The notes below the pieces were generated by a model that did not search any database, was not told the DNA's origin, and was given only the letters and a program-made list of their open reading frames with translations. The position numbers were made by a program, and so were the translations under genes. Of a DNA stretch of 45,161 nucleotides, positions 1 through 45,161 are shown in pieces. The DNA is from Escherichia phage KW1E_UTAR, in sequence record MZ506873, one strand, 5' to 3'. How positions within the stretch are numbered: position 1 is the stretch's first letter; the number at the start of each line of letters is the position of its first letter.

Positions 1-152
1 GGGGATGCCTGAACATGCTGGAAGTGTCGGGCCGATACACTGGGGAGCGAGAAATCAGACTGGTGACTGTGGACCCTGACGACTGCGCGCTTTTCTCTGG
101 TGACGCCGCCGGGCGTCCGGCTTGGGGTATCGCCTGTTTAATTTATTCTTGA
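1..152 (+). CDS. DNA primase, C-terminal part (gene continues from 44425..45106 across the circular junction)
   Basis: Open frame runs in from the window end without a stop; stop TGA at 150-152; bases 1-55 duplicate 45107-45161. Confidence 0.6.
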   Translation, partial: GCLNMLEVSGRYTGEREIRLVTVDPDDCALFSGDAAGRPAWGIACLIYS

Positions 153-178
153 CGGCGAATAATGCCTTCGCCTATATT
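149..178 (+). promoter_or_regulatory. sigma70-like promoter candidate (TTGACG -35, about 18-nt spacer, TATATT -10) with AT-rich upstream tract
   Basis: Hexamers read directly; located upstream of the RBS-preceded ATG at 207. Confidence 0.35.
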
Positions 179-206
179 ACGCAGACCACATAACGGAGGA
201 TTCAAA

Positions 207-596
207 ATGTTACAGTCCAGAACAGTCACAGCCCGTAACGCCGGGGAATTGATTCGCACTATTTACGACAGCCTCGTCATTAGTCACGACGTCATTGTCA
301 GCACGAACGCGCCAGCAGTATCGGCGGTCATCGTGGACTCAATCGCATGTTATGCGCCTTTGGGCTTCAGCGTGACGAGGAACGACAAGTTCAGCCTGAA
401 CGCAGTGGCTAATTTCCTGGCTACGTCGCTGGAACAGAAGGGGCCGACGGCGAAGTTCGTCACCATCGCACCGAAGCACATCCAGATCGGAACGAAGCTT
501 CCTGTGTCCGTGACGCGTATTATCGTGGACGACGCGGCGGTGTTTCTGGGTGAAGTCATGGCGCTTATCGAAAATATGAAGGAAGACTCAAAATGA
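207..596 (+). CDS. hypothetical protein
   Basis: ORF-track frame 162..596; start chosen at ATG 207, 6 nt after GGAGGA (195-200). Confidence 0.55.
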   Translation: MLQSRTVTARNAGELIRTIYDSLVISHDVIVSTNAPAVSAVIVDSIACYAPLGFSVTRNDKFSLNAVANFLATSLEQKGPTAKFVTIAPKHIQIGTKLPVSVTRIIVDDAAVFLGEVMALIENMKEDSK

Positions 597-814
597 TCGC
601 CGACGAAATACACAAGATTGCGAAGGGAAGCCAGATCCTGAACAAAATGTTCACGGAAGCGATTATCAACGTCATGGACGGAATGTTCGAACAGCTTGAG
701 GAAGGCCGCCCTCCGCTGTATATCGAAGGGCTGAAAAACTGCGACCAGGAAGAAGTCATAACCTTCCTTTGCACTTACCACAAAATCAAAATGGAACAGG
801 AGCGAACCAAATGA
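593..814 (+). CDS. hypothetical protein
   Basis: 73-aa ORF with ATGA stop/start overlap to the upstream gene (translational coupling). Confidence 0.45.
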   Translation: MIADEIHKIAKGSQILNKMFTEAIINVMDGMFEQLEEGRPPLYIEGLKNCDQEEVITFLCTYHKIKMEQERTK

Positions 815-1539
815 AAGACGAACACGACAAGGTGACGATCGACTGCCTGGGTGCGGAACTTCCGAAGCGCTCAAGCCTGGTAATGGACGCGCTGAAGTCG
901 ATGAAACTGGAAGGCGTCGGCGATGCTGAAGCGCAGATCGGACAGCCTGAAGACGTCGTCAGCGGTCGCGCGTGGGCCGGGAGCAAGACGCCGGACCGGA
1001 AGCGCTCAAAGTGGGAAACTCCGCTGTGGATGGTTCAATATCTTGAGCTTCGCCAGAAGGCCCGTTTCGAAGTCGACGCGGCAGCCAGCGACAAGAATCA
1101 CAAGGCCCCTATCTGGTACACGGAAGAGACTGACGGCCTAAGCAAGGACTGGGGCGCTGACGGGAAGTTCATCTTCCTGAACCCGCCTTATGACGACATC
1201 ATTCCGTGGGTTGAGAAGGCGATCGAGCAGATTAAAGCCCATAAGCACATCACGATCCAGATCGTGCTTCCGAACGACAATTCAACGTACTGGTATCGCC
1301 TGGCGGCTATCAATGCCACGGAGGTCATAAACCTGATTCACGACGGCAAGAACTCTGGGCGGGTTGGGTTCATCGATCCTGACACCGGGAAGGCGGTGAA
1401 CAATAACAATAAGGGGACCCAAATATTCACGCTGACCGGGAAGGGGAAGATGTCGCGGACTGTTTACGTGTCACGCGTAGACATGGAACGCAAGGTCGAA
1501 TCAGACTATGAAAAGGCGTTCGGCGATGGCGCACAGTAA
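811..1539 (+). CDS. DNA N6-adenine methyltransferase, phage Dam-like
   Basis: NPPY (DPPY-type) catalytic motif in FLNPPYDD; start ATG 811 with AGGAG 8 nt upstream, overlapping the previous stop. Confidence 0.65.
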   Translation: MKDEHDKVTIDCLGAELPKRSSLVMDALKSMKLEGVGDAEAQIGQPEDVVSGRAWAGSKTPDRKRSKWETPLWMVQYLELRQKARFEVDAAASDKNHKAPIWYTEETDGLSKDWGADGKFIFLNPPYDDIIPWVEKAIEQIKAHKHITIQIVLPNDNSTYWYRLAAINATEVINLIHDGKNSGRVGFIDPDTGKAVNNNNKGTQIFTLTGKGKMSRTVYVSRVDMERKVESDYEKAFGDGAQ

Positions 1540-1801
1540 ACGCCAGGTATGGGAGGCGGCTAAGGCCGCCGAAATGGACGCATTCATCGGTGCCGTATCG
1601 AAGGCGTTCGGTAGCGACGCTATCGCGGAAGTGTCCATCACTGCTGGCGGGTATATAACCGCCACAAGCGACGACATGCTGGTCGAGCCTGAACGCGTGA
1701 ACATCTGCCCGATTGAAAATCGCATCAGGGACAGAATGGCGGATGTGTGGCGGATAAGAATATCCGCTATGCGTAATAATCCGCTTGTTGTTCCGAAGTG
1801 A
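1508..1801 (+). CDS. hypothetical protein
   Basis: 97-aa ORF overlapping the 3' end of the methyltransferase gene; start uncertain (1508 or 1526). Confidence 0.35.
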   Translation: MKRRSAMAHSKRQVWEAAKAAEMDAFIGAVSKAFGSDAIAEVSITAGGYITATSDDMLVEPERVNICPIENRIRDRMADVWRIRISAMRNNPLVVPK

Positions 1802-1816
1802 ATACGCTATATTACA

Positions 1817-1844
1817 AGGACCGAATAAATGGTCCTTTTTTATT
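1817..1844 (+). terminator. rho-independent terminator
   Basis: AGGACC-gaataaat-GGTCCT hairpin followed by TTTTTTATT. Confidence 0.6.
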
Positions 1845-1857
1845 GTCTGGAGAAAAT

Positions 1858-2520
1858 ATGTCATTCGCTCAATTTATACTGAAGAAGGTGGATAATGGTT
1901 CCGCCGCTGAAGCTGAAGTTCTGAAGCGTAGGAAGGCAGAAGGCCGGGCCGGGCTACCGAAGGCAGCGCCGAAGAAACGCGGACCTAAAGCGAAGTGGAC
2001 GCCGGAGCGCGACGAGCGACTTAAGAACCTGGCGCGCAGATATACCGGGCCGGAGATCGCCGAAAAGATGGGCCTGACTTACTGTTCCGTCAGGACTCGC
2101 GCTTCACGTATAGGCGTAAAGCTGATTGGTCATCGCGGCAAGTACCACGAATGGACTCATGAAGAAGTAGAGCTTGTCAAAATCATGAGGGAGAAGGGTT
2201 ACACGTCGGTTGAGATCGGGAAGGTCCTGAAGGTCAGCGATATCCAGGTTCGCGGCACAATCCACAGAATGAAACTTCCGGCGCTCAGGAAGAAGTGGTC
2301 GCTTGAAATGGAATACGCTGTCGCCGCTTACTACAAGGAGAAGGACAGCACGATCCTGGAGTTCGTTCTCAAGATCAAGAAGTCATCCCTACATTCACGA
2401 TATGGTCGACTATCTGCAATGCGTCGACTGTCTCACCTTCGCGGCCTGAAGAACGTCAAGGATCTGGTGGCTGAATACTGCGAAAAGAAAGGCATTGCAT
2501 TACCATCGCGTAATAGTTAA
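1858..2520 (+). CDS. DNA-binding protein with two tandem GcrA-like HTH repeats
   Basis: Repeats KWTPERDERLKNLARRYTGPEIAEKMGLTYCSVRTRASRIGVKL and EWTHEEVELVKIMREKGYTSVEIGKVLKVSDIQVRGTIHRMKL match the GcrA N-terminal pattern as I recall it; start ATG 1858 after GGAG. Confidence 0.5.
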   Translation: MSFAQFILKKVDNGSAAEAEVLKRRKAEGRAGLPKAAPKKRGPKAKWTPERDERLKNLARRYTGPEIAEKMGLTYCSVRTRASRIGVKLIGHRGKYHEWTHEEVELVKIMREKGYTSVEIGKVLKVSDIQVRGTIHRMKLPALRKKWSLEMEYAVAAYYKEKDSTILEFVLKIKKSSLHSRYGRLSAMRRLSHLRGLKNVKDLVAEYCEKKGIALPSRNS

Positions 2521-2553
2521 TAATCAATGTTCACAAACGAAAGAGGGTTCACC

Positions 2554-2904
2554 ATGCAACGCAAGAAATATAACTTCACACTGCCGCGCCACATCACCAG
2601 AAAGCAATGGCGCATAATCCACCGTGATATGAGAAACAAGCTTCGCGATCTAGGCGGCGACGGCGTAAAACTTATCAGCGAAAAATATGGGACTTGGGCC
2701 ATTTACACCGTGTCTAACCATTCGAAGATAAGCTTCTTCTGGGATCTTGCCAGTCACAAGGAACATGATCGCTCCTTCTTCGCGGCAGCCATTCGCGGAA
2801 ACACTCAGGGCCGAACCATTGATCGCGTATTCGGTACGGTCCTGGCGCTGAAAGACCCGGCACATCCGGCTAATAACCTTCCTCCTCTGGGGGGTGGCGA
2901 GTGA
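2554..2904 (+). CDS. hypothetical protein
   Basis: ORF-track frame 2527..2904; start chosen at ATG 2554, 7 nt after AGAGGG. Confidence 0.5.
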   Translation: MQRKKYNFTLPRHITRKQWRIIHRDMRNKLRDLGGDGVKLISEKYGTWAIYTVSNHSKISFFWDLASHKEHDRSFFAAAIRGNTQGRTIDRVFGTVLALKDPAHPANNLPPLGGGE

Positions 2905-3434
2905 AGCCGATCACCATCAACCTATCAGACGACGACATCGAATTCGCCTACTACCTTAATGGTAGGGAAGAGACATTCGCGAAGAGTTTAAGCCAGTGCA
3001 GCCCGGACAGTCGGGCTGTGGGAATACTGGGGGAAATGGCGGCGACTCACTTCCTTCGTGGAATGTACGGGACGAAGCGATCTGTCGTTCCTATGGGGCT
3101 GTCTGCCCGCGCTGGCGGCGGCCTTAACGCTTACGGAATGGGTGACATCATCACCGTGATGAACGGCTCGCCCTCCCACAGGACGAAGGAGGTTCACACG
3201 TTCGAAGTGAAGGCGCGCACCGCTGGTGCAGGTAAGGGAAACCTTGTTCGATGTGACAGCGCCGAACAGTATCAGGAGTCCGGCATTATGCGCGTCATCT
3301 TCGTGGACGTCGATGTCCAGCCTGATCGTGCAGTCTGCCAGATCGTCGGCTACCATCAGCCTGAAGACATCCTTGAATGGGACGTGGTCACAAATGGCAT
3401 GGGTCAGGAATGCTATATCATGCCCGTAATTTGA
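2901..3434 (+). CDS. hypothetical protein, possible PD-(D/E)XK (VRR-NUC-like) nuclease
   Basis: GTG start overlapping upstream stop; GMGDIIT...FEVK...SAEQ...RVIFV resembles a D...(E)xK nuclease core. Confidence 0.45.
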   Translation: MKPITINLSDDDIEFAYYLNGREETFAKSLSQCSPDSRAVGILGEMAATHFLRGMYGTKRSVVPMGLSARAGGGLNAYGMGDIITVMNGSPSHRTKEVHTFEVKARTAGAGKGNLVRCDSAEQYQESGIMRVIFVDVDVQPDRAVCQIVGYHQPEDILEWDVVTNGMGQECYIMPVI

Positions 3435-3459
3435 CCGACAAGATCCACGGCGTTACTAT

Positions 3460-3490
3460 TCCCCGGACTAACACTTCGGGGATTTTTTTT
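3460..3490 (+). terminator. rho-independent terminator
   Basis: TCCCCG-gactaacactt-CGGGGA hairpin followed by a T8 run. Confidence 0.55.
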
Positions 3491-3766
3491 ATGCATAAGA
3501 TGCTATGGGTCGCTATCGCTGGCCTGGTCGGGGCCATCATCGGGATGTTCCGTTCCAAGGCTGACACTCTCACACAGCGCGCTTCGTTCGTCCTGTTCGG
3601 ATTCGCCGCGTCAATCTTCCTGACTCCGCTGGCTGCCCGCTGGTTCGGTCTGGGTGACATTTACGAGGTCGGCGGCGCTGGCTTCATTATCGGCATGTTC
3701 TGGATTGCTATTCTGGACCGGGTGAAGCAAGCTATGACGGACGGTAAATTACCGGAGGTCAAATAA
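3491..3766 (+). CDS. putative holin (three predicted transmembrane segments)
   Basis: Small hydrophobic protein (MHKMLWVAIAGLVGAIIGMF...) immediately upstream of the endolysin cassette; no clear SD. Confidence 0.5.
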   Translation: MHKMLWVAIAGLVGAIIGMFRSKADTLTQRASFVLFGFAASIFLTPLAARWFGLGDIYEVGGAGFIIGMFWIAILDRVKQAMTDGKLPEVK

Positions 3767-4092
3767 TGCGTAACATTACCCTTACACAGTTCTACAGCGT
3801 GGACATGTTCTGGCTATCATACGTCGGGATCTTGTGCTTGCTGGTCTTCTTCATCGTGTCAGTGGTGAACGTGTATTCGCCATACTGCAAGGACACGGTG
3901 ATCGATCGTGTCCTGTACCTGGCGACGGCATTCATTAGCCTGGTAGGGCTTGAACAAGTCATCTTCAGCGATTACCCTGTGAACCTGACGACCAGCCTGA
4001 TCATCGTCTTCACACTTCGCCAGGCGAACAACATGGCAAAGAGAGTTATCAGGCATCACTGGCCCGAAATGGGGCGACGGTATCACTTCTAA
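3766..4092 (+). CDS. membrane protein, second holin/antiholin candidate
   Basis: Hydrophobic segments; ATG overlaps upstream TAA; GGAGGT 6 nt upstream. Confidence 0.45.
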   Translation: MRNITLTQFYSVDMFWLSYVGILCLLVFFIVSVVNVYSPYCKDTVIDRVLYLATAFISLVGLEQVIFSDYPVNLTTSLIIVFTLRQANNMAKRVIRHHWPEMGRRYHF

Positions 4093-4100
4093 CCGTTAAC

Positions 4101-4126
4101 GGGTCGCTTCGGCGGCCCTTTTCTTT
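4101..4126 (+). terminator. terminator-like hairpin (possible attenuator)
   Basis: GGGTCGC-ttcg-GCGGCCC stem with one G-U pair followed by TTTTCTTT, directly upstream of the endolysin start. Confidence 0.4.
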
Positions 4127-4141
4127 ATGAGGACTATCACA

Positions 4142-4636
4142 ATGATGAAGACCGGGAAGCGCGGCATCGCGCTGATGCATGGATTCGAAGACTGCCGCCT
4201 TCGTGCCTATCCAGATCCTAAGACTGGCGGCAAGCCGTACACGATCGGGTGGGGTAACACTCAATACGCTGATGGTCGCCCGGTAGGTCCGAACGACGTT
4301 ATCAGCCAGGCGCGCGCCGACGAAGAGTTCGTCTTCGACCTGATCACGTTCGAAACCATGATCGATAAGGCCGTGAAGGTTCCACTGACACAGAACCAGT
4401 TCGACGCGCTGGTCAGTATCGTCTACAACGTCGGCCCGGGCAGTAAGTACAAGTCCGGCATCCTGCGACTTAAGAACGGGCAGCCTTCGACGCTGTTACG
4501 CCTCCTGAACGCTGGGGACTACAAAGGGGCCGCTGACCAGTTCGACGTCTGGATCAGCAAAGGTTCGGCGGTTGAAAATGGTCTTCGTCGTCGCCGGGCA
4601 GCAGAAAAGGCCCTGTTCCTGGACAAGTCAGCATGA
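4142..4636 (+). CDS. endolysin, T4-type lysozyme (glycoside hydrolase family 24)
   Basis: E...D...T catalytic pattern in HGFEDCRLRAYPDPKTGGKPYTIGWG, comparable to T4 lysozyme; alternative start at 4127. Confidence 0.85.
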   Translation: MMKTGKRGIALMHGFEDCRLRAYPDPKTGGKPYTIGWGNTQYADGRPVGPNDVISQARADEEFVFDLITFETMIDKAVKVPLTQNQFDALVSIVYNVGPGSKYKSGILRLKNGQPSTLLRLLNAGDYKGAADQFDVWISKGSAVENGLRRRRAAEKALFLDKSA

Positions 4637-5115
4637 ACTGGCGAGTCGCCGCGATAGCTATGGTCTGTGCCGGGGCTTTCTTTCTGGGCGGTTACTGGAA
4701 GGGCCACCATGACGCCGACCAGTCCGCCACGGTTGAACGGCTAACCAATGAGCGCGACAGTATGGCCCGGACGATCGAGTCGTACCGGAACACCAACGAC
4801 AAATTGAGCGAGATCGCCAACAATGCAAAAGAGAAAGAAGAACGCGCGCGGACTGTGGCTTCTGCCCTTCGTCATGATGCTGACAGCTTGCGCGGACAGC
4901 TACAGGGCATCGTCGACGCTTATCGTCCCGGAACTACCAGCAGGGGCGCGCCAGCCAGCCAGGTCGTCGGTCTGCTTGCCGGACTGCTTGACGAAGCAAA
5001 CCGAACGTCAAACGAGCTATCAGAAGAGGCTGAACGATATCGTCGCGCCGGGGAGCAATGCGAATTAAGCTATGATGCCGTAAAACGCGCTCAAACGCTC
5101 TTAGAGAAGAGGTAA
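4633..5115 (+). CDS. Rz: i-spanin (Rz-like)
   Basis: N-terminal transmembrane segment, coiled-coil periplasmic domain, position directly after endolysin; ATGA overlap. Confidence 0.75.
   Translation: MNWRVAAIAMVCAGAFFLGGYWKGHHDADQSATVERLTNERDSMARTIESYRNTNDKLSEIANNAKEKEERARTVASALRHDADSLRGQLQGIVDAYRPGTTSRGAPASQVVGLLAGLLDEANRTSNELSEEAERYRRAGEQCELSYDAVKRAQTLLEKR
4823..5068 (+). CDS. Rz1: o-spanin (Rz1-like lipoprotein), embedded in the +1 frame of Rz
   Basis: Signal peptide with lipobox LTAC (LLPFVMMLTAC), short Pro-containing mature part, wholly inside the Rz gene. Confidence 0.7.
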   Translation: MQKRKKNARGLWLLPFVMMLTACADSYRASSTLIVPELPAGARQPARSSVCLPDCLTKQTERQTSYQKRLNDIVAPGSNAN

Positions 5116-5117
5116 AA

Positions 5118-5145
5118 GAAAGGCGACCGATAGGCCGCCTTTTTG
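5118..5145. terminator. bidirectional terminator between convergent gene blocks
   Basis: AAAGGCG-...-CGCCTTTTT hairpin flanked by A and T runs; between Rz (+) and the 5176..5940 gene (-). Confidence 0.5.
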
Positions 5146-5175
5146 ATTTAAACGTCACAGCTTCGCGCTGACGCT

Positions 5176-5940
5176 TCAGAATTCACGCTTAGGAGTGAAA
5201 TTAAAAGACATAACCTCACCGCCTAAATTAACAAGGCCGGAATGGTAAATCTTCCACCCTTCACCTTTTCCATCCACTTCGGACGGTCCAGAACCGTAGA
5301 TGATGCCTTCCATTTCTTCAGCGGATAACGCGGCGTAGCAGGTCAGGTCTGCCCGGCTGTCGATGGTCTTCGAGTCCTGTGCGCGCACCAGCTTCAGGCA
5401 CATAAGCAGGTCCCAGACGTCCATCGCGGTGAACTCCCGTCGCTTCAACGCGCTGAACATGGCAGCTACGCGGGCTGCGCTTCGTTCCTGTCCGTTGTCG
5501 TAACCTTCGCCGCGCTCGTTCAGCAGTTCAACGCCGTCCAGCAGGATCGCGCCAGCGGAACGCGGAAGACGTTCTTTGTCCATCTGATCCTGGGCGGCCT
5601 GATCCACGAACTTCGCGAAGTTATAGCGGGCCACTTCTGCGCGAGACATCGACTCACCAGTCCCGACAGCAAGATATTCACTGGCAGGGTACAGGCATTC
5701 AACCAGGCAATAGTCGACCTGGAATTCCACGCCAGGACAGTTAGGGTCTTCGATAATCCATTCGAACGTCACCAGCGTCTTGCCGTTGTGTTCTGTGGCG
5801 AAGCGTGGGATTACCAGCGCCTTTGATGGAGGTGTGTTTGTCTGATCAGGGCGTTCAAGGTCGCCGCGCGCAGGGTCATAGACGTGAATCATACCCAGCG
5901 TAGGCTTATACCCGTTGAACTTGTTGTTCATGTTAATCAT
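5176..5940 (-). CDS. hypothetical protein
   Basis: 254-aa ORF in leftward operon; the C-terminal half looks all-alpha, but no motif I can name confidently. Confidence 0.55.
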   Translation of the reverse strand: MINMNNKFNGYKPTLGMIHVYDPARGDLERPDQTNTPPSKALVIPRFATEHNGKTLVTFEWIIEDPNCPGVEFQVDYCLVECLYPASEYLAVGTGESMSRAEVARYNFAKFVDQAAQDQMDKERLPRSAGAILLDGVELLNERGEGYDNGQERSAARVAAMFSALKRREFTAMDVWDLLMCLKLVRAQDSKTIDSRADLTCYAALSAEEMEGIIYGSGPSEVDGKGEGWKIYHSGLVNLGGEVMSFNFTPKREF

Positions 5941-6193
5941 GCTGTGTCATCCTCATTTTTGCTATTTGACGGACCGCGATCTTGCGGTCGATGATTTTTA
6001 TCAGGTCGGCGTTTTCGACCTGCTGGTCGCGGTTAACGTTCGACGCGTTATTTCCTTTGATTCGCTCAAAGTAACGCCAGCGCCCACCCAGAATGTAGCG
6101 CCCAAATTCGCGACCGTTGAACGTTACGAACACTAAATCGTTGCGAGCGTGAAACGTTCCCGGCTTGTGCGCCCTCTTCCCGTTATATGCCAT
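5933..6193 (-). CDS. hypothetical protein
   Basis: 86-aa ORF in the same operon, overlapping neighbours by a few nt. Confidence 0.45.
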   Translation of the reverse strand: MAYNGKRAHKPGTFHARNDLVFVTFNGREFGRYILGGRWRYFERIKGNNASNVNRDQQVENADLIKIIDRKIAVRQIAKMRMTQHD

Positions 6194-6396
6194 TAGTAAA
6201 GCCTCAGTGTGAAGCCGTTCCGTTCCTTCGCCGTGTTGGGTCTGTTCGGGTCGACTTGTCGATAAACATGGATTGTGACCTTGTAGCCCATCTTCTGAGC
6301 GACAACCAGGACCGCGAAGTCGAAGCTGAACACCAGTGCCGTGATCACGATAAGCTTCACGACCTTCCTGACTACAGCGCTGATATTACGCTTCAC
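6193..6396 (-). CDS. small membrane protein
   Basis: 67 aa with hydrophobic stretch VVKLIVITALVFSFDFAVLVVA. Confidence 0.4.
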   Translation of the reverse strand: MKRNISAVVRKVVKLIVITALVFSFDFAVLVVAQKMGYKVTIHVYRQVDPNRPNTAKERNGFTLRLY

Positions 6397-6408
6397 GGAT
6401 AACCCCTG

Positions 6409-6954
6409 TCAACTTTTGTTTAGCGCGCGTTTCCTGCGCATGTTGTCCCGGTTCTTGCGGCGGCGTTCTGCTGCCTGTTCCGGCGTCTCGTTCTTCCGGC
6501 GTTCACGTTCGCGCTGGGCTGGCGTCATCACCTGGACACGTTCACCGTTCACAGTGACACGCGGAGGGATTAGCTCACCATCGATCGCCACGGTGTTCTG
6601 TGCGACAGCATATTCGACGTAATGCTGTGCAACATCACGGATGAACTGTGGCTGTGTACCATTAAGAAAGCGAATGATGTCAGAATATCCTATCAGGTCC
6701 AGCTTTTCGACCCGATCGTTTTCACCAGCATAAAGCGACCCTGACTTCGAACCATCGATCGCACTGAAGCGTACAACGTTCGCCCCGGTAAGCGAGCGAA
6801 CCACGCCTTTGCATCGAACGATTTTACCATCGCGAATAAACAGGTCGCCGTCCTGAAGCACCACGTGCCACGAAAGCAGTACGCCGGGACGGACCAGTAA
6901 CGCCAGGTTACGCGCTGCTGACATAACTGCCGATCTGTAGTGGAATGATGACAT
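6409..6954 (-). CDS. hypothetical protein with strongly basic C-terminal tail
   Basis: C-terminus RERERRKNETPEQAAERRRKNRDNMRRKRALNKS suggests nucleic-acid binding. Confidence 0.5.
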   Translation of the reverse strand: MSSFHYRSAVMSAARNLALLVRPGVLLSWHVVLQDGDLFIRDGKIVRCKGVVRSLTGANVVRFSAIDGSKSGSLYAGENDRVEKLDLIGYSDIIRFLNGTQPQFIRDVAQHYVEYAVAQNTVAIDGELIPPRVTVNGERVQVMTPAQRERERRKNETPEQAAERRRKNRDNMRRKRALNKS

Positions 6955-6955
6955 G

Positions 6956-7441
6956 TTAGTATTCCTGCCAGTTGTAATTCTCAGCTTCAGGGGTTACACC
7001 GCCAACCACCGTGTTGGGTGCACTAATTACTCTCTCTTCTGGCGTCATGTGCCCTGTCTGGGGGAGTATCACACCATGACGGATAAGGGTGTCCTGAAGG
7101 TCTTCAACGCGCTCAATGGCGAGGCGCAGACGCGATAGCTGATATCCCTTGCGACGAACCCAGTCAGCCATTGCGACCTTCTGGTCAAGACGCCAGGCGC
7201 TGACATGCGCGTCCTTCTTCGTCTTGCGCGCCCGGTTCCATCCCTTCGTCTTCAGGCAGTGATCGATCAATCCCTGGTCGACTACCGGGTTCTTGTCCCA
7301 GTCCCACGGAAGGCTTATGTGATAGACGAAGTGTTCTGTCTCTTTGATGACGACACGGCGTTCAGCGAACAGAGCGGAAGCACCATCCCCGCCGCGATTC
7401 CAGTCGCGATAGCGGTACACGTACACGTTTTTATCAATCAT
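6956..7441 (-). CDS. hypothetical protein
   Basis: 161-aa ORF, operon context. Confidence 0.5.
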   Translation of the reverse strand: MIDKNVYVYRYRDWNRGGDGASALFAERRVVIKETEHFVYHISLPWDWDKNPVVDQGLIDHCLKTKGWNRARKTKKDAHVSAWRLDQKVAMADWVRRKGYQLSRLRLAIERVEDLQDTLIRHGVILPQTGHMTPEERVISAPNTVVGGVTPEAENYNWQEY

Positions 7442-7803
7442 TTCGAACCCTCCACGCGGGATCTTGAGTAAAGAAAACCTTCAGCCATATAAACAGCGGT
7501 ACGGGTGGCGGCTGTCCGCTTATACACGTCGCCGGAATCCCCCTTCGCGACCACTCCGTCAGTGATATGCTTGAACTCTTCGCCCGTCATGCCGTTAAGG
7601 TGAGCCGTAACGCCTAACAGACAGGCCACAGCCAGCGCGTCGCGTGACTTCGGTAACATGTTCGGCGTGTCGCGGGCCACGGTGTCGTGGCAATACTGGA
7701 ATGCGGCTTCGTCCGGCATCTTTTCGGCAGCGCCGACGGTCCCAACATAACAGCTACCAACGACACAGGCAGCGGCGATAGCAATGGCAGTGATGCGTTT
7801 CAT
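7438..7803 (-). CDS. putative lipoprotein or secreted protein
   Basis: N-terminal signal peptide MKRITAIAIAAACVVGSC with lipobox-like VGSC. Confidence 0.55.
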   Translation of the reverse strand: MKRITAIAIAAACVVGSCYVGTVGAAEKMPDEAAFQYCHDTVARDTPNMLPKSRDALAVACLLGVTAHLNGMTGEEFKHITDGVVAKGDSGDVYKRTAATRTAVYMAEGFLYSRSRVEGSK

Positions 7804-7821
7804 GTCTTTATTCCTTATCGG

Positions 7822-8592
7822 TTACAGAGTCCAGCGACCAGTGTTATTGACCATCATGTCGTGTGCGCCGACTCGCTTGTTCATCTTGAACACGTATACG
7901 CGGTCAAGCGTCCCTTCCTGCCCGTAGCAGATGTTAGCCACCTGCTTCTTAACCTGCTTGCTGAAGTATGCCGCGTCAGTCGATTCGCGGATGACGTCGA
8001 CCGTTCTGGTTGAGCAGTCGATCGAGACAGCGACAGAACCTTCGAGCGACATACGGGACGCGTCTACCGGGTAAGACGGGACCACTTCAGCCTGGGCCGG
8101 GCTGACCAGTGAAGAGAAGACCAGCGCAGCACCAGCGAACGCCAGGCCGATTTTGTGCGACAGGCTGTTCCGACGGGCCAGTGTTTGAGTGATGGCCTGA
8201 TCCTGGGCGGATTTTTTAGTCATCATTCTGGCGCGGAAGTCACGACAGAAATCAGAATCATCGTCACGAAGTGAAGCGTAGCCAGCATCATTATCAATCG
8301 CGTCATTCATGCGCAGCGCTTCAGCGTGGTAAGCGTCCATCTGTTCTGACACGCGAAGGGCAGCTTCAGCACAATAAATAACAGTGCTCAGGTGGTTAAA
8401 GAAGTCACGACCAGAACGACGCTTCAGAACATTCTCAACGTTGAACAGGATGTCCGCTGGCAGTTCGTTAGACAGTTCACACAGGATTACGCGAAGGTCT
8501 GATTTACTCTCTTTCAGCTTCAGACCAGCGGCGCGCAGTTCGTAAACGCGGGTCATAATTTTCAGTGCAGAGCGGATAGCGATAGAGTTCAT
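7822..8592 (-). CDS. membrane-anchored protein (cytoplasmic N-domain, one transmembrane segment, periplasmic C-domain)
   Basis: Internal hydrophobic segment IGLAFAGAALVFSSLVSPAQA around residue 160. Confidence 0.55.
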   Translation of the reverse strand: MNSIAIRSALKIMTRVYELRAAGLKLKESKSDLRVILCELSNELPADILFNVENVLKRRSGRDFFNHLSTVIYCAEAALRVSEQMDAYHAEALRMNDAIDNDAGYASLRDDDSDFCRDFRARMMTKKSAQDQAITQTLARRNSLSHKIGLAFAGAALVFSSLVSPAQAEVVPSYPVDASRMSLEGSVAVSIDCSTRTVDVIRESTDAAYFSKQVKKQVANICYGQEGTLDRVYVFKMNKRVGAHDMMVNNTGRWTL

Positions 8593-8643
8593 TTTCGTGT
8601 TCCTTTGGATTTTGGCGGAACGTTGTGTCCCGCCTTGAGATAC

Positions 8644-8671
8644 ATATTACAGGAAGCGAATATTACGTCAA
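8644..8671 (-). promoter_or_regulatory. sigma70-like promoter (TTGACG-N16-TAATAT) on the minus strand
   Basis: Minus strand reads TTGACGtaatattcgcttcctgTAATAT, upstream of the 7822..8592 gene. Confidence 0.4.
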
Positions 8672-9000
8672 GAAGATATTTCGACTTTAATCGCAAAAAC
8701 TTCAACCGGGTCCGGCCCGAAGTGAGGATGTGTGATGGTCTTCACAGTGTAGCCACGGTAAGCGACATCGATCCGGCGACTGGCATCACCGCGCGGCGGG
8801 TAGCCCAGCGTAATGACCAGGCGGTCATATTTCCGACCCTCCAGGCGCTTCCTCCAGTACGGCGTGACAAGGCGATACTCTTCCACCTTCTCACCGCTTA
8901 CCATCTGGTCGAAGTAGACCTTCTTCACTGCTAACTGAAGCGTTACCATAGCCGTTTCACTCCTTCCTTCGCCATTTGCCATTCCATGTGATTGGCGCAC
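8668..9000 (-). CDS. ASCH/DUF3850-like domain protein (tentative)
   Basis: LAVKKVYFDQMVSGEKVEEYRL...VITLGY pattern resembles ASCH-type PUA-like domains; start may be the internal ATG at 8948. Confidence 0.45.
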   Translation of the reverse strand: MRQSHGMANGEGRSETAMVTLQLAVKKVYFDQMVSGEKVEEYRLVTPYWRKRLEGRKYDRLVITLGYPPRGDASRRIDVAYRGYTVKTITHPHFGPDPVEVFAIKVEISS

Positions 9001-9311
9001 TCTTCCATACAGAACTCTTCGATTAGGTCGTCGTCACCTTCGCTGTCGATGCGCATAAGCGCGTGTTCTGGAAGCATACCCCATCCGCTGCCGCTCTTTA
9101 TTTTGTCGCCGCTCGGATGCCTGGCGTTAAGGTCGCCAATCACCAACCAGGAAAAAGCCCCGTCTGTTCTCTTTGGCTTGAACTGGTACACTCCGCCGTC
9201 CGGCGCTTCGACAAGGCTGTCCTTATCGTGCCGACTCTGACAGCGCACCGTCTTGCCTGTGTGTGGTCCTTTGATGACCATCGCAAGGCATCCTGGGACT
9301 AATGGTTTCAT
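8943..9311 (-). CDS. hypothetical protein
   Basis: 122-aa ORF, operon context. Confidence 0.45.
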   Translation of the reverse strand: MKPLVPGCLAMVIKGPHTGKTVRCQSRHDKDSLVEAPDGGVYQFKPKRTDGAFSWLVIGDLNARHPSGDKIKSGSGWGMLPEHALMRIDSEGDDDLIEEFCMEECANHMEWQMAKEGVKRLW

Positions 9312-9346
9312 GTTGGTCCTTATGGCCCCATCTGGGCCGTGGTGGG

Positions 9347-10774
9347 TTATTCGTCTAACAGTGGATTGTTAGCCATTATCTTATAGTCGATGTACATCTG
9401 AACGGCGTTTTCGCCACGCCCTTCGGTCCGCTCAACGATGTGGTGGGCCTTGACCAGCGCGGACAGCGCGCTAATGACAGACCCGCGTGGCATCCCGGTG
9501 ATCTCCGTCACCATGCGGCGCGCTGCTGATACAGATTCGCGGCCCTTCAGTTCGGCGCAGAACACGCGATACACCTCTTTCTGGTTATCGGTCCAGCGGT
9601 GACGGGTTCGACGCTCTTCCGGCGTTTCCTGCTTCTCTTCCTTCTGACCGACCACTTCGGCGGAGTTATCCAGGATGTACGTCATGAACGGTGATTTGTT
9701 CACTCCGGGGATCTCCGTCGGCATGTCTTCCAGCTTGATCGTGAACTGGGATTCGTACTCGTCAAGCAACGCCTTCTCTTCGGCCTTCGGGACCGACAGC
9801 GTCGGGCGACCACACAGTCGAAGCGTGGCATTGAACCCGCCGCCGCGCTGCTTGTCCGGGGTCAACATGACACCGTCGCCGTCCTTCTCACGGCGAAGAG
9901 ACCACGTCTTCCACATCGCGCCCTTCGCCGCGCCACCGCCTCGCGAATCCATCTTGCCGTCACCGGACAGGCTGGCCTTCGTCGGGTGGGACAGGAAAAG
10001 CCCGGCAGCCCCGATCGATTTGCAGAACAGCAGAGAGTTCACGCTAATGGCTTGCTGGTCATCGTTGCTGTTCTCTTCCAGCGACGAACCGTTCGACCGG
10101 ATGCAATGGGTCATGAGCGCGGCCTTAGTGTCGAACACCACCAGCTTGATCGGCTCACCAGCGGCCCAGTCATACAGCGTATTGATGTGGTTCGTCAGCG
10201 CTTCGCCTGGGCGGATGCCTTCCTTCGTCTTAACGAACGCCATAAGGTTCGGGAAGTTCGCAGTCACATAGACGCGGTCCTGAAGCTGGACGTCTTCAGC
10301 CAGTTCGATAGCGCGCAGCATAGCGCGGAATCCTTCCGGGTCCTCTGAATACACCACGACCCGCCCAGGCACCACGCGGAACGCTCCGAGGAAGTGACCT
10401 ATCTGTGTGTCGGCGATGCAAGCGGCGAGGCGCGCCACCACTGTCGACTTCCCTGTCCCTGGCCCGGCGACCAGCTCATTGATGGTGTTCGAATACAGCA
10501 TGTGCTCCACCACGACGTCGGGGACGCGGCGATCGGACACCTTCTTCTTCGTCCCGGTCAGTAGGTCCAGCTTGCGCTGAAGGTCGGGAACAGAATCGTT
10601 CTCTTTGGCGTGGAACGCGTCCATGTCCCGATAGACTTCGGCCCACTCTTCCGGCGTCAGTTCGACCTGAAAATCGTCGTCTGTCTCACTTGTCGGAACG
10701 ACCATTTCGACAGGCATGTTCTGGTTGTCTTGCGACGTCGGTTCGACACCGCCGCCATTCTCTAAGTTATCCAC
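9347..10774 (-). CDS. AAA/RecA-like ATPase with C-terminal winged-helix domain (possible replication initiator, helicase or regulator)
   Basis: Walker A GPGTGKST, Walker B-like LVVFDT, C-terminal HTH-like segment; GTG start with AGAGGG upstream. Confidence 0.7.
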   Translation of the reverse strand: MDNLENGGGVEPTSQDNQNMPVEMVVPTSETDDDFQVELTPEEWAEVYRDMDAFHAKENDSVPDLQRKLDLLTGTKKKVSDRRVPDVVVEHMLYSNTINELVAGPGTGKSTVVARLAACIADTQIGHFLGAFRVVPGRVVVYSEDPEGFRAMLRAIELAEDVQLQDRVYVTANFPNLMAFVKTKEGIRPGEALTNHINTLYDWAAGEPIKLVVFDTKAALMTHCIRSNGSSLEENSNDDQQAISVNSLLFCKSIGAAGLFLSHPTKASLSGDGKMDSRGGGAAKGAMWKTWSLRREKDGDGVMLTPDKQRGGGFNATLRLCGRPTLSVPKAEEKALLDEYESQFTIKLEDMPTEIPGVNKSPFMTYILDNSAEVVGQKEEKQETPEERRTRHRWTDNQKEVYRVFCAELKGRESVSAARRMVTEITGMPRGSVISALSALVKAHHIVERTEGRGENAVQMYIDYKIMANNPLLDE

Positions 10775-10825
10775 AGATTTTGACCCTCTCTTGACTGAAC
10801 ATTTTGTCGCGACTGTCTCGCTTTC

Positions 10826-11121
10826 TTAAGACAATACAGCATAGACGCGGCGCGCGCAACGTTCCGACGTCTAAAACATGCATATTACGACCTCACTATC
10901 AGTATGTTGTTTAACCACAGTAAGACAAAAATCCCAAAAGTGGCCCGATATCAATGACTTACGCGTGTCTTAACTTTCCGCCCCCTAATAAATAAAAACA
11001 AGTAAGACAAAACACCTCACGCGTACACTTAACTACTATATATTCCACCCTTGAGGGGTGGATATATATTAGTAGTGTGTAATAAGTGCATCTTGAGGAA
11101 AACAGACAGTCTTGTCTTAAC
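10826..11121. repeat. Cluster of five TAAGACA/TGTCTTA iteron-like repeats in an AT-rich divergent intergenic region
   Basis: TAAGACA at 10827, 10921, 11003; reverse complement at 10966, 11113; palindrome CCACCCttgagGGGTGG at 11045-11061. Confidence 0.6.
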
Positions 11122-11152
11122 TGTTCGACAAAGTAGAATCATACCTCAGTCG

Positions 11153-11161
11153 TGATATAAT
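11153..11161 (+). promoter_or_regulatory. extended -10 promoter element (TGaTATAAT)
   Basis: Perfect TATAAT at 11156-11161 preceded by TG at 11153-11154; about 22 nt upstream of the ATG at 11184. Confidence 0.4.
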
Positions 11162-11183
11162 GAACGCCACAGGAGGACGCAAC

Positions 11184-11696
11184 ATGTCAGACGAAATTAA
11201 ACACGTAACGAAGCGCGGAGTCGGAAGGCAGTTAACCTACACTGACGACGTGCCTGAACGCCTCACAGACTTCTTCGACCGTGATGTGGATGAATTCATC
11301 GTCCATAACTTCACGACCGCTGAGAAGTCGAACTATCGCGTCAAGCCCATCCCTACACTGGCAGGGTTCTGTCGCGAACTGGGTATCGCACCGTCAACGC
11401 TGCACAGATGGATGTCCGTCGAATCGCAACTGACACAGGAGCAGCGCGATGAATTGTGCAATGCTTACTCACGCGCCCGCACGCTACAGGAAAATATCGT
11501 CACCCAGATCGGCATGATGACTAATGGCACGTTCGCCGCTTTCATGCTGAAATGTAACTTCGGATGGCGTGACAACACGGAAGTGAAGACCGACGAGAAC
11601 GTGAAGCCTATCCGTGTCAAGATCGTCAGCGAACGACCTGTCGATGTAGACATCCAGACCACAGAACAGAAACCGATCGAGTGGGGTGATGACTGA
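11184..11696 (+). CDS. terminase small subunit-like HTH protein (tentative)
   Basis: VKPIPTLAGFCRELGIAPSTLHRWM HTH pattern resembles TerS families; start ATG 11184 with AGGAGG 7 nt upstream. Confidence 0.5.
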   Translation: MSDEIKHVTKRGVGRQLTYTDDVPERLTDFFDRDVDEFIVHNFTTAEKSNYRVKPIPTLAGFCRELGIAPSTLHRWMSVESQLTQEQRDELCNAYSRARTLQENIVTQIGMMTNGTFAAFMLKCNFGWRDNTEVKTDENVKPIRVKIVSERPVDVDIQTTEQKPIEWGDD

Positions 11697-11788
11697 TGCG
11701 CTGGCTTAAGATGGCGTTCATGCTGTGGTCAGGCTTCGCTACCGGGTTCACATTACGCATACTAATCAACTGGGGATTCAACCTATGA
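11696..11788 (+). CDS. 30-aa hydrophobic micro-protein (MRWLKMAFMLWSGFATGFTLRILINWGFNL)
   Basis: Not in ORF track (under 60 aa); ATGA overlaps with both flanking genes imply translational coupling. Confidence 0.35.
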   Translation: MRWLKMAFMLWSGFATGFTLRILINWGFNL

Positions 11789-12240
11789 CCACCGCAAAGA
11801 AGTTAACCAAAGCACAGAAGGCTGACCTGGCTGTCAGCGAAACGAAGGCACTGTCCGGTCATCACGTAGCCCTGGCTGGCGGTACGCTGATCGGAGCTTC
11901 GATCTCTGTCGATCCAGACGCGCAGATCAAGTCCGAGATCCTTAACGGGATCGACCAGGCGCAGCAGCGCGCGACCGAAGAGTTCGAAGCGGAAGTTCTC
12001 CACATCCTGGAAGGCGTCAGTCGTGGGGCGGTAGCCACCATCACCGGGGACCTGAAGCGCGGCTTCCTCCGTGACCGCCACAACAATGACCATCCGAACA
12101 AGCTGGTCGTGGCGCTGGTGGAACACGGCCTTCTCGATCCTGGCTGGTATCGCGGCGTCATGATCCCCACATCGATCTACCATCTGCGCATCACCGATGC
12201 CGGGCGCGACTACCTGGCTGGCGTGAAGGCTGACGGCTGA
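11785..12240 (+). CDS. hypothetical protein
   Basis: ORF-track frame 11725..12240; start chosen at ATG 11785 overlapping the micro-ORF stop. Confidence 0.5.
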   Translation: MTTAKKLTKAQKADLAVSETKALSGHHVALAGGTLIGASISVDPDAQIKSEILNGIDQAQQRATEEFEAEVLHILEGVSRGAVATITGDLKRGFLRDRHNNDHPNKLVVALVEHGLLDPGWYRGVMIPTSIYHLRITDAGRDYLAGVKADG

Positions 12241-12260
12241 CGCGACGCGAGAAGAAAACA

Positions 12261-12284
12261 GGCTGCCTCTGGGTGGCCTTTTTT
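12261..12284 (+). terminator. terminator candidate
   Basis: GGCTGCC-tctg-GGTGGCC stem with two G-U pairs followed by TTTTTT. Confidence 0.45.
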
Positions 12285-12322
12285 GCGCCTGAAATATATT
12301 ACGCGAAAGTAATCGATAGTGC

Positions 12323-12351
12323 TTGCAGTGGTGATAGCTATGTCGTAATAT
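12323..12351 (+). promoter_or_regulatory. sigma70-like promoter (TTGCAG-N17-TAATAT)
   Basis: Hexamers and 17-nt spacer read directly; upstream of the gene at 12389. Confidence 0.5.
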
Positions 12352-12388
12352 GTATTCAACGAAACGAAACAACCAAAGGAAAACGAAA

Positions 12389-12655
12389 ATGACCACAGCA
12401 GAACGCATTGCCAAAGTTTGGAACGCAAGCCGTAACGAAGACCTGAACGCTATCGCAGCGCTGGAAATCGTCATCAACACTTCGTTCGGCGCTGGCAAGT
12501 CAAGCCTGTCAGACATCGCACGAATCAGCATTCACAACATGGAAGTGACCTATCTGGACGGCTCCATCCTGACCGTTCTGGACCATTCAGCGGCGTGTGA
12601 AGTTGGGCTTACTGAATTCAGCTACGCATTCAAGGCGCAGGCTAAAGCCTGTTAA
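12389..12655 (+). CDS. hypothetical protein
   Basis: ORF-track frame 12350..12655; start chosen at ATG 12389 after AAAGGAAAA. Confidence 0.5.
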   Translation: MTTAERIAKVWNASRNEDLNAIAALEIVINTSFGAGKSSLSDIARISIHNMEVTYLDGSILTVLDHSAACEVGLTEFSYAFKAQAKAC

Positions 12656-12696
12656 TCACCACCCGGCCCTTCGGGGCCACTACTGAGGGCATCAAT

Positions 12697-12960
12697 ATGA
12701 CCACTATCGCGCAAGCTATAGACCGCGCCACTGACGAAGGCGTCACCGTTTACAACGACGTCATGATCCCGTCAAAGAAGGGCCACGCCCCTGACACTCT
12801 GACCTTCATAGTTCGCAAGGGTAACAAGTCAGTCATGTGCACCCGACAGAAGGGGACGCTGAACGTCTGGACCATCACTGGCTTCGGCATCACTCCGCGC
12901 ACTCACACCGGGCGCGGGTTCACCATCATGGTCGCTATCGATCTGGTTCTGGGGGTCTGA
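12697..12960 (+). CDS. hypothetical protein
   Basis: 87-aa ORF with GAGGG upstream. Confidence 0.5.
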   Translation: MTTIAQAIDRATDEGVTVYNDVMIPSKKGHAPDTLTFIVRKGNKSVMCTRQKGTLNVWTITGFGITPRTHTGRGFTIMVAIDLVLGV

Positions 12961-12961
12961 C

Positions 12962-13288
12962 ATGTTTAAATTACTGAAATGCAAGATCGACGCAGAGCGG
13001 GCGCTTGTGTCCGCCGCTATCACCGACGCGCTGGAAGCTGTACGCGAAGCCGAAGCGCAGGGCATCACCGTAACCGAAGCCAGCCCGGTAGACTGTGGCT
13101 TCGACTACGTGGTCCTTGAGTTCTTCGTGTACGGATGCAAGCCAGGCGGGAACCGTCGCCGACTGGGTGCGATTCAGGACCGCCCCGGCTCCATGCTGTG
13201 GCGCATCCACGGACGTCAGGGAGCCTACTCACTGGCAGACATCATCCGCCGCATGACGAACGGCATCATCGAAGGGTCAGCACTATGA
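12962..13288 (+). CDS. hypothetical protein
   Basis: 108-aa ORF tightly packed after the previous gene. Confidence 0.5.
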   Translation: MFKLLKCKIDAERALVSAAITDALEAVREAEAQGITVTEASPVDCGFDYVVLEFFVYGCKPGGNRRRLGAIQDRPGSMLWRIHGRQGAYSLADIIRRMTNGIIEGSAL

Positions 13289-13521
13289 ACACAGTACAGG
13301 CGAAGTCATTAGCGAAAAGCAAACAGATGGAGGTTACGGCAGACCACACCCTGAACGGGAAGACATACTTCGTGGTGATTGATACCACCAATGACGAGGC
13401 GGTGATTGTAAACCGAGCCAGTCGCGTATGGTGGCGGCCTGAAGGGGCTATCGCTAACCATCTTCGTGGGGTGGCTATCGAAGTGGCTGTTTGCTCGTTA
13501 TTATGCCGCCGTAATAAATAA
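13285..13521 (+). CDS. hypothetical protein
   Basis: Start ATG 13285 in ATGA overlap with upstream stop (ORF-track frame 13135..13521). Confidence 0.45.
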   Translation: MNTVQAKSLAKSKQMEVTADHTLNGKTYFVVIDTTNDEAVIVNRASRVWWRPEGAIANHLRGVAIEVAVCSLLCRRNK

Positions 13522-13524
13522 TCC

Positions 13525-13552
13525 TTGACGCGTCATTCGTGGCGCGTAATAC
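13525..13552 (+). promoter_or_regulatory. sigma70-like promoter (TTGACG-N16-TAATAC), copy A of a duplicated 42-bp element
   Basis: Shares an identical 21-mer and ATTCGTGG spacer core with the element at 20806-20847. Confidence 0.5.
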
Positions 13553-13582
13553 TGTCCAGACACCAACCAATGAGGCCACAAC

Positions 13583-13915
13583 ATGATAAGCATGACCAAA
13601 ATTAAGCTTAACAACCACAATGGATACTCTTCTCTGAAGGACTACCCGTTCCCGGTTGTCGTGAAAGTGATCAACGAGCGAAGCGCAGCGTATTGCATCA
13701 ACGATGACGGCGGACTGATTGAAGTGTCATGTGACGAACTCGTCAAGGCAGCGCCTGAATGGGATGCTCCTTCATGGTTCGAAGGCGAGACAATCCACTT
13801 TTCACGAGGTGGCTGGTTCGATCCTGGAGAGAGGGCAGGCTGGAGTCCGATCGACGACAACCCGTTCGCGCACTGGAACGCCCTGAAGTCATCCCGTCCC
13901 GTGGGTGCGCTATGA
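13583..13915 (+). CDS. hypothetical protein
   Basis: 110-aa ORF with TGAGG upstream. Confidence 0.5.
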   Translation: MISMTKIKLNNHNGYSSLKDYPFPVVVKVINERSAAYCINDDGGLIEVSCDELVKAAPEWDAPSWFEGETIHFSRGGWFDPGERAGWSPIDDNPFAHWNALKSSRPVGAL

Positions 13916-14100
13916 GAAGAGTACGTGTCGCAAACTGCCCGGAGTGCGGGCAGATTGTACCGCTTGATCGGGCTAAGCCTCGCACGCGTCGCGATGGTCA
14001 GGTCCTCATTCAGCGCCTGGCGTTCACCGCGTGCGTCAACTGCTACCGCGTATTCAACAATGACAATGTTGAATCGTGGCTGACTAAACTGGGGGAATAG
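13912..14100 (+). CDS. small zinc-ribbon protein (CxxC...CxxC)
   Basis: MRRVRVANCPECGQ...CVNCYRVF; ATGA overlap with upstream gene. Confidence 0.45.
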   Translation: MRRVRVANCPECGQIVPLDRAKPRTRRDGQVLIQRLAFTACVNCYRVFNNDNVESWLTKLGE

Positions 14101-14370
14101 ATGATTCGAAAATCCGTATTAGACGACATGGACACAGACGCGGCGCTTCAGGCGCTGCTGTCACTGTCTGAGCGAAAGGCTATCAGTCAGACTGACCTGG
14201 CTGAAGGCGTGAAGCACATCATGCGCCGGGCGGCGTTCAGCGTCTTCCAGCTTCATCGCCTACAGTCCGGGCTGGACATGCCTGACGTCATGCCGTCATC
14301 GATCGAACTGGTCATCAAAGACCTGGCGCTTAACCAGGCAATCAAAAACCTGAATGAGTTACACCAATGA
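14101..14370 (+). CDS. hypothetical protein
   Basis: 89-aa ORF starting 1 nt after the upstream stop. Confidence 0.45.
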   Translation: MIRKSVLDDMDTDAALQALLSLSERKAISQTDLAEGVKHIMRRAAFSVFQLHRLQSGLDMPDVMPSSIELVIKDLALNQAIKNLNELHQ

Positions 14371-14873
14371 AGAAGCACCTGTCCGAAGCATTAACCAAAC
14401 TAGTTAGCGGGTACGAATGCCGCACCTATGGCAGCATCAAAGCGGAAGCTGTAGCGCTTGAGCAGTTAAAGATCGACCTTCACGGTCAGCTTAAGTTCTG
14501 CTATCACCATCTTACAGCGGACGCTCGCGGGTTCATCGATCGGGCCGGGAGCGCAAGCACCATGCATTACGCGTTAACGTGTATCACTGCCGCCGCTGCC
14601 GGACTGCTGACGTCTTACGAGATCGACAGGCAGATGAACGAGTCCATCATGTCGAACGTGACAGCGCAGGTGGACAGCCTGGCGATGAAGGCCACGACCA
14701 GACACGTCGGCCTACTGGATGGGCTGGCACAGCTTCAGCGCTACGACATCGAAGAGAAGAGCGGGAACCCGTTCGCCTCATACCGTTGCATTGAGGAAGA
14801 CGAGTTCGGCGACTATCTGAAGCGGGAAGATGTGATTCGTCTTCTGGGCGGGAACCCTGAAGAGTACCCGTAA
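14367..14873 (+). CDS. hypothetical protein
   Basis: 168-aa ORF, ATGA overlap. Confidence 0.5.
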   Translation: MKKHLSEALTKLVSGYECRTYGSIKAEAVALEQLKIDLHGQLKFCYHHLTADARGFIDRAGSASTMHYALTCITAAAAGLLTSYEIDRQMNESIMSNVTAQVDSLAMKATTRHVGLLDGLAQLQRYDIEEKSGNPFASYRCIEEDEFGDYLKREDVIRLLGGNPEEYP

Positions 14874-14940
14874 AATAATACTTGCGCCGGGCGTAATAGT
14901 CCGGCATTATTACGACTCACACAACAAAGGAGTGAATGAC

Positions 14941-15237
14941 ATGGCAAGAACGAAGGCTTTATCCGTACTCACGAACGCGCAGGTCTACACGTTGCGCCGC
15001 CTGGCCTCTGGTCGGTCGTACATGTGTCAGGGCAACGGGAAGCGAGCATTCGAGCGCCGCAAGGAATACCGCGTAGGCTTCGACGATGTGAACGCGCCGT
15101 CAATCCCGCCACTGATTCGGAAGGGACTCGCCAGGATTGACCCGCGCTACACCAACCCGAACCCGACCAGCTATTACCCGGTAGTTCTGACCGTGGAAGG
15201 CGTCAAGGCAGCAAAAGAGGCGGTGATTAATGATTAA
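14941..15237 (+). CDS. hypothetical protein
   Basis: ORF-track frame 14932..15237; start chosen at ATG 14941 after AGGAG. Confidence 0.5.
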   Translation: MARTKALSVLTNAQVYTLRRLASGRSYMCQGNGKRAFERRKEYRVGFDDVNAPSIPPLIRKGLARIDPRYTNPNPTSYYPVVLTVEGVKAAKEAVIND

Positions 15238-15949
15238 GCGCATGGTCATCTGGTCACTGTTCGACGGCTCCGGCTACGCGGTGAAGGACTACGCTGAAGC
15301 GGGCCACATCTGCTTTTGTGTCAACGCGGACGATGCCGACCACGGCGACTACACCAACCTGAACGCCAGGATCGAACACCACAACATTCACTACGTGAAC
15401 CGCTGGATCGACAAGGAGTTCTTTGACGACGCGGTCGCCGGGCTTATCCCTGAACTGGGTAAGCCGGACCTTATCCTTGCGTTTCCTCCGTGTACTGACC
15501 TGGCGAACAGCGGGTCACGATCATGGGCGAAGAAGCGCGAAGCGAACCCTGACTTCCAGATCGAGGCGGCACTGACTGCCCGAATCGCTGCCAATCTGGG
15601 GAATTACTTCCAGGTTCCGTGGATGGTAGAGAACCCGGCTGGCATGTTAAGCACTCTCTGGCGCAAGCCGGACGTGTACGTCGAGCCGTGGCACTTTGGG
15701 CGCTACCTGCCTGAAGGCGATGTCCATCCACACTTCCCGGAGTACATCAAAGCGCGCGACGCGTACCCGAAGAAGACGGGCCTTTGGTTCGGTCAGGGGT
15801 TCGTCATGCCACTGGCGAAGCCTGTCCCTATCGGTAAGGGGCTGTCCACTCAGTACAAGAAGTTAGGCGGCAAGTCCACGAAGACGAAGGTTATCCGTTC
15901 ACTCACTCCGCGCGGACTGGCGCGGGCAATCTATGAGGCAAACAAGTGA
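15230..15949 (+). CDS. DNA cytosine-5 methyltransferase-like protein, short and non-canonical
   Basis: Motif I-like LFDGSGY, motif IV-like DLILAFPPCTD (PPC-T instead of PCQ), motif VI-like ENP; 239 aa, no room for a typical target-recognition domain. Confidence 0.5.
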   Translation: MIKRMVIWSLFDGSGYAVKDYAEAGHICFCVNADDADHGDYTNLNARIEHHNIHYVNRWIDKEFFDDAVAGLIPELGKPDLILAFPPCTDLANSGSRSWAKKREANPDFQIEAALTARIAANLGNYFQVPWMVENPAGMLSTLWRKPDVYVEPWHFGRYLPEGDVHPHFPEYIKARDAYPKKTGLWFGQGFVMPLAKPVPIGKGLSTQYKKLGGKSTKTKVIRSLTPRGLARAIYEANK

Positions 15950-16299
15950 AGAAGATCGTCATCGCGCTATCACTGGCGCTGTTAACGTCAACGGCAGCGA
16001 ACGCCGTGGTAATCACTAAACCGCGCGACTACACGCCGGAAAACTCCGGCGCTCTGAACGCGCAAGCAGTAAACATCACTCCGGGGAAGAAGATCGGCTT
16101 CGTCACCTGTGGAGGGAATAACTTCGGCGGCGCTGGCTCGCTGGGGTGCAAGGACTACCAGGCCAAAGACAAACCCACTATTCCGTGGACCGCTTACCCT
16201 GGCTATAGACTGGGCGCAGCTATTCCGGCATCATATCGCGTGACCGGAATCAGCTTCGACAGTTACAACCATTCCGCAACTATCTACTTTGAATATTAA
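15946..16299 (+). CDS. secreted/periplasmic protein with cleavable signal peptide
   Basis: MKKIVIALSLALLTSTAANA signal peptide, two Cys in mature part; GTG start overlapping upstream stop. Confidence 0.55.
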   Translation: MKKIVIALSLALLTSTAANAVVITKPRDYTPENSGALNAQAVNITPGKKIGFVTCGGNNFGGAGSLGCKDYQAKDKPTIPWTAYPGYRLGAAIPASYRVTGISFDSYNHSATIYFEY

Positions 16300-16307
16300 G
16301 GGGCATC

Positions 16308-16514
16308 ATGTTAACGATTATTCTGTGGGTTCTCGGCGCTGTACTCACCTGGCGACTGTGTAGTCGCGACAGCACCACGCCGGAAGGCATCATGAAGTTC
16401 GCGCTGGGAATCCCTGAGCGAATCGCGGCTTCGGCGTTCTGGCCTGTCTGTGCTGCATACGTACTCTATGACGCGGTCATGGAGTGGATCGAAGAACGAC
16501 GCAATCGCCCGTAA
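16308..16514 (+). CDS. small membrane protein
   Basis: 68 aa, hydrophobic N-terminus MLTIILWVLGAVLTW. Confidence 0.45.
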   Translation: MLTIILWVLGAVLTWRLCSRDSTTPEGIMKFALGIPERIAASAFWPVCAAYVLYDAVMEWIEERRNRP

Positions 16515-16633
16515 TGGCGAAGCTGAAGTCCTGGGCGGTCAGGCATAAGTCGGGCCGCATATTGTTCATCACCAACAGCAAGCGGACCGCAATGAACCGC
16601 CTGTCGATGGGCTGGAAGGTAACGAGACAATGA
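16514..16633 (+). CDS. 39-aa basic micro-protein (tentative)
   Basis: Hand-translated MAKLKSWAVRHKSGRILFITNSKRTAMNRLSMGWKVTRQ; coupled by TAATG and ATGA overlaps. Confidence 0.3.
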   Translation: MAKLKSWAVRHKSGRILFITNSKRTAMNRLSMGWKVTRQ

Positions 16634-16803
16634 AGGCTCTGTTCTGGATCGTGGTTTTCGGTCTACTGTTCTTAATGGCTGGCCTTGAGTCAAACAGTCG
16701 CCGTGAACGTTGCGAAGTCGACATGGCAAAGCAGCTACACAGCGAAGCCATTTATCAGCATGGTGAATGTATTGTGAAAGGATGGGGCAAGGTTCGACTA
16801 TAG
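16630..16803 (+). CDS. 57-aa small membrane protein (tentative)
   Basis: Hand-translated MKALFWIVVFGLLFLMAGLE...; ATGA overlap with upstream micro-ORF. Confidence 0.35.
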   Translation: MKALFWIVVFGLLFLMAGLESNSRRERCEVDMAKQLHSEAIYQHGECIVKGWGKVRL

Positions 16804-16823
16804 CCACCAACCTGTAATAGAAT

Positions 16824-16856
16824 GGCCCCATTGATTTAACCTCATGGGGCCTTTTT
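16824..16856 (+). terminator. rho-independent terminator directly upstream of the terminase large subunit gene
   Basis: GGCCCCA-...-TGGGGCC hairpin followed by TTTTT; terminase ATG follows at 16858. Confidence 0.55.
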
Positions 16857-16857
16857 C

Positions 16858-18207
16858 ATGTCCACAGTTTCAGACCTGTCCTCATTCACAGAACTGACCC
16901 TTACGCCGCCACAGTGGGAATTCCTACAGCTTGACTGTAAACATCCGGCATTCGTCGCCGGGTTCGGTACTGGCAAATCCCAGACCCTTGCAGTGTCAGC
17001 AGTCATCGACTCATGCGAAGGCGGGGCCGACTCCCTCGTCGCTATCCTGGAACCAACCTTCGACCTGTGCCGCACGATCGCCGTCCCCCGCGTCCAGCAG
17101 ATCCTGTCTGAACTGGGAATCCGATCGAAGTACAACAAGAGCGACAACACGATCTACACGTCACACGGCGGGGTGGGTGACTTCCTGTTCCGCTCAATGG
17201 ATAACCCTTCCCGACTGGTAGGCTGGGAAGCGTACAGCGCACATCTTGACGAACTGGACACCCTGAAGAAGAAGGACGCAAAAAGCGTATGGCTGGCGAT
17301 GATCGGGCGTACCCGACAGACCGTTCGGGAAGTCAGCCTGATGGACTGGCTGCCGACCACACGACCAGCCAACCGCGTCGCCGCTTACTGTACGCCTGAA
17401 GGGTTTAACTTCCTCTATGGGCGATGGGCGAAGGACAAGGACCGCGCGCGTGATGCTGGCTACGGCATGATCCAGGCTGCGTCCATGTCTAACCCGTTCC
17501 TTCCGCCTGGCTACCTGGACAGCTTGCGAGCCAGTTATGACCCGCAACGCTTCCAGGCGTACGCTGAAGGCAGATTCGTCAACCTGAACGGCGGGTCCAT
17601 CTATCACAAGTTCGATCGCAAGCTGAACGGGTGCGACACGACAATCCAACCGGGCGAACCGCTGACCATCGGGCAGGACTTCAACGTCGGCAAAATGGCC
17701 ACTGTTATCTACGTGGACCGCTGGGGGGATGATGGTCTGGAGGAACTCCACGCCGTCGCGGAAATCAAAGACGGAGTAGACACACCGGACGTGATCGAGA
17801 AGTTAACGGCAGCCTATCCGGGCCACGAATTGAACCTGTACCCGGACGCCAGCGGACAGAACACTTCATCGAAGTCCGCTTCCGTGTCAGACGTCGGCCT
17901 GTTCGAAGAGGCTGGCTTCCTGGTGCATGTCCACGGCTCTAACCCACGCGTCAAGGACCGCGTTATCAGCATGAACACCATGATCTGTGACATGAATGGA
18001 CGCCGTCGCCTGAAGGTGAACGAAAAAGCCTGTCCGACGTTTGCAGACTGTCTGGAGCAACAGATCTACGCGGAGAACGGGGAGCCGGACAAGAAGGGGG
18101 GCAAGGACCATATGAACGATGCTGGCGGCTATCCTGTAGTTTATCGCTTCCCTATTATCCGTGATAAGATGGACGCCTCTGACATGACTATCAGATTCGC
18201 ACGATAA
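16858..18207 (+). CDS. terL: terminase large subunit
   Basis: Walker A-like VAGFGTGKSQT near N-terminus, Walker B-like HLDELD, about 450 aa, directly upstream of portal. Confidence 0.85.
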   Translation: MSTVSDLSSFTELTLTPPQWEFLQLDCKHPAFVAGFGTGKSQTLAVSAVIDSCEGGADSLVAILEPTFDLCRTIAVPRVQQILSELGIRSKYNKSDNTIYTSHGGVGDFLFRSMDNPSRLVGWEAYSAHLDELDTLKKKDAKSVWLAMIGRTRQTVREVSLMDWLPTTRPANRVAAYCTPEGFNFLYGRWAKDKDRARDAGYGMIQAASMSNPFLPPGYLDSLRASYDPQRFQAYAEGRFVNLNGGSIYHKFDRKLNGCDTTIQPGEPLTIGQDFNVGKMATVIYVDRWGDDGLEELHAVAEIKDGVDTPDVIEKLTAAYPGHELNLYPDASGQNTSSKSASVSDVGLFEEAGFLVHVHGSNPRVKDRVISMNTMICDMNGRRRLKVNEKACPTFADCLEQQIYAENGEPDKKGGKDHMNDAGGYPVVYRFPIIRDKMDASDMTIRFAR

Positions 18208-18221
18208 GGAGACAGACCATA

Positions 18222-19691
18222 ATGGCTGAAAATATGAACGTGGACACGAAGCACCCGCTATACACGGAATTCCACCCAGAATACAAACTGGTGGCTGACT
18301 GTGTGGCGGGCGAGCGTCGCATCAAGGCGGGGACCACGCTTTACCTTCCGCGCGTGTCCTCATGGGAAGACCAGCGCTACCTGAATTATATGCTTCGCGC
18401 CCGCTTCATGAACGGGACCGGGCGAACCCTGTCGGCCCTTATCGGTATCGCGATGGAGAAGCCGCTCGGAATCAACATGGACACGCAATTCGACTACCTG
18501 CGCGAAGACAGTGACGGGAAGGGCAAGTCCATCACCCAGCTTTTCCGTGATGCCCTAAGCCAGAACCTTCAGAAAGGGCGCGGCGGGATCCTGCTGGACA
18601 ACACGGCAATCAATGACGGCGAATACATGATCGGCGAGCGCACGATCGCCCAGAACTCAAAGGAACGCTGGGTCCTTCGCCACTTCGACGCGACGCACAT
18701 CATCAACTGGCGCACAGTCAACGGCAAGCTGTCCCTTCTGGTCCTGAAGTACCACGAAGAGATCGAGACAGAGGGCTTCGAGCATGAGCCGATCACCATC
18801 TGGCTGGAGTACCGCATGAAGGGCGGTCGATGCTACGGGCGAATCTGGAAGTCACCGCCAGGCGTCACCACTCCGACGGCTGTGGTAATGGGTACTGGCG
18901 AAGCGGAAACGGACCTGATCCCGCTGTCAATTAAGGGTAAGGCCCTAGATCATATCCCGTTCGCCTGGTACGGTTCGGAGAACAATGACGAGATCCCGGA
19001 CACGCCGCCTCTGGCTGACCTTGCGCGCCTGAACGTGGGCCACTATCAGGCCGACGCCGATATCGCTGAATCAGCATTCCAGGCCGGGCAACCTACAATC
19101 ACCATTTCCGGGCTGTCGGAAGCATGGGCGAAGAACTTCATGAAGAAGGGCGTGGAAGTGGGTTCGACGGAAGCCGTACTTCTGCCAGCTAACGCAAAAA
19201 TGGAGATCGTCCAGGCGAAGGAAACCACGGCATCTACAAAGCGCCAGGAAGCGCTGGAAACTCAGATGGCTAAGATGGGTGCGAAGTTCATCGAACGCGG
19301 CGCAGGGAACCGCACAGCGACCCAGGCGAGCGACGAAGCGCAGACGGACAATTCCATCCTGTCGCAATGCGTCGGGAACGTCGAAGCAGCTATCAACCTG
19401 GCTATGTCTTGGGTGGGCGCTGGCGAGATCACCGCGAACAAACGCTTCGTTGCCATTCAGGTAGACAGTCAGGCTCTGGTGGCTATGATGTCGGCAGTTC
19501 AGGCGAACCTGATGACCATCGAAGACTTCGTCCGCTGGCAGCAGCAGATCGGCCTTGCAGACCCGAACGCGACCGTCGAACAGATCGTCACCCAATTACG
19601 GAACCAGGTTATCGACCTGCCGGACAGTGACTTCACCGACGTGACCGACAAGGACGCGAAGACCACAACCGAAGAGGATGACGCGGAATAA
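18222..19691 (+). CDS. portal protein
   Basis: 489 aa immediately after terminase large subunit; strong RBS AAGGAG; acidic C-terminus. Confidence 0.75.
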   Translation: MAENMNVDTKHPLYTEFHPEYKLVADCVAGERRIKAGTTLYLPRVSSWEDQRYLNYMLRARFMNGTGRTLSALIGIAMEKPLGINMDTQFDYLREDSDGKGKSITQLFRDALSQNLQKGRGGILLDNTAINDGEYMIGERTIAQNSKERWVLRHFDATHIINWRTVNGKLSLLVLKYHEEIETEGFEHEPITIWLEYRMKGGRCYGRIWKSPPGVTTPTAVVMGTGEAETDLIPLSIKGKALDHIPFAWYGSENNDEIPDTPPLADLARLNVGHYQADADIAESAFQAGQPTITISGLSEAWAKNFMKKGVEVGSTEAVLLPANAKMEIVQAKETTASTKRQEALETQMAKMGAKFIERGAGNRTATQASDEAQTDNSILSQCVGNVEAAINLAMSWVGAGEITANKRFVAIQVDSQALVAMMSAVQANLMTIEDFVRWQQQIGLADPNATVEQIVTQLRNQVIDLPDSDFTDVTDKDAKTTTEEDDAE

Positions 19692-20809
19692 TGGCGAAAT
19701 CAGTCAATCAACGACTGGCAGACGAGGCGGTTAAACACCGCCTTTATCTGGCCCGTTACGGAACCGGGACCGCGCGCAAGATGCAAGCGGCGATGAAAAA
19801 GGCCGAACTGGAAATCAGTGTCCAGCTATTCCGCGCGCTTGAACAGGTTCAGCCCACAGCGATGAACTGGAACCAGCGCCACCTGGCGCAGATCAAGAAG
19901 TCCATCCAGAAGACCGTGTTCAGCGTATACGAACAGGTCTTCGGTCAGCTTAACGCAGACCTGAAGGAGCTAGTCCAGTATGAAGCGAAATATCAGGCGG
20001 CGAATCTCGCGTCAGCGATCCCTCTGGAGGCTCAACCGTTCGTGAACATCCAGTCGACGACGTGGTCACAGGTCTGGGCGTCAGCCACGGCGAAGCCATT
20101 CCAGGGCGCTCTTCTGAAGGAGTGGGCCGACCGTCTGCCGGAAGCGCTGGTCAACAAGATCGGTAACGCTGTCCAGCAGGGCGTGTTACTGGGCGAAAGC
20201 TACACCGATATCATCAAGCGCGTGAAGGGAACGAAGCAAGCAGGGTATGAAGACGGCGTCGTCGGGCGTCAGCGCAAGGGCGATCTGGCTAACCTGGTGA
20301 AGACCGCCGTGAACCATGTCACCGCTGAAGCGCGTGAAGAAACAGCGAAGGTGAACGAGGACATCATCCGGGCGCGGGAATGGCTATCCACTCTGGACAC
20401 GCACACATCGCCGATGTGCATCATTCGCGATCGCCTGATGTACACCGCTGGCAGCAAGCCGAAGCCAATCGGACACAGCATTCCATACGGGGCTGGACCT
20501 GGGAGGCTTCACTTCTGCTGTCGCTCCACTGAAACGTGGGTCATCAAGTCGTGGGAAGAGTTGGGTATTCCAATGAAGGAGCTGTCACCGGGTACGCGCG
20601 CCAGCATGAACGGGCAGGTCCCGGCAAACATGACCTATTCGAAGTGGCTGGCCCGACAGGACTACTCCACACAGGAGCAAGTATTGGGCGTGACCCGCGC
20701 GCAGATGCTACGCGACGGCAAGATCGACGTCCCTGATCTGTTCGGTGATAAGGGCGAATGGCTGACTCTGAAGCAACTGGCGGAATTAGACAGGATTACA
20801 GATTCGTAA
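19691..20809 (+). CDS. head morphogenesis protein (Mu F / SPP1 gp7-like)
   Basis: Position after portal; HTSPMCIIRD resembles the conserved Cys motif of MuF-like proteins. Confidence 0.7.
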   Translation: MAKSVNQRLADEAVKHRLYLARYGTGTARKMQAAMKKAELEISVQLFRALEQVQPTAMNWNQRHLAQIKKSIQKTVFSVYEQVFGQLNADLKELVQYEAKYQAANLASAIPLEAQPFVNIQSTTWSQVWASATAKPFQGALLKEWADRLPEALVNKIGNAVQQGVLLGESYTDIIKRVKGTKQAGYEDGVVGRQRKGDLANLVKTAVNHVTAEAREETAKVNEDIIRAREWLSTLDTHTSPMCIIRDRLMYTAGSKPKPIGHSIPYGAGPGRLHFCCRSTETWVIKSWEELGIPMKELSPGTRASMNGQVPANMTYSKWLARQDYSTQEQVLGVTRAQMLRDGKIDVPDLFGDKGEWLTLKQLAELDRITDS

Positions 20810-20819
20810 TAAATAATCC

Positions 20820-20847
20820 TTGACGTTGTATTCGTGGTAAGTAATAA
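20820..20847 (+). promoter_or_regulatory. sigma70-like promoter (TTGACG-N16-TAATAA), copy B of the duplicated 42-bp element
   Basis: 34 of 42 nt identical to 13511-13552, including the 21-mer CGTAATAAATAATCCTTGACG. Confidence 0.5.
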
Positions 20848-20879
20848 TCCCTCCCAGACATCAACCGGAGGGATTTTTT
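20848..20879 (+). terminator. hairpin plus T6 (terminator or attenuator) that sequesters the SD of the downstream gene
   Basis: TCCCTCC-cagacatcaacc-GGAGGGA then TTTTTT then ATG 20880; the 3' arm contains the GGAGGG RBS. Confidence 0.45.
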
Positions 20880-21110
20880 ATGGAGCGTAACGAGCGGTTA
20901 GCCCGCGAAGCCGTCATCATGCTGGAAAAGGAAGCTATGAACCTGCTTACCAACTTCCGCCAGGCCATACCGAAGCTGGGCGCGCAAGGCGGTGATCAGG
21001 GTGATAGTGACTGGGCTGACGTCAAGCTGTGCGAAATGGCAATGAACCGCATTGTCCGCGATCTGCGCTACATCATTCAACGTAACAACTGGTTAATCAA
21101 AGGTGAATAA
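20880..21110 (+). CDS. hypothetical protein
   Basis: 76-aa ORF downstream of the promoter/hairpin. Confidence 0.5.
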   Translation: MERNERLAREAVIMLEKEAMNLLTNFRQAIPKLGAQGGDQGDSDWADVKLCEMAMNRIVRDLRYIIQRNNWLIKGE

Positions 21111-21111
21111 C

Positions 21112-22134
21112 ATGGAACTTCAGAATCAATTCGGCATCAACGAACTAAACGTCATCGGCGCATACGCTAACTACAACGCCGCGCTGAACATCAACGTCGC
21201 AAGCTTCAACGTTCACGACGTCGCGGCAGCGGTCCAGATCGCACTTCAGGCCGACGGACTTCGCCAGCAGGTCGGCGAATCGGTGGAAGCTATCGAGAAG
21301 GTAACGCGCGATCATGCCGCTGAAGTTAACGGTATGCAGGAGAAGCTAACCGACGCAGAGATTCGCGTTAAGGAAGCTCGAAATGACACTCGCAAGGCCG
21401 AAGCGTACAGCGAGGAACTCAGCAAAGAACTGAACTCACTGCGCGAAAACCTGGCGTCCATGACAGAATTGAAGGTTAAGTTCAGTCTACTGTCATCCAC
21501 GCACTTCGAGAACGTTGAGTTCATTCGCGGACTGCTGAACATTGGCGAAGAAGTAGGTGACGAACAGTTCCGCGAAGTGGCGAAGGGCATCGTCGACGGC
21601 CTCAAGACGAGCGAGCAGAACCGGACGAAGGCCGCCATCTACTGGTACGACGCATTGCAGAAGGTTCACGAAGCTGTCGGCGGCGATGAAGTAATCGACT
21701 CTGATGGGCTGGGCGATGACGACTTCGTCAACACACTGCGCGATCATGTGGCATCACTTCGCAGTGCGGCAGAAAGCAAGCGCGACGACACGGCGATGAT
21801 CACCCTGAAGACCATCCTGAATATTCTGGATATCGATGTCGGATATCAGACCGAAAACATGCTGGAAATGGTTCGCGGTATCAAAGAGCGATCTGACAGA
21901 TACAACGCTCAAGAATGCGAATGGAAGCGCAACTATAACGAACTGTGCAACGCGCTGGGCGTAGACAGCGTAATTCATGCTGACGTCATAGACGAGGCGA
22001 AGAAGGATGTCGAGAGGCACAAGAAGCAGGAGAACTATCAGCGCAAATATAACGAACTGAAGGGCGCTTGTGGTCTTGCTGGAATGGTTCATGATGTAGC
22101 CGTTCGAATGGCTACTGAAAACCCGGTACGCTAA
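21112..22134 (+). CDS. coiled-coil protein of unknown function
   Basis: 340 aa, heptad-rich and Glu/Lys-rich; start chosen at ATG 21112 after AAAGGTGA (track GTG 21103). Confidence 0.55.
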   Translation: MELQNQFGINELNVIGAYANYNAALNINVASFNVHDVAAAVQIALQADGLRQQVGESVEAIEKVTRDHAAEVNGMQEKLTDAEIRVKEARNDTRKAEAYSEELSKELNSLRENLASMTELKVKFSLLSSTHFENVEFIRGLLNIGEEVGDEQFREVAKGIVDGLKTSEQNRTKAAIYWYDALQKVHEAVGGDEVIDSDGLGDDDFVNTLRDHVASLRSAAESKRDDTAMITLKTILNILDIDVGYQTENMLEMVRGIKERSDRYNAQECEWKRNYNELCNALGVDSVIHADVIDEAKKDVERHKKQENYQRKYNELKGACGLAGMVHDVAVRMATENPVR

Positions 22135-22152
22135 CAGATCTACCAATATTTG

Positions 22153-22180
22153 ACGCCTCCTTCTGGGGGCGTTATTATTT
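22153..22180 (+). terminator. terminator candidate
   Basis: ACGCCTCC-ttct-GGGGGCGT stem with one G-U pair followed by TATTATTT. Confidence 0.4.
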
Positions 22181-22373
22181 CCACGCATCCCGAACCCGAC
22201 AAGGTGGCATTTATGGACGAGTGCTTCCGGGGTGCATTCATTAGCGTCTTGACCCGGTGAAAAAAGCACTGGTTCGTACGGGACGACGCAGCCAGCAGGA
22301 CGCTAATGAATAGGGGTTAGGCTCCTGTTAATCGTGGTTAGGCCACAAAAACTGACATTCACAAGGTGAACCG

Positions 22374-23075
22374 ATGAAACTGACTAAGGCACAATGGGAA
22401 GCGTTACCGGACGGGCTTAAGGCTCTGTATAAGGCGACGGGCGAAGACACTTATGAACCGACGTTCATCACGGCAGAAGATCACGAACAGTCGATCACTG
22501 GCCTGAAGAAGAAAAACGAAGAACTGATCGGCAAAGATAAGGCGTCACGCGAAGCAGCAGCAGCGGCGGAAGCTGAACGTCTGCGCATCGAAGAAGAAGC
22601 CAACCGCAAAAACGGTAATGTGGAAGCGCTGGACGCATCCTGGAAGAAGAAGTTCGAAGAGCAAGAAAACCAGTTTAAGACTGAACTTGCTGGTCGCGAC
22701 GCGTTTATCACTAAGACTCTGGTGGACGCGAAGGCTTCAGAACTGGCTTCTACTCTGGGTCGCGACTCTGCCGCTGTATTACTGCCGCACATCAAGCCAC
22801 GCCTGTCTGTGGAGAAGGGCGAAGACGGAAGTTATTCGACCCGCATCCTGGATAAGGACGGCAAACCATCGGCGCTGACCTTTGAGGAACTGGAAAAGGA
22901 ATTCCGAAGCGATAAGGCATTCGCTGGCGTTATCACAGAACCATCCAGTTCAGGACTGGGCGGGGGCCTTCGTGATACCGGAACGCCATCAAAGGACGCA
23001 GGTAAGGACCTCATGGGAAGCCTGTCAGGTAACAGCAACATGTTAGCCGAAGCGATGAAGCTTGCGGCAGACTAA
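22374..23075 (+). CDS. scaffolding protein (tentative)
   Basis: Ala/Glu/Lys-rich alpha-helical protein immediately upstream of the major capsid gene. Confidence 0.6.
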   Translation: MKLTKAQWEALPDGLKALYKATGEDTYEPTFITAEDHEQSITGLKKKNEELIGKDKASREAAAAAEAERLRIEEEANRKNGNVEALDASWKKKFEEQENQFKTELAGRDAFITKTLVDAKASELASTLGRDSAAVLLPHIKPRLSVEKGEDGSYSTRILDKDGKPSALTFEELEKEFRSDKAFAGVITEPSSSGLGGGLRDTGTPSKDAGKDLMGSLSGNSNMLAEAMKLAAD

Positions 23076-23132
23076 CCAATCCGATAATATTAGCGGGTCT
23101 TAAATGTGGCCCGCTTAACAGGAGTTAACAGC

Positions 23133-24269
23133 ATGTCATTAACCGTATTGCAGTCAAAAGTTCAGACCGTAGCGACTCAGCTACTGGCAAACCAGCTTAA
23201 CGTGTGGAACGCCGCTTCAGGCGGTACGCTCGTTATGGGTTCAAACGTCCAGATCAATGACCTGGTGGAAACTCTTTCATGGGGCCTGATTGACGGTCTT
23301 GTGTCCGAGCGCAACGCGTTCGCCGCTCCGGGTACTCCGGCAGACCAGAAGGTCATGGCTCAAATGCTGGCTAACACCGTCAAGCTGGACGGCAAAGTCG
23401 GCCCTCTGGTCATCACCTCCGGCATGTTGGCGAAGCTGAATACTTCCATGCAGCAGATCGCGGCAGTGGTAGCTACCCAGGCAGCGCAGGGCATGATCGC
23501 CAGCTTCGTCGGTACTTCAGCGAAGGCACTGAAAGCGGCTATCAAGTCCGGCGCTTACCCTGGCGTTGTGACCGTTCAGCCAGCTAACGTGGCAACTGGT
23601 CGCATTCCGGTGGGCGCTAAGTTCCCAACCCTGATCGACCTGACCCTGGCGACCGTTCCGTTCGGCGATCGTGCTTCAGACATTCGCGCGTGGCTGATGT
23701 CCGGCGCTCAGTATACCTACTTCCAGGCATACGACGTTCTGACCAACCCGACCGAACTGTTCACCATCGACAAAGTACGCATCATGCAGGATGCATCTGG
23801 TCGCATGTTCATCGTTACCGATCAGGGTGATCTGGGTGATGATATCCTGGGTCTGACTCAGGGCGCGGCAATCCTGAACGCTGGCGCGCTGTCTATGGCT
23901 GGCGGTACTGTTCTGGGTGAAGAGAACATCAAGAACGTTCTTCAGGGCGAATTCTCTTATGACCTGGCTATCAAAGGTTATAAGCTGAAGTCATCCGCGA
24001 CCGCTAAGGCTGGTTCCGCTTCCTTCAACATCGCCGACGTGACCAACTCCGCTAACTGGGAGAAGATCGCGAACGCTGGCGTCGATAACGCTCCGGCATC
24101 CTTCGACGGCGCTGTCACTGACATCGTTGGCGGCGGCAAAGGTGGCTCCACTGGTGTGCTGACCCAGCAGGACGCACAGGCACAGATTCCAGTGGATGTG
24201 AAGAACTCCGCTGGTGTCATCCTGACGCTGACCGCTACAGAGGCCCCGGCTACTGGTGGCGGCGCTTAA
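23133..24269 (+). CDS. major capsid protein
   Basis: Position after scaffold, strong RBS AGGAG, followed by a strong terminator; start chosen at ATG 23133 (track 23106). Confidence 0.8.
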   Translation: MSLTVLQSKVQTVATQLLANQLNVWNAASGGTLVMGSNVQINDLVETLSWGLIDGLVSERNAFAAPGTPADQKVMAQMLANTVKLDGKVGPLVITSGMLAKLNTSMQQIAAVVATQAAQGMIASFVGTSAKALKAAIKSGAYPGVVTVQPANVATGRIPVGAKFPTLIDLTLATVPFGDRASDIRAWLMSGAQYTYFQAYDVLTNPTELFTIDKVRIMQDASGRMFIVTDQGDLGDDILGLTQGAAILNAGALSMAGGTVLGEENIKNVLQGEFSYDLAIKGYKLKSSATAKAGSASFNIADVTNSANWEKIANAGVDNAPASFDGAVTDIVGGGKGGSTGVLTQQDAQAQIPVDVKNSAGVILTLTATEAPATGGGA

Positions 24270-24288
24270 TAGCATCGTGCAAAATATA

Positions 24289-24310
24289 AACCCGCTTCGG
24301 CGGGTTTTTT
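24289..24310 (+). terminator. rho-independent terminator after the major capsid gene
   Basis: AACCCGC-ttcg-GCGGGTT hairpin followed by TTTTTT. Confidence 0.7.
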
Positions 24311-24346
24311 GCTATTATCGGGACGTAATTTAACGGAGGGTTAAGC

Positions 24347-24793
24347 ATGATCGGAACTATACCGGAATTAATCGTCTACGCCTCAGCGCGCGGACAGTCG
24401 ATCGAAGACACCGAAGGCGGCGTCGCGCTCGTCAAGGCTAACGACTATCTTTCTGGCCTGTGCTGGATTGGCTCCCCTGTCGACGAAGACCAGGATGACC
24501 CGTTCCCTCGCATCATCAAAGGTCAGCAGGTGGAAACGCCGAAGAAAGTCATCACGGCAGCCTACCGCCTGGCTATGGCATCGGCTGAAGGGGTTGAGCT
24601 TGAGCAGATCACGGAAGGCGGCGCGCAGGTAATCGAAGAGCGTGTCGAAGGAGCTATCACGATGAAGTACGCGGAAGCGACCATCGGCAGCGCTGCCAGC
24701 TTCCCCTGGCTTGAATCACTGGTCGGCACCTGGGTGGATGACTCTTGTGGTCAGAACTCTCTGGCTTGCAACGTATCGGTGAGAAGGGGTTAA
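24347..24793 (+). CDS. head-tail connector (adaptor) protein, tentative
   Basis: 148 aa, first gene after capsid; RBS GGAGGG. Confidence 0.5.
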   Translation: MIGTIPELIVYASARGQSIEDTEGGVALVKANDYLSGLCWIGSPVDEDQDDPFPRIIKGQQVETPKKVITAAYRLAMASAEGVELEQITEGGAQVIEERVEGAITMKYAEATIGSAASFPWLESLVGTWVDDSCGQNSLACNVSVRRG

Positions 24794-24795
24794 TC

Positions 24796-25158
24796 GTGGC
24801 TATCAACTACACAGCGTTAACGCGACGAATCCGCAAGCTGCTTAAGGCAAACGGCAAGCCTTACAACATTACCCGGAAGGGGCTTGTATACCGCAACAAC
24901 GACGGCGACGAAATCAAAGAGGATGACCGCGTCTATAGTTCGATCGGGATCCTGACGTCGTTCAGTCTGTACGAGCGCGCTGGGTCAACTGTGGAAGCTG
25001 GAGACATGAAGTTCATCTGTGTGATTCCGCCCACGGAAGTAATGGCGATTGGCGACGTGGTGGACATTAACGGGACCATGTGGCGAGTAGAGGACCCGCG
25101 CGCAGTACGTCCGAACGGTTCAGATATGTGCTATCTGGCACAGGTCCGCCTGTTATGA
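24796..25158 (+). CDS. head-tail joining / head closure protein, tentative
   Basis: GTG start 6 nt after AAGGGG (ORF-track frame 24745..25158); position. Confidence 0.45.
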   Translation: MAINYTALTRRIRKLLKANGKPYNITRKGLVYRNNDGDEIKEDDRVYSSIGILTSFSLYERAGSTVEAGDMKFICVIPPTEVMAIGDVVDINGTMWRVEDPRAVRPNGSDMCYLAQVRLL

Positions 25159-25760
25159 TGGGGCCTATGCCGCGCTCAAAGTTCGGCCTTGCCGTCCGGC
25201 AGTGGGCCGAACAGGTTGAGGAACGACAGGAGGAAGTGACACGCATCGCGATCTTTAAAGTGTTTGCGCGAATCGTGGAACGCTCCCCAGTCGGGAACCC
25301 TGATCTGTGGAAGGTGAACACTGACGCGGCGGCCTATAACCGGGCCGTCATTCAGCACAATGACACGCTACGTCAGGACCCGGACAATATCAGCAAGAAC
25401 GGAAGACTGAAGCCGGGCCGCAAGGTTCATGACTCAATGGACATCAAGAAGCCTGATGGTTACACAGGCGGACGATTCAGGGGGAACTGGCAGATCGGGT
25501 TAGACACCCTGCCTACAGAAGAGACTGGCAGGATCGACAAGACCGGGTCGCGTACCCTGAACGCCGGAATGTCAGTTCTTGAACAGTTCAGAGTGGGGCA
25601 GGTTCAGACGATCTACATCGCGAATAACGTTCCGTATGCTATCCCGCTGGAGTACGGGCATTCAAAACAGGCCCCGAACGGAATGGTCAGGCTGTCAGTG
25701 ATGGAATTCACTGACGCAATGGAAGAGGCGCTTCGTGAAGCGAAGAAGGTGACAACATGA
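25155..25760 (+). CDS. neck / tail completion protein, tentative
   Basis: Start ATG 25155 in ATGA overlap (track 25080); position between head-tail and tail genes. Confidence 0.45.
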   Translation: MMGPMPRSKFGLAVRQWAEQVEERQEEVTRIAIFKVFARIVERSPVGNPDLWKVNTDAAAYNRAVIQHNDTLRQDPDNISKNGRLKPGRKVHDSMDIKKPDGYTGGRFRGNWQIGLDTLPTEETGRIDKTGSRTLNAGMSVLEQFRVGQVQTIYIANNVPYAIPLEYGHSKQAPNGMVRLSVMEFTDAMEEALREAKKVTT

Positions 25761-26194
25761 CAGAAGTGGAAATCGACAAGGCGCTAGGCGTGATCCTGTC
25801 GAGCGTGGTTAGTGGCTACGGCTGGCGCGTGGCATGGGACAATCAGCATTTCCAGCCAAAGAATGAGACTTATGTTAAGCCGTCATTCATGCCAGCGACT
25901 ACCTGGGCAGCGTCGCTACAGAACAGAGGACGCATCTACCGGGGGATCTACCAGGTTCTTATCATCGCTCCTTCTGGAGAGGGAAGCCAGGGCGCAAGAG
26001 CGCGCGCTGAAGAGATTGTCGCGGCTTTTGAGGCTGCGGCATTGCCTGACGGCGAAGCGATGGTCAGCGGCCTCCGTGTTAATGCTGACGGCGATGAAGT
26101 ATACTTGACCGGGCCGGGAACCATCGGCGCTGGATTTAATACTGACTATGGATATAATATTCCGATTACCCTGAACTACAGGGCAGACAGTTAA
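25757..26194 (+). CDS. tail terminator protein, tentative
   Basis: 145 aa directly upstream of the major tail protein; ATGA overlap. Confidence 0.45.
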   Translation: MTEVEIDKALGVILSSVVSGYGWRVAWDNQHFQPKNETYVKPSFMPATTWAASLQNRGRIYRGIYQVLIIAPSGEGSQGARARAEEIVAAFEAAALPDGEAMVSGLRVNADGDEVYLTGPGTIGAGFNTDYGYNIPITLNYRADS

Positions 26195-26211
26195 CCACAG
26201 GAGAGACACAG

Positions 26212-26880
26212 ATGGGTTATCAATTACCGAACGGTTCTACCGTCATGCAGTCAAAGACGCTGTCAGCGCCAGCGAACATCACCGATATCAGCAACGCAGT
26301 AGAACCGGTTGTCACCCTGGCGGCGGCAATTACTGGGCTGGTTCCTGGTGAATACGTGCTGATTAACTCAGCGTGGACGGAGTTCGACAACGGCGTTTTC
26401 AAGGTGAAGGCCGTTGACGGTACTGACGTTACGCTTGAGGCGGCGAACAGCACGGACACCACGGACACGGACATCTTCCCCGCTGGCGCTGGCACTGGCA
26501 CTATGCGCCGCGTAGTTGAATGGGTCCCTCTGCCGTACATCACCGACGTGAACACCGCTGGCGGCGATCAGCAGAACACCAGCTTCCAGCCTCTTCAGCT
26601 TGACCGCGCGATCACGCTGAACACGTTCAAGAACGGCTTCACCCAGACCTTCACGATCACGCATGATTCATCTGATGCGATTCGTCCAGATCTGGAAGCG
26701 GCTGACCGTTCACAGGAAGTTGTGGCGGTTAAGTTCTACAACCCGCGCGCCAAAGAAAACCGTATGTACGGTGCACAGGTATCGTTCTCAAAGATCCCGG
26801 TAACGCAGCCTAACCAGGTTGAAACGTGTGCCGTGACTTACTCGCTTCAGTCCGATATGCGCTTCTACAAAGACGCGTAA
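26212..26880 (+). CDS. major tail protein
   Basis: 222 aa upstream of G/GT chaperones and tape measure; strong RBS; followed by strong terminator. Confidence 0.65.
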   Translation: MGYQLPNGSTVMQSKTLSAPANITDISNAVEPVVTLAAAITGLVPGEYVLINSAWTEFDNGVFKVKAVDGTDVTLEAANSTDTTDTDIFPAGAGTGTMRRVVEWVPLPYITDVNTAGGDQQNTSFQPLQLDRAITLNTFKNGFTQTFTITHDSSDAIRPDLEAADRSQEVVAVKFYNPRAKENRMYGAQVSFSKIPVTQPNQVETCAVTYSLQSDMRFYKDA

Positions 26881-26914
26881 CAGTGACGAAGTAGTCACGC
26901 GATGATAAGATAAT

Positions 26915-26941
26915 GACCGCCGCTTCAGGCGGTCTTTTTTT
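26915..26941 (+). terminator. rho-independent terminator after the major tail gene
   Basis: GACCGCC-gcttca-GGCGGTC hairpin followed by T7. Confidence 0.7.
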
Positions 26942-26961
26942 ACCTACAGGAGAACCAACCT

Positions 26962-27333
26962 ATGTCCGCAATTTTCAGCCTGGTCCCGAACAAGACATTC
27001 GACCACACTATCAACATTCCACGCGCCGGGTACGATGACGCGAAGCTGAAGATGACGTTCAACCATCACTCACTTCGCGACCTGAAGGCAGAACAGAAGA
27101 CCTTCGCCGAAGCTTACGAGAAGGTCAGCAAGATTAAGGACGAAGAGAAGCGCGACGACGAAGGCCGCAAGCTTCAGGTTAAGTTCCTTCAATGGCTGGC
27201 TTCTGGGTGGGAAGTGGCTGACGAATTCAATGAAGCGAACATCCTGACCATGCTGGAGAACTACCCTCGATCCTTCGACGCCATTACTACACAGTATCAG
27301 GCTGAATTGTGGTGCATCCGTTCAAAGGGTTAA
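26962..27333 (+). CDS. tail assembly chaperone (lambda G-like)
   Basis: Acidic 123-aa protein immediately upstream of tape measure; slippery heptamer at its 3' end. Confidence 0.7.
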   Translation: MSAIFSLVPNKTFDHTINIPRAGYDDAKLKMTFNHHSLRDLKAEQKTFAEAYEKVSKIKDEEKRDDEGRKLQVKFLQWLASGWEVADEFNEANILTMLENYPRSFDAITTQYQAELWCIRSKG

Positions 27334-27647
27334 GGGCTGCCGCTGACGGACTCTATCTTCCGGCCCCGCCGCAAACAATGATCGAAATGTTCGGCGGGAG
27401 CGCAGAAGACTACCTTCCCACTGTGGAGGTGGAACCAGCAATTCAGAAGGAATTCGCGCTGTTTGCTGATCTTGATACACAGTGGAATGTCTCATTCGCT
27501 GGCCCGGTAGGGCTGAAGTATGAGGTGGTGAAGGAACTGGCTGAACTGTACGACCTGACATTCGATCGTCTGCTTCTGGATGATATCAGAGTTATGGAGT
27601 CGGCAGCCCTACAGCGAATGAGAACCACGGCACAAGAAAGGGGTTAA
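27324..27647 (+). CDS. tail assembly chaperone GT, -1 frameshift extension
   Basis: -1 frame ORF (track 27309..27647) overlaps the G gene 3' end; slippery A_AAG_GGT at 27324-27330 precedes the G stop. Confidence 0.55.
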   Translation, partial: KGLRAAADGLYLPAPPQTMIEMFGGSAEDYLPTVEVEPAIQKEFALFADLDTQWNVSFAGPVGLKYEVVKELAELYDLTFDRLLLDDIRVMESAALQRMRTTAQERG

Positions 27648-27648
27648 C

Positions 27649-30234
27649 ATGGCAGACAATACCGAACGCCTAGTCATCGAAGCTGACGTCGGCGGCCTTG
27701 GGAAGGCTGGCGAAGCGCTGGATGAATTCGCGCAAAAGGCCGACGGCGCTGGTGAAGCGGCTGAAACGGCATCGAAGAAGACAAAGACCCTACAGGACGT
27801 CTTCGGAGGGGTGGCAACCCCGATCGACGATACCGGGAAGGCGCTGACTGGCCTGAAGGAAAACTATAAGGACCTGACCATTTCACAGGGGCAATATACC
27901 GCCTCTATGCGAATGCTCCCCGCCCAGATGACGGACATCGTCACTCAGTTGGCGGGCGGTCAGAACCCGTTCCTGATTATGATTCAACAGGGCGGACAGA
28001 TTAAGGACAGTTTTGGCGGCCTGTCGAACACGTTCAAGATCCTGAAGGCATCCATCACGCCTATGACTGTGGCGCTCGGTGCGGCTGCCACTGCTATCGG
28101 TCTGATGGGCGCGGCGGCGTACAAGTCCGGCGAACAGTTCGATCGCGTAGCGGAGTCCATTATTTTTATGGGCGGCGCTGGGTTCAAGTCCATGAACGAG
28201 CTAAACCGCGTCGCCAGTGAAGTAGCCGACAAGACCGGAACTTCCCTGTCCAGCGTGGTCGATACCCTGACCGACCTGAACAACAAGGGCGGCATGACGG
28301 CTGACCAGATGAAGACGGCGGCGACAGCTATCGAAATGATGGGTAAGGCCGGGCGCGACACGAACCAGGCGATGTCCGACTTCGCGAAGATCGCGAAGGA
28401 CCCGATCAAGGGAATGGCAGACCTTAACGAACAGTATGGCTTCGTCACCGAAGCTCAAGCGAAATACATCATCGGGCTGAAGGCGTCGAAGGGTGAAGAG
28501 GCAGCCAGTACCGAAGCGATTCGCCTGTTCAGCGACGCAATGCAACAACGCTCTGAAGAGGTCATCGCGGCGACTGATAACATCGGTCAGTTCTGGATTA
28601 GCACGAAGAAGGTCGCGTCCGACCAGTTCGGGCAGATGGGAATCACCATCCGCGCCTGGGGCAACCAGGTGATCGATATCTTCAACATGGTGAAGACCGC
28701 TGTTCAATACTTCTTCTCGTCACTGTCAGACCTTGACGCGAAATTCACCGGGGCGATTATCGACAGCGTCACGGAGATCGCCAACAAGATCCCAGGCGGC
28801 GACAAACTGGTCGACATGACTGGCCTGGCTGAATGGGGCGAGAAGGTAAAACAGCGCGGAGTAGAAGCCCGGAAAGAGCTTGAGATCCAGTCGAAGGAAT
28901 ATAACAAGCTTCTTGCTAAAGTCTCAGACCCGAACGCGCAAGCGAAGTATGAGGCTGAAGCCCGCAACAATTCCAACGTGAAAGCGTCCGGCACAGACGA
29001 GAAATCGCGCCGCGCAGTCAGCGACATGGCGAAGGAATCAGAGAAGAAGGCGAAGGCTGAACGCGTGTCTGTGGACATGGGTGACAGACTGCTTGAACAG
29101 TACCAGGCTCAATCCCTGGCGCTTGAGGCACAGATTAACGTGCTGAAGAACAGAACCGCCTTCCAGAACGACATGTCGCAGCAGATGAAGGACTATCAGC
29201 TTCTTCAGGCGAAGATTAACATCCTGGAGAAGATCAGCAGCGACGAGAAAGGCCGGGCGCTGACGAAACAGGAACAGCAACTTCTGGCACAGAAGGAGTC
29301 CGTCCTTGCGGCAGCGAAGCAGGTCGGCGAACAGGGTGAAGTGGTCCGCCAGCTTCAGAAACAGGCGCAGATCTCCGATGAACTGGCGCGCTCTCATAAC
29401 GACATCAACACGCAGGTCGAAGCTATCGCCGCTGGGTGGGGCAAGTCAGCCACGGACGCTGAACGTCTGCTTCAGCTTCAGACACGCGCGGCAGCACTCC
29501 GCGACAAGGGAGCCACGGACGACCAGATCGCCGTTGACGCGGCGGACATGGAAAAACTGTGGGCCGCTCAGGACAAGAAGCGCGGCGACTGGGTCGGCGG
29601 CCTGAAGTCAGGCATGGAAGAGTTCGCGACGTCGGCGACCGATTACGCCAGCATTGCATCTGATGCCGTATCGAAAGCGTTCGGCGGCATGTCTTCAGCG
29701 CTGGATGACTTCGTCATGACCGGGCGCTTGTCCATGAAGTCATTCACTGTGGACATGCTGAAGATGATTGTCCAGATCATCAACAAGTGGCTTATCCTGA
29801 AGGCTATTCAGGGGATCGGGTCCGCCGTCGGCGGTTCGTTCGGTGACTTCACTGCTGGCCTGTCAGCGTCGCCTGTAAGCGCTATGGCGGCCCCTGCGCT
29901 TGCTGGTGGTGTAATGACCCTCGCTTCGTTCGATAGCGGCTCACAGGAGCGCACAGCGGCCCCTGTGTCGACGTTCGCTTCTAACGTTGTGCCTGAACCG
30001 CAAATCAAGTCCGCTGGAGGCGTGGCGAACCAGTCGGCAGGTGGCGGAGGTGGGACGCAGATCGCACAGATTAACGTCAGCGTTCAGGACGGCAAGGCGT
30101 CAGCCACGACATCGGACGGCGGGGCGGTTGGCAGGGCTTACGCGGCGGTGATTAACGACAGCGTCAACGCCGGGATTGAACGAGCTATCGCGCCTGGTGG
30201 TCGTATCTTTATGGCGCGCAACGGTCGCGGCTGA
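27649..30234 (+). CDS. tail tape measure protein
   Basis: 861 aa, alpha-helical and Ala/Gln-rich, Gly-rich C-terminus, after G/GT. Confidence 0.85.
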   Translation: MADNTERLVIEADVGGLGKAGEALDEFAQKADGAGEAAETASKKTKTLQDVFGGVATPIDDTGKALTGLKENYKDLTISQGQYTASMRMLPAQMTDIVTQLAGGQNPFLIMIQQGGQIKDSFGGLSNTFKILKASITPMTVALGAAATAIGLMGAAAYKSGEQFDRVAESIIFMGGAGFKSMNELNRVASEVADKTGTSLSSVVDTLTDLNNKGGMTADQMKTAATAIEMMGKAGRDTNQAMSDFAKIAKDPIKGMADLNEQYGFVTEAQAKYIIGLKASKGEEAASTEAIRLFSDAMQQRSEEVIAATDNIGQFWISTKKVASDQFGQMGITIRAWGNQVIDIFNMVKTAVQYFFSSLSDLDAKFTGAIIDSVTEIANKIPGGDKLVDMTGLAEWGEKVKQRGVEARKELEIQSKEYNKLLAKVSDPNAQAKYEAEARNNSNVKASGTDEKSRRAVSDMAKESEKKAKAERVSVDMGDRLLEQYQAQSLALEAQINVLKNRTAFQNDMSQQMKDYQLLQAKINILEKISSDEKGRALTKQEQQLLAQKESVLAAAKQVGEQGEVVRQLQKQAQISDELARSHNDINTQVEAIAAGWGKSATDAERLLQLQTRAAALRDKGATDDQIAVDAADMEKLWAAQDKKRGDWVGGLKSGMEEFATSATDYASIASDAVSKAFGGMSSALDDFVMTGRLSMKSFTVDMLKMIVQIINKWLILKAIQGIGSAVGGSFGDFTAGLSASPVSAMAAPALAGGVMTLASFDSGSQERTAAPVSTFASNVVPEPQIKSAGGVANQSAGGGGGTQIAQINVSVQDGKASATTSDGGAVGRAYAAVINDSVNAGIERAIAPGGRIFMARNGRG

Positions 30235-30241
30235 TAGACTT

Positions 30242-30269
30242 AAGCCTTCACATTGTGGAGGCTTTTTTT
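30242..30269 (+). terminator. terminator/attenuator between tape measure and tail tip genes
   Basis: 10-bp stem AAGCCTTCAC-att-GTGGAGGCTT followed by T7, ending at the ATG of the next gene. Confidence 0.5.
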
Positions 30270-30623
30270 ATGGCAATTGATAAATGGAAGTGGGCCGTCC
30301 AGGTCCAGAATGGCGGCGGCGGAATCCAGTATCAGGATCGCCAGCGGACCGCCCAGTTCGGTGACGGTTACGCGCAGAACACGCCGGAAGGGATGAACCC
30401 TATTTCGCTAATCATTCAGGTGGTCTACACCGGGACCACAGCGAACGCGAAGGAAGTCCGTGACTTCATGAACGCGCACAAGACCAAACCATTCACTTAC
30501 GCGCCTCCTGGTGGCGTTCTGGGGCTGTACAACGTCCAGAAGGATAGCGTCCGCTACCAACCACTAAGCCGCAACGTCGCCACTGTGACGTGTACCTTTG
30601 AAACCAACTACGGATTTTATTAA
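30270..30623 (+). CDS. minor tail protein (lambda M-like)
   Basis: About 117 aa, first gene after tape measure, followed by L/K/I/J-like genes; track GTG start at 30255 lies inside the hairpin. Confidence 0.65.
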   Translation: MAIDKWKWAVQVQNGGGGIQYQDRQRTAQFGDGYAQNTPEGMNPISLIIQVVYTGTTANAKEVRDFMNAHKTKPFTYAPPGGVLGLYNVQKDSVRYQPLSRNVATVTCTFETNYGFY

Positions 30624-31372
30624 TGGCTAAGATTATCGACGAAGCGATCAGGCCGGACCCTTCCGGCAAAATCATCCTGGTAGAGGTCGACGGGACCGCG
30701 TTCGGGTCTGAGATCCTGCGCTTCCATTACTGCCCGATCCCGCACTCACCAGCGGAAATCATCGCGGCAAACGGCGACGCGTCGAAGCTGGCCCCGAAAT
30801 CAATCTGGTGGAATGGGTTAGAATTCGGGCTGTGGCCTTTCCAGGTGGAAAATATCGTACTGACAACCGAACAGCAGGAAGAGCCGAAGTTGTCCGTCGC
30901 CAACCTGAACGGCGTCGTCGGGTCGATGTGCGAAACGTTCGAAGACATGGTCGGCGCGAAGGTCAGGGTCATCCAGACTTATACCCGCTTCCTGGACGCG
31001 CGGAACTTCCCCGGAGGCAACCCGGAAGCGTCACCGTCTGAAGCGTACATCCAGACCTACTTCATAGATCGCAAGGACTACCTTGACGACGAGATCGCCA
31101 GCTTCGTTCTGACCAACCCGGCAGACTTCCAGGGGCTGACCATCCCTACCCGCACGATCACCGCATTCTGTCAGTGGCAAGCGCGCGGCCTGTACCGGAA
31201 AGACCCTTGCAACTACGCCGGGACCAAATACTTCGACGAGAAGGGTAATCCGGTATCAGACCCAGCACTAGACAAGTGCGGCGGCTGCCTTCAGGACTGT
31301 AAAAAGCGCTTCGGCGATGACGCGGTTCTTCCATTCGGCGGCTTCCCGGCAGCACAGCTAATTAACAGGTAA
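30623..31372 (+). CDS. minor tail protein (lambda L-like)
   Basis: Position and C-terminal Cys cluster CGGCLQDC typical of gpL-like proteins. Confidence 0.75.
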   Translation: MAKIIDEAIRPDPSGKIILVEVDGTAFGSEILRFHYCPIPHSPAEIIAANGDASKLAPKSIWWNGLEFGLWPFQVENIVLTTEQQEEPKLSVANLNGVVGSMCETFEDMVGAKVRVIQTYTRFLDARNFPGGNPEASPSEAYIQTYFIDRKDYLDDEIASFVLTNPADFQGLTIPTRTITAFCQWQARGLYRKDPCNYAGTKYFDEKGNPVSDPALDKCGGCLQDCKKRFGDDAVLPFGGFPAAQLINR

Positions 31373-31376
31373 CGAC

Positions 31377-32114
31377 ATGAAAATCACAAAGACCAATCTG
31401 GACCAGTTCATCAAACTGGCAAAAGAGAAAGCGCCACAGGAAGCGGTGGGCTTCATCGTCATGAAGGGACGGAAACAGGTGTTCATTCCTGGGCGGAACA
31501 TCGCAGACAACCCCACGGAGTTCTTCGCGATCGACCCTGACGACTACGTCGCGGCGGAACAGGAAGGCGACATCGTGGTGATCCTCCATTCCCACACCGG
31601 GGAACACGCCACGGCGATGATGTCAGACTTCGACATGTCCAGCCTGATCATGGAAGAAATCACCTTCGGGATCTACAGCGTGACGTCCGGCGAATATCTG
31701 GAACACGAACCAGTTAACCAGTCGCTTGTGGGCCGCTTCTTCTGCCTTGGCGCTACAGACTGTTATGGCCTTGTCATGGCATGGCACAAGCAGCAGGGGA
31801 TCGACCTGCTGGACTTCCGCGTTCCGTATGCATGGTGGGAGCGCGGCGAACAGCTTTTCACGAAGGAGAACTTCGAGCGGGCCGGGTTCGTGGAGTCCGA
31901 TCTTGTGCCCGGCGCGATGGTGGTCATGGAAGTGGCGGCTTCCGTCCCTAACCATTGCGGCATCATGATCGACGAAGACCAGCTTCTTCACCATCTACCG
32001 AAATCACTGTCAAACCGCGTAGGCTTCCACGGCTCCTATTTCCACGATAAAATGGTCTACGTGGTCAGACATAAAGACCTTCCACCTCCGGGAGAACTAA
32101 AACCGTGGCATTGA
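31377..32114 (+). CDS. tail assembly protein (lambda K-like)
   Basis: HSHTGEHATAMMSDFD metalloprotease-like motif and Cys/His hydrolase-like C-terminal half; position. Confidence 0.75.
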   Translation: MKITKTNLDQFIKLAKEKAPQEAVGFIVMKGRKQVFIPGRNIADNPTEFFAIDPDDYVAAEQEGDIVVILHSHTGEHATAMMSDFDMSSLIMEEITFGIYSVTSGEYLEHEPVNQSLVGRFFCLGATDCYGLVMAWHKQQGIDLLDFRVPYAWWERGEQLFTKENFERAGFVESDLVPGAMVVMEVAASVPNHCGIMIDEDQLLHHLPKSLSNRVGFHGSYFHDKMVYVVRHKDLPPPGELKPWH

Positions 32115-32695
32115 AAACGATTCGACTATATGGACGACTGGGCGCGCTCTTTGGGCGCGTTCATCGCCTCCACATCGAAACCTGTTCCGAAGCTATCCGG
32201 GCGCTGTGCGTGACCGTTGACGGCTTCGAACAGTACCTTCGCGACAGTAAGAGCATGGGGATCAGGTTCGCGTGTTTTAAGGGGAAACGTAATGTCGGCG
32301 TGGACCAGTTAGCGCTGGGCTTGGGCGAAGAGGATTTTCGCATCGCGCCAGTTCTGGCAGGTGCGAAGAAGGGCGGCGTATTCCAGACCATTTTGGGCGC
32401 TGTCATGGTCGTGGCTGGCATCGTGGCGACGTTTATCCCCGGTGCACAGGCGGCGGCCCCTTACCTTATCGCTGGCGGGATCTCCACTATGGCTGGCGGC
32501 GTAATCCAGCTATTGACGCCACAACCGCCTGGAATGAGCCAGCGGCAGGATGCGGATAATAAGCCGTCATACGCGTTCGGGCAGCCAGTGAACACCACGG
32601 CTCAGGGGAACCCAGTCGGCATCCTCTGGGGGGAGCGTGAAATCGGCGGCGCTGTAATTGGCGCGGGCATTATTGCAAACGAAGTGAGGAACTAA
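32105..32695 (+). CDS. tail assembly protein (lambda I-like)
   Basis: Position between K-like and J-like genes; Gly/Ala-rich hydrophobic C-terminal region. Confidence 0.7.
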   Translation: MALKTIRLYGRLGALFGRVHRLHIETCSEAIRALCVTVDGFEQYLRDSKSMGIRFACFKGKRNVGVDQLALGLGEEDFRIAPVLAGAKKGGVFQTILGAVMVVAGIVATFIPGAQAAAPYLIAGGISTMAGGVIQLLTPQPPGMSQRQDADNKPSYAFGQPVNTTAQGNPVGILWGEREIGGAVIGAGIIANEVRN

Positions 32696-35600
32696 TGGAC
32701 CAGCCTGACAACATGAAGATCATCGAAAAGGCTACCGGGAAAGTAGTGCGCGGCGCGAAGGGTGGTGGCGGAAGCGTTCACACGCCAAAGGAAGACCCGG
32801 ACAGCCTGACAAGCCTGGCTGTCGTTCGTATGCTTCTGGCCCTTGGGGAAGGTGAGTTCGAATCGTTCGGCACTGATGACCTGAAGAAGCGCGTCATGCT
32901 GAACGGTACGCCGATCATGAACGCTGACGGGACCTATAACTTCAATGACGTCGTGATCGACTACCGCCCAGGAACATCTGGTCAATCCCACATTGCCGGG
33001 ATGCCAGCGGTCGAGTCTGAAACGGGTGTCGGCGTGGACCTGAAGGCCACGAACGAATGGACCCAGGCCCTGACAAACACGTCAATCGACGCTGTTCGCG
33101 TTCGAATCGGATTCCCCACCCTTCTACAGCAGAAGTCAAACGGGGACCGTGTAGGCTCGCGCATCGACTACACGATCTTTATCCGCAACCTGTCCGGCGG
33201 TGAGCTGTGGAAGAAGGACTTCAGCGCGATCGGCAAGACTACAACGCTGTATGAACGCGACCATCGAATCGACCTTCCACCATCACAGACAGGGTGGATT
33301 GTGGCTGTGCGACGTAACACGGCAGATAGCACAGACAGCAACCTGGTTAACCCGACTAAAATCCAGGCTTACACAGAGATCGTGGACCTTAAGCTGTCCT
33401 ACCCTAACACCGCGCTTTTGTACGTGGAGTTTAACGCGAAGCTTTTCCAGTCCATCCCGAAAGTGTCCATTAAGGCGAAGGGCCGCAAAATCCGCGTACC
33501 TCAGAACTATGACCCGATCACGCGGACGTATAACGGTTCGTGGGACGGCTCGTTCAAGTGGGCGTGGAGCAATAACCCGGCGTGGGTCTTCTTCGACTGC
33601 GCAACGGAACCGCGCTTCGCTCTGGGTAATAAGATTAACGCGTCCATGCTGGATAAGTGGGAACTGTACCGCATCGCGCAGCGTTGCGATCAGCTTGTCC
33701 CAGACGGTCGTGGCGGAGAGGAACCGCGCTACCTGTGCGACGTCTATATCCAGGGGCGTGAACAAGCCTGGACCGTCCTGAAGGACCTGGCGGCTATCTT
33801 CGCCGGAATGACGTTCTGGGGTGGCGGAATGCTGAACGTGCTTTCCGATCGTCCTGGCGATGTTAAGCAGGTGCTTACCCGCGCAAACGTGGTGAACGGT
33901 AAATTCCAGCGCCACGGCGGAAGCGGGCGAAACCGTCGCAGCGTGGCTAACGTGTCATGGGATGACCCGGCGAACCATTACCAGACGAACGTGGCTGTCA
34001 CGCCTATGATTGAGCTTGTGAACCGCTACGGATGGACTGAACCACTGGAACTGTCGGCGATCGGCTGTACTCGCTTGGGCGAAGCGCAGCGTCGCGGCAA
34101 GAACGCGCTTATCACCAACGTGACCGACGGGACCACGGACTTCAGCATCGGCATGGAAGGGATCGAATTTATGCCGGGCGACATCATCGGCATCGCCGAC
34201 GATACCTTCAGCGGCGGACAGTTCGGCGGACGTGTCGTTCGCGCAAATGGAGCGCGCTCTGTCATCCTCGATCGACCAGTGAACGAAGTTACGAAGGCGA
34301 ACGACTGGATCCTGTTCCGACAGGCCACAGACCCGGACGTTTCCCGCTTCCAGATCGCGTCCATTTCTGCTGACCGGAAGACCATCACCGTGACGACTGA
34401 CATCCTGAAAGGCGTAAACCCGTTCACGCCGTGGGTCGTCGACACTCAGGCGATCGCCATTACCCAGCATCGCGTGATCTCCGTTACCTGGAACGAGCAG
34501 GACAACACGTTCGACTGTGTGGTTCTGAAACATGACCCGTCAAAATATGACGCGGTTGACTTGGGCGCTCACCTGGATGACAGGCCGACCACCCTGATCC
34601 CGCCGGGATTCATGGAAGTGCCGAAGAACATCCAGATCACCAGTTACGAAATGCTCGTTCAGGGTACGCGTCAAACCGTCCTGCGAACCACTTGGGACAA
34701 GGTGAAGGGCGCGGTGGTGTACGATGCTCAGTGGCGTCGCGACAATAACGACTGGATTAACGTTCCGTCCACGTCCACAGAAGGATTCGAGGTTCAAGGG
34801 ATCTTCTCTGGCGATTACTGGGTTCGCGTTCGTGCGACAAACAGTTCTGGCGTGTCATCCCCGTGGGGGGAGGCAGTCAAGACCGGAATCACTGGTCGCG
34901 AAGGTGCTGTTCCTGTTCCGCAAGGTCTGAAGGCTACCAGTCAGAACTGGGGCATCAAATGGAACTGGCTAGCAGGTCGACAGGCTGACACGTCTGACAT
35001 CGCGTTCACCGAACTGGAACACTCAGTCAAGGGACTGTCCGGCTATGGCCCGTTCACGCTCCTGACGACCGTGGCCTTCCCTGCTGACTCGTTCGTTCAG
35101 GATGGTCTTGCCTTCGGTCAGTATATCCGCGTCCGCGCGCGTTACGTTGACCGCTTGGGGAATAAGTCAGACTGGTCGGCAGTGGTTGAGGGTAACGCTA
35201 ACGAAGACGCTGGCGACTACCTAGCTGGAATTACCGACGACCTGCTGACGTCGGAAGACGGCAAGGAGTTAATGAACCAGATTAACACCATGCCGGAAGC
35301 GGTCTATGAATCCATGCTGACCGACTATAAGACCCTTCTGGACGTGAAGGCTGGGGAAGGTAATCAGGTCGCCAGAATCCAAATCGCCTACAACGTGGCA
35401 GTGGAAGCGAACGAGGCAGTCGCGCAGCTTGAAACGCTGGTGGGTTCACGTATCGACGACGCTGAAGCGGCTATTCACACACTACAGACCGCCCAGGCAT
35501 CAATTGAGCAGTCATTCGCGCAGTATCAGCAGACGGTTAGCGCGAAATTCGGTGACGTTCAGGCGTCATTCGATGAACAGGGCAACCTGATCGACGCACA

Positions 35601-36252
35601 GGGGAATCGCATCACTCAGCAGGGCGTCAGAATTGACGATCAGGGCCGACTGATTGACGCGCAGGGTAACAGGATCGCGCAAGCTGAAGCGGCTATCAGC
35701 CAGAACCAGACGGCGATCGCGAACGCTAACCAGGCTCTTGCTACTTACAAGACTCAGGTGGCGGCCCAGTTTAACCAGCAGTCGGCAGCGATTGAGCAGA
35801 AGATGACGTCTCAGTTCACGGCGACAGGCGGTTCAGCGATCTACAGCCTGAAGGCTGGCGTGACCTATAACGGCGTTTACTATGACGCTGGTATGACGCT
35901 GTCAACCATCGCCAACGGCTCAGGAGTGAAGACCCGCGTAGCGTTCAAGGCTGACCAGTTTATCATCGCACACCCTACAACTGGCGGCCTGTTCGCGGCG
36001 TTCGCCGTGGTGGGGAACGATGTGTTCATTGATACGGCACGAATCAGGGCGGCGTCCATTTCGTTCGCACAGATCTCCGACACGCTTCAGTCGTCGAACT
36101 TTGCGTCCGGTCAGAACGGGTGGAGACTGCTGAAGAACGGCACGTTCGAAATTAACAGCGCCAGCGGTAACGGTCGCCTGTTAATCCAAAATAACCAGAT
36201 CCTTGTTTACGATGCATCTGGTCGCCTTCGTGTTCGTTTTGGTCTGTGGTAA
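32695..36252 (+). CDS. central tail fibre / host specificity protein (lambda J-like)
   Basis: 1185 aa; conserved J-like block NPAWVFFDCATEPRFALGNKI...RIAQRCDQLVPDGRGGEEPRY; position. Confidence 0.85.
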   Translation: MDQPDNMKIIEKATGKVVRGAKGGGGSVHTPKEDPDSLTSLAVVRMLLALGEGEFESFGTDDLKKRVMLNGTPIMNADGTYNFNDVVIDYRPGTSGQSHIAGMPAVESETGVGVDLKATNEWTQALTNTSIDAVRVRIGFPTLLQQKSNGDRVGSRIDYTIFIRNLSGGELWKKDFSAIGKTTTLYERDHRIDLPPSQTGWIVAVRRNTADSTDSNLVNPTKIQAYTEIVDLKLSYPNTALLYVEFNAKLFQSIPKVSIKAKGRKIRVPQNYDPITRTYNGSWDGSFKWAWSNNPAWVFFDCATEPRFALGNKINASMLDKWELYRIAQRCDQLVPDGRGGEEPRYLCDVYIQGREQAWTVLKDLAAIFAGMTFWGGGMLNVLSDRPGDVKQVLTRANVVNGKFQRHGGSGRNRRSVANVSWDDPANHYQTNVAVTPMIELVNRYGWTEPLELSAIGCTRLGEAQRRGKNALITNVTDGTTDFSIGMEGIEFMPGDIIGIADDTFSGGQFGGRVVRANGARSVILDRPVNEVTKANDWILFRQATDPDVSRFQIASISADRKTITVTTDILKGVNPFTPWVVDTQAIAITQHRVISVTWNEQDNTFDCVVLKHDPSKYDAVDLGAHLDDRPTTLIPPGFMEVPKNIQITSYEMLVQGTRQTVLRTTWDKVKGAVVYDAQWRRDNNDWINVPSTSTEGFEVQGIFSGDYWVRVRATNSSGVSSPWGEAVKTGITGREGAVPVPQGLKATSQNWGIKWNWLAGRQADTSDIAFTELEHSVKGLSGYGPFTLLTTVAFPADSFVQDGLAFGQYIRVRARYVDRLGNKSDWSAVVEGNANEDAGDYLAGITDDLLTSEDGKELMNQINTMPEAVYESMLTDYKTLLDVKAGEGNQVARIQIAYNVAVEANEAVAQLETLVGSRIDDAEAAIHTLQTAQASIEQSFAQYQQTVSAKFGDVQASFDEQGNLIDAQGNRITQQGVRIDDQGRLIDAQGNRIAQAEAAISQNQTAIANANQALATYKTQVAAQFNQQSAAIEQKMTSQFTATGGSAIYSLKAGVTYNGVYYDAGMTLSTIANGSGVKTRVAFKADQFIIAHPTTGGLFAAFAVVGNDVFIDTARIRAASISFAQISDTLQSSNFASGQNGWRLLKNGTFEINSASGNGRLLIQNNQILVYDASGRLRVRFGLW

Positions 36253-36256
36253 TATC

Positions 36257-36278
36257 AGCCCCTTCGGGGGCTTTTTTA
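36257..36278 (+). terminator. rho-independent terminator after the J-like gene
   Basis: AGCCCC-ttcg-GGGGCT hairpin followed by TTTTTT. Confidence 0.65.
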
Positions 36279-36290
36279 TTGGGGGTTATC

Positions 36291-36605
36291 ATGCCGCAAG
36301 GCTTGCAAGCTTGGGACGCGTCAGGGCGTATTGTGGTGGACCTGGGGGACTATTCGACAAGGTTCATCAGGTCACTGACTGTCAACCTACCAGCCAATCA
36401 GGTCGCCGTTAATGTGGCGGTGGCTGGCGTTACCGACACCGGACACTTCGCCGTAATCACGAAGGGAAACGAGTCGATCGTGTCTGGTCTGCTTATGACG
36501 TCGTTAACTGCCGTAACGAGGAACGGCGGGGTCTGGGTTATTGCCCTTGACGGGGCGCTGACTCTTGCCCGATCTGTAGTGGTCGACATTTACGCGTTTA
36601 CATAA
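36291..36605 (+). CDS. hypothetical protein, paralogue of the next gene (tail-associated?)
   Basis: N-terminus MPQGLQAWDASGRIVVD matches MSGFQVWNEAGALTID of the 36615 gene. Confidence 0.45.
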   Translation: MPQGLQAWDASGRIVVDLGDYSTRFIRSLTVNLPANQVAVNVAVAGVTDTGHFAVITKGNESIVSGLLMTSLTAVTRNGGVWVIALDGALTLARSVVVDIYAFT

Positions 36606-36614
36606 GGAGGGGGT

Positions 36615-37253
36615 ATGTCAGGTTTTCAGGTATGGAATGAGGCTGGCGCTCTGACCATTGATTCAGATAACAGGCACACGATCGTGACCGCTCAATCGAC
36701 GCCAGGGCTAACTGACGTCGGGGCATATGGCGGGGCCACGCCATTCGGAGACTGGAAGGAGTTAGGATATTTGACCCCGGCAGCGATGCCAGTCCAGAAC
36801 AATTTATACTGGGTCAGGCTCAACACTAACGCGTGGTGCTTCCCTGGCGCGTGGATGTTTAAGCCTGGAACATTCCAGATCATCACGACGTCAAGAACTC
36901 AAGCGCTTACTTCTGGAATTCTTGACGTTTATAATTCTGCTGGTGGCCTGATCTGGTCGGCTGTATCAGCCCAGAACATGCCACGAACAAGGCAGATTGT
37001 TTCCATCACTTCCGCCGCCGACAATGCTGTAGCAAGCGTGACGCCTGGGTTCAGTCCGTGGTTCCTTATGGGGGCCTGTCCGGGTAACTACTCATACGAC
37101 GGCGAAACGACTGGGTATTCAGGTTTAATTTTTAGATGGACGGGAACCCAGTTACAATATGCATGGGTTAGAAAGAACCAGAAGACATTCGCGGAAACGT
37201 TCGGCGGAAGAGGCGGATTAAGAATTCCACTGGCTGAATTCCCTGGGAGGTAG
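36615..37253 (+). CDS. hypothetical protein, paralogue of the previous gene (tail-associated?)
   Basis: Strong RBS AAGGAGGGGG; shared N-terminal motif with the 36291 gene. Confidence 0.55.
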   Translation: MSGFQVWNEAGALTIDSDNRHTIVTAQSTPGLTDVGAYGGATPFGDWKELGYLTPAAMPVQNNLYWVRLNTNAWCFPGAWMFKPGTFQIITTSRTQALTSGILDVYNSAGGLIWSAVSAQNMPRTRQIVSITSAADNAVASVTPGFSPWFLMGACPGNYSYDGETTGYSGLIFRWTGTQLQYAWVRKNQKTFAETFGGRGGLRIPLAEFPGR

Positions 37254-37259
37254 ATCAGC

Positions 37260-39110
37260 ATGGCACAAGGCACAATCAAAGTAACAAACGGTAGCGTCGA
37301 CGTTGTCGGGACCGGGACGGCATTCACCAGCATGAAGGCTGGCAGCTTCCTAACGTTCGTCCTGACTGGCGTGGCGTACACTGTAGCGATCGACAGCATT
37401 CAAAGCGCCACAGCGCTGAAGCTGGCGGTCAAGTTCGACGGACCGACTACCAGCGGCGTGGCGTTCAATGAATCACCTGTCGGCTCTATGGCGCTGGCGA
37501 CGATGGGCGTCACCGTTCAGGCCCAGAAAGCGCTTCGCATGATGATCGCCGACCAAACGAACTGGCGAGAAGTGTTCAGCAATAAGCAGACCATCACTGT
37601 AACCCTCCCAGACGGAACGCAGTATTCCGGCTATTCTTGGGGCTACATTAGCGACCTGCTGAAGGAAATTAACATCCCGGCGCTGGAGGGCATTCGCGAC
37701 CAGACGATCGCGGCTCGCAACCAGGCGCAGACCTACGCGACTAACGCTTCGAACTCAGCGACGTCAGCAAACACGGCGAACACTGGCGCACAGGCGGCGA
37801 AGACGGCAGCAGAGACAGCCAGGACAGGGGCACAGACGGCGCAGCAGGGAGCGGCAGCCTCAGCCACCACAGCAGGGGCAGCGGCTACCACAGCCACCAA
37901 TAAAGCCACAGAAGCCACTAACCAGGCGGCGCTGGCGAAGCAGTACGCCGACAGCGTCAACCCGGCTAACCTGCTGGCGAAGGCGAACAACCTGTCAGAC
38001 GTGCCGGACAAGGCCGCAGCAAGAACAAACTTGCAGATCAACAGATTCAACCAGGACTCAGCGACAGAAACAAGAGTGCTTTCTGGTGATGGTTCTCAGG
38101 CAGTGATTGTTTCAAATAGTGCGGCGTGGGGTGTTTATAAATTTGGATCTGGATGGATTCCGCTTGGGGTTGGTCAAGGTGGAACTGGATCTACATCGGC
38201 GGCTGGAGCGAGATCCAATCTTGGGGCCATTGGTGTTGGAGAGTATGGCTGGGGTGCTAACTCTATTCCAACGTGGGACCTTAGCGGGAACGTTGCTGCT
38301 GGGCTTTACAATACAGGGATTAACAATAGCGTATGGGGTAGCACTGGGGGATTAACACTTCATATGCCTCAGGGTGGAAATTGGGGTTTTGATATCTGCG
38401 TTCCTGCTGGTGGTCAGCCTGGGCTTGCTGTTAGAACCTATAACGGATCTGGTGCTGGTCTTAACTTTGTTAAGATGATGCACGCGCAGACCGGATCGAA
38501 TGCTGTTATCACGACAAACGCAAACTCAATTCAGGAGCCGGGATTGAGTAATGGTATTGTTCAGCACACAGCATCAAACAACATGCCAACCACTGCAACA
38601 AACAACTATAACTATTTGCAAGTTATTAGCAGGGGGCTTGGTGACAATGCGGCGTGGCAGCAATTCGCCCTGCCTTACGCAACGCAAACGGACGCTGGGA
38701 GGATGTTCTTTAGGGGGTGGAACACAAACACATTCTCACCATGGAAAGAGATATCAACAGTTCCTGTGTCCGATGAAAGACTAAAGGATGTAAAGGGTAA
38801 TCTTAATGTTGAGTGTTCACTCGATAACATAAACAGAATGGAGTTCAAGATCTTCAAGTACCTTAACGACTCCCCTGAAAGATCTGCGCGGCGTGGATTA
38901 ATCTCGCAACAGATAAGATGGATTGATCGTGAGTACGTGAAGGAAATCGGCGGTTATTATCATCTTGACGAGACTCCGCTAATGCTTGACGGTCTTGCGG
39001 CAATCAAGGCACTTCGCGCCCGCGACGTTGAAAATAAGGGGCGGATCGAAAAACTGGAAAGTGATATTGAAGAGTTAAAATTGCTGCTTGCTTCCATGGC
39101 GGCTAAATAA
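37260..39110 (+). CDS. tail fibre protein with C-terminal intramolecular chaperone (peptidase S74-like) domain
   Basis: Ala/Thr/Gln-rich repeat shaft, Gly-rich distal domain, C-terminal SDERLK...coiled-coil module starting at about 38769. Confidence 0.8.
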   Translation: MAQGTIKVTNGSVDVVGTGTAFTSMKAGSFLTFVLTGVAYTVAIDSIQSATALKLAVKFDGPTTSGVAFNESPVGSMALATMGVTVQAQKALRMMIADQTNWREVFSNKQTITVTLPDGTQYSGYSWGYISDLLKEINIPALEGIRDQTIAARNQAQTYATNASNSATSANTANTGAQAAKTAAETARTGAQTAQQGAAASATTAGAAATTATNKATEATNQAALAKQYADSVNPANLLAKANNLSDVPDKAAARTNLQINRFNQDSATETRVLSGDGSQAVIVSNSAAWGVYKFGSGWIPLGVGQGGTGSTSAAGARSNLGAIGVGEYGWGANSIPTWDLSGNVAAGLYNTGINNSVWGSTGGLTLHMPQGGNWGFDICVPAGGQPGLAVRTYNGSGAGLNFVKMMHAQTGSNAVITTNANSIQEPGLSNGIVQHTASNNMPTTATNNYNYLQVISRGLGDNAAWQQFALPYATQTDAGRMFFRGWNTNTFSPWKEISTVPVSDERLKDVKGNLNVECSLDNINRMEFKIFKYLNDSPERSARRGLISQQIRWIDREYVKEIGGYYHLDETPLMLDGLAAIKALRARDVENKGRIEKLESDIEELKLLLASMAAK

Positions 39111-39139
39111 AAAAAGGGGCCGAAAGGCCCCTATTTTTT
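39109..39139. terminator. bidirectional rho-independent terminator
   Basis: A7-AGGGGCC-gaaa-GGCCCCT-ATTTTTT between convergent tail fibre (+) and replication-block (-) transcription. Confidence 0.65.
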
Positions 39140-39238
39140 ACCGCTCTTTCTGTGCTTCCATTCCGCCCAGAACACGAATCCCATTCCAACGAAGTACGCC
39201 GCGAACAGCCACGCCGTAACAATCAAGAACGGCTTCAT
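39131..39238 (-). CDS. 35-aa hydrophobic micro-protein (MKPFLIVTAWLFAAYFVGMGFVFWAEWKHRKSGKK)
   Basis: Hand-translated; ATGA overlap with the stop of the HTH gene; stop codon inside the terminator hairpin. Confidence 0.35.
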   Translation of the reverse strand: MKPFLIVTAWLFAAYFVGMGFVFWAEWKHRKSGKK

Positions 39239-39432
39239 TCAGTCACCGTGATCACGTCATGCCACTGGCAACCCAGGACGCCGGACAGCTTCAGGCAAGT
39301 CTCAGGTGTAGGGACTTCCTTGCCAGCTTCATACTGGCTAATGCGCGGCTGGCTTACGCCGGACTGGATGGACAGCGCGCGCTGTGACAGACCAGCTTTT
39401 TCGCGCAGCTCTTTAATGTTAGTGGTGATCAT
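39235..39432 (-). CDS. XRE-family HTH transcriptional regulator (Cro/CI-like)
   Basis: LREKAGLSQRALSIQSGVSQPRISQYEAG is a classic XRE helix-turn-helix. Confidence 0.7.
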   Translation of the reverse strand: MITTNIKELREKAGLSQRALSIQSGVSQPRISQYEAGKEVPTPETCLKLSGVLGCQWHDVITVTE

Positions 39433-39467
39433 TGTCTCTTTCCTCTTCCGTAATTTGTGAGGGCCAT

Positions 39468-39496
39468 ATTATCACGGCCCCGTCATTATTGTCTAA
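39468..39496 (-). promoter_or_regulatory. sigma70-like promoter (TTAGAC-N17-GATAAT) for the HTH gene, overlapped by a short GC-clamped inverted repeat
   Basis: Minus strand reads TTAGACaataatgacggggccgtGATAAT; GGGCC...GGCCC at 39461-39480. Confidence 0.4.
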
Positions 39497-39502
39497 CCGT
39501 TA

Positions 39503-39976
39503 TCAGAACGGGATATCATCGTCGAACCCGCTGGTCTGCTGCTGACGCTGTGGAGCTTGCTGCTGTGGCTGTCGCTGTGGCTGCTGTGTCTGCTGGCGTG
39601 GCTGTGAAGGCTGCTGTGGTTCACCCCATCCGCCGCCCTGTGGCGTCTTCTGACCAAAGAGAAGTTTAGGATCTACCATTTCAAGGGTGATATAGGTCTG
39701 CCCGTTATTACCTTCACGCTGATCGATGTTAAGCGCCTCAGACTGGATGGACACGATCTTACCCTTCACCAGGATGTCGTCATAAAAGGCGATCGCCGCC
39801 GGGGTCTTCGCGAACAGGGTGGCCTTATAGTTCGTGTAAACGCGTTCGTTATTCTGTCGGCGATCCTTGAACGATTCGGACATGTCCACGCCGTACATAA
39901 CATACGTACCGTTATTGTTGCTTCCTTCCTTGCGGAACACGTCGCGGCGAATCTCGCCTGTGATAATGTGTGGCAT
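39503..39976 (-). CDS. ssb: single-stranded DNA-binding protein
   Basis: Gln/Pro-rich linker and acidic C-terminal tip DDDIPF typical of SSB. Confidence 0.85.
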   Translation of the reverse strand: MPHIITGEIRRDVFRKEGSNNNGTYVMYGVDMSESFKDRRQNNERVYTNYKATLFAKTPAAIAFYDDILVKGKIVSIQSEALNIDQREGNNGQTYITLEMVDPKLLFGQKTPQGGGWGEPQQPSQPRQQTQQPQRQPQQQAPQRQQQTSGFDDDIPF

Positions 39977-40021
39977 AACGTTAAATCCTTAATATGCGGC
40001 CCGCTGTGGGCCGCTAATAGT

Positions 40022-40720
40022 TTAGAAGTCCCCGAACTCGCCTTCTTGCGCTTGAGCGTCCTGTGGCGGTTCTGGCTGGATATTTTCGCCTGTTTCCGCC
40101 TGAACCACAACCGCGCGCCCTTTCCTGGCGTTCCCACGGTCGTCTGGGTTGAACTTAACCGTCCCGGCGTTTTCCAGTTCGACCTTGCGCTTCGTGTAGG
40201 CGTCGCGAAGGATCTGGAGCGATGCCCGATCATTCGCGAATCGTTCGGTGATCTCTCTGGACATGCCGTTCAGCGCGCCGATGTCAGGGGCTTCCATCAT
40301 TTCACGCTTCCAGTCTGACGCGGTCTTGATAGCCTTCACGCCGTCGTCGTCTGTCGCGTTCAGGTCGAAGATCGACATCTTCGCATAGCGCCGGGCGTAT
40401 GTGTTCGTGGAGCCGAACCCTTGAGCGTCGTTTTTAGCCAGCGGGATCTGTGTCTCAAAGGTCATGGACTGGCCTGATTCGACGTGTATCAGGATGGTTT
40501 CCAGGATCAGGATATCCTTCGATTGATACTCTTTGTGAATCGGGCATTGAATCAGTACCAGCCCGGCTTCGGTAAGCGCTGGGTTAATGGCTTCAGCTAC
40601 CGCCGTCAGGTCGGCGTAAGTGCTTCGCGTATTGTTCTTGTTCTTTACTGGGTCGACGACCAGGCGGCGACACTCAGCGAACGCCTTCAGCACTTTGTCG
40701 GATGGGGTGGATAAAATCAA
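40022..40720 (-). CDS. ERF-family single-strand annealing protein
   Basis: TYADLTAVAEAINPALTEAGLVLIQ pattern resembles ERF; start chosen at TTG 40720, 7 nt after AAGGAG (track start 40759 lacks an RBS). Confidence 0.65.
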   Translation of the reverse strand: MILSTPSDKVLKAFAECRRLVVDPVKNKNNTRSTYADLTAVAEAINPALTEAGLVLIQCPIHKEYQSKDILILETILIHVESGQSMTFETQIPLAKNDAQGFGSTNTYARRYAKMSIFDLNATDDDGVKAIKTASDWKREMMEAPDIGALNGMSREITERFANDRASLQILRDAYTKRKVELENAGTVKFNPDDRGNARKGRAVVVQAETGENIQPEPPQDAQAQEGEFGDF

Positions 40721-40744
40721 TTTTAAACTCCTTCTGTTTTGGTG

Positions 40745-40770
40745 GGCGTAATATACCAATATATTACGCC
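40745..40770. promoter_or_regulatory. perfect 11-bp inverted repeat with 4-bp spacer (GGCGTAATATA ccaa TATATTACGCC) in the ERF leader
   Basis: Read directly; lies between exonuclease and ERF genes on the transcribed minus strand. Confidence 0.5.
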
Positions 40771-40780
40771 TGACACAATA

Positions 40781-41851
40781 TTATTTAGCTGTTTCCAGAT
40801 CTTCCCAAAGGTGCTTAAACTCACGTTCAACGTAGAACGGAGGGTCAAGATCGATCGGGTTCCCACCGCCGTATGTCGTCCAGTGGTCGTTATCCTTCGC
40901 GAACTTGTACATCGCCAGCGCCTGGCGAAGCGCCGCTGTACCGATAAGCAGGGTCTTGCGCGTCATGCGGAACTCTTCAGGGATGAACGGCGCGTCCTTT
41001 TCCTGCGCCAGCAGAACGACGCCTTTCGGGTTACGTCCCCACACTGCCCGGAACGCGTGGAACTGAAGCGCCATTTTCATATGGTAGCCCAGATCGAACG
41101 CCTTCCGGCGGAACTTGTCCGTCTGACATGAATCAGTCGTCTTGTAGTCCCAGATCTCACCGTCATCTGTCAGGCGGTCCCAGCGGACCTTAACCTTTAC
41201 GCCGAACAGTTCGAAGAAGACAGACACTTCAGACTTACCGCCGTGAATGACGCGGTGATACTGTGGGTTATTCAGGATGACTTCGCGCATCCTCATACAC
41301 TTGTCGAAGTCCTCCGCCGGGACCTGTACGCGTTCACCTGCTTCTTCCTTCGCAGCCTTCTCGACCTCATGCCAGAAGACAGGCATCACTTCATCACCGC
41401 CGTTTTCCTGGGAGGAAATGACAGCCTGACGGATTGTTTCCGCCAGCGCTGCAGGATCACTATTTGAGCGCCCGGCAAGTCCGCGCTCTTTGGCCCATCG
41501 TTGCATGGCAGCCACAGACGTCAGTGGCGCGAAGGTGACATTCCCTTCGTCGTCGCGGGTCGTGTAGTCCTCAGGGCAAGGCATACGGAAGAACTCAGCG
41601 TCGAAGCGATCAGGTTCAAGCATCATGGCGTGTGACGTGGTCCCAAAGACCAGCGCCTTCGACTTCTGCTTCTTCTCTTCGCTGTCCTCATAGCGCCATT
41701 TTGCCAAGCATAGCTGGTACATCTTCCATAATGAAGTCCCGCTTATATGGTCTTCGTCCTTGTGGTAGTCTTCGTTGCTCAGTTCGTCAGCGTAGAAGAT
41801 GATCGGCTGATATGGCTCCGGCGCTACTTGATCGATAATCTGGTCTGTCAT
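40781..41851 (-). CDS. recombination exonuclease, PD-(D/E)XK superfamily
   Basis: VRWDRLTDDGEIWDYKTT resembles a D...(D/E)xK core; sits beside ERF and SSB; start chosen at ATG 41851 after GAGGAAA (track 41911). Confidence 0.65.
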   Translation of the reverse strand: MTDQIIDQVAPEPYQPIIFYADELSNEDYHKDEDHISGTSLWKMYQLCLAKWRYEDSEEKKQKSKALVFGTTSHAMMLEPDRFDAEFFRMPCPEDYTTRDDEGNVTFAPLTSVAAMQRWAKERGLAGRSNSDPAALAETIRQAVISSQENGGDEVMPVFWHEVEKAAKEEAGERVQVPAEDFDKCMRMREVILNNPQYHRVIHGGKSEVSVFFELFGVKVKVRWDRLTDDGEIWDYKTTDSCQTDKFRRKAFDLGYHMKMALQFHAFRAVWGRNPKGVVLLAQEKDAPFIPEEFRMTRKTLLIGTAALRQALAMYKFAKDNDHWTTYGGGNPIDLDPPFYVEREFKHLWEDLETAK

Positions 41852-41871
41852 GTTATGTTTCCTCTGCAAAT

Positions 41872-41898
41872 AAAAAAAGGGGCCTTCTATCCGGCCCC
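41872..41898 (-). terminator. minus-strand hairpin plus U7 (internal terminator or attenuator)
   Basis: Minus strand reads GGGGCC-ggatagaa-GGCCCC followed by TTTTTTT, between the VRR-NUC-like and exonuclease genes. Confidence 0.45.
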
Positions 41899-41907
41899 TG
41901 TAATATC

Positions 41908-42378
41908 TCATTCTGTGATTACGCCGTCAAGATACCAGCGCATAAAAATCATAAAACTTTTCCATCCATAGCAGACGACGCCGAACCCTCCGCCTTTTAT
42001 GGACTTCACCAGCCATTCAGATTGTTCTTCGCTTACCGCCGAAGCTAGTGTCTTCGTGGCCCGCTTTAACTCCACAGCGGCGAACCCGAACCGCCCACAG
42101 TGGGACCTGTGATTCACCTGGATGTCACTCGCTCCCTTCTCAAGTCCCATCTGGCGAAGCTGGCTTCTGTACTGCGCCGGAAGGTCTGCCGACTCGTTCA
42201 CGATGTGGCAGATAGCGACGTCCTTCCAGTGCTTCCGCCAGTGGCTAGCGCAGTCGATTTGGTGTAGCTTTTCGACGCGCTTGTCGGTCTTGTCCATGCT
42301 GTAAAGTTCGCAATATCCAGCGGGGTTCATGGACAGCGCCAGCGGGATCCTGTTCTTGTCAGATATCAAACGATTCAT
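41908..42378 (-). CDS. VRR-NUC-like nuclease (tentative)
   Basis: GASDIQV...FAAVELKRA...SEEQSEW...GGGFGVVCYG resembles VRR-NUC; follows the helicase with a 20-nt overlap. Confidence 0.5.
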   Translation of the reverse strand: MNRLISDKNRIPLALSMNPAGYCELYSMDKTDKRVEKLHQIDCASHWRKHWKDVAICHIVNESADLPAQYRSQLRQMGLEKGASDIQVNHRSHCGRFGFAAVELKRATKTLASAVSEEQSEWLVKSIKGGGFGVVCYGWKSFMIFMRWYLDGVITE

Positions 42379-44350
42379 CTACAAATACCTTTCTTGTAAT
42401 AACGTCTTTACGACCATTTTCCACCTTTCTGTGGGTCACTTTTACCGGTGCCATAAATTTATGGATGTGGCCCATTAATGCCTTTGCGTCCCTGATCTTC
42501 GACAGCGCGGCTCGCTCTTTCGGGTCCAGGACGTGCTTGTTAATGCCATTGTTGCGCCAGTGCATCCTTGCCCCTGGGTTCGTACTGGCGGGCCAGAATA
42601 TTTCCCACGCTCTGAAGGTGGCTTCGCCCTGGTTCCCGATGTCATAGCAGAACGCCAGGCCAGCGCCGTCCTTCGTCGGCTCGATCTTGAACCCACGGAC
42701 GTTGACGAAGTCGTCCTGTGTGTAGTTCTTCCGGTCAAGCTGCTTGTTAGGGTCAATAAGGCGCGCGCCACATCCACGACAGAACCGCGCGACAATGTCG
42801 TTCTCCACGCCACATCCGGCCTGAATGAATTCACCGCGATCGCCGTGAACGTCTTCGCACACGCGGGACTTCCAGAAGTATTCACAGCGCGCTTCGCTGC
42901 CGTCCGGCTGGGTAATCATGTTCGAACAGCGGCGGGCGTGTTCGCCGTTCTGGTGTCCACAGTCCGGGCAGTGCTTATATGACGCGTCACGGACGTCTTT
43001 CACGTACTGGTATTGCTCAAGCATCGGTGAGAAGTAAAGTTCAGCAAGGCAGTCCATAGCCCCGGCGTAGTCCAGAACCAGGTTGTTAATCTTCACGATA
43101 CCCAGTTCGACGTGGTAGTCCTTCAGTTTGCGCATACCGCGCCCGATAAGCTGGGTGATTAGCGTCAAGCTGCCAATCCTGCGAAGGATGACTATCGTGT
43201 CCCACGGCGGAACGTTCACACCAGTGGTAAGACAACCCACCTGGAATATGAACTTCAGCTTCCCGTCATAAGCCTCTTTCAGCATCCGGCGGCGATCTGC
43301 TTTTGAGGTCTTATCTGTCACGATGCCGTATGACACGCCAGGCGGAAGCGCTGCCGCCGCTTCCTGGCAGTGTTTTTGCCCGGCACACGTAACCAGTACA
43401 CAGTTGCGGTTCTTCGTCTTCTCTACCACATCCAGCATGATCTTCTGTGTCATGCTGCCCTGCGCAAGTATGCGCTTCTGCATTTCGTTTAGCTGCGCGT
43501 CGCTGAAGTCACCAGCCCCGTCATTGCCGTCACTTTCGAACCCTTCCAGATCGTAGGTCATTTCCTCTTCGATGGTCCCGAAGTCAGTCGGAACTACCGC
43601 GCCGAAGTCGACCAGATATTCCGTGGAAATATCCACGATGACCTTACGCCAGAATCCTGGCGTCGACATGTCCGTGTTCACGATCGGCTGTATGCCACGA
43701 TAGTCTGTTCCGGTGTACCCGATGACGACTAGCGGCTTCCCGTACTTTTCCATGCATCGGCGCTGTAGTTCACGGATGATAAGGGTGTAGCCTTTGCGTC
43801 CGGCATCAATCATCTTTTCAAGCGTGTCTTCTGGGTGGTAAGCCCGGCCCTTCTTCTGGACCATAGTTTCCTGTGAGTCGACCAGGTCGTCGACGTCGAC
43901 ATGGTGGCATTCATCGATCGCCAGTATGCGCGGGACGTAGTCCTTCAGTCGCTTGTTCAACGCATTAACGACGGTCCCTTCCGACCCGACAATGACAGGG
44001 TAAAACGTGGACTTTCGACCCAGCGACGCGCAGAAGATGGAGTTCTCTACGCCGAAGTTGAGCATTTCGGCGGCGTCCTGTTCGACGATCTCACCCTGGC
44101 GTGAAAGAACCATCATTCCCCAGTTAATCTTTCGAGCGCGGCGCGCCAGCAGTGAAATCAGCGTGGTCTTACCTGCTGACACGGCAGCCTTGATAATGAA
44201 CGGGGCCTGATAGCCGTTTATCTCTTTCGATGTCTCGTTATGCGTGGCCCACTGGTATGAATACGGTTCGTATGGGGTCACGCCTACGCCAGCCTTCAGG
44301 CGTGACAGGTCCATGTCTGCAATCTGTTCAGTAATAGACTTTACCAACAT
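42359..44350 (-). CDS. superfamily-2 DNA helicase (DEAH-like) with C-terminal zinc ribbons
   Basis: Walker A AAVSAGKTT, DECH box LAIDECHHVD, CPDCGH...CRGCGARL zinc-ribbon-like motifs. Confidence 0.8.
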   Translation of the reverse strand: MLVKSITEQIADMDLSRLKAGVGVTPYEPYSYQWATHNETSKEINGYQAPFIIKAAVSAGKTTLISLLARRARKINWGMMVLSRQGEIVEQDAAEMLNFGVENSIFCASLGRKSTFYPVIVGSEGTVVNALNKRLKDYVPRILAIDECHHVDVDDLVDSQETMVQKKGRAYHPEDTLEKMIDAGRKGYTLIIRELQRRCMEKYGKPLVVIGYTGTDYRGIQPIVNTDMSTPGFWRKVIVDISTEYLVDFGAVVPTDFGTIEEEMTYDLEGFESDGNDGAGDFSDAQLNEMQKRILAQGSMTQKIMLDVVEKTKNRNCVLVTCAGQKHCQEAAAALPPGVSYGIVTDKTSKADRRRMLKEAYDGKLKFIFQVGCLTTGVNVPPWDTIVILRRIGSLTLITQLIGRGMRKLKDYHVELGIVKINNLVLDYAGAMDCLAELYFSPMLEQYQYVKDVRDASYKHCPDCGHQNGEHARRCSNMITQPDGSEARCEYFWKSRVCEDVHGDRGEFIQAGCGVENDIVARFCRGCGARLIDPNKQLDRKNYTQDDFVNVRGFKIEPTKDGAGLAFCYDIGNQGEATFRAWEIFWPASTNPGARMHWRNNGINKHVLDPKERAALSKIRDAKALMGHIHKFMAPVKVTHRKVENGRKDVITRKVFVDESFDI

Positions 44351-44424
44351 GTTTTTTGTCCTTGCGTTAATGAATGTTCGGTCGTATTCTGTGCCCGTAA
44401 TATTGATATGTCAAGGGGTATAAA

Positions 44425-45161
44425 GTGGCTAGTTACGATAAAACTGAAGTCCTTCAGGCAATGCTGACCAGGTGGCCTTCGGCCCTTGCGGAGCTGTGCG
44501 GATGGTCTGCTGATACGTTCAATGAACGGAAGCATTCATCATGCCCGGTCTGTGGTGGGCGGGACCGCTTCAGATGGGGGCATAAGAAGCCGAAGCAGCG
44601 CGACGAAGGGTTCGCATGGTGCAACCAGTGCGGAAGTCACGATGGGATATGGTGGTTCAGTAAGGCGCGAAATCAGTCGTTCGCTGAAGCCATTAACGAT
44701 CTGGGTGAATGGATAGGCGGTATGTCCGTCCAGCAGTTCGACAACGTCGCGAAGAAGGCGAAGGCGATGTCGAAGACGGTGGAGCGTCCGACGGTCCGCA
44801 TAAGCCACGAACAGGCCGAAGAACTGCTATCCCGCCCAGCGAAGGAAGGGTTCATCTATCTGCCGTGTCACGAAGTGGTCGACGGCGACATTCAGGCGCG
44901 CCCGGTCAACGTTGCGCGGGTAGGTAAGGACTTCAGCGTAACATTCGCCGCTGGTCGTGCATTCCCTGATTCACCGACCACGTTCACCTGGGGAAGCGTG
45001 ACGCCAATCAACCGGAAGCTGGACGGGTCGCCTGTCTACATGATCGAGGATCTCGATCTTGGCCTTGAGATAGCGGAGCGACACGACCGCGAAGTGTGGA
45101 TCGCGTGGGGATGCCTGAACATGCTGGAAGTGTCGGGCCGATACACTGGGGAGCGAGAAAT
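44425..45161 (+). CDS. DNA primase (zinc-binding N-terminus plus TOPRIM-like region), N-terminal part
   Basis: CPVCGGRDRFRW...WCNQCGSHDG zinc motif; YMIEDLDLGLEIAE acidic TOPRIM-like block; GTG start at 44425 after AAGGGG; no stop before window end. Confidence 0.7.
   Translation, partial: MASYDKTEVLQAMLTRWPSALAELCGWSADTFNERKHSSCPVCGGRDRFRWGHKKPKQRDEGFAWCNQCGSHDGIWWFSKARNQSFAEAINDLGEWIGGMSVQQFDNVAKKAKAMSKTVERPTVRISHEQAEELLSRPAKEGFIYLPCHEVVDGDIQARPVNVARVGKDFSVTFAAGRAFPDSPTTFTWGSVTPINRKLDGSPVYMIEDLDLGLEIAERHDREVWIAWGCLNMLEVSGRYTGERE
45107..45161. repeat. 55-bp exact duplicate of positions 1-55 (circular closure overlap)
   Basis: Read directly: GGGGATGCCTGAACATGCTGGAAGTGTCGGGCCGATACACTGGGGAGCGAGAAAT at both ends. 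Confidence 0.9.

Follow-up and report, generated by a model that had tools for sequence, protein, structure and literature searches.

The genome of Escherichia phage KW1E_UTAR carries, directly after the gene of a small regulator of the XRE family, a 35-codon open reading frame that raises the question of whether so short a frame is a gene at all and, if it is, what its product may do in infection. We analysed this micro-ORF in the whole 45,161-nt stretch of the record MZ506873 (hereafter the window), a complete phage genome, and in related phages. A preliminary description, made from the letters alone, had placed a 35-codon frame on the minus strand, with its start in an ATGA overlap with the stop of the helix-turn-helix (HTH) gene and its end inside a bidirectional terminator, and the coordinates bear this out (Table 1). 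The ATG (39238–39236) overlaps the TGA of the HTH gene (39237–39235), giving ATGA at 39235–39238, and the TAG (39133–39131) runs into the first bases of the terminator hairpin, whose stem (39115–39132, 7 bp, 6 of them GC) was scored as a terminator on both strands. The frame is translated as MKPFLIVTAWLFAAYFVGMGFVFWAEWKHRKSGKK, a 35-aa product in which the hydrophobic peptide with a basic tail of the preliminary description can be recognised as one predicted transmembrane (TM) helix followed by EWKHRKSGKK. The ORF had been called unlisted, which was true of the ORF list used at that stage but does not hold for NCBI, where the exact protein stands as QYA57187.1, a hypothetical protein of KW1E_UTAR, and where homologues are annotated in Klebsiella phages KLB22 and KLB16.

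Table 1. Features around the micro-ORF, with positions in the window
Feature	Position	Strand	Description	Basis
Bidirectional intrinsic terminator	39109–39138		GGGGCC-TTTC-GGCCCC stem-loop with A/T tracts	Terminator scan, inverted repeat, fold
Tail-fibre gene	37260–39110	+	Convergent, common terminator; context, outside the unit	PHROG tail fibre
Micro-ORF	39131–39238	-	35 codons + TAG; TM helix, then basic tail EWKHRKSGKK	ORF listing
Shine–Dalgarno (SD)-like GGTGA	39243–39247	-	5–9 nt 5′ of the micro-ORF ATG, within the HTH coding sequence	Read from the sequence
XRE-family HTH regulator gene	39235–39432	-	65 aa; directly upstream of the micro-ORF	Pfam HTH_3, PHROG
9-bp hairpin/palindrome	39460–39481	-	Surrounds the -10 element; lies in the SSB–HTH intergenic region	Fold -15.3 kcal/mol, z -2.75
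Sigma-70-like promoter	39466–39495	-	TAGACA-16 nt-GATAAT, or 18-nt spacer with TG-n-TAATAT; upstream of the HTH gene	Promoter scan, 10/12
SSB gene	39503–39976	-	Upstream, same leftward operon	PHROG SSB

We found 14 distinct sequences of the micro-protein family, of 35, 38 or 56 aa, all of them in closely related siphophages of ~45 kb; the tally combines annotated genes, a motif scan of IMG/VR, phmmer and cluster look-ups. In the collection searched, the closest GenBank relatives were Klebsiella phages vB_KM5a1-KLB22 and KLB16, assigned by their authors to the proposed family Ca. Mavericviridae, close to Drexlerviridae (PMC11845039). The KLB22 homologue (XDR01099.1) is 88.6% identical to the micro-protein, and the KLB16 homologue (WYD67302.1; 38 aa, GTG start, annotated ‘contains transmembrane domain’) is 54% identical. 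Both occupy the position of the micro-ORF between the HTH gene and the bidirectional terminator, and gene order is identical at every readable homologue locus. The public name of XDR01099.1, ‘copper-transporting ATPase’, was supported by no profile or PDB search and looks like an annotation artefact. Searching 1.84 billion representative proteins with phmmer returned three further representatives of the family and one chance match, and a scan of IMG/VR for the motif FWAEWK gave 67 loci, 66 of them chance or unrelated matches and one a contig with the gene. With two motif designs, a stricter one and one built on the invariant residues, the family was absent from JGI metagenome contigs and from 185,579 representative bacterial genomes. 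The ORF is not discussed in the literature that we searched, including the papers that name KLB22, KLB16 and KW1E_UTAR. In one of these, KW1E_UTAR served as a comparator and was reported to be without lysogeny genes (PMC11445585), which indicates a strictly lytic lifestyle.

The start of the micro-ORF is conserved together with the stop of the HTH gene. All nine loci whose junction could be read retain the overlap, as ATGA or GTGA, and the change from ATG to GTG still preserves it. Of all frames, only the annotated one is open throughout the sequences checked; in relatives the remaining sense frames are interrupted, as is the antisense ORF at 39152–39460 (+ strand, 102 aa), which was rejected as a shadow ORF. 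The micro-ORF frame stays open across a synonymous divergence of ~1–2 substitutions per site, and its indels are all in frame: 63 nt in the 56-aa forms of three relatives, which gain a charged C-terminal extension of 21 codons, and 9 nt in KLB16. Nei–Gojobori dN/dS over the 29 ungapped core codons was 0.06–0.55 for every pair except one near-identical pair, with Fisher P < 0.05 in about two-thirds of the pairs; pairs with KLB16 gave 0.43–0.55 and were mostly non-significant. The family is small and shallow, and the selection tests are based on 29–55 codons. Between two of the 56-aa genes there are 14 synonymous versus 8 non-synonymous codon differences (2/5/17 by codon position). For comparison, dN/dS of the HTH gene among relatives is 0–0.16, a stronger constraint than that on the micro-ORF. 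The preliminary description had proposed conservation in relatives as a check, and had named the lack of a translation signal and of a conserved reading frame as what would speak against the ORF; the 4-nt overlap, the GGTGA motif and the kept frame provide both a translation signal and conservation.

These results bear on the simplest alternative, that the ORF has no function and is either a frame open by chance or the debris of a longer gene in the 3′ untranslated region. The hydrophobicity of the micro-ORF is by itself unremarkable, as it ranks 11th among the 352 small ORFs of the window, ~3% of which are equally hydrophobic, with a maximum Kyte–Doolittle value of 2.08 over 19 residues. It also suits this alternative that the family is very narrow, and that a probable signal-peptide remnant occupies the same position in Webervirus-like phages. 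The distinguishing feature of the micro-ORF is conservation: 14 distinct homologues, conserved coupling and purifying selection set it apart from chance. Given the low dN/dS, the third-position bias, the frame that remains open despite synonymous change, the overlap start that survives even the switch to GTG and the strictly in-frame indels, we consider a non-functional frame improbable. The pattern of substitutions indicates that the micro-ORF is under purifying selection, and it is very probably a real, translated gene.

We analysed to which of the two convergent transcription units the gene belongs. The terminator, which folds as RNA with -20.4 kcal/mol (z = -2.97), ends the early leftward operon as well as the convergent tail-fibre gene, and since the latter ends at 39110, there is little beyond the hairpin between the two units. 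It overlaps the stop codon and the last Lys codons of the micro-ORF in the same layout in all relatives, every form of the micro-ORF ending in the A-tract and terminator. The final Lys-Lys of the micro-protein is encoded by this A-tract and is thus not freely chosen. Around the micro-ORF, every Rfam match fell short of its gathering score and had its centre on the terminator. In four relatives whose micro-protein is 80–89% identical, the distal domain of the tail fibre (aa 260–616) finds no match, except for a 34% stretch in KLB22, while SSB, Erf and the micro-protein are conserved. The micro-protein therefore does not co-vary with the tail-fibre tip, and of the two units that meet at the terminator its gene belongs with the early operon.

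The leftward operon runs in the order helicase, nuclease, exonuclease VIII, Erf, SSB, HTH and micro-ORF, the last cistron; exonuclease VIII, Erf and SSB are identified by PHROG matches, and the order is common to KLB22 and others. The HTH product matches Pfam HTH_3 over residues 6–56 (E = 2.6e-15; 56.6 bits, cut-off 23), and its PHROG matches are families of transcriptional repressors and regulators. Of the term ‘Cro-like’, which had been used for it, the size and the fold family stand, whereas the phage itself has been described without lysogeny genes (PMC11445585). We infer that the micro-ORF is transcribed as the last cistron of this operon, with the early or middle genes, and it may be transcribed in addition from the sigma-70-like promoter upstream of the HTH gene. 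The promoter is a consensus match, from a scan that gave 2 sites versus 1.6 expected by chance. Six relatives share its -10 block, GTGATAATATG, without change, and the palindrome around it is conserved and unique in the window, with one compensatory change (C–G to G–C) in KLB16 and in another relative, L159.

Translation would probably proceed by termination–reinitiation at the ATGA that joins the HTH stop to the micro-ORF start, in which case output of the micro-protein would follow that of the regulator. Where a relative shares the proximal GGTGA, the predicted pairing with the 3′ end of 16S rRNA is -7.4 kcal/mol (median of 35 window genes, -6.0), whereas the SD-like motif of L159 is weak (-3.7). 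The main signal for translation is therefore probably the 4-nt overlap. We rejected production of an HTH–TM fusion by frameshifting, as the junction has no slippery site and the basic tail would lie on the wrong side of the membrane. An extended HTH protein is found in Pantoea phage MED16; its extension is a soluble acidic tail, with no fused TM segment.

We then considered the product itself. AlphaFold2 predicts a single helix over residues 3–33 (mean pLDDT 83.6), and ten residues are invariant in the family: T8, A9, L11, A14, Y15, M19, F23, E26, W27 and K28. The hydrophobic character persists at 54% identity. The net charge of the flanks is -1 to +1 on the N-terminal side and +2 to +4 on the C-terminal side. 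The positive-inside rule is the established basis for deriving topology from flank charge, and by this rule the predicted topology is N-out/C-in. A TM helix of ~25 residues with the invariant Glu-Trp-Lys next to the membrane would accordingly be inserted in the inner membrane with the basic tail in the cytoplasm, and the charged 21-residue extension of the 56-aa forms fits a cytoplasmic tail. Provided that the gene is real, its product is, by these predictions, very probably a membrane micro-protein. A concentration of the conserved residues on one face of the helix, as for a helix–helix interface, was not borne out by the helical moment of variability (permutation P = 0.28). There is no cysteine in any of the 14 family sequences and no lipobox. 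Searches of Pfam, PHROGs, NCBIfam, PADLOC and PDB sequences gave no significant match to the micro-protein, so that its function is argued from context only. The sub-threshold matches, which we discarded as hydrophobic noise, were the NCBIfam TspB C-terminal domain (18.3 bits, cut-off 24), the PDB chain 5djq_N and PsbU (E 0.4–0.5) and, for the KLB16 homologue, Pfam and PHROG families with E of at least 0.056.

To place the gene in context, we compared what follows the HTH gene in other phages. Orthologous HTH genes (42–51% identical, in the same layout of SSB, HTH and convergent tail-fibre gene) stand alone in four phages, namely Pectobacterium phage Taid, Klebsiella phages Diencephalon and K70PH128C1 and Kosakonia phage Kc166B. 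In such relatives without the micro-ORF, the HTH stop codon directly abuts the terminator. In Webervirus-like Klebsiella phages an orthologous HTH gene (43–48% identical) is followed by a 90-aa secreted protein, by a hydrophobic ORF of 25–29 aa, or by nothing. The gene for the 90-aa protein also starts in an ATGA overlap with the HTH stop, and its product combines a cleavable signal peptide with a periplasmic domain that contains two Cys. The 25–29-aa ORF, present in 19 records, is 57% identical over 21 aa to this signal peptide and is possibly a remnant of the 90-aa gene, a warning that hydrophobic debris can persist at this position. These occupants resemble the micro-protein in position, after the HTH gene and before the terminator, and in being envelope-directed, but have no detectable sequence similarity to it. 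Matches to an HTH profile in a broad survey of IMG/VR were for the most part generic XRE genes of prophages, from which nothing could be learned about the slot after the HTH gene.

As judged from these comparisons, the end of the operon is a variable accessory position, repeatedly filled with envelope-directed products coupled to the regulator, and this supports an envelope-directed accessory role for the micro-protein. Because HTH orthologues occur alone or before unrelated ORFs, the pairing of regulator and micro-protein is not obligate. The preliminary description was right in seeing a small membrane peptide coupled to an XRE-type regulator.

The reading that we favour, with a probability of about 0.6, is that this strictly lytic siphophage carries in the micro-ORF a genuine accessory gene restricted to its lineage, and that the gene encodes an inner-membrane peptide acting on a target in the host membrane. 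The micro-protein would most likely bind or perturb a component of the host inner membrane early in infection. Superinfection exclusion or takeover of the host membrane is our suggestion for the actual function, though we hold it less likely than not; exclusion of a generic form, in which DNA entry is blocked or membrane energisation lowered, and a host-directed toxic activity are both possible.

The functional model that we favour is provided by T4 Imm, HK97 gp15 and P22 SieA, phage inner-membrane proteins that act on incoming phage DNA (compare PMC10883804). The micro-protein has no sequence similarity to them in PHROG, Pfam, PADLOC or phmmer searches, and KW1E_UTAR is lytic, with no prophage state. 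Its own inner-membrane location is a prediction from the TM helix and the positive-inside charge bias. Imm, gp15 and SieA are also larger, of ~80–160 aa, often with two or more TM helices. For host takeover the closest parallel is Gp11 of Staphylococcus phage PhiNM1, an early small membrane protein that targets MurG and DivIC (PMC11237401). Gp11 acts in the way that we propose for takeover but works in a host of another phylum, and sequence similarity is not expected. A second precedent for a small membrane protein with an effect of this sort is YohP of E. coli, considered below.

Exclusion could also be receptor-specific, as with the lipoproteins Cor (of T1, phi80 and N15) and Llp (of T5), which, like the micro-ORF, are encoded beside a tail-fibre or receptor-binding gene. 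The micro-protein differs from them in lying on the early-operon side of the terminator, in not co-varying with the tail-fibre tip and in having neither cysteine nor lipobox. Since it has no cysteine, it is not a lipoprotein of the Cor/Llp type, and receptor-specific exclusion of this type is weakened by these features. In the related phage HK578 there is an RTP-like ‘putative phage lipoprotein’ between tail genes.

The preliminary description had also considered a toxin. If the two genes were a self-regulated cassette, analogous to type II toxin–antitoxin operons or to the hydrophobic toxins of type I, the HTH protein would repress or neutralise a membrane-damaging peptide, and the two would form an addiction, abortive or exclusion module. 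The arrangement is suggestive, because HTH gene first, micro-ORF second and a 4-nt overlap between them is the typical layout of an antitoxin–toxin operon, and the palindrome around the -10 element is what autoregulation would predict. The HTH protein also matches models of XRE antitoxins, below threshold (36.3 bits versus 71.65 for a Y4mF/HipB-like model and 29.8 versus 61.8 for MqsA). The product, with its TM helix, aromatic residues and basic tail, resembles the type I toxins LdrD and Fst, and it has the size and helix of a type I toxin (under 60 aa, hydrophobic, one TM helix). More widely, type I toxins (Hok, LdrD, Fst, TisB) and the bacterial proteins YohP, AcrZ and MgtS resemble it in their length of 25–50 aa, in having one TM helix and in their charged tail. 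Of these, YohP, a 27-aa protein of E. coli, causes partial depolarisation of the membrane (bioRxiv 10.1101/2025.05.06.652344).

Several observations argue against the cassette. The micro-protein is translationally coupled to a protein gene, unlike type I toxins, and we found no sign of antisense RNA control: the consensus scan of 38500–40200 gave no promoter-like site on the plus strand from which an antisense RNA could start (a weak promoter could escape such a scan), and no Rfam family reached its gathering score in the region. Curated toxin families of NCBIfam and Pfam, and PADLOC, gave no match, and the family is phage-encoded and absent from the bacterial genomes searched. The 65-aa HTH protein is a bare DNA-binding domain without an extra segment for binding a toxin, and its orthologues occur alone or with unrelated downstream genes. 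Furthermore, a strictly lytic infection kills the host anyway (PMC11445585). An obligate couple of toxin and regulator is weakened by the distribution of the HTH orthologues, and we regard the toxin cassette as improbable, on a par with the non-functional frame.

A role in the timing of lysis, which the preliminary description had raised as a holin modulator, appears to us more doubtful still. The micro-protein would be a partner of a holin, an antiholin or a membrane-weakening helper that tunes holin firing, and one TM helix with a charged C-terminal tail is indeed a holin-like layout; the KLB16 homologue also has insignificant matches to a holin PHROG and to an Rz-like spanin PHROG (E = 0.19 each). 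However, the lysis cassette at 3377–5115 is already complete, with two holin-family proteins, an endolysin and an Rz-like spanin, in agreement with the annotation of KLB22. It forms a different transcription unit from the micro-ORF, which lies with recombination and replication genes, and PHROG and Pfam gave no significant holin-family match. The reading as a holin modulator is thereby weakened, as far as gene content and profiles can tell.

The least probable alternative is that translation alone matters, with ribosomes that reach the stop codon in the terminator stem modulating termination, 3′-end stability or HTH expression and the peptide being incidental: a ribosome near a hairpin reduces intrinsic termination, the stop overlaps the hairpin in every homologue and the convergent units are compact with one common terminator, but purifying selection is on the amino-acid sequence, in which ten residues are invariant, hydrophobicity is retained at 54% identity and, since the HTH stop abuts the terminator in relatives that have no micro-ORF, an extra ORF is unneeded to bring a ribosome there.

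The variable position after the HTH gene can also be read more boldly, as a dedicated slot for interchangeable envelope-targeted proteins slaved to the XRE regulator, with the micro-protein as a minimal inner-membrane effector of exclusion or anti-defence whose dose is set by the coupling. We consider this unlikely, though less so than the alternatives above. Three unrelated occupants have been seen at the position, the TM peptide of 35–56 aa, the secreted protein of 90 aa and the hydrophobic ORF of 25–29 aa. To our knowledge, the micro-protein is about half as large as any characterised superinfection exclusion (Sie) protein.

Returning to the accessory gene that we favour, the micro-ORF, as a real, selected gene that encodes a single-helix peptide and is confined to a narrow lineage of phages, amounts to an ordinary accessory gene and no new kind of system. 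Its product, which the public record already lists as hypothetical, joins the familiar class of small membrane accessory proteins of phages as a new member with a narrow distribution. The analysis shows an ORF of fewer than 40 codons, of the kind liable to be omitted from gene lists, to be a selected, real gene, and it corrects a misleading public product name; its practical value is at present modest. Some T1-like and related siphophages serve in phage therapy against Klebsiella and E. coli. If a block of superinfection or the disabling of a host membrane protein proves true, the micro-protein would be among the smallest phage effectors of that type and a handy probe for its host target, and the HTH gene with the variable ORF behind it would show where, in T1-like and related siphophages, accessory genes for envelope-directed products can be expected.

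We considered whether a gene might lie antisense to both the HTH gene (XRE-family regulator) and the micro-ORF, which encodes a predicted 35-aa membrane peptide. The frame of the 102-aa ORF found there is intact in KW1E_UTAR and in its relative KLB22, and is interrupted in KLB16, the IMG/VR contig, L159 and L161, which are also relatives. The ORF was therefore rejected as a gene and is regarded as a shadow ORF.

The KLB22 homologue of the micro-ORF, also of 35 aa (1954..2061 of locus L001; PP554336 24525..24632), is named ‘copper-transporting ATPase' in GenBank, and a metagenomic copy, DAZ70778.1, is labelled ‘putative copper-transporting ATPase'. As none of the searches made supported this name for the 35-aa ORF, the label looks like a propagated annotation artefact. 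In Webervirus-like Klebsiella phages, the position 3′ of the orthologous HTH gene is occupied either by the gene of a secreted protein, 90 aa long, whose C-terminal part contains two Cys residues, or by a hydrophobic ORF of 25–29 aa similar to the signal peptide of that protein; judging by this similarity, the shorter ORF may be a truncation remnant of the 90-aa gene.

Features of KW1E_UTAR and of related loci
Feature	Coordinates	Strand	Remarks
Two neighbouring holin-family ORFs	3377..4092	+	PHROG 2359, PHROG 2508; upstream of endolysin
57-aa ORF	16630..16803	+	strongly hydrophobic N-terminus (MKALFWIVVFGLLFLMAGL...); directly upstream of large terminase gene
102-aa ORF	39152..39460	+	antisense to HTH gene and micro-ORF
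9-bp hairpin or palindrome	39460..39481	-	arms GGGGCCGUG...UAUGGCCCU; surrounds -10 element of promoter-like site between SSB and HTH genes
ORF 3′ of orthologous HTH gene, Webervirus-like Klebsiella phages	L003 1700..1789		
As above	L080 2701..2973		
As above	L163 1201..1473		

The palindrome between the SSB and HTH genes occurs only once in the KW1E_UTAR genome. Its stem carries a compensatory change, C-G to G-C, in KLB16 and L159, and the loop, GTGATAATATG, is invariant. It may act as the HTH protein's operator or, alternatively, as an RNA processing or stability element.

On the other side of the micro-ORF, the convergent tail-fibre gene (37260..39110, plus strand) shares the N-terminal ~260 aa of its product with relatives (55–95% identity). 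For the distal part (codons 260–616) no counterpart was found in the relatives, except for a 34% match to the C-terminal chaperone region of KLB22. The receptor-binding part of the fibre has thus undergone a domain swap, with one boundary at the terminator shared with the micro-ORF. The related Dhillonvirus HK578 (L162 889..2051; NC_019724 20388..21550) has an insertion between its tail genes, on the opposite strand, that encodes a membrane protein of RTP-like type together with a putative lipoprotein described as Cor-like in its annotation note. In contrast to HK578, KW1E_UTAR has no such insertion in 36252–37260. No tRNA genes were found in the whole window.

The 57-aa ORF is probably the counterpart of MVRL003, a KLB22 gene annotated as ‘transmembrane and signal peptide', and may be another small envelope protein of KW1E_UTAR. 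Finally, the two holin-family ORFs lie side by side ahead of the endolysin, an order that points to a holin/antiholin pair or a two-component holin.

Follow-up and report, generated by a model that had tools for sequence, protein, structure and literature searches.

Among the intrinsic terminators known from enterobacteria and their phages are internal ones that serve differential expression, such as T-phi of phage T7 and T1 of rpsU-dnaG-rpoD. The closest described relatives of the element reported here are the promoter-early stem-loop (PeSL) cassettes of T4-like phages, in which a sigma70-like promoter, a G/C stem-loop terminator and a Shine-Dalgarno (SD) sequence with its ATG are combined, and whose promoter and terminator activities were measured experimentally (PMC2839356; PMC4122927). 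PeSLs are present in T4-like myoviruses in dozens of copies, within hyperplastic ORFan regions, with a stem-loop that in most cases is placed between the -35 and -10 elements or over the -10, and they mediate modular shuffling, seen as indels at cassettes and as mini-circles (PMC2839356; PMC4122927). For bacteria, a preprint makes the general claim of genome-wide promoter-terminator coupling, with neighboring units starting and ending transcription at coupled, not independent, sites (bioRxiv 10.64898/2026.08.19.745784); the likeness we draw is to that general claim.

We analyzed the window, that is, the whole 45,161-nucleotide stretch of record MZ506873, which is 94% identical to phage vB_KM5a1-KLB22 and 84% identical to KLB16, both assigned to the proposed family Ca. 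Mavericviridae (PMC11845039). The relatives recovered also included an IMG/VR contig and another seven distinct contigs, with 77-97% identity in the exonuclease. As in PeSLs, a -35/-10 pair of sigma70-like character at 17 ± 1 nt adjoins a stem-loop that is followed by an SD and a start codon. This small intergenic composite has sequence-related copies in the genome, and relatives differ by indels at its position. Unlike PeSLs, it is found in three copies in a ~45-kb Klebsiella siphophage (Ca. Mavericviridae), between core replication, recombination and lysis genes; the stem lies downstream of the -10, over the predicted transcription start, and the activities proposed here are predictions from sequence. 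The features of the main junction and its surroundings are as follows:

41872-41899, minus strand: terminator-like hairpin with its U-tract, identified by letter reading, terminator scan, fold and compensatory changes in relatives
41908-42378, minus strand: VRR-NUC-like nuclease gene (156 aa, stop TGA at 41910-41908), a weak Pfam match called 'nuclease' in KLB22 and KLB16
40781-41864, minus strand: ribosome-binding site (RBS) GAGGA at 41864-41860 and PDDEXK/RecE-like exonuclease gene, ATG at 41851-41849
42359-44414, minus strand: upstream unit with promoter-like TTGACA-17-CAGAAT (44414-44386) and a helicase gene (44350-42359)
39115-39132, minus strand: bidirectional terminator AGGGGCC-UUUC-GGCCCCU followed by U7, at the end of the unit after the ERF, SSB and HTH regulator genes and a small ORF

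The original prediction placed a GGGGCC-8nt-GGCCCC-U7 hairpin on the minus strand at 41872-41898, between the VRR-NUC-like gene and the exonuclease, with the RBS and ATG of the latter coming directly after. On re-reading the sequence these coordinates proved exact, and the placement agrees with the TGA at 41910-41908, the GAGGA at 41864-41860 and the ATG at 41851. On the minus strand the 5′ arm is AGGGGCC (41899-41893, GGGGCC being 41898-41893), the loop GGAUAGAA has 8 nt (41892-41885) and the 3′ arm is GGCCCCU (41884-41878, GGCCCC being 41884-41879). An A-U closing pair (41899/41878) extends the stem to seven pairs, six of them G-C. The U7 run occupies 41878-41872 and is followed by an A and by UUU to 41868. 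The order of the junction is thus TGA, GATATTAC, A, GGGGCC, GGATAGAA, GGCCCC, TTTTTTT, ATTTGCAGAGGAAACATAAC, ATG. In the minus-strand reading of 41945-41845, the junction is preceded by TGG TAT CTT GAC GGC GTA ATC ACA GAA TGA, and the T-run continues into ATTTGCA, GAGGA, AACATAAC and ATG ACA GAC. The two genes are co-oriented and 56 nt apart; the hairpin lies 9 nt past the nuclease TGA on the sense strand, the RBS and ATG lie 14 and 27 nt downstream of the stem, and the plus strand is without terminator-like character. The G+C-rich stem, the adjoining U7 and the sense-strand position just past a stop codon are shared with Rho-independent terminators in general. A promoter-like element abutting the stem, an 8-nt loop with a conserved RAUA and a stem that outlasts its U-tract set it apart from plain intrinsic terminators.

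The nuclease ORF matches the VRR_NUC Pfam family with E = 0.0045 and 17.5 bits, under the cutoff of 23.8; the label VRR-NUC-like is plausible, since homologs in locus L093 and in Pantoea phage PSKM are annotated or matched as VRR-NUC, but it is not established for this protein. The exonuclease has a DUF3799/PDDEXK match (E = 3.7e-24) and is annotated as exonuclease VIII in relatives, and the helicase matches ResIII/Helicase_C. Further co-oriented genes encode an ERF recombinase and an HTH_3 regulator (39432-39235) by Pfam match, and an SSB with a weak, sub-cutoff match (E = 0.0084) that is annotated as single-stranded DNA-binding protein in KLB22 and KLB16. The best two promoter-like sites of the region are TAGACA-16-GATAAT (39468-39495, minus strand), which precedes the HTH regulator gene, and the TTGACA-17-CAGAAT (44386-44414, minus strand) that precedes the helicase gene. 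Because both recur at equivalent places in the relative L085, the HTH regulator is probably transcribed from a separate promoter within the recombination unit.

Gene callers favor a 376-aa exonuclease ORF that starts at 41911 in an ATGA overlap with the nuclease stop and would make the hairpin coding. We rejected this longer ORF because a TAA closes the extension in KLB16 and a T-run shorter by 1 nt breaks the frame in the IMG/VR relative. The gap between the nuclease and exonuclease genes also varies among relatives by indels that are not multiples of 3. Judged by these comparisons, the stretch between the nuclease stop and the ATG at 41851 is non-coding. Identity to KLB22 is 92-96% and drops to ~62% across the cassette, owing to an insertion polymorphism at the exonuclease N terminus. 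This N terminus is polymorphic (window 41851-41760, minus strand, compared with L001 and L084-L091): a CxxC...HxC zinc-ribbon-like insertion just after the start is present in KLB22, L084-L086, L088, L089 and L091 and absent from the window, KLB16, L003 and L090. The distribution of the insertion is incongruent with nuclease-gene similarity, which points to a mosaic boundary at the cassette.

The stem motif is far more frequent than chance predicts. GGGGCC-N3-10-GGCCCC is found twice in the 45-kb window against 0.02 expected, none of 100 shuffles reached two copies, and both copies lie at gene ends with T7ATTT next on the minus strand. The junction hairpin is the first entry in the terminator-like scan of the window; it folds by itself with about -15 kcal/mol, and its 66-nt context folds with -18.5 kcal/mol (z = -2.46), a value equaled by 2 of 200 shuffles. 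A generic terminator scan of the whole window showed no enrichment (12 found, 13.7 expected), so that the argument is carried by the quality of this hairpin and its conservation. Concerted evolution with the identical stem of the unit-end terminator at 39132-39115 was ruled out, as the two do not co-vary in relatives. An Rfam search at a permissive E-value gave no match at the hairpin.

A stable hairpin occupies the equivalent place in all 10 distinct relatives, with fold energies from -10.7 to -15.6 kcal/mol, at least seven different stem sequences and an arm spacing that varies from 8 to 3 nt. In the KLB22 record the homologous site is marked as 'terminator', a label that stems from an annotation pipeline, not from experiment. 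In a hand-made structural alignment, both sides are altered in 5 of the 10 pairs, giving 11 cells with compensatory changes. The covariation score was 0.265 compared with 0.127 ± 0.026 in shuffled alignments (0 of 500) and at most 0.156 in slid controls, values to be read with the hand fitting of the alignment and the small number and close relationship of the relatives in mind. RNAalifold applied to an un-fitted alignment returned the identical helix with three compensatory pairs. Four cells hold G-U pairs, compatible only with the sense RNA; on the opposite strand they would be C-A mismatches, and the structure therefore belongs to the sense transcript. The loop keeps the conserved RAUA, a feature that plain termination does not call for. 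Together, the hairpin is well supported by comparative sequence evidence as an evolutionarily maintained, putative transcription-terminator structure. A conserved 20-mer (TGGTATCTTGACGGNGTAAT) sought in viral, metagenome and genome collections retrieved only the known IMG/VR contig and unrelated chance matches; a box-plus-stem pattern scan likewise returned only that contig, with no copies outside the KLB22/KLB16 clade.

The sequence 3′ of the stem is U7 in the window and, in relatives, U5A, UUUUAAC or runs interrupted by A or G. Three to seven U immediately follow the stem in 9 of the 10 distinct relatives; the tract is interrupted in L003, L088 and L089, and in L091/L092 the hairpin is kept with no U-tract (AAUCAACG). 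A d'Aubenton-Carafa-type score was about +46 at the junction and +56 at the unit-end terminator, and ranged from +33 down to -41 in relatives. The junction terminator is thus predicted to be among the strongest in the window and not obviously leaky, and within the clade termination strength seems to have drifted while the stem stayed. Since the hairpin persists in L091/L092 without a U-tract, termination cannot be its sole selected role. The range from U7 to none at unchanged gene order is also hard to reconcile with a read-through tuned for downstream expression. With its G+C-rich stem, U-tract, sense placement after a stop codon and evolutionary maintenance, the hairpin looks like a Rho-independent terminator, predicted to be strong in this phage.

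Immediately upstream of the stem lies a promoter-like element, hereafter P_exo:

41925-41930, minus strand: -35-like TTGACG in the last nuclease codons (Y-L-D-G), found by promoter scan and marked by invariant synonymous sites
41900-41907, minus strand: -10-like GATATT (41907-41902) followed by AC, holding the heptamer ATATTAC (41906-41900)

TTGACG-17-GATATT, with a TG preceding the -10, matches the consensus at 9 of 12 positions (9-10 of 12 in relatives). Promoter matches of this grade are at chance level across the region (7 found, 8.5 expected), so that a 9/12 match alone is unremarkable and the case for a promoter rests on its conservation pattern. In a codon alignment of the nuclease from 11 relatives, 11 of 80 degenerate columns with an invariant residue have an invariant codon, and four of these 11, TAT CTT GAC .. 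GTA, follow one another and contain the -35; among them are a six-fold degenerate Leu and a four-fold degenerate Val. Past the stop codon, relatives share a non-coding box nAnATTAC (GATATT, TATATT, TACATT or CATATT plus AC), in which A-11, T-7 and AC are invariant and the first base of the -10 is G, T or C. The 17-18-nt spacer between the two blocks, made of the last codons and the stop, varies in sequence. A conserved block, a variable spacer of fixed length and a second conserved block is the signature of a candidate promoter. Conservation around the -35 reaches past the hexamer (TGGTATC..GCGTAAT), and an operator or a recombination joint may account for part of this extended block. The -10 ends 2 nt ahead of the stem in the window and 2-5 nt ahead of it in relatives. 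Transcription usually starts 7 ± 1 nt past the -10, which would put the start at about 41896-41894, inside the 5′ arm. On these grounds the exonuclease and recombinase genes probably have a sigma70-type promoter of their own. Promoter-like sites are also found in relatives that have no terminator, either between the nuclease and exonuclease genes or where the exonuclease unit begins: TTGACT-17-TATTAT in L101 (10/12, the best site of that locus), TTGACT-17-TAATAT in L102 (9/12) and TTGATG-17-TAGATT in webervirus-like loci. This suggests that the promoter is older at this junction and the terminator clade-specific.

The heptamer ATATTAC is itself overrepresented about 7-fold, with 13 copies in the window against 1.9 expected:

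plus strand: 174, 1809, 6383, 8644, 8660, 10882, 12296 and 40761
minus strand: 12345, 36249, 40748, 41900 and 44397

KLB22 has 14 copies against 2.2 expected, 12 of them intergenic. In the window, the next base is G at 9 of the 13 sites, and 5 of the 13 have a -35 matching at least 5 of 6 positions at 16-18 nt in one orientation, where ~0.4 would be expected. ATATTAC behaves as a shared -10/discriminator box (xATATT on one strand, TAATAT on the other) or as a putative operator half-site. Between the exonuclease and ERF genes, at 40745-40770, we noted a perfect 11-bp palindrome, GGCGTAATATA-TTGG-TATATTACGCC, which has no U-run and is made of the GGCGTAAT/ATATTAC boxes also present on either side of P_exo; a 52-aa ORF of KLB22 in this exonuclease-ERF region is absent from the window. 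The heptamer was also compared with T7-type promoters (site 10882 reads ATATTACGACCTCACTATCAG) and with the geminivirus nick site TAATATTAC. Both likenesses were rejected as coincidence because KLB22 has no annotated phage RNA polymerase or HUH Rep and the sequence downstream is not shared among the sites.

The window contains two further cassettes of the same layout:

1785-1860, plus strand: TTGTTG-17-TATATT-AC, stem arms AAGGACC/GGTCCTT (1816-1837), U-run, RBS and ATG at 1858
3431-3493, plus strand: TTGACC-17-TACTAT, 7-bp hairpin at 3460-3482, U8 and ATG at 3491 of the holin gene

The first of these reads TATATTAC-A-AGGACC GAATAAAT GGTCCT-UUUUUAUUG-RBS-ATG and is a near-copy of the exonuclease cassette, in particular of its KLB16 version. 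This second cassette is kept in KLB22, KLB16 and the IMG/VR contig and precedes a gene annotated as 'DNA-binding protein' in KLB22; as with the exonuclease, ORF finders extend this gene (from a GTG at 1798) through the hairpin. The holin cassette is fully packed into 61 nt, its TTGACC overlapping the stop TGA at 3432-3434, and is nearly invariant in KLB22 and KLB16, where it is annotated as a terminator. Its only Shine-Dalgarno-like sequence is the GGGGA within the 3′ arm. An RNA reading through from upstream would therefore hide the SD, and one begun in the 5′ arm would expose it.

In all three cassettes the -10 box lies 0-2 nt ahead of the terminator stem, and the three align colinearly with each other and with one related promoter that has no hairpin. 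Among 18 strong strand-specific terminators, an abutting promoter-like site matching at least 8 of 12 positions was found at 5, against 0.25 expected, and one matching at least 9 of 12 at 2, against 0.06 expected. Abutment of promoter and terminator was weakly enriched in distant relatives (4 of 140 versus 0.83 expected). In distant phages with exonucleases 33-46% identical, the gene mostly abuts its upstream neighbor or is preceded by a gap without a hairpin. Pantoea phage PSKM (L070, 2950-3000) and the related locus L068 have an unrelated hairpin with a U-run between the VRR-NUC and exonuclease genes; in this PSKM/DIBBI group of myoviruses the hairpin differs compensatorily between the two phages, a -10-like TAGAAT or TATACT lies 1-2 nt ahead of the stem, and an SD (GAGG or GGGGAG) is contained in the 3′ arm. 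The cassette architecture of this group is apparently convergent. A 385-bp divergent intergenic region of the window holds a long inverted repeat, ACTACTATATAT-TCCACCC TTGAG GGGTGGA-TATATATTAGTAGT (11027-11080, plus strand), flanked by a repA-like gene (homolog of KLB22 MVRL019, 10774-9347, minus strand) and a cluster on the small-terminase side that begins at 11160 (plus strand); this repeat could be an origin or an operator.

We propose, with a probability of roughly 0.55, that the junction cassette is a Rho-independent terminator of the helicase unit fused to an internal sigma70-type promoter, P_exo, uncoupling two transcription units; from the observed anatomy, conservation and covariation we infer termination, promoter activity and the start position. 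Transcripts from the helicase promoter, covering the helicase and the VRR-NUC-like nuclease, would end at the hairpin. P_exo would have its -35 in the final nuclease codons and its -10 just past the stop, 2 nt ahead of the stem. RNA polymerase recruited there would start about 7 nt past the -10, within the 5′ arm, so that the RNA would lack a complete hairpin, escape termination and pass the U-tract. The resulting transcript would cover the exonuclease, ERF recombinase, SSB and HTH regulator genes up to the terminator at 39132-39115. More tentatively, and somewhat short of an even chance, we envisage a broader reading: a dedicated cassette of this clade with the -10 abutting the stem and the start in the 5′ arm would terminate upstream RNA, would silence read-through translationally where the SD lies in the 3′ arm (the holin and PSKM exonuclease cases) and would let promoter-derived RNA be elongated and translated, with ATATTAC/GCGTAAT and RAUA marking a common phage-encoded regulator. 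No transcript maps, Term-seq or RNA data for the KLB22/KLB16 phage group were found in the literature.

According to the original prediction, the hairpin may act as a partial terminator that sets helicase/nuclease against recombinase levels. Its terminator features and compensated stem bear out the first half of this proposal; leakiness and a ratio set within one operon are not borne out, and given the conserved promoter that overlaps the hairpin site, the ratio reading is probably incomplete. A leaky intrinsic terminator in a single operon without an internal promoter, at which read-through lowers exonuclease, ERF and SSB relative to helicase and nuclease, would account for a canonical hairpin with U7 between co-oriented genes 56 nt apart, and we consider it unlikely but worth weighing. 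The promoter match is a modest 9/12, and the 8-nt loop exceeds the tetraloops of the unit-end terminators; longer terminator loops tend to lower efficiency. Such a terminator leaves unexplained the frozen synonymous sites of the -35, the non-coding -10 box and the genome-wide enrichment of that box; the site is predicted to be strong in the window, and a tract ranging from U7 to none at constant gene order is hard to square with a tuned ratio. With a site predicted to be strong and a conserved promoter abutting it, a boundary between units reads better than an attenuator, and the hairpin is more likely to keep two transcription units apart than to turn down the latter half of an operon.

It is improbable, in our estimate, that the hairpin acts chiefly in RNA stability or processing, protecting the helicase/nuclease mRNA at its 3′ end or forming a 5′ stem-loop on the exonuclease mRNA, with termination incidental. 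Relatives with no U-tract (L091/L092) or an interrupted one (L003, L088, L089) still conserve the hairpin, which speaks for such a role, as do L088 and L091, in which the stem lies 5 nt past the -10 and a start ~7 nt downstream would leave most of it at the 5′ end. Yet 3-7 U directly follow the stem in 9 of 10 distinct relatives, with U7 in the window, and a stem 2 nt past the -10 means that promoter-derived RNA would lose more than half of the 5′ arm in most relatives. The inverted repeat might instead be a double-stranded DNA operator over the P_exo start, bound by the HTH regulator (39432-39235) or another phage DNA-binding protein: the palindrome is immediately downstream of the -10 box, the exonuclease/recombinase unit encodes an HTH_3 protein, and the inverted GGCGTAAT/ATATTAC half-sites that flank the promoter recur as the perfect palindrome at 40745-40770. 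We regard this as very improbable; the arms co-vary and their spacing ranges from 8 to 3 nt although the HTH protein family is retained, and the G-T pairs would turn into C-A mismatches when read from the opposite strand; both observations point to an RNA structure and away from a fixed protein site. A functionless chance repeat is hardly credible: generic terminator-like matches are indeed no commoner than in shuffles, but the specific motif is found twice against 0.02 expected, and the hairpin lies between genes on the sense strand and is kept among relatives through compensatory changes.

Two further kinds of regulatory RNA were considered. Nut sites of phage lambda are defined by a boxA consensus and a boxB with a 5-bp stem and a GNRA-like pentaloop. 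The arrangement at the junction, in which a hairpin with partial loop conservation comes after a conserved linear box (UAUAUUAC), resembles lambda nut and RAT/BglG-type terminators, a resemblance only; a lambda nut site was rejected, as the junction has neither the boxA consensus nor the 5-bp stem and GNRA-like pentaloop. An attenuator or riboswitch was rejected as well: no GGCCC(C) partner for the 5′ arm is present within 250 nt upstream, the minimum free energy fold keeps the terminator, and there is no Rfam match.

The fusion of terminator and P_exo that we favor is a compact but largely conventional way for a phage to control its genes. The junction analysis also corrects the start of the exonuclease gene, which gene callers place upstream of the hairpin. 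If the promoter-in-terminator geometry is real, the cassette would be a portable insulator that terminates and restarts transcription within ~60 bp, useful for phage engineering and synthetic biology. As a terminator the hairpin is routine; its value lies in annotation and in what it indicates about how small virulent phages dependent on the RNA polymerase of the host divide up their early, recombination and lysis genes compactly. If true, this reading would carry the PeSL concept beyond T4-like myoviruses, to a siphophage lineage unrelated to them.
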